Origin: Paraphysomonas bandaiensis
Taxonomy: Eukaryota; Protista; Chrysophyceae
Assembly (NCBI GenBank): GCA_965644295.1
Contig: CBFFRP010000015.1
Location: forward strand, 55,926 to 119,925
Length of the DNA stretch: 64,000 nucleotides
Direction: 5' to 3'
Numbering within the stretch: position 1 is the stretch's first letter; each line of letters opens with the position of its first letter. The position numbers and the translations under genes are program-made. The notes beneath the pieces are model-generated. The model was given only the letters and a program-made list of their open reading frames with translations, did no database searches and was not told where the DNA came from. Shown here piece by piece: positions 1 through 64,000 of the stretch.

Positions 1-348
1 GTGGAGTGTTAATATGTGACCAGGGAATCATGGTTTTCGTTCATGCCGATGAGGAAAATTCGCCTAGTGAAATTGAAGAGATACACAGTGGACAGTGGAG
101 GGATAATTTACCAAATGGATGGGGCGTTAGGGAATACTCAAATGGAGAGGTAAAACTTTCATACTTTCGATGCAGCGTAACTGGGTGAGATATAGGTATA
201 CAGAGGAGGCTTCAGAGATGGGATGAGAGAAGGGGGAGGAGAACTTAGAACGAGATCTGATGCCTCGGGCAACTGGATACTGGAGAGTGACTCGGATGTT
301 TTATTTCGAGGGATTTGGTCTCAAGACGAGTTTGTGACACCTTCATAA
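1..348 (+). CDS. 3' end of a MORN-repeat-like protein (5'-partial, intron ~149-196)
   Basis: Spliced reading gives HSGQWRDNLPNGWGVREYSNGE / YRGGFRDGMREGGGEL ... FRGIWSQDEF, matching the MORN consensus YxGxWxxGxxxGxG; TAA at 346-348. Confidence 0.65.
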
Positions 349-2043
349 CTCCTTCTGTCAGCTTTGTATATTTGCTGCCTATATTATAATATGTTACTAT
401 CTATATGCACGCCATTTTTATTTTCTAGCAGTTAGCTCACTGTTGTAGTTGTATCTTTTAGAGCACTGTCCATCTAAAGTAAATGAAAATTACGTAATAT
501 AATCTTACTTTGTTTACTGTTCGTAACAGTGAATGGTATCATGTGTGTAAAAGATCTGGTTTAAGTTAGGAAATTAAGTTATTTCGTATTATCAAGATGC
601 ATATCACGTAAGCTTATTGTTTCACAATGACAAAGTTTTAGTGCAAGCGAAGTATATAGTAGGCCATGGAATGCCATGGGTATATACTATATACGACTAG
701 AGGCTAGATGATCTGTTGGAGTTACGTAATGTGGTGAAGACTAACATCTAACATTACCGGGTTTCCAGAGGTACACCATTTAGTCAAGGTACACGAAGAC
801 CCATTAGTCTTGTAAAGCTACAACACAAGCAATACGGCTACGTCATAAAAGTCAAGTTAATAGAAGCGTTCAAACATCGTCTGTTCACCGGGAGCACCTC
901 AGAAAACAATGCATCACGAAGGTAAAGGGTGTATGTAAGTCATGTGCATTATTCCTGGTCAAATCAGAGAAAACACTTCAAGCAGAAAGCTTTATTCAAA
1001 GGTTACAGTAGATATTGCTGTGTGTCTAACAGGCTAACAGGGATATAAATACGTCGTGGTTCTTATTTCTTAGAGATATCGCCACAAAGGAACTGTGGGA
1101 AAATTAAAGTATACTTACACATTTACATTTCAATACAAAATCTATAACAACTACTATTGTCCAATATACACTTAACCCTCTCAATTCAGCTGAATGGGTG
1201 TGTAATATGAGCCACAGTTGTGTGTCTGCTAGGTATCTAAACTACGTACGGTCTATGTATCAAGAACAGGAACTCAGCACATCATTGAGCAAGACATGGC
1301 GCACTTTAATCTTAATTCTCTCATTCTTTTCCTTGATCCTGATTGACTATCGGCATGTTTGAGTATCCCTGAATTATTAAACAGTAATAGCATGGTCGGA
1401 GTCGATCATATCAGACTAACGGACCCACTCTATAGTGTCCATCATCATACTCATGACAATACCAAGTCTTGTAGTGGTAAATCCCTCATGGACAGTACCA
1501 GCATAACGTAACAGTTATCCCCTATATGGGATGATCGGAGAGGCCTCTGCTATGTATCCTCATGTTAACTACCATGTTCCCTTGATTTACTGGTATAGAT
1601 TCGAATATTTTAATGAGTAAGTTGATTAGTTCTTAAGATATCTTTGCATACCAGAGTTTCCTATAGCTACACTGCTGTATATAGTCAGGTTACAGAGAAA
1701 ATCAATACCATCACCAAGAAAATAAGGATTTCAAGATTTCCAGATCTACATTCCCTAGAATCTAGAAATAAATAAAAATCCCAATAACTTTACAATAACT
1801 CTACTTTTTTAGTTCCTAAAACACCGATTTTCAGATTATTTGTCTGTAGAAATTGTGATTATTTTTACCCTTCCAAATTGCAACCATAACGTAGTGAGTG
1901 ATTGGTTAGTGTTTCTTACGTATATTTCATACATAAGGAAATGCATTACACTCCATATAAAGTCCGGCCTGTCAAGCAGATTTACTTAACATCCTCTCAT
2001 TGCAAATATATTAAGTCTGATATATAACAACACGATTAAAGAT

Positions 2044-3079
2044 ATGTTCCGACTTACTACCACTGTAGTTAAGAGGCAGCCATATGGAACCGTTACGAGA
2101 TGTGCCTCTAATATGAAGTAAAGCATATCCACTTGTACATACATACATATCTTACATTACATACACTCACAGGTCATTTGAAATTTATCGCTGGAATCCA
2201 GATGAGCAAAAGAAACCTTCCACATCTACCTATCAAGTGAACTTGGATGAGTAAGTTATCATTGGGTTTGTATGTGCTGATGATGATGTCTGGTTGATAG
2301 GTGTGGTCCTATGGTACTTGATGCGCTCATTAAGATCAAGGGAGAACAAGATCCTACTTTGACATTTCGACGCTCATGTCGTGAAGGTATTATATTCTGT
2401 GATAATTTAATTGGTAAGTGACTTGTATCAGGCATTTGCGGGTCGTGTGCCATGAATATTGACGGGAAGAACACTCTGGCTTGCTTGTGTTACATCGATA
2501 AGAAGTCATCTTCTGCCGTCAAAATCAACCCATTACCACATATGTATGTCATTAAGGATCTTGTACCGGATATGACCAATTTCTACGACCAATACAAGTC
2601 CATCAAGCCGTGGCTCCAAACTAAGGTCGAGGGAAGCCATGATCTCGACCATGGTGAGTTTCTTCAGAGCAAAGTTGACCGCAAGAAACTTGATGGGATG
2701 TACGAGTGCATCCTTTGTGCGTGCTGCTCTACCTCCTGTCCCTCCTATTGGTGCGCCTCTTACTACTTACTGCCCAATCTATACTCATACCCCTTGTAGG
2801 TGGAACGCAGACACATACCTTGGCCCAGCAGTGCTGATGCAGGCCCTTCGATGGGTAGACGACTCGAGAGATGAGATGACAGCAGAACGACTTGCGGAGT
2901 TGGACGATGCGTTCAAGCTCTACCGCTGTCATACCATTATGAACTGCTCCAAAACCTGCCCGAAGGGACTCAACCCAGGCAAAGCGGTTGCTCAACTGAA
3001 AAAGAAGGTAATATCTGCCTACCATGCAGTTGGTCACTTCATTTTTAAATAATATGTACAGATTGCAGACAGCCATTAG
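2044..3079 (+). CDS. SDHB: Succinate dehydrogenase iron-sulfur subunit, mitochondrial (about 6 exons)
   Basis: Motifs [44 protein letters not shown] and [23 protein letters not shown]; Arg-rich N-terminal presequence [12 protein letters not shown]; GT-AG introns; last exon IADSH* ends at 3079. Confidence 0.97.
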
Positions 3080-4376
3080 AGTTCAGTCATGGGTATATTC
3101 TGGGATAGATATGTACTCTTCGACTATTTGATGAAATGTTATGAAAATAATATGCGTTGTTAGAACTCGTATAAGTTCGGTAATAACGGTGATTTCCCGA
3201 AATTAAAATGACAATACACATTGATACGAACGTAGAATATTGATAACTTGTTATATGGTCGTGTATTTATGAGTTATCATGTGTATTTGTTCGTTATATA
3301 CAGGGTAGTCTTTCGCTGACAGCAAGTTTACTTTGTAGCCACACAGCAAGTATAGAGGGCAGACTAACATATATACCCGAAGCACGCAGTTAAGCAATTC
3401 AAGCTGACTTGAACGGCTACTCTCGAGTATGTACTTTTTTAGAACCATACACTGTACTTCTGAGAGTGCAATACCAAAATAACTAATTGAAAATGTTCTG
3501 GGAGCACCAACGCACTCCGTGAAACACAGTTTTTTGCTTGAACATATCAATCGTAGCCACTAAATGCTGTGTATCAGGTATCAGACAGCACTGATCATCA
3601 AAATATATGTAAATATATTATCGGTCGCTTTTTCCGAAACTGATATTTGCTATTTGGATGGTATAAATTTAACATTAAACAACAGAACTTTAAACTAACC
3701 TAATACGCAACTAATTAAAATTCATATTTTATCATTCATTGTCGCTGTCTATGCTCATACCATTACTTACCACCAAGCAATAGAATATTGAATATTCCAT
3801 AGCCATGATCTTAATAAGTTATATAGTCATTATATTTCAGTTTCAATACCACAATGCTCTATTGTTGATTGGACAAGGTAACTCCTCATAGATCAGAAAG
3901 ATCTTGTCAGCTGAAGTAGACTAGAGTCGATTAGCACTATACATAATACATAGTTGGTGAGTACTGAGATTAATCAGGTTTATGTACAGTTAAGTGTTGA
4001 TGTGGTCCCACATCGGTGTAAACAGGACGTATTAAAGTCGCAGTTGTACTGAATGACTATTCATAACTAGTAAGTTATCTATAGATATATCGAAACTGGG
4101 AGTTTATGATCTCTAAACTGTTATCTATTGTATTTAAATTTTAGCTATTTTGTTGTTCATACGTTCTATACCGTCTTGTCTGCCTTGTATGAATGGTAAC
4201 TTTCACAACACGTGTTATGTATTTTCGCTTCTTTTATATAAACACAGCCAATAAAACTACATACCAGTTGGAAGCTATAATTTCGAAAATACACCAATTC
4301 AGTACCCTAATTTCGTATAAACATAATTTGCGTTAAAACATTTAAAATGAAAAGTAAACTCACACATGTAAAATAT

Positions 4377-7300
4377 CTAAGGCTCTCTATGCGAAGTAAT
4401 TGTATCTAATATATAGGCAAGATCATCTCGCTTAGAGATGTTTCGAAATCGTTCGTAAAACAAGGGACAGTCCAGCGATATGCAACAATCCTGTCCAATA
4501 AATGAGCCATTGGCTGACACTGCAGGCGATGGCGGTGATTCACTGTGCTGAGTGTGACCAGTACAAGAACTACATGCAGATTGCCACACAGATTCTCTAC
4601 GGTCTATCAATTGCAGGCGCGATAACAACACGTTGATCGGAAGAGACGGTGTCCCCGAGCAGGTATCACAGAGAGGTATCAATGAAGAGCCACTTTTTAC
4701 CTTTTTCACTTTCTTATTCATTTTCGAGTGTGGACAAACACGACACTCAGTCCCGCAGATAATACACGACTCGCTTACTATGAAGTCGGTGATTGAAGGC
4801 TGTGTTCTCTTGCTGTTTCCGCTTTCAGAAATAACTTGTTGAAAAAGAGATTGATGTCTCCACACCGCACTAGGCTTCGGCATGACACGGTACCAGGCCA
4901 TCACATCGACACCGCAAAAGTTCAAAACTCTATCTAGTGCGGGATTAATCTGCTTTGTAATGTAATAAAGATAGTTCAGTCTATACGTTGAGCCCCGATG
5001 TAAGAGTTCCTCAGGCGAGATGACAAGGTCTCGCAGCAGTGCATTAGGGGGACCAGCAATGACTACATAAGGTACTCTCCATCGGTAAGGCGGCTGCGCA
5101 CGTGGATCACGAGTCATCTTCTTGCACGCAACTACGGCCCCAGGGGGCAGTGACTTGAATTCCTCCGAACCACTTTTAGAATACTTTCCCAGACGAACCT
5201 CTTTGCGAAAAATAAAGTCACTGAGAGGAAGTAATTTACTTCCCTCGTGTATTTTTCTCCATTGATCGCACAGGTAATCCCTTACGGCTGTCAGATCTTT
5301 TGTGTCAAATAGAATTCGGAGGGCTTTTTCTTGTATTTTCACAGTTGCCGGGCACTGGTCTCTGCGGACAACCTCGATGCCCTTGGCATCGAAATGAGGG
5401 CACGCAGTAGAGATACTTTCATATGCCAATCCAGCATATCTCTTCTTGCTGGCCAGGACGCATGATGAGTAAACCTTTTCCATTTTAAGAACGACTCCTT
5501 TTGGAGATAAGCGTGATATTTCTTGAGCAATATCATCGCCTATTGAAAAAGCTTCATCACGTGATCTGCCTCTGAGTCGGACAAAAACGGAGTCTGTATC
5601 TCCATACATCACCTCCGCATCCCACTTCGGATGTCTGTTAATATGTGATATCGTCCACTCCAAGGTGCTCCTGCCACACTGTACAATGGCATCTGCTAAT
5701 TCCGCCATTGGCATTCGACCTGAAAACACACATCACACAGAATAAAAGAGCATCACTTAAGAATGTACCGCTAAATCCAGCTGCAGTATAGCCATATGTA
5801 ACATTTGCAATCATTTTTAATGCCAACTGGCGGGCATCCAGTACACGCCGTAAAACACTATCATCTTCACTAGTATATACCTTCATTGATCGCTTCACCA
5901 TAAGCCGAGTATCAAGGATTTCCTGTAACATTAACGGTAAAATTCCCCGTCTGACTTCTGGAGAACAAAAAACGGACCCATTCGGTGCAACGTATGGTAG
6001 CTGTTTTCCCTCCCCCTTCTGAAAAACAGAAAAGACATTTCTGGCTGAATATTCCTCAGGATAATTGCACACCCCAAGGTGTTCAGTTGTATCAATGTAC
6101 TGCTCAGATCCGGCTTTCAGCTTTCCAAGGATGGTGGAGAAACATAGATTATAAGCAATAACCATAGAAGGGTAGAGAGATTGGAAGTCAAGCACTACTA
6201 CAGGATCTGTGTAGAAGTCACTCCTAGGTTCCATAACAAGTGGAATAACTGCCATTGCTGCTTGTGATGCAACAGCTTTTTTCGAAGGGCTTATGGCAAT
6301 ATACCCCAGCTCATGAGCAACTCGCAACATAACTGCTTCCACCCTATACTGCGAACCTCTTGTGATCGCGGAAAAAAAATCAATTCCATATAGCCGAGCC
6401 GACTCAGAAGTTCGCCTCACAATATCTAGCTTGTCCATAAGCTGGAGACAGATATCCACATGTCTGACGCATATATGACCACAGAAATGCAACTTAGATA
6501 ATCATACCGGTATATATACCGCACTACACGACCCACAGAAGAAGCGCTTCTGAACCACCGTGCAAGTTGCTGCCCCGAATATTCAGGAAATGTGGCTCCA
6601 AGAACATGTCGACTAACACTGCTAATGGTGTAGCTGGTCTGCTTCAACTCCGCCCGCATACGCCTCCAAAGGTTAATAATAGTACGTCCCGTTATCCAAA
6701 TACCCGACTCGTGTTCCTCGCCGTATTTATCATTCTCATTTTTTGCGGATGGCTTCTCGTTCGGAATCCTGCCGAGTTGCTGCATAAAGGTGAACAAGTG
6801 TTTGAATAGCCAGAAAAGTACCTGAAGTAGAGGGATACCGAGGGTAGCTGCTCGCTCAATAAGGTATCCCCAGGATGCCTTTTGTACTTCGTAGCCCACA
6901 AGAAAGTCAGGGTCTTCATTCCGGACAAGTTGCACGAACTTTTCAAATAGTTCAACTTCATCTGTCACCGGGATCATAAAAGCATGACTTGGCAACCCAC
7001 TGCCTTGCATTGAAGTGTTGTTGCACGCCAGGTTTCCCGCATGTGACGAGTGCTGCATATCCACAGGCGAATTAATATACAATATGCCGCACTTCTTCAT
7101 TTCTTCGGAAGTTGCAGACATTGTAACAGTGCCAACTAAGCTCCAGGCAACGAGACAAACCTTATCATATTTCGGATTACTGATGTTTCGGTCTCTACTC
7201 ATTGCATACACTTCCATCGCCATTGTGATCACTCCACCTTGAAAAGTAGGGCTGAGTTCACTTCCAGCTGAGTTATTATCTGATATCGTAGGTACTGTTT

Positions 7301-9764
7301 CTGATTTGGATGCCATTGAAGTAGCTGCAACATTCATACCCAACCGATGTAAAGGCACCTTTTGCGTCTGGGTTGGTGTAAATATCTGTGATGCTAGTTT
7401 TCGACGAGGCTTTCTAGATGGCTGAAACTTGGTAGGGGTTGTCTGCGACTGAAAACTACTACCACTGGAAAAACTTAAGTTCGATTCATAGGCGTGACGT
7501 TTCCTCCCAGAGTTGGTCAACAGGAAATACTTTTTGGGTGAGGGCGGAGAAAAAGTTGGAATGAGTAGTCGCTTCATTGGTACAACATATCGAGGATTGC
7601 CCTCAAGGTTAAATGATGTCAAAATCGCACTCAAAGTGTCAGATTCTGCCCAAGGAGGCACTTGCTCATCCACATGTGAGATTTGGCACCGTTTCCCTTT
7701 GATATCATAGTCAACCAAATTACATTGATTTAAGCATTTCTGTGACTTACTATAGTTCCATCCCTTCGTTGAAGGAGGACCCACTGCAGGCTTAAGAATA
7801 AGTGTACCACCAGAAAACTCAACCGCAGGTTGCAGTATGGGCGTCCCAGTTGAACTGTATCCTTTTGATGAGTCCGCACTCCAAGGAGAACGCTGTGATA
7901 AAGTAGAATATCGACGGGGTCGAAGAGGCGTTGAAAACTTCCCACTCTTACTACCATTGGCATCACGGCATCCTTCAGGTAAATCACCACCTCGGCGATG
8001 TCCTCGCCTACCCCTGGATCCCGGTACTGAAGAATCGAATGCATCTGACAGTACCCCATTATTCCTCGGGGTCAAGGCTTTAGTCGAATGCAAAGTTGGA
8101 TTTTCTATCTCTGGTACACTGTCCTTGTGCAGTAGGGTGTTCGTGAGCAGAATATCACCGGCGTCTTCCATGGATTGTGTCAGTTGCTCCTCCCAAGCAC
8201 CCTCATCTCCATCATCATCTCCACTGCCAGGGTCCTCCTCACAAACAGCGCGCGCTTCCTGACATAGAGGGTTCGGGGAGGCCTGAGTCAACTGGGTTGG
8301 GTTAGCGAGAATCGCCTGAGAGAGCTCTTCATTCCGCAACCGTTCTCGCACACTCGCATCCAGACGTGAGGAAACCCACTTCCCCACAGAATCAGGACGA
8401 TTATCGTCAACAGAGACACCTTCAGTCTCAGCGCGGTTCATGGCTTCCCCTTTCCGCAGTAATGAAAGAAGTCTTTCCTTAAACTCCGCTTCACTTGGCC
8501 CAGGAAGTCGTGGAGTTATCAGCGAGTAATTATCCGAGTCAGGTGCCCCTAAGGCCTCCTCCACCCCTCGCTCTCTCCTTCTTCTACGCTCCTCCTTCCA
8601 TATGTCTTCTAGGCTCCTCACAAAACACAACCCACTACCACCTCCCAAGGTAGCCGGAGATTTATTTCTTATACCGTCAGAGTTAACATCAAGCTCAACA
8701 AAACATGTACTAGTTTTAATTAGACATGGTGGACCTGATGGACGAATTGAATCTTGTGACCACACGAGGTCAGCAGCTGAAAGTCCATCCAACACAGGGT
8801 GCAGAGGATGGAGGGTACCCTGCTGCAAACACTTAGTAAAATATACAATGTCACTAACGAGATGCCAAACCTCTCCACCATCTTGTCGCTGACGACCTCC
8901 TGTTACCTTCAGCCAGTCCATACCACGAATTTCATGATCTTGAAAAAACTGTAACAAATATGGAACATGACTTTCATATGACTGCATCTCCTTTCCTAGC
9001 ACAGCACCGCTCTGTGAAGAAAACACTCAGAACATAAAATTCAATTTGCACTTACTAACCTCCAGTGCTGCTGCTAGGGCGGGTATGTCTTCTGGGTTAT
9101 ACAAAAATGCCTGAACGAATACTTGACGGCTTTCATGGTAACCGTACATAGGAATCTTTTCACAGGCACATAACTAAGAAAACAAAGCTGTTTAGACACC
9201 ACAAAACATGTAATTGTTTACCTTGTGAACAGATTTCATTGACCTGTGGCGACTCTTACGATAGCGAAACGATTCAATTACAGCATCAAGAGTATCCTCC
9301 AAACATGAAATCAAACTGTAACCATATATAAGATATGCAGAGTATTATCCCTCTATACATATACGATACACACACAGCATAACTCTACTATGCATTACAC
9401 ACATACATCAATAGGTGTATAGCCCAATCCATACATACACCATACATACACACAGCATGCCACCTCTCCACTTGTTGTATTGAAGAAAAAAATGTATCCA
9501 TTGTTTCTTTTGGTCTAAAATAAAGATACGGATACACCTGATGGGATATTAATGTATAGAGCTGTGTGTATATGGACTTACATGATGCACATGGACACAC
9601 GCGCTGGATCCCTCTGCAGTCGGACCATACACACGTATTACAGGTACATATTGTTTATTAGTAGGATCAAACCATTGATAATGATCGACATTAACGACTT
9701 GTATTGATAGTGTGTCGATAGGTGGATTATGAGACATGAGGGTTAGTGGAGGCTTAATAGTCAT
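4377..9764 (-). CDS. REV3: DNA polymerase zeta catalytic subunit (multi-exon)
   Basis: B-family motifs VLDFQSLYPS, ARQLALKMIANVTYGYT and YGDTDS; REV3-typical YESHVPYLLQFF, RGSQYRVEAVMLR, SGRMPMAELADAIVQ and ERVPYV-like WRVPYVV; C-terminal CysA (CIIC...CDTC) and CysB (CSSC...CISLDCP). Confidence 0.96.
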
Positions 9765-9785
9765 ATGAAGATAGATATGAAGAGC

Positions 9786-9818
9786 ATATGTATATGTATG
9801 TATGTATGTATGTATGTA
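9786..9818. repeat. Short (TATG)n microsatellite in the REV3 / unknown-gene divergent spacer
   Basis: Direct reading: catatgtatatgtatgtatgtatgtatgtatgta. Confidence 0.9.
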
Positions 9819-10100
9819 GAGCAGTACAATAGGAAGTCGAGACGTACATTATATAGACTATATTATTGTGTTGTATGTACTGCTATACTTTATGAAAATC
9901 GATTGTAGTACTTCTACAAAGTGTATAGGTACACTCGAGATGTACTATACGGTTAGGACATCTGGCTGTATATATGCATATGCATACTAGGCATCGATTC
10001 GTTTCATAGCTACTACTTAACACACACCACAACAATACCTCCATACACTCTATAACCCCCATATCAACTGGATATCTTTCTTCCCCTTATAAATCGTATC

Positions 10101-11848
10101 ATGTTTGATGCTGAAACAGGTGAAGAAATTACTTTTACTAAAGCTAAATGGAATGGAAGAGAGGGTCGTGTGAACTTAGATTATAGAGGCATATTACTGC
10201 AAGGCACAGGGGCTTTAGCTATTAAAGAGTCAGATAGGAAAGCTATGACATCCCTGTCTACTTCATTGAAGAGTAATGAAGAGAATCTTCCAGCAGTACC
10301 GACAGTGTCTACACAGTCAGCTGTGAGATCTCCTCGATCGCCAATAGGCCGTGTGTTACACTCTCCGGAAGGAAGAAGTCAACAGACTACTCCACAATCA
10401 ACACGGAGTCGTCCAGCAACACCACCTGATATTGCTACTTCCAATCCTCTTGTGCAGAAGTTTCTCAATGATGGACCGCTTAACCCTATGTTCCACACAC
10501 GTTGGAATCCGAAAACCGGTATATATTTATGTGATCATAAAATATGTGTCTGAAAAGAAATTCATACTGGACAGGTAAAATTGATCCGTTGCCTGTTAAG
10601 GAAAAAAAACGAACCAGGCCCCGGCGTCGGAAGGCACCTGCTGCTATTAATACTGATTTTGATGATGATGACGATGAAAGCAATCATAGGAGTTTGGACC
10701 CGAACGACTTTTTAAATCAAAAAACTTCTATTGCTAATATCGTTGACATGGCGTTATTGAGACGATCTCAGTCTATAGGAATGAATGGTGAGAATAATGG
10801 TACCCCAACAACAGAGTCAATACGAGACAGACGTAAGAGTGTTAGAGGTGGAATCACTCCATCACAGCGAAGTCGGCAACCCAGTGTGGCAGCTAGTCGA
10901 CGTAGCAGCAATCGTGATACCGTAGCGAGTGATTTATCAACCTCAGAATTTGATTCTAGTGATAGTGCGAATGCTACAGATGCAGATAGACAAAGGATGC
11001 TGGAGGAGAATATTTTCAATCAATTGTTTGCGATGGCAAATGAAGCGGACAATATACGTAACCCGAAACCCTACAAGGTCTTTTATGTGCCTCAATGTGT
11101 AACCGATGTCATAATATAGCCATGTGACTTCATATAATCTTCCTTATACCCTATATTACTACATAAACTCGTTTTCAAGTTCTCTGTACTCTCGACTTCT
11201 CCTTTGCATAATACCTCCTGTGCTCCATTTTCTCATTACATTTTTATTGTAGCCGACAGGCTGGACGAGGGCTGAAAAAGAGAGGCACAAGATAACTGAG
11301 GAAGACAGGAAAATGGAGCTCATTCGCATATGCGAAGAGGCCGCGTAAGTATTTGTGGTAACTGTGTATGGGGCTTCATTTACTTCGAACTATGAAATGA
11401 CAATGCTCTATTTCTTACACTTATAGACAATAGTTTACAGTTATGTGTACGTCTCAGTATATTTGTTGTATAGGGCATTGAAGGCTAAGATATCGCGGGA
11501 ATTAAAACAAGCTATAGCTGATGAAGAAGCCCGAGAGAAGAAGCGTTCGGTAAGGAGTACTATATTAAACGCTACTGATACATTTACAGCATTGGCTATT
11601 GCGGTTTTTTAATTTCTGTCCACCGAATCGTAGGCGGTAGAGGCAGAAATGAAAAATCCCCGTTCAAAATACAATCGCGAGGTTATCAAGAAGCACAATG
11701 AAGAGCGTGAAAGGGCACGAATTTATATTAGATCACTTCAGTATGATAACGAGGTATAGTACTGCTCCGGTTTCACTTTCACGTATGCTGATTTCTTCCG
11801 CAGGTACTATTCATTTCTAAAATGAAGAGGGTTGGGTTGATATGGTAG
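10101..11848 (+). CDS. Hypothetical protein (Ser/Arg-rich disordered middle, charged coiled-coil C-terminus; about 7 exons)
   Basis: ORFs 10101-10553 and 10544-11119 join through a GT-AG intron; short downstream exons with GT-AG borders end in ...YDNE/VLFISKMKRVGLIW* (TAG 11846-11848). No family recognised. Confidence 0.7.
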
Positions 11849-12108
11849 TTGTATGTGTGCAGTATATTTTTTGTATCATTGTATAATGCCCAGTTACTGT
11901 CGCATAGAATATGTGACAGTTGTGTTGATAGTACTATATTAATTGTAATAATAGCTACCGTAGTACAAATATCTTTGCCTTGTTTAGATTTTTGTACTAT
12001 ATTCTATATTAGCGTTGAGATCAGGGCCGGGAAACAATATGTTGTACATTGTACAATATATTCTACAATGTTATTGTTGGACTGGTTAGGAAAGTATTTC
12101 AATAATAT

Positions 12109-12178
12109 CGGACTAGGTAATGGAGGATTGTGTCAGCAATCAGAATGTTGAGATGGCCACAGTTACTGCCCAGGTATA
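12109..12178 (+). repeat. Inverted 70-bp duplicate of a proteasome alpha5 exon (source 12905-12974)
   Basis: 69/70 identity to the reverse complement of 12905-12974, including the acceptor (ctag) and donor (gtata). Confidence 0.92.
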
Positions 12179-12797
12179 ATATGTTTTTATGATTGCGTAT
12201 ATTTCATTATTTATGACTACAACAGCCAAATATTCAAGGACATAGCTTATAGCTTGTCAGTGTTGAATTTTGCTTAAAGTTGAGCAATCAAAGAACACAG
12301 TAGTTTACGGATTTGGATTATTACCCTTAATGATGAATACAGCAATATTAGAAACCAGAATTTATTGCCTATAACATTGCTGTATATTATATATAGTTCT
12401 CTAGTCTCTAGCCCCGTTATGTAGTACATTAGATAAATTAAAATATAGTATTATAGAAGATTGTGACTGTCTAAGATTGGCTATACTGAAGATATTAAAT
12501 GATTAGAAATTAATATCGTTAATATTGTTACTGAATACTGAACTGGTGTTAAAGAGCGCAAGGGACGAAATGTCAATTACTGGTAGTCAGTAATTTTGGT
12601 TGCTAGTATAAAATTTTCGATATATGGAAAAGAAAGCAAAGAAGTAGCAATTAATTCCTCGCCGCGAGCAGCTAGAAAGTACAAGATAATATTCGTAGCA
12701 TGATATACTCTTAAGTACATGATTAGCCACAACGATTGGTCTACTAAATCACATATTCGTTTCTCACCGATTGCCCTATGCAAGTATTATATCTGTA

Positions 12798-13852
12798 TTA
12801 CTGTATTCTTCGTATGATAACATCCAACTCATCAGCAGTGCACATATGATAACCCTGACACACATTATTAGAATATCGCGCTAAAATGCATAAGGCCAGT
12901 TGTGTATACCTGGGCAGTAACTGTGGCCATCTCAACATTCTGATTGCTGACACGATCCTCCATTACCTAGTCCGTCACATAGGAGTTATCACAATTCGGA
13001 TAACATAGATGGGATCATCTCATTCGCTTTGAAAAACAAATACCACACCACCACCACATACCTGTTTCAGAATTTCCAGAGCAAGGTCCTCTGCGTCCTG
13101 AAGAGTCATGTCGTTGCGATATTTCTCCTGTAGAGTGCTCTGAGCACCCTCTGACCCCGCACCTATGGCTTTAGCCTTAAAGAGAAGGTAGGTTCCAGAT
13201 GGGTCGGAGAAGTACAGCTGTGGGCCATTCTCATCGTGACCTGCCATCAAGAGCGCCACACCGAAGGGGCGTGACATTTTGTTCTTCTTCTTTTTTTCGT
13301 CTTGCCCTTCGCCGAACCCAAGAGCCAAGTCACAAACTGATTGAGTGAGAGCTTCGACACCAATAGCCTTCGTGCAATAGTTACAAAATTAACAATATGA
13401 GTTTAGCTACAATCAATGCGCAATCAAACTTTCTACACCGCACTAAATTTGCAGAGTATATAGTCATACAAAGTTACAAAACCCTTACCTCATCGTATGT
13501 AAATCGGTGGTTCTGAGCTTCAATTCTTGCATGGTCGATAAGAGTTCTTGCGTCTAATAGATAGTTATATAATAGCAATGACAGTGAGAGTAGTGTAGTC
13601 ACCTCCTATCAGTCCCGACACAGCCGCTCCAATATGCGTATCCACTTCAAGAATTTTTTCCACTGATGATGGTTCAAGTAAAGTAGAAGTAAGACGTTTT
13701 TCCACTGCTAAAACCACCCCTTGATTAGTTTTAATGCCCACAGCTGTGGAGCCGAGCTTAACGGCCTCTATTGCATACTCTACTTGGAATAATCTGCCCT
13801 CAGGAGAGAACGTATTGACTCCTCTATCGTATTCACTTCTTGTTAGATACAT
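12798..13852 (-). CDS. PSMA5: 20S proteasome subunit alpha type 5 (5 exons)
   Basis: [40 protein letters not shown] and [10 protein letters not shown]; last exons [19 protein letters not shown] / [18 protein letters not shown]. Confidence 0.97.
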
Positions 13853-14496
13853 GATGTTGTGTGGTGCGAATAGTATGGGTATAGACTTCTCTGGTATGGT
13901 AATTGTGAGATGTGTGTATGCATAGCGTGCATTGGTATGTATATGTATATGTATATGTATAGAGACGGAGGATGTCAGAGTGTATGAAGTGGTACAGGAT
14001 GGTATTACAAGAACGGTATTCTTTGTATTCTATATATGTAGTACAGTACACAGTTCGGAGGGCTGTTTTTGACCCCTTTTTGTCAAAATTACAAAGAAAA
14101 ATAATTACAATAATTAAAATATTTAAATTCTTGGCTATAAATAACTCCACAGATTGGTTTATTTCAATTATTACAACCATCAGAATACATCAGAATACTC
14201 ATACCCCATACAATTTCCCTTAACTATGAAATATTCGTAGCTCTGTATCTGATGTATGATCTCATACAGTAGTATATATATATGTATATGCTTACAGTTA
14301 ATCATATCGAGTCGCCAATATACATACCCCTTAATACAACCCTCACTATATATACTCCTAGTATAGGTGTAAGAGGTATCTAAACACATCATTGTGACAC
14401 AGAATAATTCCATCATATAATCCTGCGTCTCAATAAACCTCATAAGAGATTATTGTTACATTATATCTGTATTTATCCATATAGTTCTGTTTATAT

Positions 14497-16388
14497 ATGA
14501 TGGAGGATGGAGAAAGCTATCCATCACTCGATCTTCCACCTACAATAGATCGTAAACTATATAAACTTGATAGTTATATGAGTGATGTAAGCTCACCGTC
14601 AATATCGCAGAGATATTCTGGTTTTGATGAAGCATTTTGGCATAAAATTGTACGATCTGCTGACGGTTTAGAGAATCTTACATCAGAAGATGCAAAGAAA
14701 CTTATTGCTGTGCTTCGAGATGAGGATCATCCAACTACTGAGAGTTATATAGTTTCGAAGATATTCAATCGCTTAAAGAGACAAGAGGATGTATTGGATG
14801 AAGGCTTCTTTCGTTACCTTAGTGAGAACTATAACAAGATAGTTGCGAGCCCTTCAGTTTCTGGTCAAGAATTTAGCACAGGTAATGAAAAACCGCCATA
14901 TGATGGCTGCTCAGATCATGCGAACGGCAGTGATGCACTAACGAACGAAACCACTGAGGTATCTGTCTGTAACATATATGATGGCCGTCTAACTAACATC
15001 TGATATAGCTTCGGCGTGTGTCCAGCTCTGCCAGCGAAATATTGAAAGGGATTGATAAGTGGGATTTTAGAATATTTGAGTTGTACGAGGTTGCAGCGAA
15101 GCCTATTGTTGCCGTTACTCTGCACTGTCTAGGAGAATTGAATCTCATTGATGCCCTAGACTTCCATGAAGATAGACTGCGCAGTTTTATGCATTGCATC
15201 CATGAGGCTTATAATGATCTACCCTACCACAATGCTCTACATGGTGCTGACGTCACTCAAACAGTATTTTATTTTCTCTCTACTGCCCGAGCACTGGAGG
15301 CCTTACAGCTCAATCAAATTGCAGCTGCCTCCATTATTATTGCTGCAGCCATTCACGATGTTGGACACCCCGGGCTAAACGGTAAATTTCTAATTACTAC
15401 GAATTCCGCGATCGCAATAGAGTACAGCGATAAGTCTCCCCTAGAAATGATGCATCTGGCGACAGCGTTTAGACTTTGGAGAATGGATGAGAATAATTTC
15501 ACTGACAAAATCCCAGTCGCTATATACCGGGAGATGCGTCGCCTCATTGTAGAAATGGTTCTGCTCACTGACAATGACATGCACTTTGTTCTTTTGAATC
15601 GTCTCGACCGCCTAATCACAGTACATTCCTCCTCACCCGAGCAACCGTCCTCCCCTTCAGCCATGGAATGTGCCGTAGAGGTGCCCACCACGTTCTACTC
15701 ATTGTCGTCCCGCACCCCTGCTTCGCATCCGAATACTGACGACAGACAGCTCCTGCTCCTACAGGTATCATAATTGCCCAGAGCTCCGATGAGTCGATTC
15801 TTACACCACATGTTTAGGTTACCCTTCATACTGCGGATGTGTCAAACACAGCCAAACCATGGAGCACCTATAACAAGTGGCTAGAGAGAATTATGGACGA
15901 GTTCTACCTACAGGGAGACATGGAACGCTCTCTGGATATGCCTATTTCATATGCATTCGACCGACGGAATCCAGTGAATCAGTCCAAGTTTCAAGTGGTA
16001 TGCTCCTTATTTGATTGCTGTGTATATGCCCTGATAATATTTATAGGGATTCATTAAAGCGATCGTCGGACCTTTGTACAAAACTTTTTCCAAGGTTGAG
16101 GGCATCAACATATCCGAATGTCTGAACCACCTATCAAGCAATGCCAGAGTTTGGAAGGAAGCCATTGCAGAGGAAGAATCTCCTTCAGTTCTCCTGAAGT
16201 TGAGCCGTGATGACAGGTAGAGGGTGTACCATTGCTTGGTATTTCGTCAATAATATGTATGTTGTAGTGAGGATCCATCTCCAAATGGTCTCACACATTT
16301 CGACAAACGAGCACGTCGGGTATCGCCTATAATATTTGATGGTCGCCATTCTTCCGCTTCGCCTATGACGTTTGATAATCCGTCGTGA
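14497..16388 (+). CDS. Class I 3',5'-cyclic nucleotide phosphodiesterase (multi-exon)
   Basis: PDEase_I motifs YHNALHGADV, AAAIHDVGHPG, SPLEMMH, LHTADVSN, EFYLQGDME and SKFQVGFI. Confidence 0.93.
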
Positions 16389-16811
16389 ATACACCATCGG
16401 CTATGGTGTCTGCTGCGAGGCAAATGGATATGTTTTATTATGCGTTCTGCTCCACTGATTGCGTCCATCAATCGTCATAATATTGACCTGTAAAATGATA
16501 CGTCAGTACTAACTATAAAGCAACATATTTGTCAGTAATGCTACGATGTGTGTTTTACCCTTTAACCCAGCGGTTTGTATTTGTTGAAACGAATGTTACC
16601 GATACTATTCTACCAGAGTTTTTTCTGCTTCAGCCTAAATGTATGCTGCTAAGGTTTATAATATGAATTTGATGAATATGCATATTAAGATTTACAATGC
16701 TAGCGCGATATTTTTAGTCAGAAACAGTGTTACCGGAGTAATCTTATTTCTTATGTCAACACCTGGAAAATCTACCAGTCTGTTGAGTATTGCTAATTTG
16801 TAAGCAATTAA

Positions 16812-17545
16812 AAGCTGTAGTGAATGACCTGTTATCAGCAATATAGGCAATAGGCGTGTAAGAGTCTGAACTGATGTAGCAAAGAAATTTAGCTAACAAG
16901 TTCTTAACTCTGATATCCTACTATTAAGCGCTACGGATACTGCTCCTTGTGTAAGTGTGAGAGTATCACACTGACGTGCAGTCCTTCAGTGTAAAGAGGT
17001 GCGGTTCATCAGGGGCATTCAGGGGAACCCGCTTTGGGGTAGAGGGGTCCGCGAAGCTTAAGGGAGGGTCAGAGTTATGTAGATGGTAGATGGGACCCCC
17101 TCAGCAAAGTCTGACTCGCACCTTTTCGTGATGCTATGGAAGATAAGTACCGGAGATAGTTCTCCGGGAAACTAACGTCAGCAGATATTGTTCTTCCCAC
17201 TCATATAGCCAAACGCTTGTGTGTGGTACAAGAAGGGACACTAATAAGTGTTCTTTGGACCTTGACGAATAAACAAGCATCCAGGAATGGGCCCACCTCA
17301 GGGGCATCCAGGGTATTGGGGGCTGCCTGCTAAAGTCAAACATCCGGGCTGTTCATCTTTTAAAGACAGTGAGCTAAAGTGGTCGCACCTTGGTGCTGCG
17401 GTGACGCACAAGCAGCTTTCATAGCGCTAGTAGGATATCAGATTTAAGCACTAGATAGTTACATTGTTTTGCTAGACTAGTTCTGACGCATATATATACG
17501 CCTATTGCTAATAATCAAATATATTAATCAGACATTCACTACTAT
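16812..17545. mobile_element. Repeat family A, copy 1: ~730-bp non-coding element with ~130-bp imperfect inverted arms (MITE/foldback-like)
   Basis: Left arm (~16818-16944, ...agcaat...aggcgt..aagagtc...tgatatcctacta..agcgcta) is the inverse of the right arm (~17411-17542). The interior matches copies at 23.3, 33.2 and 45.2 kb. No TSD seen. Confidence 0.75.
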
Positions 17546-17656
17546 AGCTAGTTAACTTAAAGTGAATATGTAAAATTTCACGACGAAAGATAGTTTTTTC
17601 TTTCAATCTTAGTATATGTTGAGTGGTGCAGTAATTTAAAGCAGTATGATGTGAAT

Positions 17657-18306
17657 CAGGGTTGGGTAACTATATATTGAATTGCAAATTATTATAAATA
17701 ATATATATAGTATATTGATTGGCGGACCAACCAAAAATTCCATAAATGTTGCTTTGTTAACAAGTAGCACACAATATATTGCAATAAATATACCAAGAGC
17801 TTCTTAATACAAGTCTATGACATTGTATGTTCCGATAGTAATTGCAGCTATATCACAGAGGATGGTGAAGCTGATATTGGCTATATATGCGGTAAAATTT
17901 CTTCGTCGGCTGCGGAAAAACTAGGAAACAAAAAGTAGAAAATATAGAAGTACAATTTTCGAGTTATATGTTGTATGTACATTGTGAACGCAGCAAAACT
18001 TATTTTATCAGTGCTGCGCAAACCTATGCATCATACTACACTTAATATGATATGGTGATAACCCGATGATGGCTCAGAGGATGAGTATGAGGGAAGTTGT
18101 GATAAGATAAACAGTAGCAGCGAAGTGGGTTTGGTTATCATGTGACCTTCATGACTAGTGCTAAGAATATGGAACAATGGATGCTCAATGCTACCAATAA
18201 AACATTGCAATAGTATTGTTGGGCTAGTAGTAAAACCTTCATCAATAGTATTGATGGAACGCTATATGTAACAGTAGTATTGCAATATATGTGTTACAGA
18301 ACCGTG
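17657..18306 (+). mobile_element. Older, diverged copy of the non-autonomous hAT-type element at 35816-36607 (opposite orientation)
   Basis: Starts cagggttgggtaactatatattg and ends caatatatgtgttacagaaccgtg. Shares internal blocks with the reverse complement of 35816-36607 (ccgatgatggctcagaggatgag; ggtttggtt.tcatgtga; catcaatagtattgatggaacgctat). TSD no longer recognisable. Confidence 0.75.
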
Positions 18307-19006
18307 ATGCTGTGAGTTAAGAAACTATATCAGTCAGTAGAACTGAAATACAGTGACTGCATTAGGTATTAGTTGTTGTGACGATGTAGATTTATTAAAT
18401 CACATTTTCGACAATTAATTATTAAGTGCAACTACAGTTCAGTCACCTAATATAAAAGTCAAACATAAATGCTAATTCTGATACTGCAAGGTTAACATGT
18501 AGTTTGAGGTTTGAGGATAACTTAGATGTTTAGTGGGACTAAGTCTACATGACGATTGTTTATGTGATGAATATAAACGCTATTGCTAAATTATTACAAT
18601 CTGTTCAGTAATTGTGAGTTGAATCAGTTGCTACAGTCTAAACAATGCCAAAGTCTAACAAAATGTGAAATGCGGGCCAATAGAAAACACATGTATTGTG
18701 ATCCATCGTAAATCAGAATAGGCTACAGGCTACAGAAAGTACATAATTCAGCAAAAGTAAAACAGCATTCGCCATAGAATTTGTGATCAAGAAGAGATCC
18801 TTACTATTGACATATAGGAATACTGCATGCAGAGGTCAACAGAATGTCATATCCATGAACTCTACAAATAAAACTAACGCAGTTGATCAAACGCCCATCA
18901 TGCTACAAGATAATCCACGCACTAGCAACAGTACAAGAATACCCACTCGGCAAGAATACAAGTATAATGTACCCACAGGAGCTGCATACGGACACATATC
19001 AACTGC

Positions 19007-22000
19007 TCAAGCGTCCTGTTGGCCCTTCGGCTTCGGCTTCTTTTTTTTCTTCCCAGCGTTGCCTGCTACCTGAGCTGCATTAAGCTTCTTCGAATCCTTA
19101 GTGCCGGGAATATCGCCCCTCGCCGCAGCCACCGCTGCAATACCCATGCCCGTACCTCCTGCAGTTGACCTGAGTTGAGTAGGGGGCTTTCCCTCTTTGC
19201 GACGAATGAACTCTGTTGCGAACTGTGATACCTGCACAACCACACCTAAGTAGATCACATTAAAATGTTAAGGAGGAAGTCACCTGAGGGGTAGATCCGA
19301 GGTAGTCGGCCAGATACTCCCGTATTTCAACAGCTGACTTGAGTGTTAGACAAAACTCTATGAGTGCAATGTCCTCAGTGCTGCTTTTGTTCTCGCCATT
19401 TAGTCGCTTCAGCTGCATCACACTCCAATCCACCAAATCACTTGACGAGTGTTTCTTTGACGTAGGTCCACTGCTCCCTCCAATCTGCTGCTGACCATTT
19501 GAGTTCTTGGCACCTGTTGTGGCTTGTTTCTTAGGCACCGGAGTCGGCTTTGTTGCTACTTTTATGGAAGATTGGGTAGTAGAAGGCACTGAAGCAGGAG
19601 CATTTCCATGGGACACAGGCATTGTGGTAGATTCAATAGCAGAGTCACTACTCTTCATAGACTGAGCGGCTATCCACTTGGCAGGGACTCCACCACTCCT
19701 AGTCCCTCCCGCCTTTGAGGCCCAGGACCCTGCTCCTACTGGGCGTTCACTTCCTCCAGAAAGTTGCTTCTCGCCTTCCATGATATCCATAAGTGATGCT
19801 GATCCGTGGGAAGGGGCAGATGGAACTTTCCATTGTGATGAACCAGATTCACTGGCTGCTGGAGGGCCTCGTTTTACTCTCATATCCTTCTCTTGCTCTT
19901 GTTGGATATCTCGTAGTGATGAACCAGAATGAGCGCTAGGGGACGAACCCCAAGCAACACCTCCACTCTTGCCGCCACCGGCACCGCCCACGCCCAACAG
20001 GTTCTTCAACTGGAAACTACGTGCAGACATGCCTGCACTAGTCTCTCCAGCTGCTTCTCTACGTCGGGTGGCAGCCTCCTCCTGACGCTGTATCTCAATT
20101 AGTGTAGGAGTCGTCGTAGGTTCACTAACTCCCCATACACCAGCAGCAGAGCTCGAGGACGAAGACTCCTGTAATTACATATGGATGATTCAATGATCAC
20201 TGACGTTCAATGTACTGTACCTTCACCTTAGACTTCTGGGGTACAGGCGCTACATCCTTCTTCGGCTTAGTTTTATTCGGAGAGCTAGAATTACCAGCTG
20301 TACTAGCAGCAGCTACAGAAGCGATCGGCTGTTGCTGCTGAGATGGAGCTGACCGCATTTCAGTTACCGTAAGCGGCTGCTGTGATTGTTGCTGGGTACC
20401 GCCTCTGCTGCTGCTGCTAACTGTACCACCAGATGCAGGCTTCGTTGATAACTCCAGCGGTTTCTCCTGTTGTCTGGCCTCCTTGTGAGGAATGTGCTGC
20501 TCCGACTGGACTTTGACTGGCATGGGTTTGCCGGGCTCCATTACAGGGCCTGTGAACGCCGAACTCAGAATTGGGAAAACAGTACCCAAGTGATAAAATT
20601 TCCCTTCTGTCCACCTAGATAAACGAATTGGCAGATGTTCCTTGAAATATCCAGACTCCAGCCATCGTCTCATTGACTTCGTATCAAAAGGTCCTTGAAC
20701 ATTCTCCTGGGGATCTCTGTAGTACCACTCCTCCGTTAGCGGGGTGGGAGGAACTGGGGAGGGTTTCGTAGGAGGAACCTGAGATGCAGACACAGCTGTG
20801 GAATCAGCAACATTAACTTGGACAACCTTTTCTGTAATAGATGAAGTTGCTACATTTGTTGCAGGCTGTGTATGAGTCCCCGATGCGGCAGGGATTGGAG
20901 CAGGTTTATCAAACCCCATGTTCTCCAGCCCGGCCTCAAGAATACTGACACCTTCTGAATCTTCTTCTAGCACATCAGGCACTTGGATATCTAGTTCATC
21001 TCCAGCAAGCGCAGCATCGTCATTTATCAGAGACTCCAGCAACGTGTCATCAGTGGACTTTTGCACTTTGGCGGCCAATAAAGACTTGACGTCAGAGGAG
21101 CCAACAGGCTGCTCGTCCGAGACGACGATACCACCACTTCCGGATCCTGTTTGGGACTTCACACTCAGTGTCTACACCGCTAAATTATCCCTTTACGTAA
21201 AATAAAAAACTCATACCTCCAACAACAAGCTGCGGCCCTTCTGATTCCCCTTCCCCTGTGCGCCATCCCCTGCTCCAGGGTCAGTAGTGGCGGGTAGGTC
21301 CTCCGCGCCCCACTCTGGTATCTTCTCCTCTTGCTCCCGCATTAGAGCCTCCATTGCTTCATCTCCTTCTCGGAAGTACAGTTCCGTTGTTCCGGGCTTG
21401 TACACACTGGCCTCGGAAAACTTGAGTGTAGCAGCAGCGAAATCCGCGAGGTCAAGAGTTTTCCCCCCGACGTTATTTGGCTTAATGTCGTCCCAGAGTA
21501 CAGCATCATCACCATCTCCGCCATAGTGCTGGTTGTTGTCACCGTCACCACCTGATTTAGTGAGCGGCGTTCTTCATTCATGATTTAGCATATACATACT
21601 CAAAATATTACCTTTTCCGCGGCCTCTTCCCCTTCCTTTCGCAGGTCCTTCCTTTCGACCAGAATCGCTGGAATTCCATATCCGCAGCACCTGTCAGCAC
21701 AAACGAACTTAAAACTTACAACCTACAAATCAACAATTGTACCTCGTCTGCATCAAAAGGCTGTAAACACTCTGGCTCAAGCGCTGTAGCGGACACAATG
21801 TCACCCATCCCTTCCATTTCTGGCACGCATTTGGTAACACGACGCAGAGCAAGAATCTCATCCCGTGTGAACCGAATAACTGCATCAACAATCAGATACA
21901 TCATCTCTATAAAACACTGCGTGATAACCTTTTTTCTTTGAAGCTTCTTGATTAGCAGCTGTACGACTTCTATCTGCTCCAAAATCTTGTTTCGATAGAG

Positions 22001-22220
22001 TGAACTGAGGGGCCAATCGTCTTGATTTAGTGGAAGAGACATCTGTCCATGCGTTGCTGTCATTAGCTGTATCAGAAGTATCTTGAGATGTTAATTGTTC
22101 ATCTGTAGACGGTGTATCAGATGTGTTAGTATTTACTTCTCCTGATACGACAGTAGAGGGATCTGTGGGCCCTTCCTCATCATCCAGCATCTCAAACACA
22201 TTCTTTCCTTGATCTGACAT
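19007..22220 (-). CDS. GYF-domain protein (GIGYF/Smy2-like, multi-exon)
   Basis: GYF domain WYYRDPQENVQGPFDTKSMRRWLESGYF; N-terminal RFTRDEILALR (4EHP-binding-like YxxxxL-type motif); C-terminal IREYLADYLGST...FATEFIRRK typical of GIGYF proteins. Confidence 0.85.
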
Positions 22221-23322
22221 ATTCGTAAGGAGGTAAGTAATGTATGAATTCAACAAACTATTGTTTCGTAAGTATATATCTACACGAGAGGCAGCACGGC
22301 GCAATTGATGCCTCAAATATATATATATGTATATGTATGTATGTAATTCAATTCCTTATGTATGTAAATAGAGGGAGGTGGATGTGTGTGTATGAAGATT
22401 GTTGTATGGAGGTTGTATATGGAGGTTGGTAGGTACGTGTAGGTGTGTATGTATGATGCTGCTGTGTGATATGATGAGAACCTGATCTGACACACCACAA
22501 AGCATCCCACGTAGCTGCTGATGGTGCTGTATGTTAATTGTGTTTGGGCGGCCAAAAAAGCGCTAGATTTTTCAAAAATCCAGGCTAAAAATCCGCTGAA
22601 TGAACCGAACACAGACGGATATCAGCACAGCATATCATGCATATCTATCTGCCTGTACAGTGCGTGGATGTATCAAGAGCATATAGTCATTACACACACC
22701 AGAACATGTAGTTCTCTCATACTTCTCCATGATCCTACATGACTATCGACCTTAACCAATCATAGCATTGACGGAGTTGATCGTATCAGTTTATCATATG
22801 GAGACTGTCGTCAGCTTCGAGACACGTCTTTGATATGATCATCATTCGCTTCAGAGGCACCGGTTTCTGGAGCAATTGGACCACAATCAATATCTTCAGG
22901 GCCCACGAAGTACACTTGTACTCCTCTGTAGTGGGTCAGACATAAAGCACTGCTGTATATGCTTAGAAGTACTATTGAACGAGCTCATAGGGGTGGTCAC
23001 ATGAATGGTGGAATCATTTCTATTACACCAGTTAATACAAGTTTGTTGTTCAGTAGTTAGTCAGCATATTGAGTGACGGCTCTTGTCAACAAATAATATC
23101 TGTTGTCACTGACTGACAAGTTGAGTGTTGCTTAGAATCTATAGTGTGTTCCCAAGCGGAAATGAAGATTCTTTACAACGTAAACAATAAGCGAAATATG
23201 TTGTGCTATTGATAGAAGAATCACGAAATGGCACCTCCAACCTGCGTCATGTCAGTATACATACCGTTCTTCTTATGCAGTATGCGGTCCACGGACAGTT
23301 CATTCACCGTCTATTTCTTTAT

Positions 23323-23885
23323 TGAAAGTCTTATTATTAGCAATAGGCGTTAAGAATCAGCACCAGTTTAGTAGCTAGATGAGAACTAGTCAAGCTAGAT
23401 AGACGTCTACCTGTAACTAACTAGTACAAACTCTATTATCCTACTATGTAACGCAAAGGAGGCTGCTTGTGCGTCGCCGCAAGCACCAAGGTGCAACCAC
23501 CTCCGCTCTATCGCTCAAAGCAAACGCTGTGAGCAAGCAAAATGTTGATATACCTGACATCTGCTGACTTCAGTTTTTGTTAGTCCTTAAGGTGAACATC
23601 ACGGATGCTTGACTTCAGCAGACAGCCCAATACCCCGGTAACCCTTGAGGTGGGCCCTGTCCTAGATGCCCTTGAGGGGGGCCTATTTCCGGATGTCTGT
23701 TTATTCGTCAAGGCCCAAAGACGTCTACACAAATTACACCTGTACCACACAAGCATTCGGCTATGAGTGGGCAGAACAATATCTGCTGTCTATGTTTGCG
23801 GTTCACGTTAGTTTCCTGGAGAAATATCTCCTGTACTTATCCCCCAGAACACCACAAAAAGGTGCGAGTCCGACTTTGTTCAGGG
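23323..23885 (+). repeat. Repeat family A, copy 2 (one arm plus interior)
   Basis: tgaaagtcttattattagcaataggcgt...gctgcttgtgcgtcgccgcaagcaccaaggtgc...tgtttattcgtcaaggcccaaaga...aaaggtgcgagtccgactttgtt, collinear with copy 1. Confidence 0.8.
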
Positions 23886-24616
23886 TAACTATTTCTGCAC
23901 GCTATGGCTGCCGCTAGTGAATGACCTAAATGACAAACGTTCTTTGGATGTCCTGCGAGACAATCGGGAAACCTATAATACCTTTATCGCTGATTTTATT
24001 CATCGCCTCCAGTTTGTTACGTAGTGTACTAGTCATTATAATTGAATGGTAATGCATCACAGGCAACGTGTCGACCTGATAGAAAATGAGTCACTTCAGA
24101 AACAATCTCAGAAGAAAACGACCAATATATGGTAGAGCAGGCTGATTACACCATAAGACAATAATGTTATCTCAGTAGACTTACGAGACTTACGATCGAA
24201 TTTCATAAGTTGGTAATAGTGATGTGTAAAGGTGTCGAAAATGATAATTTTTGCGCAGTACTCATAGAAGATACCAGGTGGAAAACCAGATATAGACACC
24301 TTGCTATTAACAATTGGGCTCATTAACAATTATTACTTACTATAAAATTTATAGTTCACTCAAGGTACTCTAGAGATAAGCGTTGAAATACGCATATATA
24401 TAACTACTATGTTTCCATATATAGAATGTAGTAGAATGTATTAGCAATATATTATGATATAAGATACGAAGCTCGGTGCTGAAGTAATATCTCCCTCCTA
24501 ATTTCTAATTTCAGAGAATTAGTCTCAGTTATGCAAAGCAAATATTAGTGGTTACTCGATATCGATGATATTATAATGAGAGGCATACACATGTGCCATT
24601 TATATACTACTCCAAT

Positions 24617-27600
24617 TTAGCGTAAACGTTGTGACAACATGTTAGACAGTTTACTTTCTTCTTTCTCCGCATTATCATACTCAGCATCTAAGGCCGTAAG
24701 TGCCTGGCTTAACTTTCTATTGGACATCATTGACGACAGCGCTTGTTTCAGTAGCCCCGCAAGGTGCCTATGAGCATACGTCTGACACTGACTCAGTGCC
24801 CACCGGATTGTTTCATCTTCTGTCAGATAGAGTGCTTTGATGTACATGTCCACGTACTGTCTTCCCCGGGGTGGGCGACACACATGGCGCGAATCCAATC
24901 CAGTGTGAAGCGCAGATACGTCCATTGTCATGGAAGCCCTTCCCTCCGTGCTGCATTTGCGCACACGAGATAACCCCTCTAAGACAGCATCGAATGCTGC
25001 CTGGCATATCTCTAGCCACACCTTCAGTAAAATGCGTTAACTAGTAGAGACGTCACTGATTTCTATATACCTGTTCTCTCACTAAGGTGGATGCCTCAGC
25101 AAACTCATCGCCGGCTTCCATGTATTCCCAAACCTGTGTATGTTGGTTATGGTTTCTAAATACAGCACGATACCAGCTTACATCTATGCAATTGTCGATT
25201 AGTGTATCGACCCACTCGTGTGGTTCCTCCCGCATCTTCTTTTGGTCCCACCCTGACTGCTCCAGCATAATACTCACTATCTACACAACAAGAATATTCA
25301 AATACATCATTAACACTATAAGTGCGCAGCACCTCGTTTTGTTTTACAAGATCGGGGCACATCGCCCGATAAACCAGAGAACGGAGCTGTCCAGATATCT
25401 GCTGGAAATCCGATATGTGATTCTCTGAGGTCTGCTTATGGGCCTCCGGTAGTAAGCTCAAAACCTTTGGTTTGATCTCTCCAAGTATCTGTAGGTATTG
25501 TTAGCCGCAGAAGATCATGCATATTACCAATCACCTTTGCAGCAAACCAGCAGCTCTCTGCAGCCACAACCCTTTCATTGAGTGCATTAAATGAAGAGGG
25601 CTCCGGAAATTGTACAGCGTGCGGTGGCTGCAAGTTCTTGAGCACATCGGATGAGCAGAATATATTAGTGAATTGTACACCATCCTCCGCCCAGAGTCCG
25701 CTATTACTACCCGGTCCACCGAGTTGCCCAGGAGAGCGCCCCCCTACCCCTACTCCACTTAGCAGACCTCGGCTGCCGGAAGAAGAGAGAGAGAAGAGAA
25801 ACTGCATACGATGCGCCAGGGCCTGCGGAAAATATTTACAAACGGATAAGTCAGAATAAATACTGGCACCTCAAAGTCCTTAGCTTGTAGAGGCGGAGGT
25901 GCGATGCTGCGCGGGAGATTTTTCGTGAATAGGCGTGACCTTTCTTCGGAAGATACAAATCCGATGAAAACTGCACAAAGATAAAAATCAAATAGCTGAC
26001 ATAGGCCATTAAATATCTCGGGGGCGGCCGCAGGCATCAACTGCATCATATGGAGATATCGCCCACTTAATTTGGCGAGCCCATGCAATGAAGCCTGAGT
26101 AACAACCATAGCTGATGTCTGCTGCTGGGCACGTCGGCTGAGTGGAACCGCTGTATCATCTTCCAACAGCTTTGACAAAGCCTCCATTAGTAAATTCACC
26201 TCATGCCCAGTGCCGTTAACTTGGTCTCCTGTCGATGATCCTGATACTTGTCTTTTAATTCCATCCACTTTCTCGCTAACAATTTCATCGCCATCCGCGT
26301 CCTCATCTGCTCCAGCAGTCATAAAGTGAAGGGGATTGCCAGAACTGTGGAAGGACATCAGAATACTTTCTTCGAGGCCCTTATCTGCATCGACGTTCTC
26401 AATTTCACTGCGTGCCTCAGTATCCACACTGGTATTTGTATACTTAGCAGCAAGGCTAGACCGATTGGCTGCAAGTATTAAGTTCCGCCTCTGCGCAGCT
26501 TCCATCGCCTCGTTTACCATTCCTCTAATCCTGATGCGTCCACCTTCAACGACCCCTCCTCCAGCAGACTGGTGATGATGCTTGAGAGCGTACATCTTGA
26601 TGATTCCAAGAATGCCACCAACCTCCCCAAGTTGAATTGGAACACTCCGCCAGGGCTCAGACTCCAACAACTGCTGTAAGTATCTGAAGGACTCTAAATG
26701 AATGCTGTTCGCGTATTCCACGGACTTCAGTGCAACGACATGCTTCAATCCGCGACTCTCAGCGTTACAAAATTCCCGCCCAAGTTTTATGATTGTATCC
26801 AACGCCCAGAGCATAGAAGCAAAATCTTCCAGAGGAATAGCCGCAGATGGAGAGATTGCATGTAATAAATCTACAATAGCACGTTCAACTTCCTCCCAAA
26901 GTATAAAGCGGCAGGCTACAAGAGATTGATTCGCATCTGTGAGTCTGGCACTCTGCAAGCGGAGATGCCGAACGTCTTCCGGCGATAACGCACCACCCTC
27001 GCCGTCAGCAACGATATCAGAGCTGATAATTGAGTCTCTAATAACGTCCCCTTCCTGCGATCGCCGTTGTAGCCTGTGCTGATGGTGCCTCTCTGTGGAT
27101 TCAGCACGCCTGCGGCCGCCCTCCTCGTCATCTTCCTCTTCACTGTCAGTGTCAGAGAAATCCTGCTCCCCGTGATCTATAGGGCAGCGGTGCAGGTACC
27201 GCATGTCGTTATTGCGCTCATCAAATGGGCTCTTGTGCCACTGGGTAATGAGATAATTGGTATGAATGACAGAGGCCAACATCTCACAACCCCGAACTAC
27301 GCAAGGTACAACTATACCCGGAGTGATCCGCTCGTACAGCTCCTCACGCGACAACTCGGGAAGGTCCACCATTTGAAGATTGGCATCTGCCTGACCTTTG
27401 GCAGCTGCAGCATTGGCATGTGCGTACATGAGCTCCAGCACTGTGGAGTGCATGCAGGCCCCTATATCTGCCATCTGGTAACGCTGAATTCGCCTCGCAA
27501 GCCCCTCCATACACCCGTCCTCATCGAATACAACCTCCGCGTCTCCATCTCCTGCCTCCCCTGCCCCCGCCCGGGCTACCACTCTTACTCCCAGGCTCTC

Positions 27601-28818
27601 TTGCATATGGTCAAGTAGTAAATAAGATCGCACGATTCCTTCATATTCTGGTGCTGCGAAACGTCTGGAAGCCAACCGGAAGAGGGCTTTATCGGTTTTG
27701 TGTCGTAGTGCGGGCAGCATACGTTGGACCCCCTCTCCATAGCCTTGAACACTCTTCAGACAGTAGTAACTGTCATCCTGCATTGTCATCAAGACTCGAT
27801 AGCTGCTCTCTGCAGCACGCCCAACATCTCCAATTTTAACACTCTGTAACATTTGTTCATACAGACCACGTACAAACTGAAGCCTCTGCAGCGAGGAATA
27901 CACTTGAGTCAGGTTCTCCTTACGCCGTTGAAGCCGTGTTATACCTAATGTACCCGTAACAATCAACTGTTTGCCAGATTCCAGTTTGCGGCGACTATTT
28001 GTAAGCTGAATGCCAGTGCGCGCGAGGTCCATGTCAATGGCGTGCACATCCCGCATGCACGACATGAGATCACTGTAGTTAAGAGAAATCATGTCAGCCA
28101 GCTGGCTGAGAACCATATCCTTATCAGTATCTGTCTCCTCAATCGTTGCCATGAATCTGTCCGTGAGCCCTTCATCCTCCCACTGCGATATCTCCATTAA
28201 CTGCTTCTCAGTGGGGTCGAAGTCAGGGGAGAAGAATCCTTCATGTAGACCCGCTATAACCTCCTCAGGAGTCTTACTCGCTTTGATACCCATGTATTCA
28301 ACACCTGAGGCGAGGGCTTTTTGCCAAGCTTCCTTTTCTGTTCCATCTGCTCCACCATGATTACTCCCACTTCCTTCTGAAGAAGTGCTGCGGGACATAT
28401 AATTTGAACCTCTGATTACTTTTGTTAAGACAATATTTTGTAAATACAACGCGGGCCGTACCCAATAGACTTGCGTCGAGTTAATCCTGCCGCTGCATCT
28501 CTGCATCGCTCCTCCAATATATCCTATACATATATTAATCCTTTCCTCTAATAATCCATTAGACTCACTGGGTCTTGATATAAATTCTTCATAATATCAT
28601 CGAGAGAGGGGTCACCCGCTCTGTTTAGTCTGTATATATCTAATTAACGTGACAAACAGACTATTGTCCCCTTACCCCAACCGAGTGGCCCATCCTCCAT
28701 CAGTGGCATATGTTGCATCTGATATCACACTGGCATTATCATCCCCGTGATGTCCTGCTTCTTTAATAGAGGGGGATTTTTTAGAGGTAAAATTGAGGAA
28801 ACTGCTCTTCATCGCCAT
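24617..28818 (-). CDS. VPS50: Syndetin / VPS50 (EARP complex subunit), multi-exon
   Basis: Vps54_N-like N-terminal coiled coil; LESEPWRSVP; IFNGLCQLFDFYLCAVF; LNERVVAAES; C-terminal LEGLSRVRKCSTEGRASMTMD and YVDMYIKALYL, characteristic of syndetin. Confidence 0.88.
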
Positions 28819-28976
28819 AATGATAACAGAGGCAGCTCTGTACTGTCACTGCAGATACAATACGGCAATGAGAGGTTATTAATGTAGAAACAAGTAAGAT
28901 ATATACTATATTAATGATAAGAGGTGCTTATACAGTGCATGCAATATTTATCTATCCTCCCAACAAAACAAGATCC

Positions 28977-29571
28977 GTATGTATGTATGTATGTATGTAT
29001 GTATGTATGTATGTATGTATGTATGTATGTATGTATGTATGTATGTATGTATGTATGTATGTATGTATGTATGTATGTATGTATGTATGTATGTATGTAT
29101 GTATGTATGTATGTATGTATGTATGTATGTATGTATGTATGTATGTATGTATGTATGTATGTATGTATGTATGTATGTATGTATGTATGTATGTATGTAT
29201 GTATGTATGTATGTATGTATGTATGTATGTATGTATGTATGTATGTATGTATGTATGTATGTATGTATGTATGTATGTATGTATGTATGTATGTATGTAT
29301 GTATGTATGTATGTATGTATGTATGTATGTATGTATGTATGTATGTATGTATGTATGTATGTATGTATGTATGTATGTATGTATGTATGTATGTATGTAT
29401 GTATGTATGTATGTATGTATGTATGTATGTATGTATGTATGTATGTATGTATGTATGTATGTATGTATGTATGTATGTATGTATGTATGTATGTATGTAT
29501 GTATGTATGTATGTATGTATGTATGTATGTATGTATGTATGTATGTATGTATGTATGTATGTATATATATA

Positions 29572-29602
<31 letters not shown>

Positions 29603-30004
29603 TGTATGTATGTATGTATGTATGTATGTATGTATGTATGTATGTATGTATGTATGTATGTATGTATGTATGTATGTATGTATGTATGTATGTATGTATG
29701 TATGTATGTATGTATGTATGTATGTATGTATGTATGTATGTATGTATGTATGTATGTATGTATGTATGTATGTATGTATGTATGTATGTATGTATGTATG
29801 TATGTATGTATGTATGTATGTATGTATGTACGTATGTACGTATGTATGTATGTATGTATGTATGTATGTATGTATGTATGTATGTATGTATGTATGTATG
29901 TATGTATGTATGTATGTATGTATGTATGTATGTATGTATGTATGTATGTATGTATGTATGTATGTATGTATGTATGTATGTATGTATGTATGTATGTATG
30001 TATG
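28977..30004. repeat. ~1.03-kb (TATG)n microsatellite
   Basis: Nearly perfect tetranucleotide array, with one AT-only interruption at ~29563-29573 and two TACG variants at ~29829-29840. Confidence 0.98.
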
Positions 30005-30343
30005 TTGTATTTCGGTGTATTCCACAAAAAAGGACAACTATACTTCAATGATCTTTGTAGTTGTATATATGTACGATAATACAGCAGTGGCCAGCCACAC
30101 AATGATGAGTGTATTTCCCTACTCCTGTATACCCATATACCGTATGTATCCATCTCGCCGCACTGTATATGTGTCAAGGAGCATATATGAATACACACAC
30201 CCGCACATATCTAACTGAAAATTACATATAGAATTCCCCCTAAAGCCTCTATTCACCACCAAACTCTTCACTTACCTACATAAGCGAGGTACACATCCAT
30301 CCAGCACCTGACAGAGACCAAGGAAGTATTCGTCGTTATTCCA

Positions 30344-32262
30344 ATGTCTGAAACACTCCCTAAAAAGAGGTGAGAGAGGAGATAGATGTGTATATGTAGT
30401 AATGGTCTGTAGGTTAAGAAGAGAGGGTAATAGCCGATACAATGACGAGCAAGAGAAAATGAGAACCTCACCATTTGTGAAAGAGAAAGTTAATCCTATC
30501 CGGGTGTTGCCGAATATGCCAGGTAGGGAGTTGCTGTGTAGTCATCGGAGGGTTGATCTATATGGATATGTGTGTATAGGATTTAGCGCATTAACGAAAG
30601 GAGAGGCCAAGCACGATTCCATAGAGATAGAAAAGACGTCGTACTTATCTGTGGTATGTGGTGATATACTGTGTTATTTATTCGCTTATACTTCATAAGG
30701 ATGCTACTGATTCCGAGGGCGAGGAGGATTTCTCTCACGACAAGGGGTTTATACTTCGGTCCATGCGCCCTCCCTGTGCCCCAGAGTCGACACTTTCCAA
30801 GAAGAAGTGTCGATACTTTCACTGGGCTCTCCACCCTGAATCCATAGATGGAGATTTAGGACAGTATCGTGAGGGGGTGGATCGCTTGAACGGGGAGTTG
30901 GCGTTACTTGAAGGAGATAAGGACCGTTGGGAACGCGGAGTGGGCTTGGCGCGTGCAGGGCTTGCCGATCTCCATCGGGCTGTAGGTGATGGTCTTTCAG
31001 TAGTGCGAGCGGATGGACTACATCTTAGACAGGCATTGCTGCAGGAACTTGGTCTATCTGAGGGTGATTGGGACGCGGAGAGGGTCGCAGGGGCATTGTC
31101 GGGACTACAGCGTGAAGTAGGACGCGTAGTAGGATCGGAGGAAAGCATGGATGGGAGTGACGTGGCGAGCGCTTTGCTACTACTACAGCGTGCTGCGGGC
31201 ACTTTGTCGGAAGTATCGCTCGAAAAATACCGAGTAGAAGAGGAGAGTGCCGTTGTCTGTCGACAGTGGGTTCGGGGATGTGTGGAGAAAGAAGGGGATG
31301 GTACTGCTGCCAGTGTTGTTGCCGGAGCGGTTGCAGGGGTATCACCACATTCTGGTTGTAGGGAGGGCAGTGCAGAGGGGGCAGTGCTGAAGAGGTTTCC
31401 GATTCCTCAACCCACTCTGTTGGAGATGCTGAGGAATCCAGTGCTAAATCCTCCGACGATGTCTATGGACACTGCGATTCCTTCACCACCTGTCAGTAGC
31501 GGCACCAATAGCAAACCATCCCGCAAAAGGAAAGGAGGCACTACAGAGCATGTGACACCGATGCTGGCAACAGCCCGTCAGCGTACCCCGCGAGCACCTG
31601 TACCACTGTTGTTAAGTCCATTCAGCGCTCAGGAAGATGGGTTTGTTGGAGCATTTCCAGTTCCCCCTGAGCCTCCTGTCTCTGAAGTACGAGGGCCTTG
31701 TGATCCACGAGCTACAGCTCTATCTTCCTCGCAGTTGCCTGTTTTTTTGAAACAAGGTGAAGAGGGGGGGGAGCAGCTAACGAGGCTGAGGGGAGCAGTG
31801 TTGCGGTCAGAACGTATACTCGGCGCGCTGGAGAAAGAGAAGCAAGAATGGGAAGCACAGGTGGGTAAGAGTGCGGAATATATAATATCGTGATAGGGTG
31901 TACAGGTGACACAGAGTCAAGCCAGTTTGCGCAACGCACAAGATGCGCTGGAGGGGGTATTGCTGTTGAGTGAGCAGCAGAATATGCAGTTCCAAGAAGA
32001 CAACGAGAAACTGGCGGCGGCTCGGGAAGAGGGAAGACATCCTGGGAAATCTACTCCAGGAAAGGTGAAGAAATCTATGGGCAACACAGGGTCAGACGTC
32101 GACGGTTTCAATGATACAGAAGGCGTTTCTTTTTCCCAAGGGTCGATTGCTTCCACTGCTGCTGATGAAGATCCATCTCAGCCTGATGCTTCTGCAACTT
32201 CTCTTCCACCCCCTGGGAAGAAGACCGTTGCGCCACGCAGAGTAAAGCGCAGAAGCTTGTAG
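30344..32262 (+). CDS. Hypothetical coiled-coil protein (about 5 exons)
   Basis: MSETLPKKR/LRREG... start, short GT-AG introns, long coding-like ORF 30658-31893 and terminal exon ending TAG at 32262. No family recognised. Confidence 0.7.
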
Positions 32263-33244
32263 AACGATGCTGTATTCCTGGTATCTTGTTGTAACTAATG
32301 AATACATACACCTGTAACAGAAAAAGCGGCGCTTTTGTTACGATGTTATATTATCAGTCTGATACTAGTAGGCATGTTTTGGACTGGGTCATATTACATA
32401 TAATCGTAAGCTACAGTAGAGGGATGATGAATAAATAGCCTGTGAGTAAATACTGACCAGCGTCGCTCTGTATATAGAATTTGTTGTATACTCTCCTACT
32501 TACATAGTTACGCTTTTTCGTTGGTAAAAATTAAAAATAGAGGCTACAGGTACATGAAACCCTGTATTAAGTACTAAGCACTCATCATATATATTGATAA
32601 AATATTGATTGTTAGTGGTAAAGACAATCATTGTAGTGCAATACAATGAATAAGAACAAATTACTGTTTCCAAATTTTATAATCAGTTTTGATCTAGTGT
32701 CTTTATACCTTATATAATGATATTCTTTGCATATATAGAAGTATTTTTTCCTACTATTTCAATATTCTAATTTCTATCTCTTTTTTTACTTCTATGTGCT
32801 ATCTCTAGAATCAATGTGTGAAGCATATGTCTATCATCAGTTATTAGTTAGATTTATTACAACATTTGATATTCAAACTATAAATCGATGTGATCGACAA
32901 ACCTGATTAATATAATTAATTAGAAAAGTTGATTTAGGTTGAGTTTTTGATGCGTTTAGCAATAAATAATGTACATCATGCAAAGAAAACAAGTTTTCAT
33001 GACATTTAATAAATTTTATATTTTAGATACAGATGAAAGTAACGGATACATTGTATACATAATATAATATAGTGCAAATACATATAGTATAGTATGTCGA
33101 ATATTATATATGAATTCGTAAGTGTCCCCACCCAGCTACCTCACAGTCGAGTGATTAAGCGTTTATTCATAACTACCCATTTTATATCCATCGCGCATAT
33201 TATGACCATAAAGCGTTTTCTAATAAAAGCCATTTGCATAGTAC

Positions 33245-33968
33245 AACCCCTCAACAAAGTCGGACTCGCACCTTTTCGTGGTGTTCAGGGGGATAAGTAC
33301 TGGAGATATTTCTCCTCCGGGAAATAGGTATACCAGAGTACTCGACCTTGATGACCCTTCTTGTCCTGTTGCGCACTTACACACTCCTCAATCAGATTTT
33401 GCTTCTCTGCTTGTACCATCGCACTTCCTCTCGACTCCCTGTTGCTGGATACACGGGAGAACCCTCATATATCCCACTGGTGTCCAACTACACATTTCTT
33501 CCACATGTGCTCTCTGCTACTGGCTTAGACAGCAAAAGAGCCGATTCCGACGCTTCTTCACAGTAGATCAACACCTTTTGCAAGACCTACATCCATATAC
33601 CTCCGAGCCACTTACAATGCCTAAGGAAAAGTCACCAGAGATCGCAAAACTCAGAAGGGTATATTGCTACTTCCTCTTGTTGCCGTGAGGCACATGAGGT
33701 AGTGGCAGCTTTAAATTGCACAAATTGTATGTGTACTATGAAGTGTTCCCATGAGGAAGTAGTAGACTTAGATCACTGCTTTTGCTTGTCATTCTGTACG
33801 TTGTACAACGCCCCTACCTATCTATCTATGAATATTGTGAGAATGGTCGCACCTTGGTGCTTGCGGCAACGCACAAGCCGTTCTCGTCGGGTTAAATAGA
33901 AGGATTATAGTAGTTTGTATTAGCTAGTTACAGGTAGGCGTCTATCTAGCTTGACTAGTTCTCATCTA
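33245..33968 (-). repeat. Repeat family A, copy 3 (both conserved ends present, ~500-bp unrelated interior, outer arm truncated)
   Basis: 33245-33324 and 33844-33968 match copy 2 in reverse complement; 33325-33843 has no visible counterpart in the other copies. Confidence 0.72.
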
Positions 33969-34250
33969 CGTAATATTGTTATCACGAGTTTTACAAAGCC
34001 TATGTCGAGTAGGCTGATCGCTTGTTGTGATTCAAACGCACGGTGTCCTGGAACCAGCATAATGCATCCAATATCTACACATAACTTTTCAATATATATG
34101 GCATGAAACCCCCTTTTCTTTACGAAACACTGGTTTTTGCCAGTTTCTCCTATAGAAATGGGTGTTTTCATCATGTCATGTAATCTTTTTTTTGACCAAC
34201 CGTAAAGGTACGGTGTGTTGAGGAACGGCTGATCCTGTTCCAAGAAAAAG

Positions 34251-34370
34251 TATAGGTAGGTATGTATGTATGTATGTATGTATGTATGTATGTATGTATG
34301 TATGTATGTATGTATGTATGTATGTATGCATGTATGTATGTATGTATGTATGTATGTATGTATGTATGTA
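34251..34370. repeat. (TATG)n tract, left flank of the Mutator-like element
   Basis: Direct reading; ends ...tatgtatgta immediately before GGGACC. Confidence 0.95.
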
Positions 34371-34616
34371 GGGACCGGTGCCGAGTGTGAGGCACTTTAG
34401 GGGGGTTTTCACGGCTCGGTGCCAAGTGTGAGGAATTTGATGCAAATATCCAGGTTTTTGAAAATTAGTTTTAGAGAGGGGGTTTTCCGTGTACTCTGTA
34501 TATATATGTATATATAGCTACTGCTGATATATAGATATCCAAGTGTGGTCATAAGGTATGAGGTACATTATGTATATATTGAATATAGCATATACATGAT
34601 ATTAACAGTACATAGG

Positions 34617-35698
34617 ATCATAGAATCCAAATGTCAGCCAATGCATAAATATCTCACAGAAGCTGATAGGTGGCAATTGTACCTTGCTATCGAGTCGGGA
34701 CATATGCTTTATGACTGGAAGAGCGACAATATTGTCGAGCAAATATTTTCATGGTGCAGGGACGAGAGATTCATGAATCATTACATGTTTATTAAGAAGT
34801 TTGTCGCCAGAATATTCGAAGCTAATGCCGATAGATACACGGAGCTTTCAGCATTGAATACTGTACTCCATAGACAAGCTCTAGAACATTTCAATGTAAT
34901 TGTACAAATGTTAAATGTGTTCTATATTGATGCTATGATTACTCTTGTTATAACATCCTAATTAATCATTGCAAAATGTCTTGGACTTGCCAATACAGTG
35001 TGCAATGTGATTAAATCGAATGTTTGTAGAAAGTACAGAGCAAAGCGAGACATTGCCTTATGGAGGTGCACATCTTGGATCCCAGAAGTGGTCGGGGAAA
35101 CTGGAATACCTTGCAAGGATGCAGTGAACATACTGAAAGCGTTGTATCCGAATTGCACGATGCCGGACAGTCTATTTTCGGAATCTTACTTTCATAAGAA
35201 CTGTTTTACCACGTCAGTGAAAGATATGTTTACCGTCGTGCCTCAATTGTTGGGGCATATTCCATCCACTTTGGAAGTAGACAATCGCTTGCACTCAAAA
35301 GTATTTAGGCCAATCAGGGCCCCTATTTTAAATGAAGGAGGCTGCAAATCATCAAGGAGCTCGAAGCGATTCAGAAGCACCGGAGAAACTTCCAGCAGGT
35401 ATTTATATTGCCTTGCTGTGTGAGATCGGTGTTCGTAGTAACATCATGCGTATGCCTCATCTTAACCATATACAACAGTGCTTCTACACAACCGACCTCT
35501 CGGAATAGACAACAGCGACAGTGCCCCGACTGCCACCAGTGGCTCTCACGAAAAACTAAACATCCTTCGACCGCATGTCAAAGCTACTGTCGTCGGAATG
35601 GTATCGCCCCGCCTGATGTCATTCACTGTGGTTATCTTGAGGATGCCACGGAGTTTGATATCATTGAGGAGGCTGATGTATCGGATTCACCCGCATAG
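34617..35698 (+). pseudogene. C-terminal fragment of a MULE/MuDR-type transposase (spliced, degenerate)
   Basis: YDWKSDNIVEQIFSWCRDER resembles the MULE T(S/N)NxxESxN..R block carrying the catalytic E. CTSW...GIPCKDA is a decayed SWIM finger (CxC...GIPCxH). C-terminal RQCPDCHQWLSRKTKHPSTAC is a knuckle-like motif. The N-terminal DNA-binding domain and first two Asp were not found. Confidence 0.65.
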
Positions 35699-35815
35699 TA
35701 TCCGTCGTGTGAGTGCTATGTCCTAGGAGATGTACTGGTTTGTTGTTATCTAAACTTTTTTTTCTTGGCTTAGTTATGTTCTTTTGTGTTTTTAATTTGC
35801 TTTTTGGATTTCGAG

Positions 35816-36607
35816 CAGGGATAGGGAACAATATATTGCAATACTATTGTTAGATAGCGTTCCATCAATACTATTGATGGAATTTTTAAACCGGTTCTAC
35901 AATACAATTACAATATATTGCAATATATTGTCAACGTATTGCAATGTATTAGTATGACTAATCAGTAGGTAAATACATCCGTAGATTTCATTTTTAGTAT
36001 TACTCATTAAGATCACATGACAACCAAACCAACTGCTGCTTATATAGCTACTAAAAATCCACCTCGTCCTCATCCTCTGAGCCATCATCGGTGAGGTCAA
36101 CTTCACCATATTCATCCACAGAATTAATTGAAATATGTTAGTATCCGGCCATAACTGTCGAATAGCTTTCAGAAACAACAGCATATTAGGTAGGATGGAA
36201 ACTTTTGCGCAACACTGATATAATATGTTCAGCTGGGATGACCAGACGTTCCCATGTATTGGAAGTACATACCAGGGCCAGGCAACCGTTAATGACTCGT
36301 GGATCTGTACGTTTCTTAATTTTTTGAGCTGACTGGAGATTTTTAGTCGCATAGTCAACATCAGCTTCACTATCCGTTGTAGTGTTGTAATCAATTTCTC
36401 GGTTACTTATATCCATTTTGCACCCTACAGTTGAGAATCTTCTCTTATATGACTATCATAATATTGATTGCAATATATTGCAATAGTATTGTGAGCTCTT
36501 TTTAACAGAAACACTATTGATGGAATATTTGACCAGTCCACCAATCAATATATTTTACAATATATTGTACAATGAATTGCAATACAATATATTGTTCCCT
36601 ATCCCTG
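35816..36607. mobile_element. Non-autonomous hAT-type element (792 bp) nested in the Mutator-like element
   Basis: Perfect 23-bp TIR CAGGGATAGGGAACAATATATTG; perfect 8-bp TSD ATTTCGAG at 35808-35815 and 36608-36615; subterminal CAATA/TATTG repeats. An 8-bp TSD and CAGGG ends are hAT hallmarks. Confidence 0.9.
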
Positions 36608-36749
36608 ATTTCGAGTATTCAATTTCTTATTCGAATTTATTCTTACAATTAATAAAATCAATTTTCAGATAATAATGTTTTCAAAGTTAAACACCCTTGC
36701 ATGATGTTAGACTCACTTCTTGATATCATATCAACGATCAAGCACATAT

Positions 36750-37545
36750 ATGTTACATGTATATACAGGTAGGTATGATGTGCCTTAATATGGCTTGCTG
36801 TATTAGTGCAGAGTGCAGATACGACGTAGGGCAGGGGCAGCTAGAGCCGGACCGAAAGTAGGGGCAGGATCAGCGCTCTTGAATGTGGATGGGACAGGGG
36901 CAGCTAGAGCCGGACCGAAAGTAGGGGCATGATCAGCGCTCTTGAATGTGGATGGGACAGGGGAAGCAGCCCTAGTTGGAGCAGAAACTACAGTATCAAT
37001 GCTACATGCAGATATGTGTTATGAGCGATAAGTTAATCATTTTTATTAGCTTACAGCAGTATCATTCCCTTGTCTGTGAGGCTGTAGGATTCGTAGAATA
37101 CATAGAAATCTGTTCCATCTTTTTACGTACGAAGTCATGGTTCGTCTTTACTAAGACTTCCTCAGCTACTAGATTGAGGAGGATTTCTGATACACTCCCA
37201 TCAGATAGGCCAATGTTATTGGCGATACGCTCCCGCACTTTCTTGATGCCGGGAGGTTTGCCATTGAAAAGTGGTAAGTGTTTAATAATGTCCAATACTT
37301 GAACAACCAACCTCAGGTCATACGTCTATAAGAGGTGTAACAATTTAGGAAGGGATAGTAGCAATGAAGAACATACCTGTAAAACATCCATCTTTCGGTA
37401 TTGTTTGTTAATCTTACCCGCCGCTTATGAATTGTGAAGAATAGTGAGCAAGTCATGAGTGTAGTAGAACGGAGAGTGTGAACAAGTAAGTCCCTTGATG
37501 TTCTGGTCTGGTTGTCCAAAGGTCTTATGACCACACTTGGATATC
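36750..37545 (-). pseudogene. Second, convergently oriented gene or gene fragment inside the Mutator-like element (unknown product)
   Basis: Exon-like blocks separated by a GT-AG intron (~37328-37376): ...TERWMFY / YDLRLVVQVLDIIKHLPLFNGKPPGIKKVRERIANNIG... and a downstream open block IDTVVSAPTRAAS(PVPSTFKSADxAPTFGPALAA)x2. Frame continuity is not fully resolved. Confidence 0.45.
36832..36963. repeat. 63-bp tandem duplication (2 copies, 21 codons on the minus strand)
   Basis: ctagagccggaccgaaagtaggggca at 36841 and 36904; one mismatch between units. Confidence 0.9.
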
Positions 37546-37740
37546 TATATATCAGCAGTATATATACATATACAGAGTACACGGAAAACCCCCTCTCAAA
37601 AACTAATTTTCAAAAACCTGGATATTTGCATCAAATGCCTCGCACTTGGCACCGAGCCGTGAAAACCCCCTAAAATGCCTCACACTTGGCACCGAGCCGT
37701 GAAAACCCCCCTAAAGTGCCTCACACTCGGCACCGGTCCC

Positions 37741-38090
37741 TATGTATGTATGTATGTATGTATGTATGTATGTATGTATGTATGTATGTATGTATGTATG
37801 TATGTATGTATGTATGTATGTATGTATGTATGTATGTATGTATGTATGTATGTATGTATGTATGTATGTATGTATGTATGTATGTATGTATGTATGTATG
37901 TATGTATGTATGTATGTATGTATGTATGTATGTATGTATGTATGTATGTATGTATGTATGTATGTATGTATGTATGTATGTATGTATGTATGATGTATGT
38001 AGGTATGTATGTATGTATGTATGTATATATGTAGGTAGGTAGGTACGTATACATGTATATATGTAGGTACTGTAGGTAGGTAGGTATATA
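37741..38090. repeat. (TATG)n tract, right flank of the Mutator-like element, decaying into TAGG/TATA variants
   Basis: Direct reading; perfect to ~37992. Confidence 0.95.
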
Positions 38091-38179
38091 AGTATATTTA
38101 TTTGCGTTAAGGTTTCTGGTTCGTATCTTTTAGAAGTATATATACATGTATATATCGTCGTATACACAATCACTTATCC

Positions 38180-39856
38180 ATGCTTCATAAGTCTCCAACC
38201 CCTCCTCCATTATCAACAGGAGCACTACGAAGACAGCTCGGATTCTTAGATGGTGTGTGTGTGATAGTTAGTATTATGATAGGTAGCGGTATATTTGCCA
38301 GTCCAGGAGTGGCTCTAGAGCGGTCTGGATCACCAGGAGCCTCTCTCATTGCCTGGTGTGTGGCAGGTATATACCCATATGGTTCATGTATCTATCTGAT
38401 GGGTCTATAGGTGGGGTAGTGGTGATAGCTGCATTGTGTTATGCGGAGTTAGGAGCGATGATGCCTACTGCTGGAGGGGACTATGAATACCTCAAGAGAG
38501 CATATGGGGAGTGGGCATCTTTTTCATTTGGTTGGTATTTCTTTTGGATTGCTAAACCGGGATCCCAAGCTATCATAGCGACAGTATTTGGAAATTATAT
38601 TGTGCGCGTGTTTACCGGTCTTGATGGGGATAATGCTAGTGCATGGGCCAGCAAAGTAGCCTCCGTTGGCCTCATACTAGCACTTACTGGACTAAACTGC
38701 ATGGGAGTACGGGAGTCGTCTTGGGCGATCAATGCGCTCACAGTTTGTAAGATCGCTCTTATTTTGTGCGTTTTCGTGGCCGGCATGGTTTACCTTGGCT
38801 CTGACACCTCAACTCTCAAGTACTGTTTCATTGTATTGCTTCAGTTTGGATACGTAGAAAGTATTGACATGTGACTTTTACTGCTATGGTTGAATATGTA
38901 TACATATATACGCACTATGCATGTAGACTACTAGTTTATATTAGTGTTGATAATTGACGGCCAACCTTTGTCTGATTGATGGTTTATGATGTAGGGATAA
39001 CCTGTATCCATCTGAAGCCTTTACTGGAACCCATCCTGTAGGATTAGGTACTGCCATAGTAGCATGTCTCTGGGCGTATGATGGATGGGCAGACCTCAGT
39101 TTCCTCGCGGAGGAGTTGAGAGATTTCGAAAAGCGTCTCCCTCTTGCTATCATTACGGGTGTGGCGGGCGTGGCGTGCTGCTACGTGATGGCAAACATTG
39201 CCTATTTGAGCGTTCTGAGTAAGGATGATATCAAGGACTCGGATGCAGTGGCTATAGACCTTGGAAGGGATGTCGCAGGAGGGGGATTGGCAGCTGTGTT
39301 TGCTGCAGGAGTGGCTCTCTCTGCTGCAGGTGCGGCCAATGGTTCTATTCTCACTGGAGGCAGAGCTTTTTATGCAATTGCAAGGGCGGGGCAAGCACCA
39401 GGCTGGCTCTCACGACTTAATAGTGCGGGTGCCCCATGGACCTCCCTCCTTGCTCAGGCGTCTTGGGCCATCACTTTACTACTGTTGCCTGGGTCATCCT
39501 ATAGCACACTACTAGACTATGCAGGGCCAGCTGAGTGGCTCTTTTATGCGTTCACAGGGAGTGCTGTAATCGTCCTACGAAATAGGGAACCAGATTGTCC
39601 GAGGCCTTACAGGGTTCCCATGTATCCTCTTCCTCCTATATTGTTGGTTTTAACAGCAGCTTGTCTCGTGGGCAATAGCCTTTATCAGGCACCGTTATTT
39701 TGTTTCCTAGCCCTCTCGTTCATAGCACTCTCGCTACCGGCCAAGTGGGTTAGTGATTGGTGTGGACGTTGTCACAAACGAACTGAAGTGACTGACACTG
39801 AGACAGGAGCTTCTGAACCACTGCTAGTAAATGATACCAACAGTGATGTGTCATAG
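38180..39856 (+). CDS. APC-superfamily amino acid permease (LAT/SLC7-like, 3 exons)
   Basis: MIGSGIFASPG, ALCYAELGAMMPTAGGDYEYL, WAYDGWADL..AEEL and LRNREPDCPRPYRVP; multiple hydrophobic segments. Confidence 0.93.
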
Positions 39857-40549
39857 AAATTAGTATGTACCGCTGTTGCTTTATTATATATGAATGTGTA
39901 GGATACATATGATGACTGTATGACTATTTATGTTGTTGTTCTACGCAATATTAGGTTCTTAGTTATGTTGTTAGTAGTGGCAGTTACTGTGAACTATATC
40001 TATTTATGCAGTGATGTGAAGACAAAATGAATGCTGCGTGAGCGTGTTCTTTTATTCTCATTCACTGAAAGTTGCTTCTTCAAGCAATCCTTAAATTTCT
40101 AAATTAAGCAATCACCATATTTCATATACCACACTGAGGGCGTTACACGAAGAGTAACGAATGGTAGAGGAAGAGAGGGGAACTTCAGGCGTACGTTGAT
40201 TCGTCGCTATTATCTAATAATACAGGGCATTTCACTATACCCACGTAATACAGCATTTAAGCACTTCCTTAGGCACAAACGGTAATAAACCCTAAACTAC
40301 AGCATTTAATTATATTCGACTTTCTTCTAAATGGTTGAGGTACCAGCACATAACTCATATTTATTATTCGACAGTAGCACATATCTGCATACTTAGCAGG
40401 TAAATAATAAACACGCACAGTAATGATATCAGTCTATACATGGCTACGCACTGAAACAGGCTTAAATACGATGATAAGCATAATGTCGAAAGTATCGCAT
40501 TGCCCAGTGCTCAGGGTATTAAACTATGTCTACATGGAGAAGCCAGACT

Positions 40550-42848
40550 TCACCTCCTTTGGACAACCTGGCTGATATCATACACAGGTTCATCCGTCCC
40601 GGTATTCGTATGACCCCTATGAAAGTTTAGAGTACAGTAGTCATGATACAATGATATCAACCACCTGAATTGTTGCGCTTTGTTTGCATGCGGAGACTTG
40701 AACCGTTCAGCATACACCTGGGTAATTTGTGAAGCAGTCAGCAACGCTACATAGAAGCTTACCCCTGTGAAAGACTTTTCACTTGACAATCGGTCAAATA
40801 TCCCACCGGGTTTGTTGGCTTCGCCAGCTATAGTCACACTTGGCCTACTACTGACATGTTGTTAGTCGAAATGAAACGTAACTTAGGATACGTATTTTAT
40901 ACCTCTTATTTACTTTATCATTCACTGGCGACGCTAGCTTCACGCCTCTTGCATCAGCAGGAGAGCGATCCAGCAAATTTTCCAGCTCCACAGTTGTGCG
41001 CGACGGGGAAAACGACGGAGTCTGTCCATTGTGATGTACTCCTGTCACCATTTAGTCATTGCAAATTTATATATCCTAGGTACAGTGAGCTAACCGGTGT
41101 ATGTTGACACGTCATCATGAAATCGAACTTCGCTTGGAAGGGTTGGGTTGTTCAGTGTAGGTCCTAAAGAAAATCAACACCAATCAAGTATAGAGTAACA
41201 CGCATACCCTCAGACTGAAGAGCAACAAATATGACATCTTCAACAGTTCGCCTGAGCTTCTTGGCAACCTCAGGAATAGCGACCATTCTATGCACATAAT
41301 TATTATACTAGGAGGAATCCAGAACACCACGCACACACCTGAAATCCTCATATGATATTCGTTTTCCGTAATTACCGGATTTCTTGGACTTTTGAAATAT
41401 TAAGTCTGGATATCACGTTAACACAGCCAATCAAAGAGAATTGCTTTAGCTATGTATGCTTATGCCCACCTGCGTCTGTAGTCGTCAGTAGACCAGGCCC
41501 TCCAAGCAGCTGTGAATCTCTACAAAATTTCACAAATCTTTGTCGATGTTAATGCTATGTCGTTGCACTCCAGACAAAGCGCAATTACCTGAAAGAATCC
41601 ATCTCAAGTGTCTCCTATAAACAATTGGCCTTAAATCGTCACATGATTTGCCATAATATGCACACCTGATTGGAACAGAAAGTTTTATACAATTCGTAGA
41701 GTGCTTGCTCTGGGTCAGGGGTCGTCCACTAAAACAAGACAAACAATTGAACACCTAAGTCGCAGACACAAAAAGCGACAAATTGAGTACCTGAGGGGCA
41801 GGTGAATTATGTTGGGGTGCAGGGCGGGAAGGTCTTGTAGTTGGAGTACTTAACGATCCCTGACCGGTAGATTGCTGTGGTGATCGACTGGCCTTGCCTC
41901 CTGAAGCAGTAAACGGGTCCCCACCCGACACTGACGTACACACGCCATGAGTACAATGTGGTGCACAAATACAAATACACTTACAAGATGTTCGTCTGAT
42001 GCGAGACTCTAGATTTTGTAACATTGCAGATGCATCAGATTCGGTCATGCCTCCTCTTGGTGTTGGGGGAGCAGGAGGGGCAGCGCGAGAGGGTTGTGCA
42101 GCAGGTGCTGGCCGAGGCAGACCTGGTTCACCAGCATGTTGTTGGGGCTTCTGAGGGGAGGTCTTGACCTGTCTACCATGTGCCTCTTTCATTACTGGTT
42201 TCAAGCCACGTACATCAGCAGGAGAGCGATCCAGGAGTCTATCTAGAGTTTGCTTATCTTTGTCAACAACTGTAGGGCCGCCGGCTCGATGAACACCAGT
42301 ATATGTTTCTCTGTCGTCATAAAAGCGGGTCTGCTGCGCAATAGTTGTGCCGGCAAAGCTAAAAAAAATGCTAAGCTAAAATAGAGATATTCAGCTACAT
42401 TCACCTCGGGCCATCAGCAGTGGCCTACATAAGTTGTAAGTGACATTGAAAAATGATACGACATAACTACCATTTGGATATAGTCCACGAGGTCCTCGTA
42501 AGACACATTTTTCCTTGAGGCAACCATTGAGAGAGCACGCTACGAGCATTCAATAATAACAACAAAAGAGTGGTCAACGTATTCTTCATTTACCCTGAAA
42601 CCATCACAATCGATGTTTCGCAGTCCAGGTGACTTAACTTTAGTGAATATGAGATCCAAATCGGACTGTTTTAGTGAAGAGTCCAATAAATTAGCATCCT
42701 TATATACATTTTAAGAGCATGTAAATATGAACACAGAAGTTTTGTTCTTTACCTTCATTACTTTAAGGAATTTGCTGCTAGTCATTCCACTAGATGACTG
42801 ACCAACATACATATCAAATACATGAGCAACGGCTCGCTTACTTGACAT
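40550..42848 (-). CDS. Multi-repeat p25alpha/TPPP-family microtubule-binding protein (many short exons)
   Basis: MTSSKFLKVMKDANLL...DLDLIFTKVK, RFYDDRETYTGVHRAGGP...LLDRSPADVRG; second repeat ...DLIFQKSK...RFHDDVSTYTGVHHNG...LLDRSPADARG; third partial IFDRLSSEKSFTGVYAERF. Confidence 0.82.
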
Positions 42849-43393
42849 AATAGAGATGTGGCAGGGGAATGATAGGGGAAGTGATGGGTTTGAAGTAGTG
42901 ATGAGAGGTAAAGAGACTGGATGTTAATGTATTACAGTGGAGATAGAGGTGTGTCTTGATCTACATCATGCCTCCAACTGTATATGTATGGAGCCACTGG
43001 GGTACATCCACACATACAGCAGTGAGCGTATAGGTATATACTGCTGTATCTACAGTAGATATTGACGTCCTTATATATAAGTGTAGTTTAGCGATATATC
43101 CTATACAGCTTATACAACGTATACCAGTACTACGAGAAAATTCCTTCGAGAAACAGTGATATACCGCCGTATACGATAGCGGTATACTGTACCACAATAT
43201 CCAGCAGATAGCAAATCTACGAACCAGATTTCTCCACAAAACCAGGTATTTTACTATCAAATATCGACGATTTTATTCTCACACATCATCTCTCAACACA
43301 TGCTTCTATGACCTGCAGCATAGCTCATAATTATCCCCATCCAATTCTTACGGGTATAACCAGCATTCATACCTGTGTCATCACATATTCCTC

Positions 43394-45088
43394 ATGGGGT
43401 CCCTTGATGACAGTGAGAATAACATTCAGTGTGGGTTATTTTGCTATAATATAATCGAAGAAGTGTCAAATGCAGCCTTTGATGAGAAGATGAGCTCTAC
43501 AGACGCCAAACGCCAGAAACTGAAAGAGTTATGGCTTGAAAATATTAAATCTCTTGGAGGACTACCGGATATTCACTCACAAGCAGAGAGTAAAGATGTC
43601 AGTATGACCTTAAATGGTCACTATCGACTCACAGAGGAGTGCGAGCGACATGTATTGCCATACAAGCGCCCCAAACCCCCTGATCGGTACATGGCACGTC
43701 CTGTCCTTGAAGATGATGATCATAAAGTGAAACTTCATTTTAGACTTGTGGACGTGAGTTATATATATAACATTATTACCTTTTATTTTCTATTTGGTAG
43801 CGCTCCCTGCAAACTTCCGGCAATCAGGAATCGGAAATTGTTGATCGCAATACTGCGGCAAACGATTTAGAAGTTGCCACAAATTCCACGTGTGCTAAGA
43901 TAATAGCAGCTTACTGCTCTGTGCCTGTGTTGGGGGCAGCAGTGCATATCTCGACCAGTGAATGGGAGGACAAGAAAATGAGAGTAATTCAGATTTTCGG
44001 ATTGAAGGATATGTACTGGGAGTTGGATCCCCTCAAATATCACCCACAGGAAGCTTGGGACGTTGGAGTGTTGCAAGTTCCACATTATTCAAGCAGCAGC
44101 AGTCGTTCTGTCAGGGAATCCCTCCACGTGTCATTGCGGGATTGGAAAGGTACTGAACTGTCTAATGTACCTTGGCCGAAACGGTTCTATTGCAACAGTA
44201 CTAGTGGCGGAGATGATTCCGCGCAGCTTAGGCCATACGAAGCAAACATTCACTGCTACAAGCAACTATCGGATGATAAGGCAGAGATTTTACTTCACAG
44301 CTATAAGGTTATTTTAGGTAACACAACGAAGAATCCTCCTAGGGCAATGCGGGAACTTTCTTCTTCCAGTATAGAACAGGAGCAATTATCTTCCACAGTA
44401 GAGCGGGAACCAGTACCTTCTGAGGTAGAGCGGGAACAAATTATTTCTGGTGAAAGCTTAGAAGATGATGATACGTACGTTTTGGAAAACCTTGAACGTA
44501 TGCTTCTCCTCGAAGGTGAAGAGGAAGATCCAAGTGATGATGAAGCTTTAGTGCGCTTTCTGAGTAGTAGTGGTATGGAGGCGAACGATGCTGGTAATTT
44601 CATGGGGGGGACAAGTACTACGTTAGGCACACGTTTAGCATCTTCTGCATTACAAGTGCAAGAGGGTGACATCGTTTTGGACAGCATAGGAAAATTGTTG
44701 GCAACACAAATATTTGCAGCTGAAAATGAGGCAGAAGAATATCTCACTGCCCTCATACAGTCCAATCCACCGAGTGAATGGATTATTAGCCTTCGGGATA
44801 GGCCTGAAATTCTCACCGCAGAAAGCTTAGAAGAGCAGTGTGGGGAGCTTACAACCGATCTCCCTGATATTGAAAGCTTGGTCATTGGTCGATGCAAAAA
44901 GGTATGACCTGCTTTTTATCACACGAAAATTCTAGTTCGATATAACCACCTTCCAGGTATACCGCATGTTCGACTATTGGAGATTCAAGCTGCGTAACGT
45001 GTATTTTCGCGCCAATGGTTGTGACCTGATCGCAAAGGAATGCACTGTAGACCTATCTTTGCCAGACTTTTTAAAAAATTATCATTAA
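43394..45088 (+). CDS. TOA1: Divergent TFIIA large subunit (alpha/beta)-like protein (3 exons)
   Basis: N-terminal YNIIEEV...KLKELWLENI resembles the TFIIA alpha helices (YRSVIEDV...LKTLWENKL). An acidic linker follows. C-terminal ESLVIGRCKKVYRMFDYWRFKLRNVYFRANGCDLIAKECTVD resembles TFIIA beta (ENVVVCQYDKIHRSKNKWKFHLKDGIMNLNGRDYIF). Confidence 0.65.
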
Positions 45089-45237
45089 GTCAATATATTA
45101 TATAGACTCAAGTAAAAGATATCATGATAGGTGATAGAGTGTACGATATCTTGACGTTTAATTGTTGTTCAGTGATAGCGAATATATATGATATGTTAAA
45201 CTATATTTGTGAAATATTAGTTGTGTTGTACTATGTA

Positions 45238-45488
45238 ATGAATGTCTGATTATTAGCAATAGGCGTTTAAGAGTCAGAGCTAATGTAGCAAAGCAATTTA
45301 ACTAGCTAGTGCTTAACTCTGATATCCTACTATTTTGCTCTACGGAAGCTGCTTGTGCGTCACCGCAAACACCTTTCTCGCTCTGTCCTTAAGGTGAACT
45401 AGCCCTAATGGTTGACTTCAGCAGGCAGCCCAATACCCCGGATGCCTGTTTATTCGTCAAGGCCCAAAGATGTCTACTCAAATGACAC
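45238..45488 (+). repeat. Repeat family A, copy 4 (arm plus internally deleted body)
   Basis: tgaatgtctgattattagcaataggcgtttaagagtcag...tgatatcctactat...gctgcttgtgcgtcaccgca...gcagcccaataccccggatg..tgtttattcgtcaaggcccaaaga. Confidence 0.8.
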
Positions 45489-47596
45489 TAATTAGTGTAT
45501 ATATACATACATACAACCCAACAGATATTCTTGGTGTGAAATATAGAGGAGACAGTAGTTATCTTCTCCATCTTAATCATTGACTCTTGGTGGTTAAAGC
45601 AATACAATGGAGGGTTAGGAAACGTTGTCGTAGAGGAGTGTATCTCTATATCTGCACTGTATAATAATACCACAACATTCAGTATGCTGTACTGAGAGAG
45701 TATCGGTACATTCAGTACTCTGCGTAGAAATGTTTTTATGGGTAATAATTCAACTTAATGCAGAAAGGCATTAATCAACACTGAGATACTCATCCAGGAT
45801 CCAGGGTTAAACCTTCAGTATAATTCATATATATACACTCTCCGAAAGTGTGATTCGATAGAGTGCACGGGGAGATATGCACAACAGGTTTTATGTTCGC
45901 CTTTACCTGACAGCATACACAACTTTGAATAGAACTGATCACATATACTATATTTATCTAGTAGTGTTGCTATAGCTCACAGTTTACCCATTGTATGTGT
46001 AACTACTATATAGAGGGTAAGGGTACGTATATGAGTGTTTATTGTGATAGTACATGCGTAATATACAGAGTGAATTCACCCGACTGTAATACTCATTCAA
46101 TGAAGCAGAAAATCATATAGTGTAGTGTAGTGCAGCTATCGTGCACATAGTGTAGAGATGATACACACATCAATTTTTTAATCTGCAAAAATTTACACAT
46201 GCTTTACCAGATATGAGCACCCTGCTTTTATTCTACTATATTATGAACTAGTATAGTCTACACTTCACTATAGCGTAGTATATAATATCAGGTAAAGTAT
46301 CTTGTTCAACAAGTAAAAGCTATTCCTCCTCCAACTTCAGCCACTCCTCTAGCCAAACCTTCGGCGTTTTCGGTCGTTTATCTTAATGTTTTCCGGCCTC
46401 CAGAGCTTTACTTTCTATTTTAGCGTTAACAACAAGTAGTCACCTGGCATGAATCAAAGTTGCAGTTTATTTATATATGCGAGTTTGCATTGCATGATCA
46501 GAATTACATGACGTTTAGGAAAACATCGTTTCCTAAGGAAAACTCAGGGGAGGTTCAGAAAAGTAGTTAGTACGAATTTTTTTTTCTATCAACCGCCTGC
46601 AGCTAGAATAATACTCTCTATTTCTTTATTATATTATAGTTTATGTAGATATGTATATATGAGTTTCTTGTTTTGTTTGAATGCTTGTTTTGATGCTCTG
46701 TAAGCCACTAATATATTGTGTGGTGTGAGATGGTATCTTAGACAGTCACAGAATGTGTAATCAATGAATGTAAGAACGACTAGATTGAATATAGCAAAAT
46801 TGACTAGGTTATTCCACCAAAAATAGTGTGACTAGGTTTGTCAACCAAATCGACTAGAGGTTAAATAATATTTCCCATCAAGGTTTGTTTAGTGTGTTGT
46901 GAGTTACACTAATGCAAATTTTGTTAGCTGCGTATAGTACGGCTCCAGCCTTCATATATCACATCTATAAAATATTGTAGTTACATGCTGATGTGAAGGT
47001 TGTATAGTTGTATAATATATGAGCCGATGATGATATTCGACTAGTATGATATATGATATTATACTGCTGATGATTTCAAAGATAAATTCCTGAACTCAGC
47101 AGATGTGAGGTATACTGTATCAGTTGCACTATATTTTCATCACAAGTATATTTAACCAAGGGTAATAAGGAGGCTATATCGTAACCGGTGCTTCCGTTGA
47201 ACCCAATTCAGGTCTAAACAACTTTTTTAGACAAAATGGGGATACGTACATATTTCATCACAACTTTTGATTGTTTTGTTCATTGGGTTTAGTTCAACGG
47301 CACAAGCTAACAACATCAATTTCTCACAACATGTAATAATCAGTACTTGTTTTAGACACTTAGCGACATTTAGTGCATTAATTCGACTTTAAAAATCTTT
47401 TGCATATTAATAAAATCAGATCAAGTGGTATTTCAAATACAACTACAATACTCTAAATAAATTTAAAATGTAAAGGTATAGGCAATAAAAGAAAAATATA
47501 ATGCACTTAGTAATTCTAGTCTGCATGTTATCACCGAAGCAGTTACAACCCTCGTTATCGTTGGTAACGAAATGCACATCCAATGTACAAAACGTA

Positions 47597-50500
47597 TCAC
47601 AACGAAGGAGTAGTTTTCTTCTCTATGGCAACAAGAGCACGAGTAACTCTTGAGGGCTTACCATACAAAAATACGCGGTCATGTTCTCCTAAAATGGTAC
47701 TCGCCTGATCGAAAAAAATAATGAGTACAAGCCTTGGGAATGCAGTACCATACACACCGGTGGACTAATATAAACGTATGGAAGAATCGCCCGAGCTTTC
47801 GGATTGGCAGCTCTATAAATCCCAAAACATATCACCTGTACGAAAAGCAATCAAGTGTGAATAGTGAATAGTATCCTTGTACATACGTGAAAGTAAGACA
47901 TAATTCTGAAAAGGTCAGCAAACTTCCGACCCGATAATGATATTGGAACATCAGCCTGTAGCACTGTCTGGCCAGACTGACCACACACCAACTTCTCACA
48001 TATAAGCGGTGTCAATACTCCAAAAAAACTTTGAATAAGCAGCGACTCGAAGCTAGACGGAACGTAGGCTCTGGCGGAGGCGAACACAGGGAGCATATGA
48101 TGCGTGTCAGTTGCATCCCAAAATCTATTTTCTACACTTTCTGATTTGACTTTGTTCTCTTTCATTTGGACCGCCTCGATAATTGAGTGATCAATAGTGC
48201 TCACTCTCCTACCAATATTAGAGGGTAAGCGTGCCATCGATCCATGTACAGTCTGCCTTATGGTATTGCGTTTTGAGGTAAATCTGCCCAAGTGATCACC
48301 ATTTTCCGTTTTGGTGATACTTCCTCTATCGTTTTCATCCGAGCCCTTCCGGAACCCTATAGCCCCACTGCTTTGAAGACGCAGGGTGGGCCGACTGGAT
48401 ATATTAGATTTAGATCGCAATTGTCTCTTGGTAGGCCTAAAGTACTCCAGAGGATTTCGCCTTGCTCGCCGCATGATAGTGGCGTTCAACACTGCAACAG
48501 GCCCGTTACGACAAAAATGCGTACCTACAGTATAACAAACCTGCCATATTGGAGGAGCACGTCAGTTCTACAGAAAAAAAGACGTCCCGTGGAATGTACT
48601 GTTCGAGTTTTAAGTACGCAAATAGTGTGCCAGAATCTATACTCTCCTCTTCCACCTGCAAATGTCATAATTAGTTATAGTAGTTTATATCCCATATAAC
48701 AGCACCGTTGTAACCCCGTCTCTACTAGATAGCAATATGACAGCAAAAGCGTTTTCGACATTGGCTCGGTTGAACACAGCGCTTTTGGTCAGGGAACCCT
48801 GTAAAAGGTACACATCGTTGTATCGACATTTAATCGCCTCCCACTTAGATGGAATTTCCGGACTAACGATAACCAAAGGGTGATACGCTGAACCTTTGAC
48901 AGCTGGACGACGGAGTTCAGATATGAACATGGGTAAATTCGTATCATTTCCGAAAACAATAATGTGATCATTCACCTCCACGGTATCTGTGACCACTTGA
49001 GATTCCACGCCTGTACATGCATTCAGTTCGTTCAACAGATAAAGGTTAAACACACTACCAAAGTTAGCCATAATTTTTTCGATGGGATCCTCGACCTCAT
49101 CCGCCAACTGCAGACTTTCCGAAGGGGAGAGTACCTTCTCGGGCACTGAAGCTACTGGAGGTGCAGCAGATACAGGTGTATCCTTCGCTGGTTGCAATCT
49201 AGATGAATGAGTTGCATGATTTCCTGGTATAGAGAATAAAAATAGCAGAGCTGTGAGCATATATCCTCGAAACAGTATATAACTTCATACCTTTCGCATC
49301 TACAGGTGATGGGGGAGTGTCTAGTGGGGGTGGTACTGACGGGGGACCAGGAATCTCCTCGCCGTCCGAATTGAGTCTTGTCCGCGAGAGAACTGGTTCA
49401 GTAGCTCCGCGACTCAACATGTGCTTCAGCGGGGTAGAAGTTCCACCTTTTCCATTCGAGTCTACGTCAGAGGACGGCGAATTAGAGGGAACGTTCTTCG
49501 TAGGAGTGTCGATATGGGATTTTCGAGATAAGGAAGGAGACATACTGGGGGGTGGCTTTACTTTGCCGAGTTCATGAAGCTCTTTGAGTGTCTTCCGAAT
49601 CCCTTTGGTGTTATTATTCATGTTTGCGCCAACAGTCGCACCTCGCAAGAAAGGCTTCGGCTTATTGGACTTCGCCTTCGGGACACTCTCTATTTCTTTT
49701 AATATTGTGGATGGAGTAAGCATCTGAAGCATACTCTTGCGTCCATCTTCGGGTTTCTCATGGTCTTCTGGTTCGTAGATGTCCCCCTCACTTTCTTCAT
49801 CACTATCCTCTCTAATACTTGCTTGGGTTGTACGACTTCTATCAGATCGCATACTTTTGCGCCCACTGTCGGCTTCTATAATTGGTGATATAGGTTTGCG
49901 CATTCCAAGTAAACCTGTTCAATGCATGAGTACTAAACTATGTAAAATGCACGTAATGGTACCCATTGGTCTAATTCTATTCGTTGTTCCACCAACCATA
50001 CCACCCCCTGTAAAAAAAGAGAAAAGTGTTAACACTGTATCATACATCATAACATTACCCAACCGATCTGAGCCGACATCTTTCGCCCTTCTAGCCCCTC
50101 ATGAGTGTTGTGCGTTCTCGCTACATATCCCACATATTCGTCGTCATCGTCGTCAGAGTCTGACATTTGTGCAGTGTTTCGTAATGAGATCAGACTGTCA
50201 AGTCGAAAGTTACTGGCGCCCAACTGCACAAGAAAAATACATACTAAGCACCGAGCCCATACACACATATATCATACCTTGTGATTAGAAGCGTTAACAG
50301 TTTTGAAAACGATGTTATTTTTCAGGCTCTGTAAGGCTGACTTAGTAGAGTACTGCTTGCTCATTAACACTGCACTCGGTTTATGGGATGTCAATTCTCC
50401 AGGCTTGACATCACAGAAAGAGGATGGGAAGGAGTCTTCTTCGTCATTTATTTTGCTTAACATACTAACAACACAATTAGCATCAGCTAGACCTCTGGCT

Positions 50501-52545
50501 ACATGCTCGGCTTGCATCTGATCATCAGCCATAATTAGAGCAACATTGAAAACAGAAAAGAAAGATTCGAAGGTTTGGTGCTCCCCTAAATCCTTTTTTG
50601 TTGGGTTGAAAGTCATTTCATCTTGGTCAGCGCTACACAGTCCAAGTACAACGACTCCCCACTCCATGTATATGGCCTCACACAGTTTGTTAAAACAATA
50701 CGAAATGGCTTTGAGGAAGTCACCATCGAGTGGCACATAGTACATTTCCATTCGAGCACCATGTAGATATTCTTCATACCAAGGATCCAATGTGTTCTCT
50801 ACAGCTGCAGAAACAGCCCCAAAACTATGAAAAATGTTCTCTACAAAAGTTGAAAATCCAGGACATATCGAGTTCCTCGCCTGAAGGGTCGTTTTGAACT
50901 CATCCAGACAGAGGATGACATCAATATCACTGTCTTTGAGGATAGTACGATCCTCTGGCCGTAACACTTGCACAAGGCAGTCCAAGTCTGGGTTGAAGTT
51001 CGATACCGATAGAGCTCTCATGACTGTGGCTGCATCCTCAGCGCCAGCCGCAGAGTCGGAAACCTCTGTATTACAGAGAAAGAACATTCCGGAGGCAACA
51101 TCCGCCCTCACCTTCTTGAGGTCCTCGACAGAGAGCGCAGACCCAATAACATAAGTGACACGGGAGTCCAGCATGGGACTGAAAATGAGGTTACGAACTT
51201 CTTCCGTAGGTTCTAATGGACTCAGCACCACTGCATGAAACTCGGGAGCAGATGAGAAGGCTCTGTCCGGGTGAAAAAACTCCTTGAAAAATTGTTCTAG
51301 TTTCGACTTATCATTAACATGACCACAGAGTATAATGTGGCTCTCTTGAGAGTGGGCCCTATAAGGACTTCGATAGGGTGATCGCATCGACAATAACACT
51401 TGAAGTTTGTTGACTTGCATAGGAATAACCACTAATGAAGCAACAATAAATAGGAGCACCACCGATCTCGAATACCTGTGCCGAAACACTATTGAGCGGT
51501 CTACAAGGAAGTAAATAAAGGAACTCACGTCGTAGACGGGGAAATGTCTCCGTAGCCTACGGTAGAGACTGTAACAATTATGAAGTAGAATGCATCAAAG
51601 TAGCTCAACCGGATGCAGCGGATGCTTGTGGGCTTGCCTCTGTCATCTCCACGCTACGAAACCGCCCAATAAAATCAGGTAAGATACCATGCACTCATGT
51701 ACCTGATAGTATCCTGAACAGTTATTCTCCTCGCAATCACACGATTCGTCCGCCGGAGAGCTACTAGAACAAGATGGCCGCCAATCTGTACGCGAGTTTA
51801 TGTACTGACAGTCAAATCGATATTGATTAATATCATTTTCCATCAACTGAACTAAGCCTGCGAGAAAGCATTAACATACGACACAAGTGACTTAATAACA
51901 CTTACCAGCTGCAAGAAATGTCATACTTAATAAAGTAAGTGTAAGAGATAGCAGCTGCCTCTTCACACCACTCATATTTCTAAGTGCCTTGAATGTTCTA
52001 AATATTCTTGCCAGTCGAAGAATTCTAACGAAACGAAGAAACCCAAGGTGAGTGGCTTTATTTCCAGTGACCATGGTTAAGTACACAGGAAGAATAGTTA
52101 CAATATCAACTAATGTCATGGATTGTCTAAAATAGGAAAGCGTTCCATCTAAATAAAAATTTAATGTAAAATCTAACATGAAAAATTGTGTTATAATCAT
52201 TTCCGACATCAAGAAAGCTGAAGCGCCGTTGTAGCTCGATATATAAGTATCAGCTACATAGATTATGCATGCCAACACGGACAGCACAATTTGTAACATG
52301 TCCCATATAGCCCCTATATGAGAATTCGCTTTGGTGATAGCGATTTTCTTTCGGAGAGGGTAGTGCTCTGGCAGGCCTGGAAAGAGAATACGAGATACAG
52401 AGAACTCATCCGGCTGCACTAAACCAAAGTGATCTGAGTTCTTCTTATTCTTCTTCTCCACTTTGGTGATGGCTGGTAATCCACGTGGATTATCATGGGA
52501 GAATGTGTATCTACTGGATAGTTTTCTAGATAAGCCTCGATTCAT
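47597..52545 (-). CDS. Slo/BK-family voltage-gated K+ channel with two RCK domains (multi-exon)
   Basis: S4 LGFLRFVRILRLARIFR; pore FYFIIVTVSTVGYGDISP; RCK1 HIILCGHV...FFKEFFHPDR...GSALSVEDLKKV; RCK2 DHIIVFG and LPVFASA. Confidence 0.92.
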
Positions 52546-53338
52546 ATGAGGAGAGTCAATTGCACTGATTAGACCACTACAAACAAAGCAGAGCTATATG
52601 AACTATTCGCCCACATGAACAATCCTTCAGGAACATACAATGGAAGTGCTAGGGTCGTGAGTATCCTACTGTATATATTGCCCTGAATATGCATGAAATG
52701 ATTCCCAGCAAAATATGGTGAATGTATGTACACTGTGTACTGTACCCACAGAGCTGTTCTTCTCTAGAATACACCGTACATATAGACATGTTCTATGCTT
52801 GTCTTTCATTGGTAGGAATTCTATAGAGAATACTTGTGCTGTTAGACATGTGCAATGGTACATCTGAGGTGCAGCTGGACATGTACAGGCAGACAAGAAA
52901 AATCACAGGATACGGTATAATTTCACGGACAGCTGCCCGTTACCTCCCCCACAATACTACACGAAGTACAGCACTGTATTCTAAAGTGACCGATAGAGAA
53001 TTTTATAACAGTAATTTTTCATATAATGTTAACAGCAATTACTACAAATCATATATAAGCTCTGCTGATTATGTTATATGGTGAATATACACCTTAGCAA
53101 TAGATATACAATGGATGGAAACGTACGGAGATGATAGGTAATGATAATCTCATGTCGTCATGTAATTTTTTGACTTGTATCTTATCTTTTTTGCTGTAAT
53201 TATTCCTACTTTCCAGATATGGCGATATGAAAGTATTGTCTGTGTATTTCTATTCATAAAACTCAAGATCAGCAGAAAAACAATAGTGATTTGAATATAT
53301 ATTGTCATATTACTTCAGCGCATTACTGTAAAGGCAAT

Positions 53339-56300
53339 ATGAAAAAAATAAAGGCTGCTGTACGTTCGATCAGTCCATTCACACGTAAACACCATACTGA
53401 TATCGACGATCCGGGACCCAGCGTACCCTTACGTGGAGAAGTTGGTGATAGTAGAAATCGTCCGACATGGTCACTCGATAATGTGGATTTCTTGAAGTTT
53501 CTTCGGGTGTTTTATTCAAAGTTTAATCCTGAGAAACTATCAACTATCGAGTACATTTATGAACAATATAAGGGCGACGAAATGGTTTTAATATATCAGT
53601 TAGCTGAGAAGTATGAGTTAACGCATGATGCTATGCAAGCCATTATTAATTCATCATGTGACTACCAGCCCGACTGCGATATCTCAGAATCCACTGCAAG
53701 TGAAGTAATTGATAGCTCAGCTGGGCCTCATCCTCCTTTTGTTACTTCTCCTACCCCTTCTTGGAAACCAAAAAACGACGAAAGAAAATCTCTTCATGAC
53801 ACTCAATCAGTGCGACAGGGTGCGAGAGAGAACCAAAATGTAGACCTAAAGCAATTCCGACAATCTCATAATGCGTCGCCACAGAACATAAGCGGTGGTG
53901 TCGTCGACACAGAGTCATCGGAGAATGATGACAGTAAGAACTCTGTAGCCCCGACATCGTTACAGGATATTATTAATTCAAGTAGACGGAGCGATTCCCT
54001 GTCGAAAAAAACTGTTCGATTCTCTCAAAACGTGACGAATGAAGGTTCCTCAGTAGATTCGAATACCGGTACTTCTCTGCCTCGACAGAGCAGTGATGCA
54101 AGTATTACCACTTTCTCGAGCTCTGTGAGCGGCGTTCCCCGACCAAATCTTGTGATGAAGACGGAAAATGGTCATACTACTTCAACTTATACGAAAGACC
54201 AGTACAGTCCTGCGAGAACACCAGTTGTGACCAGCAATGGCACTGCAAGGGACACTAGTAGTCATGATAAACAGCGAACTGCAAGACGATCGATGGCGTT
54301 GGTTGCGAGCTCTTCGGACTATAATCAACAGCAGTCACCTTCTCTAAATCATGATGCATCAACGCCCAAGCTGTATGCAGCCCCGACTAGGGATAGTAGA
54401 TTCTCTAACCAGGAGAGTTTTGATCACCACAGCATGCCGGAACGAGGTCCACAACAGGATAAAATCAACCCAGAGCAGCCCGTTTCCGAAAATCTTTCGG
54501 AACCAGCTGAAAGTATAGGTGACAGAGAATTTAATGGATCGGGAGAGCGTATACAATCTGTACACCTGGAGGAGATGCGACTGGAGTTGGAGCGGACCCG
54601 ACAAGCTCTCAGTGAGGCCGACAAGGAGCGGGATACAGTGTTGCATCTGCTACAGGAGATGGCCTCCTCCCCTGAAGAGATGAAGGGCGTTGTTGAGGCT
54701 TACCTGCTCAAATATGGTGTGTTGAGTGCATAGTTACATATTTGGTTGAATGTATGCAGGGAAGCGCGTAGAAGAAAGGTCTACCCACGGTCGGTCACCT
54801 ACAGGGATTTTGCGCCACGACGGTGACCTGAACAGGTTACAACTGCGTCTACGTGACTTAGAAGGGAAGAAGGTCGTGCGAAAATCTCTATGTCCATTAG
54901 GCACGTGTTATTTAAACGAACTGTGCAGGTAAATCCTTCGAAAGTGCCAGTACGAGAGAGGCCAACAGGCGCAGCTCTACGGTCCAATAGCACCAGCTCT
55001 AGACCTAATCGTGAGAAGTCTTACATGTCCGGTGTGTATTTACCGTATGCGATAATGAATGCAGTTTGCAGCTAATTAGTATTGTTGATATATAGGAACA
55101 GCATCATCTTCTAAAAGAAGTATGGAGCTTGCACTAGCGGGTAATTTAAGTGGAAATTATACCTCACTCTCTGCTGGATCGAGGGATCCAAGTCCAAATG
55201 GGAGTGTATGCAGCTCGCGTGGGCGAACGGTGTCCCGAAACAGGGGTGAGCGTTGGATCAGACCGTCCAGTGCAGATCGCACCAGAGAGAGATCGCGTTC
55301 GCCCGCCAGTAGTGAGCCCAGACGGAGGAGGTAAGTTTTAAAGCCTTCCGTGGTTATATAGCCCCTGATTTGTCCAGCTCTCGATCGCCTTCCCCATCTA
55401 TTAACTCCGAGGACTTAGATTCGCAGTACCATAGATCGAAGAAGCTGTCAGACCGTAGCGGCAATCAGGTGCACCATTGAAGGTTTTGTACTCGTATAAT
55501 ATTACATTCACGATGCAGATGAGATCATTCCGCAATACCTCAGATAGCGAATATCAATACCGCCCACAAGGATCGACATCTCGTCTTGGAGCTGCAAGTC
55601 CGCGACGAGGAACTCAACAGAGTAAGTACATGGCTGAGTGTATTACGCCTATCATGTATCTAATGTGTTCCTTGTATGATTAGGTGGTGACGACTGGGTT
55701 GCGTGCGTGGACCCGAAGACTGGGAAAACGTATGTTACTTTACAAAGTTGAACTCCAGTACCGCCTTACGTGTATGTAGGTATTACTACAGTGCGTCCCG
55801 CAAAAAGAGTGTATGGGCTCCTCCAGTGACTCTCTCATCAGGTGAGACATGCCTCGATGGATCGCCCAGGGTGTCGATATATGGCCATTAAGAGCACTTT
55901 TTCGAATATATATCTATATCTATGCCTAGATGTGTCGACATCTCTGCACTGATCGCCGTCTGAGTGCTTTCGTGTAGGGTCGAGATCATCAACTCCCACT
56001 GGGTCTCGTGCCAGCACGCCTGCTGGAGGAAGTCGGTCATCAAGTCGGGAAGGAAGAGTAACTTTTGCGTCAACACCTGTCAGTCGGCAACAAAGGGCTG
56101 CATCACCCGCCGGTAGCAACTCATCACAGAGATCTGGAGGGTCGTCCAGCAACCAATGGGCGAAAGCGATAGATCGTAAAACCGGGAAGACATATTGGTA
56201 CAATAGGTATTGTTCACTGCTTTAGTTTGTATTTTGTAACGAATATTAAAGAACTACAGGAGTAAGTACGTGGAAGCGGCCTACGGAAGCAAATTTCTAA
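53339..56300 (+). CDS. Ser-rich protein with N-terminal FY..NPEKL helical motif, coiled coil and two C-terminal WW domains (multi-exon)
   Basis: WW1 DWVACVDPKTGKT/YYYSASRKKSVWAPP; WW2 QWAKAIDRKTGKTYWYN/RTTGVSTWKRP; N-terminal FLRVFYSKFNPEKLSTIEYIYEQYKGDEMVLIYQLAEKY; TAA 56298-56300. Confidence 0.8.
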
Positions 56301-57243
56301 GTTTATGTACTGTTTGTGTGTTTTGTATAGCTGGCATGTTTGCTTCTCACACAACTGTGAAATAAAACTCTACAATGTATAGTTTTGTTGTATACGCTAT
56401 CATGAACAGCAAGTGGGCGGGAATATGAATCGTAGTAATAGGAAGTAGTGGTCCTTTTTAATTGCAGTGTAATTACTTATGTCGATTAGTTAATTGTGGG
56501 TTCTTGTGTAATGTGACAGTATACACGTATACACACCTTACGAGCAGAGATAATAACGACACTATTTTCTATTTTATTTGACAATTTATATTGGTTGTGG
56601 TAAGATGTGATACTACTGTTTCTTTTAGTGTCTTTTTGGGACACGATGGGAATAATGCATAATTGGATATCAGAAATTAGAAGCCTACCATTATCATTAT
56701 CTGCCACAAGAACATGACTTGGCCACATCAAACTCTCGGAAACAAGATTAATGGTTTATTGTTCTGCTAGTACACACGATGCATTACATCTCAAGAACCT
56801 AGTAAGCTTTTAGTGTGAGGTAGTTGAGTTATAGTGTGTTCTCCCAGGCCATTGCACAACAGAACAGATAGAGCTGTGTCCAGCATGTGAAACTGATTCA
56901 AAAGATATGAATGATTCAAGTCGGTCAATTGTAACGTAAATATCTGGTTGCGAAGTATACTTTTATTATTATGCACTTACATAACTAAATATAAGCACAT
57001 CAGCATTGTTGCATGATGAGAATCAAGGATCAACAAATCAAGTATGTGTAGTGTGCAAAGTACCCACAGCTCACAGGTATATTAGTTGACAAACATATAT
57101 CATTATTGATAATGCCATAATTAGTGAGTACTATGCATATTTATTTATTATGGCAAAATTTCTGTCGCTTAAACGATATGTAGACTTGTATTATCCACAA
57201 CATACGTATACTACATACTACATTACAACAGCTTCATATCCTG

Positions 57244-58863
57244 TCAGCTTGACTCTACTAATCGTTCAGATTTAAGTGTCGAAGCTGCAACATCAATGAC
57301 ACTGTGCACCATATATAGTAACGCTGGGTCCTCGCGAGAAAGTACCACGGACTCAGTATCGTGTGGACTTTCCTCGAAACCAGCAGCATACAGCGCAGGT
57401 AGTGCATTCATTGCCACAACAGTCCTACTTATGGTTAACAAAACCTTGTCAGAGTAAATAGGACTAATTTACCTGGAAAATAGCTTATTAGTCTTCCGTA
57501 TGGAGCGGTACCGAGGGTTCTGAGTGTCTTTAGCCCTTCGGACTATATCAGCTACTACTCGTAAAGTCTGTTCCAGCTGCCGAAGAGTACCTGCTGCACT
57601 ACATACCTCCTCTAAGGCTTCGCGCACTTGTAATAGTCTGTCAGGTAAGCCCGTTTCCCCAGCAATGGCCAGGTAGTTGGCTAAGGCACCATCTACAGCT
57701 GCCATAACATCATGTTTCCTTGCCTGAATATCCCCTAATGAATCTATATCAGTGAAAATAGTCCCACCAGAAGTTCCCGAGGATTCTACTCTAGTTTTCC
57801 CACTACCGACCTCTTGGGGAATAACTGAGCCCTCGTTTTCAGAAAAAGGAGCACTAATTGGAACTGATTCCATATATTGTTGCCCAACGAATTTTCTCGA
57901 GCAACCGCAGCAAACTTCGCCCTCTTGATCTTTCTCTTCCGCTTTACATATATCTTGCGTTGCTTGTTCCTCTTTTTCGTGCAACATCTCCCGCTCCAGG
58001 GCAGCAGCACTGGCCATTAACTTTCCCGGTACCGAAGGGGTCATTCCCCCTAGTGTATGTGGTGCAGTAGACGGTTCTGAAACTACAGATTCCCTCACCC
58101 CGCCTCCAGTGCCACCACCGACACTCCGTCCCCGACCTTGACGCCAATCTAGTTCACCAGCCTCCCGTTCAACCTGCCGCATCAACATGTAGAATGAATC
58201 GTCATGATCGGAGTGTTCATTATGGGCCAGTTCGTGGAACAGAACCTTACGAATGGTAAGAATTTTTCTGAAGCCTTTAAGATCGTCAGTTCGCAAACGC
58301 AGAAGAATCCGCTGCCCATGGTTTTCATTCAGACCCATCACACAAACATCACTCACGCCAACGTAACCCTCTGGATAGAGTTCACATAGAGCGCCAACAG
58401 ACCATTTGTGCTTCTCAAGAACAGCCAGTATACCAGGGTCTTCAGCTAGGGACTGAAGGATCTCACGCGCTCGTTGTTCCTCAGGAAGTCCTGGAAGTGT
58501 CTCTATACTATGAAACCGGTGCTGTGATCGAATTCTCCCTATTTGAGTTACATTCCGTGCGTTAACCGCATACTTGCGTCTATGTGATTGACCCTCTACC
58601 GTGAGGTCGTCGCGTATTCTAGGCAGTATCTCAGGGGGCTGTTCATACACTTTTGATCCCAGCATAACTATTTTTGTATCCACTCCATGAGGTAAATCAC
58701 TCACACGAGTAGTAGAAGACAATACTTTTCCATTAGCAATGAGCTTGATATGTTCTCGGGGTACACCAGTCTTAAGTTCACACTCGTGTAAAACATCAGA
58801 CACGTAGCTATCAACACCTGATTGGATATCAATAACGACAGAGAAGTATTGGATAGTAACCAT
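57244..58863 (-). CDS. WSS1: Ubiquitin-like + WLM (Wss1-like) metalloprotease + PUB domain protein (2 exons)
   Basis: UBL (LKTGVPREHIKLIANGKVL); WLM (LAEDPGI...HKWSVGALCEL...GLNENHGQRILLRLRTDD...FHELAHNEHSDHD, HExxH); PUB-like PRYRSIRKTNKLF...ALYAAGF. Confidence 0.88.
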
Positions 58864-59568
58864 ATGTTATGAACTGATGGGGAATAAGTGTATTGACATT
58901 AGTTTCAGGTATGGTTGTATTGTGTAGGAATGTGTAGTGGATTTGCTAGTAAGTGAGTTGCAAGATATGAGGATAAGCACATACAATATGTATACAGTAC
59001 GCCTACGGGGTGTGCGATACTGCATACAGTAGTGTAGAAGAGTGTGGAGAAGGAATGGAACAACTGATAATGAAGAATTAGTTGAGAAAACTCTTCTGGT
59101 GGCATTGTCTGTATGCACAGCAGTAGGAATTCCTACAGGTATATACCGATGGTATGTAGGCTGGTAGGAATTCGAATTCAAAGAGTATCGGCAGTGAGCA
59201 TCTTATTTTTCGGTAATTAATTGAAGCAAAAATTATCTATATTACTGATATACAACTACGGCTTGAATACAGATAATTATTGACTCAATATTGGAGGCAT
59301 ATTGGAACTGGTACTCTACATAAACCATATACACAATATACAGAGTGTATATAGCCATACAGCCGGAGAGCCAGAGCATCAGAAATATCTAGATATCAAC
59401 TGACATCCATACTCCATACTGCTGTTACGTGGGGACAATATATCGTTCGAGGTTATATAGGAATTCATCTCGTCGAAGAATTATAACCTTGAGGAGATTA
59501 AGAAGACTTCGTTGATTTCGAACTCTGTTTTACCTCGACCGTATTAAGATTACTTTGAAAGAAGTCTC

Positions 59569-59669
59569 TCTAGCCAGTTACAAATAGATATCTATCTAGC
59601 TTGACTAGTTTTAATCTAGCTACTTATCTGGTGCTGATTCTCAACGCCTATTGCTAAAAAAGACTTTCA
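59569..59669 (-). repeat. Repeat family A, copy 5 (solo arm)
   Basis: Reverse complement tgaaagtcttttttagcaataggcgttgagaatcagcaccag...aactagtcaagctagataga matches the copy 2 arm. Confidence 0.78.
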
Positions 59670-60067
59670 TATACTACTTATTGGTATGATTCACATATAG
59701 CATATAGTACTTTAGAAACTACCACCCAGAAAGATTTTACTTAGAGTAGTCCATATTTATTATCATGTACATACTACTCCTTAAAGGTTTGAAACTCATA
59801 TGCAATTGGTTTACGACCGTACACTTCATGTTTCCAATAGATACATTTATCCAGTTAGAGATATCTTATATATATCTATACATCTATAATATGCCAGCCA
59901 CGTCGATTGCACACTTGCGTTCAGGAGACTACACGTATTATATACAGCTTTCCAGAACTGCACTTTAAGAATATAACATATTCTACGGTGACTAACTAGC
60001 TGTTCCTTCGCATTAAGAGCCAACCACGTGGTTATATTTGCATACTGACAATAATAATTATATGCTA

Positions 60068-61393
60068 CTATTCCAGTGATGCCATGACAGGGTTTCCAAT
60101 GATATATACTTTAAGCTGCTGCTCACATACTTCCATTGATCCTGACTCAACCTTACTACCATCCCACTGAGATGGCTTTGGTAGATTTAGAACACCATTA
60201 ATAAGATTAGCTTTGTCCATCGCCCCAGCAGACCAGGGGCCAGGTAATCTGCCGATTCTATTATTCGCGATGTTAACAACCTGCATTTGAATCTATTAGA
60301 TTCAGAAAGCAACACATAGTATGCATCTTACCGTTAGCGATTCATTAAATGCTAAAGATTCGGGTACAAGCGTGAGTTTGTTCCCATTGGCATAGAGTTG
60401 ACTCAATCTGCCTCAATGCAATTAGAGAAAAAATAGGCAACCCTATGATTCATACCGTCTCATGGCAGCCCAGTCTGTATTCGTCTCACCCCCTGAGTCA
60501 CTAGGAAAAGATTCAATGAAGTTGCTGCTAATTGACAATATCTCTAACGTACGGGATAGGCGAAAAACACCAGGCGGTAATGACGTTAATCTATTTTGTC
60601 TACAAAATAAGTTTGCTGAGCAAAAAATTGTGATAGATTAAGGAAGCCAACCTCAGCCACAGGTTTCTCAGACCAGCTATTGTCCAGAGCACATCAGGAA
60701 TATCTACTATTAGATTGTTGTCCAAAGCCTGCAAAAACTTATAATACATATGACGGAATGTCAATGGTACCGATACCAGTGTTTCTAGGGACTGTAGCGA
60801 TGATACCGAGGCAGGCAAGTCAGTGAGGTCTAACTTGTTACCCGAGAACCTTAATTCCCGAAGTCCGTACAACTGACAGATACATATAGGAAATTTCTCA
60901 AAGTTATTATCATCCAGCCATAACGAGGACAGTGTCAATATCCGACCAAACTGTGGTCAAGTTATGTCCCAAGGATGATGGAATTCGTCGTTTTAACGTA
61001 CCTCCAACGGTAGAGAGTCAAGGTCGTTGCCACCAAGATTGATTTCTTCTACAGGTGTTTCATCTAAATAACCAATATCCTACAAATTGCGTACACAAAT
61101 AGTCAGGGTTGATAAGCCCGTGCTAAGAGTACTCACCTCTAAAGTAGTTAAGTGATTCCCATATAAGTTTAACACACGTAAATTTTTTAATTTCTCCACA
61201 TTGATAGAAAGAGCTAAAATATCAATCGATCCTTCGAATTCAGCCGCCCTTCAGTTCCACGGGGGGTTAGATATCTAGAGATAGTTGTATAATAATACCC
61301 CTCTCACCTTCTCTGCAATTTCAAGGCCTCTTTCTCGTCCTTTTCATCGTCAAATATCTCAGGGACCTTCCGTAAATCTTTCTTGATGAACAT
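60068..61393 (-). CDS. Leucine-rich repeat protein (about 8 exons)
   Basis: MFIKKDLRKVPEIF start; LRR units LRVLNLYGNHL, LSSLWLDDNNF, LRELRFSGNKL, LETL/ALDNNLI and VVNIANNRI. Confidence 0.87.
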
Positions 61394-61898
61394 TGTGGGA
61401 GTATTGGTAAGATATGAGTTGGAGAGTGTATGGGACTTGTTCTATACATATATATATCACGAGTTGTGTTGATATTTATTTAAATTTCAAGTACCTGATG
61501 AAGGAAGTCAAGTACTGATGTAAATATCGAAGTACGCAGGGATGTATCTATATACATATTATTGCAGTACATGCAGGAGATTTCAATAGCCTATCCTACA
61601 TTGTATTCTGGTCGTATTCCACATACTCTACTCTATCAAAAAATCAACTGTCATCTCATTCCATATACTGCTGTACATGCCAACTGATAGAGGTACTGTA
61701 CACTATATACTATATATGGTATATGAACAGCAGCAGTACACTCTGTATGTGAGTTCAATTAGTATATATATAATATTCCATTGAACCCATCGAAATATTT
61801 CAATCTGCAGAGATTTTTACAGTTGTTATGCTGTAGTACAACACATCCTGTCGAAACCAATCGTATTCATCAATTTCTAGCAATTCTAATCCGACACA

Positions 61899-62606
61899 AT
61901 GTCAAATGATATGGACGCATCTCACGCTATAGATTTCAATCCTATGGATGAAATTGATCCTTCTTTAGGAGATGGTTTTCATGTGATCTACGATAGGGAG
62001 GTGTGTGTTATGTGGGTTGATAGTTTGTGTGTAATGCAGTTGTAGGTTCCGATGGAGATCCGACATCACTACGCGGGGGACGATAGCATCAGTACCGGTA
62101 CATTGGAGGCCATAAAAGTAAAAATGCTAGTATTAGGCAATGATGAAAACCCATCGTCGATTCGACTTGAGCTCTCCAGTGAATCGGATTTATTCTTTCA
62201 TTATATCCATATGATTGATGAGCACGATTTCCAAGTAATACAGGAGCAACAGAAGCTTGTTGTTGACTATTCAGAGTATCCCAATGTCTTAATCCGCATG
62301 CTTAATGCCTGTATACGCGAACCGCACACCCACTTGGCGATTTTTATTGTGAGAGGGGAAGAAGACGCCCGCCTAGATTTCATTCAGAATATGGAATATA
62401 AATTTGTTGAATTGGTTTCTTGCGGCTGTCAGCGATCTTCCGAGGATATGATCCAGAGACAAATCACGTACCGCTATAACGCCATGAAGCAAAAACTTGC
62501 GGTAATGCAATCTCGTCTTCATGAGATTAATAATCTTGTGAAGATGAAGAACCCATCCCTACTATTGCAGTTGCAGAAGAGTAGTGTGAACATGTCTAGG
62601 CGCTGA
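61899..62606 (+). CDS. SAS6L: SAS-6-like protein (SAS-6 head domain with short coiled coil; intron 62001-62046)
   Basis: IRLELSSESDLFFHY, FQVIQEQQKLVVDYSEYPNVLIRMLNACI (PISA-like) and ARLDFIQNMEYKFVELVS; only ~35 aa of coiled coil, as in SAS6L rather than canonical SAS-6. Confidence 0.85.
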
Positions 62607-63774
62607 ATTTATAGCTGCTTATTTTGGGTTGAGTTGTTTAGCGGATCTGTCAACTGCATTCAGCGATCAAAATATCTAGATGTTATGGTGGAAATACCGC
62701 TTCAATGTGCTTGGTATAAAGATGTAAGTGATATAATCAATGAAGGCTTTTGGGGTTTATTGCTACGCTCGGCCTACTTCTGGTAAGCTACTCGAAGTTA
62801 ATTTATGTGATGCAATGTAGGACTGTAATAATGTTTCATTTTGAATCTTCCGGTGTCTAACGGCCAAATTGTTAAGCATTCTTTGCAGTGCATTCGACAC
62901 ATATATGTACTCGCTACGTAATTTTCTTACAGGTGAACCACATACCAAACACCGGCATTAAGCACCAGTATCTGTACATGCGTACGCGCATCTATCAGTG
63001 GTGTTAAAGTTGGATATATCACTGAAGTTAACGTAAGCTTTAAACTTGCACACAATGTATTTCCACGTTTTCAAGTAATTATTGGGGTCTATTTTTCAAC
63101 CTAGTCAATATTTGGTGTAACTTCCTAGTCATTTAATACTTCATATTTTCTTTTCTCTAGCTGGAGGGAGAAGGGGTAGTGTCACGCATACCTGTAGTTA
63201 CTGTTATACGTGGAGTTATACGGTGTTATACTGCGGTACTCTAGGTAGCATGCTGTTGTACTTTCATTTTCAGTTTATTTAGTATACATTGCGGTTACTG
63301 TATTCTTGAAGGGATATAAGTCCCGTATATGTACAAGTATGATACTGTAAACTGTAGATGATTCACAGCAAGATAGAGTGTTGTATGATTTCACTTTTTC
63401 TTTACACGTTTTAACGTAATTTAATTCATTCTATACTCGCGGTTTGCTTGTGTTAGGAGGCAGTTTCACCGGTTTGGTGTTCTGGACAGTGTATTCTCGG
63501 TTTGGGAAGCACTTTAAATTCATATAAAACGTTGTAAACACGGTCTTTCTCATCAGAAAGATTACAGGAGGCCTCGGTAGCCTACTGGGTGATGTCAAGA
63601 AGCTCACGGAAGAATACATTACAGCATCCTCTGGGTCATTAGGGTCAAGCAAGGGATGAGTACTGGGGCTCTCCTGACTGGTAGTGTGGGCTTGCATACA
63701 TATGTGTATGTGTGCAAAGCAATACCCAAGTACAGAAGTACAAAATAATGATTATTATCGTATAATGAATCATG

Positions 63775-63858
63775 AATAATACTGTCTACAATATCAACGG
63801 CTAATAATACTGTCTACAATATCAACGGCTAATAATACTGTCTACAATATCAACGGCT
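63775..63858. repeat. 28-bp tandem repeat, 3 perfect copies
   Basis: (aataatactgtctacaatatcaacggct)x3. Confidence 0.93.
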
Positions 63859-64000
63859 ATTGCTAATCCCAACAATCACATTCCCTACAGTTTGTATTCC
63901 TAACTACATGGTACACGTATACAATACAGTACTGTACTACTAATCATATAATACAGGACATGTACACGTATATATTCTATATGTAAGTGGATAGTCCTAC

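Follow-up and report, generated by a model that had tools for sequence, protein, structure and literature searches.

Maize Mu/MuDR elements have long terminal inverted repeats (TIRs), generate 9-bp target-site duplications and preferentially enter open chromatin and gene 5' ends, and they are not known to favor microsatellites. MuDR has a two-gene layout. Mutator elements that seek microsatellites have so far come from flowering plants and are found mainly in (TA)n; the mechanism is disputed, with a sequence-specific transposase, repair stuttering and homologous recombination all under discussion. The MuTAnT family of Medicago truncatula, made up of Mutator-like elements (MULEs), includes both short derivatives and an autonomous element resembling mudrA; it inserts into a microsatellite, with exceptions that carry 9-bp duplications (PMC4486113), and maize TAFT and rice Micron are cited in the same paper as microsatellite-targeting MULEs. 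The SaTar elements of guayule, rice, sorghum and citrus are non-autonomous, long-TIR MULEs in which every family combines microsatellite-flanked copies with others that carry 10-bp duplications in low-copy DNA, and the flanking microsatellites are not invariably (TA)n (PMC5907723). The Mutator-derived Ac-mMITEs of pineapple likewise form a microsatellite-flanked class beside a class with 9/10-bp duplications, which the authors of that study read as a damage-limiting strategy (PMC8449440). Tetranucleotide microsatellites are the targets of two other classes of element, the Waldo non-LTR retrotransposons (ACAY) and the MINE-1 Helitrons (GAAA) (PMC3812793).

The window analyzed here is a 64,000-nucleotide stretch of Paraphysomonas bandaiensis DNA (contig CBFFRP010000015.1). 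Within this window, a 3,370-bp element at 34371-37740 is bounded at both ends by TIRs of ~190 bp, with GGGACCGGTGCC at the left end, GGCACCGGTCCC at the right end and arms that are 94-99% complementary. The flanks on both sides are (TATG)n on the same strand (Table 1), so the layout described in an earlier, sequence-only reading of this DNA is confirmed. At the junctions, TATGTATGTA closes the left flank and TATGTATGTA opens the right flank; this confirms, as had been deduced, a flank register compatible with a duplication of 2, 6 or 10 bp, and the chance of such a fit would be 1 in 4 if the flanks were independent arrays. Each half-array is degenerate at its outer edge and perfect at its inner edge, as fits one array split by the element.

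Table 1. Features of the locus (positions in the window) and 10-bp duplications at other copies
Feature	Position	Strand	Remarks
Left (TATG)n half-array	34256-34370		28.8 units; outer edge degenerate (TAGG-type units), inner edge perfect
Left copy of inferred 10-bp target-site duplication	34361-34370		TATGTATGTA; length as in sister copies at unique sites
Left TIR	34371-34555	+	Starts GGGACCGGTGCC; two 40-bp subterminal units
Transposase remnant	34545-35698	+	Three ORF pieces; C-terminal third of protein
8-bp duplication of nested element	35808-35815 and 36608-36615		ATTTCGAG
Nested hAT-type non-autonomous element	35816-36607	+	TIR CAGGGATAGGGAAC
63-bp tandem repeat	36832-36967		2.2 units; part of family-A backbone
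82-aa ORF	37062-37310	-	Restricted to family-A copies
Right TIR	37524-37740	-	Three 40-bp subterminal units, one more than left arm
Right copy of inferred 10-bp target-site duplication	37741-37750		TATGTATGTA
Right (TATG)n half-array	37741-38095		88.8 units; degenerates outward
Amino-acid permease gene (PF13520)	38356-39856	+	Immediately downstream of array; right array edge ~100 bp upstream of gene
C254, 10-bp duplication			CTGAATATGT
C69, 10-bp duplication			CTGTATATGT
C463, 10-bp duplication			TAGGAAATTA
C269, 10-bp duplication			TACCTACCTA
C551, 10-bp duplication			ATGTATGTAT
Relative in another organism, 10-bp duplication			CAATATCATA

The element nested inside the MULE has the 8-bp duplication and the short TIRs beginning CAG that are expected of hAT elements, and clean 8-bp duplications were present in 20 of the 21 hAT-type copies inspected. 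The 82-aa ORF was considered as an accessory gene; this candidate is unsupported, as the ORF occurs in family-A copies only, has a pN/pS of 0.5-0.65 and carries a 4-bp indel relative to other copies.

Since copies in unique DNA carry 10-bp duplications, the duplication at the window element is assigned a length of 10 bp from among the three permitted values. Across the sister copies, these duplications are exact in five, including copies in unique DNA, and match at 9 of 10 bases in two more (C260 and C378), which bears out the earlier argument that a 10-bp duplication fits a MULE, a superfamily with duplications of 9-11 bp. The junctions (TA/GGGACC...GGTCCC/TA), in a register that also allows 2 bp, could otherwise point to a Tc1/mariner- or Stowaway-type element that targets TA and duplicates these 2 bp. 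That identity is refuted by the 10-bp duplications of the sister copies, which in unique DNA do not end in TA; furthermore, the transposase is of the MULE/SWIM type. We therefore give this alternative practically no credence. Related MULE contigs from another organism represent a single insertion, which recurs in three samples, lies in unique DNA and has a 10-bp duplication; it is informative about duplication length and the conserved terminus, not about targeting.

Judged from its sequence, the window element is a MULE of a family, here called A, that has the terminus GGGACCGGTGCC. Its transposase remnant keeps the E-motif block (SDNIVEQIF), the second half of a SWIM finger (PCKDA) and a CCHC-like knuckle, whereas the CxC half of the finger is deleted and neither of the catalytic D regions nor the N-terminal DNA-binding domain is present. 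Of the internal motifs named in the sequence-only reading, the catalytic-E block and the knuckle were thus recovered, and SWIM was recovered only in part. Because only the C-terminal third of the transposase is left, the window element is non-autonomous. The remnant was found at 100% identity in read runs X1, X3 and X4 and was absent from X6; the read contigs skip the arrays, and neither an empty allele nor an excision showed in them.

A Pfam search of the ORFs of the window element gave no direct match, so its identity was established through a sister family, B (terminus GAGCCCGGTGCC), which is present in the same genome as 3.8-kb copies with a MULE/SWIM transposase. Identity to the C-terminal third of this protein is 52% for the ORF at 34545-34961 and 66% for the one at 34998-35423. 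A 332-aa family-B ORF has full-length relatives at E values of 1e-35 to 1e-42 over about 320 aa. When tested alone, the family-B core ORF stays below the cut-off (15.2 bits), and its relatives P0008, P0013, P0006 and P0017 pass PF10551 (38.6, 36.9, 32.3 and 28.8 bits, respectively), as P0012 does PF00872 (22.1 bits; cut-off 21). The family-B SWIM exon itself passes PF04434 (21.1 bits; cut-off 19.6), with relatives reaching 37.5 bits, and exon 1 scores 13.5 bits (E 0.056; cut-off 25) against an N-terminal zinc-finger domain of the PF03108 type. The language-model neighbors all fall in MULE/SWIM clusters. These profile matches and neighbors agree with the MULE assignment made from the sequence alone. 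The TIRs are ~185-217 bp long in family A and ~125 bp in family B, with a conserved terminus, GRGMCCGGTGCC. The sole direct PF10551 match in the genome, in C461, was rejected as a member: this 974-aa ORF has a MULE domain but is unrelated, and 10 kb of sequence contained no TIRs.

Three family-B copies are mutually 99.97% identical, and a spliced transcript of the family-B transposase (P0152), labelled Paraphysomonas, was found; its label makes the stramenopile host proposed in the sequence-only reading probable. On this evidence, the family-B transposase is apparently intact and expressed, and its copies are apparently recent. Environmental contigs with this transposase are 98-99.7% identical and consist of internal sequence only, without ends or flanks. 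Scanning metagenomes for a degenerate 25-nt pattern of the terminus gave 14 matches; every one of them was a chance match to a bacterial contig of high GC content, without relevance here.

Perfect (TATG)n arrays hold 4 of the about 17 loci (17-18) of families A and B (~22%), and two further loci lie in related low-complexity DNA. The four array loci (C15, C394, C457 and C551) differ in internal structure and in outer flanks. When only perfect runs of at least 24 nt are counted, such arrays make up ~0.57 Mb, or 0.9% of the 62.6-Mb genome, so that the two families are enriched in them ~20-fold over the genome share; the sample behind this figure is small, with 17-18 loci in total and 4 in perfect arrays. 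Random insertion by a MULE without preference, striking an array by chance, would draw on the unusual abundance of the arrays (~1% of the genome and 2.4% of the window itself) and would agree with the finding that ordinary DNA houses most copies. However, the binomial probability of 4 array loci among about 17 is 2e-5 to 6e-4 at a background of ~1%, and it is still 0.009 at a generous 5%. As a control, none of the 21 copies of the abundant hAT-type element that were inspected lay in such arrays, nor did any of its 446 termini, the latter from whole-genome pattern counts (Fisher P = 3e-9, MULE versus hAT on termini). Based on these results, chance insertion is improbable.

The array copies also share a register within each family: both family-A array copies have TATGTATGTA and both family-B array copies have ATGTATGTAT, and matching of this kind within each family would arise by chance about once in 16 cases. 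A family-B copy in a (TACC)n array differs in register. Two of the four array copies have an eroded or truncated end abutting the array, and because one end is truncated each of these provides a single readable junction. Together with the strong enrichment, the identical registers might suggest a lineage dedicated to (TATG)n as a specific safe-harbour target, as was proposed in the sequence-only reading. However, about three quarters of the loci lie outside arrays with unrelated 10-bp duplications, and the relative in another organism sits in unique DNA, so we regard a dedicated lineage as very unlikely. The bias in that proposal stands, and the word "specifically" was too strong; with ~22% of loci in arrays, the expectation that most copies would be TATG-flanked in the same phase failed, and most copies instead occupy ordinary DNA and have 10-bp duplications of the usual kind, which rules out exclusive targeting. 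The preference for (TATG)n is real, and since most copies sit in ordinary DNA it is not a strict specificity. At MULE sites outside arrays, neither the likeness to TATG (P = 0.18) nor the pyrimidine-purine alternation (P = 0.26) significantly exceeds that at hAT sites, and a graded sequence preference is therefore rejected.

The earlier statement that no example of such targeting was known does not hold in kind, given the plant MULEs (PMC4486113, PMC5907723, PMC8449440) and the tetranucleotide-targeting elements of other classes (PMC3812793). The share of copies in microsatellites is 62-95% in SaTar (PMC5907723 Table 2) versus ~22% here, and 204 of 218 MuTAnT copies (94%), a near-exclusive fraction, lie in perfect (TA)n (PMC4486113), whereas here the repeat is (TATG)n and a minority of copies is involved. 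SaTar elements stack end to end in modular arrays with junctions that are often inconsistent with a 10-bp duplication (PMC5907723); no such stacking was seen at the four array loci here, which differ further in their plain 10-bp-cut junctions, a single tetranucleotide repeat, the presence of an autonomous partner and a non-plant host. Ac-mMITEs differ in being plant elements of tens of thousands of copies that are associated with the dinucleotide (TA)n (PMC8449440). Waldo has a link to the present repeat in that ACAT is TATG on the opposite strand, but Waldo and MINE-1 belong to unrelated classes and use unrelated mechanisms, namely an APE endonuclease with reverse transcription and rolling-circle replication (PMC3812793).

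A preference could also arise after insertion, either by better survival of copies in arrays that act as a neutral harbour or because gap repair expands a TATG-like duplication into an array, a route proposed for maize TAFT. Flanking repeats in maize and Medicago exceed the corresponding empty sites in length (PMC5907723; PMC4486113 Table 1), the eroded ends that abut arrays in two copies imply that arrays are dynamic, and the unique-site duplications CTGTATATGT and CTGAATATGT could serve as seeds. Against this, a general survival advantage should enrich the hAT-type element too, and that element shows none. In addition, element-free arrays reach 1 kb (for example, 28977-30010), the half-arrays around the window element are degenerate outside and perfect inside, and the array on one C551 flank is only ~24 bp. 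We consider bias after insertion rather unlikely, and we infer that the enrichment reflects choice at insertion rather than later survival, into an array that presumably predates the element.

The best explanation of the locus, which we hold to be probable, is that an internally deleted, non-autonomous family-A MULE inserted, with a 10-bp duplication, into a pre-existing array, within a lineage biased to (TATG)n. The target would have been the perfect core of one (TATG)n array of ~460 bp just upstream of the amino-acid permease gene. With the transposase that the element needs supplied in trans, insertion would follow the usual MULE route of a staggered 10-bp cut and subsequent gap repair, duplicating TATGTATGTA, and the hAT-type element would have entered the MULE afterwards. 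Under this explanation, families A and B would have two outcomes, one at ordinary sites with unique 10-bp duplications and the other in (TATG)n arrays. Choice at insertion might operate through a liking of the transposase for alternating pyrimidine-purine DNA or through open chromatin at promoter-proximal arrays, and an open-chromatin preference of the Mu/MuDR type would fit the latter.

What is new here is a tetranucleotide target for a microsatellite-seeking MULE in what is probably a chrysophyte. We suggest, tentatively, that entry into (TATG)n arrays might be a second insertion mode of this chrysophyte MULE lineage, with a family-specific register (TATGTATGTA in A, ATGTATGTAT in B). The arrays account for ~1% of the genome, are often found directly upstream of genes and may be a shared landing pad that several unrelated transposon classes of this genome came to use independently. 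If this second mode is true, it would be the first non-plant and the first tetranucleotide case for Mutator elements. The findings also bring into view how unusually rich this genome is in promoter-proximal (TATG)n arrays. Because the repeat has a period of 4 and the junctions are compatible with a plain 10-bp cut, the insertion register is legible in this system, as it hardly is in a repeat of period 2. This small lineage is also a tractable one, with an apparently intact, expressed transposase and near-identical, apparently recent copies; its legible register, small size and expressed transposase would make the question of sequence versus chromatin versus survival directly testable.

The sequence-only reading had placed a Mutator-like element (MULE) between (TATG)n tracts of the same strand, and both its position and its flanks were confirmed (see the table of features). 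At this element, a member of family A, TATGTATGTA closes the left flank and opens the right flank, and this register allows a target-site duplication of 2, 6, or 10 bp, as had been proposed. Its terminal inverted repeats (TIRs) are built of a 40-bp subterminal unit, present twice on the left and three times on the right. In each half-array the outer edge is degenerate (TAGG-type units) and the inner edge perfect, which is how one split array would look. The hAT-type element nested in the MULE entered it later; its family has 446 exact termini in the genome and copies that are 92-96% identical, and the contig depth of the element was very high in runs of three organisms. An amino-acid permease gene lies ∼100 bp downstream of the MULE-containing array, and the (GTAT)259 array of the window sits between a Vps54-like gene (25759-28506, minus strand) and plus-strand ORFs from near 30402.

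Features of the window (bare coordinates), related elements, and target-site duplications (C plus number, contig of this genome; C15 holds the window)
Feature	Location	Size	Detail
Window MULE (family A)	34371-37740	3,370 bp	ends GGGACCGGTGCC... and its complement
TIR arms, left and right	34371-34555, 37524-37740		94-99% complementary
(TATG)n flanks	34256-34370, 37741-38095		same strand on both sides
Nested hAT-type non-autonomous element	35816-36607		TIR CAGGGATAGGGAAC; 8-bp duplication ATTTCGAG
ORF, minus strand	37062-37310	82 aa	only in family-A copies (C15, C394, C442); open in 3/3
Perfect (GTAT)259 array	28977-30010	1,034 bp	element-free; other large array of window
Family-B copy	C269:24574-28390	3.8 kb	apparently intact multi-exon transposase; siblings on C254, C69
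Related MULE, other organism	ENA contig 4757-8089	3,333 bp	SWIM transposase, 758-774 aa
Duplication	C254	10 bp	CTGAATATGT
Duplication	C69	10 bp	CTGTATATGT
Duplication	C463	10 bp	TAGGAAATTA
Duplication	C269	10 bp	TACCTACCTA
Duplication	C551	10 bp	ATGTATGTAT
Duplication	C260 and C378	10 bp	9/10 bases matching

A Pfam search gave no direct match for any ORF of the window element, and these ORFs align with the last third of the transposase of family B, a sister family in the same genome, at 52% and 66% identity. They retain an SDNIVEQIF block that aligns with SNNIIES of relatives, the motif that in Mutator/IS256 enzymes carries the third catalytic residue, together with a CCHC-like knuckle and, from SWIM, the PCKDA half. 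Of the motifs claimed from sequence (catalytic E, SWIM, and knuckle), the CxC half of SWIM is absent and the others stand. The loss of this half, of the DNA-binding domain, and of both aspartate regions makes the window element a deletion derivative reliant on transposase made elsewhere. The 82-aa ORF was considered as a mudrB-like accessory gene, which is not supported (pN/pS of 0.5-0.65, a 4-bp indel relative to other copies, and only weak helix-turn-helix matches).

The claimed MULE identity was borne out through family B, which has the terminus GAGCCCGGTGCC and ∼70% DNA identity to the window element across the coding part. Its 332-aa core ORF found 194 relatives, 14 with E below 1e-30, and the full-length ones (680-985 aa) pass Pfam thresholds for the MULE domain (PF10551) and SWIM (PF04434), with one passing Transposase_mut (PF00872). 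The SWIM exon of family B is itself above threshold, and the nearest language-model clusters are all MULE/SWIM families, from diatoms, oomycetes, and plants. Three copies of 3,817-3,818 bp (C269, C254, and C69) are 99.97% identical, and a 506-aa transcript-derived protein labelled Paraphysomonas (MMETSP1103) is 90-100% identical to family-B exons and displays splicing, so the transposase is expressed. Based on these near-identical copies, the apparently intact transposase, and the transcript, family B looks recently active; the label of the transcript also indicates that the genome host is probably a Paraphysomonas-like chrysophyte. Marine metagenome contigs match family B at 98-99.7% identity. 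One family-B copy (C260:19012-21963, duplication AACAT(C/A)CAGC) is a self-nested insertion, located in a sibling's TIR fragment within the subterminal region. C461 carries an unrelated MULE-domain ORF (974 aa; domain score, 38.8 bits), with a 1.6-kb (ATAC)n array ∼400 bp upstream. A search for TIRs within 10 kb of this ORF was negative, and the ORF may represent a domesticated gene or another element.

When the genome was searched for termini with a 14-nt pattern, 27 places were found, compared with 0-1 for a control pattern, and 20 were true termini. Six places (C293, C372, C388, C396, C476, and C507) share GAGACCGGTGCCGAAGCTGTC plus an identical 70 nt upstream; they were rejected as MULE termini because this common stretch is internal to another repeat family. 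True termini plus weaker matches give ∼17-18 loci of families A and B. Copies in unique DNA fix the duplication at 10 bp, in agreement with the proposed fit to the 9-11 bp of MULEs. Environmental contigs from another organism contain a related element (terminus GAGACCGGTGCC, duplication CAATATCATA) whose insertion site is identical in three samples, beside an AAA-ATPase-like gene. These 10-bp duplications rule out a TA-targeting superfamily, the grouping named beforehand as contrary to the proposal, and the transposase is of the MULE/SWIM type.

Perfect (TATG)n arrays hold four of the loci (C15 and C394, family A; C457 and C551, family B), and because these loci are unlike in internal structure and outer flanks, they are independent insertions. 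The C269 copy lies in a (TACC)n tract adjoining a (TACA)n array, the C69 copy within a TATG-like minisatellite, and the remaining loci in ordinary DNA. Perfect arrays (at least 6 units; 143,270 starts of the pattern, counted in steps of four, or ∼0.57 Mb) make up ∼0.9% of the 62.6-Mb genome, unusually high for one tetranucleotide, and 2.4% of the window. The probability of at least four array loci among 17 is 2e-5 at a 1% background and 6e-4 at 2.4%. Such a bias could come from arrays that grew after insertion or from copies that survive better within them, and the nested hAT-type family was used to control for effects of survival or assembly. All 21 inspected hAT-type copies lie outside arrays (20 with clean 8-bp duplications), and none of the 446 termini is preceded by a T-purine repeat (one follows an (AT)n-like run), a difference in array residence from the MULEs with a Fisher P of 3e-9 for termini and 2e-5 for loci. 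Since the control lies outside arrays, the enrichment of the MULE lineage is real and does not extend to transposons of this genome in general; growth or survival is the weaker reading.

This enrichment is a preference for (TATG)n rather than the specificity first proposed, given that roughly three in four loci lie elsewhere. The observation behind the proposal was confirmed, and its interpretation is partly supported. Within a family the register is uniform, with TATGTATGTA at both array copies of family A and ATGTATGTAT at both of family B; such agreement would arise by chance ∼1 time in 16, and one end is eroded in two of the four array copies. Compared with hAT sites, non-array MULE sites showed no significantly greater likeness to TATG, so the pattern is two-mode and not graded, as it is for SaTar elements of plants and for the pineapple elements. 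Pyrimidines and purines alternate strictly along (TATG)n, and sequence or structure could be what is recognized; attraction to promoter-proximal open chromatin is a live alternative, since arrays in the window lie near genes (one ∼100 bp upstream of the permease gene).

Microsatellite-seeking MULEs are established in plants (PMC4486113, PMC5907723, PMC8449440), so the behavior itself has described examples. For MuTAnT, 204 of 218 copies are in (TA)n (PMC4486113); SaTar families have microsatellite flanks, not only (TA)n, on 62-95% of copies and siblings with 10-bp duplications (PMC5907723); and pineapple Ac-mMITEs show comparable behavior (PMC8449440). Elements of other classes are known to target tetranucleotides (Waldo, ACAY; MINE-1, GAAA; PMC3812793), and a full-text literature search found no Mutator-like element with a tetranucleotide preference. 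Families A and B work like these plant MULEs but differ from them in that most copies are not in the repeat, and in repeat and host. We conclude that they show a known type of behavior, that of a microsatellite-seeking MULE, here with another repeat and another host.
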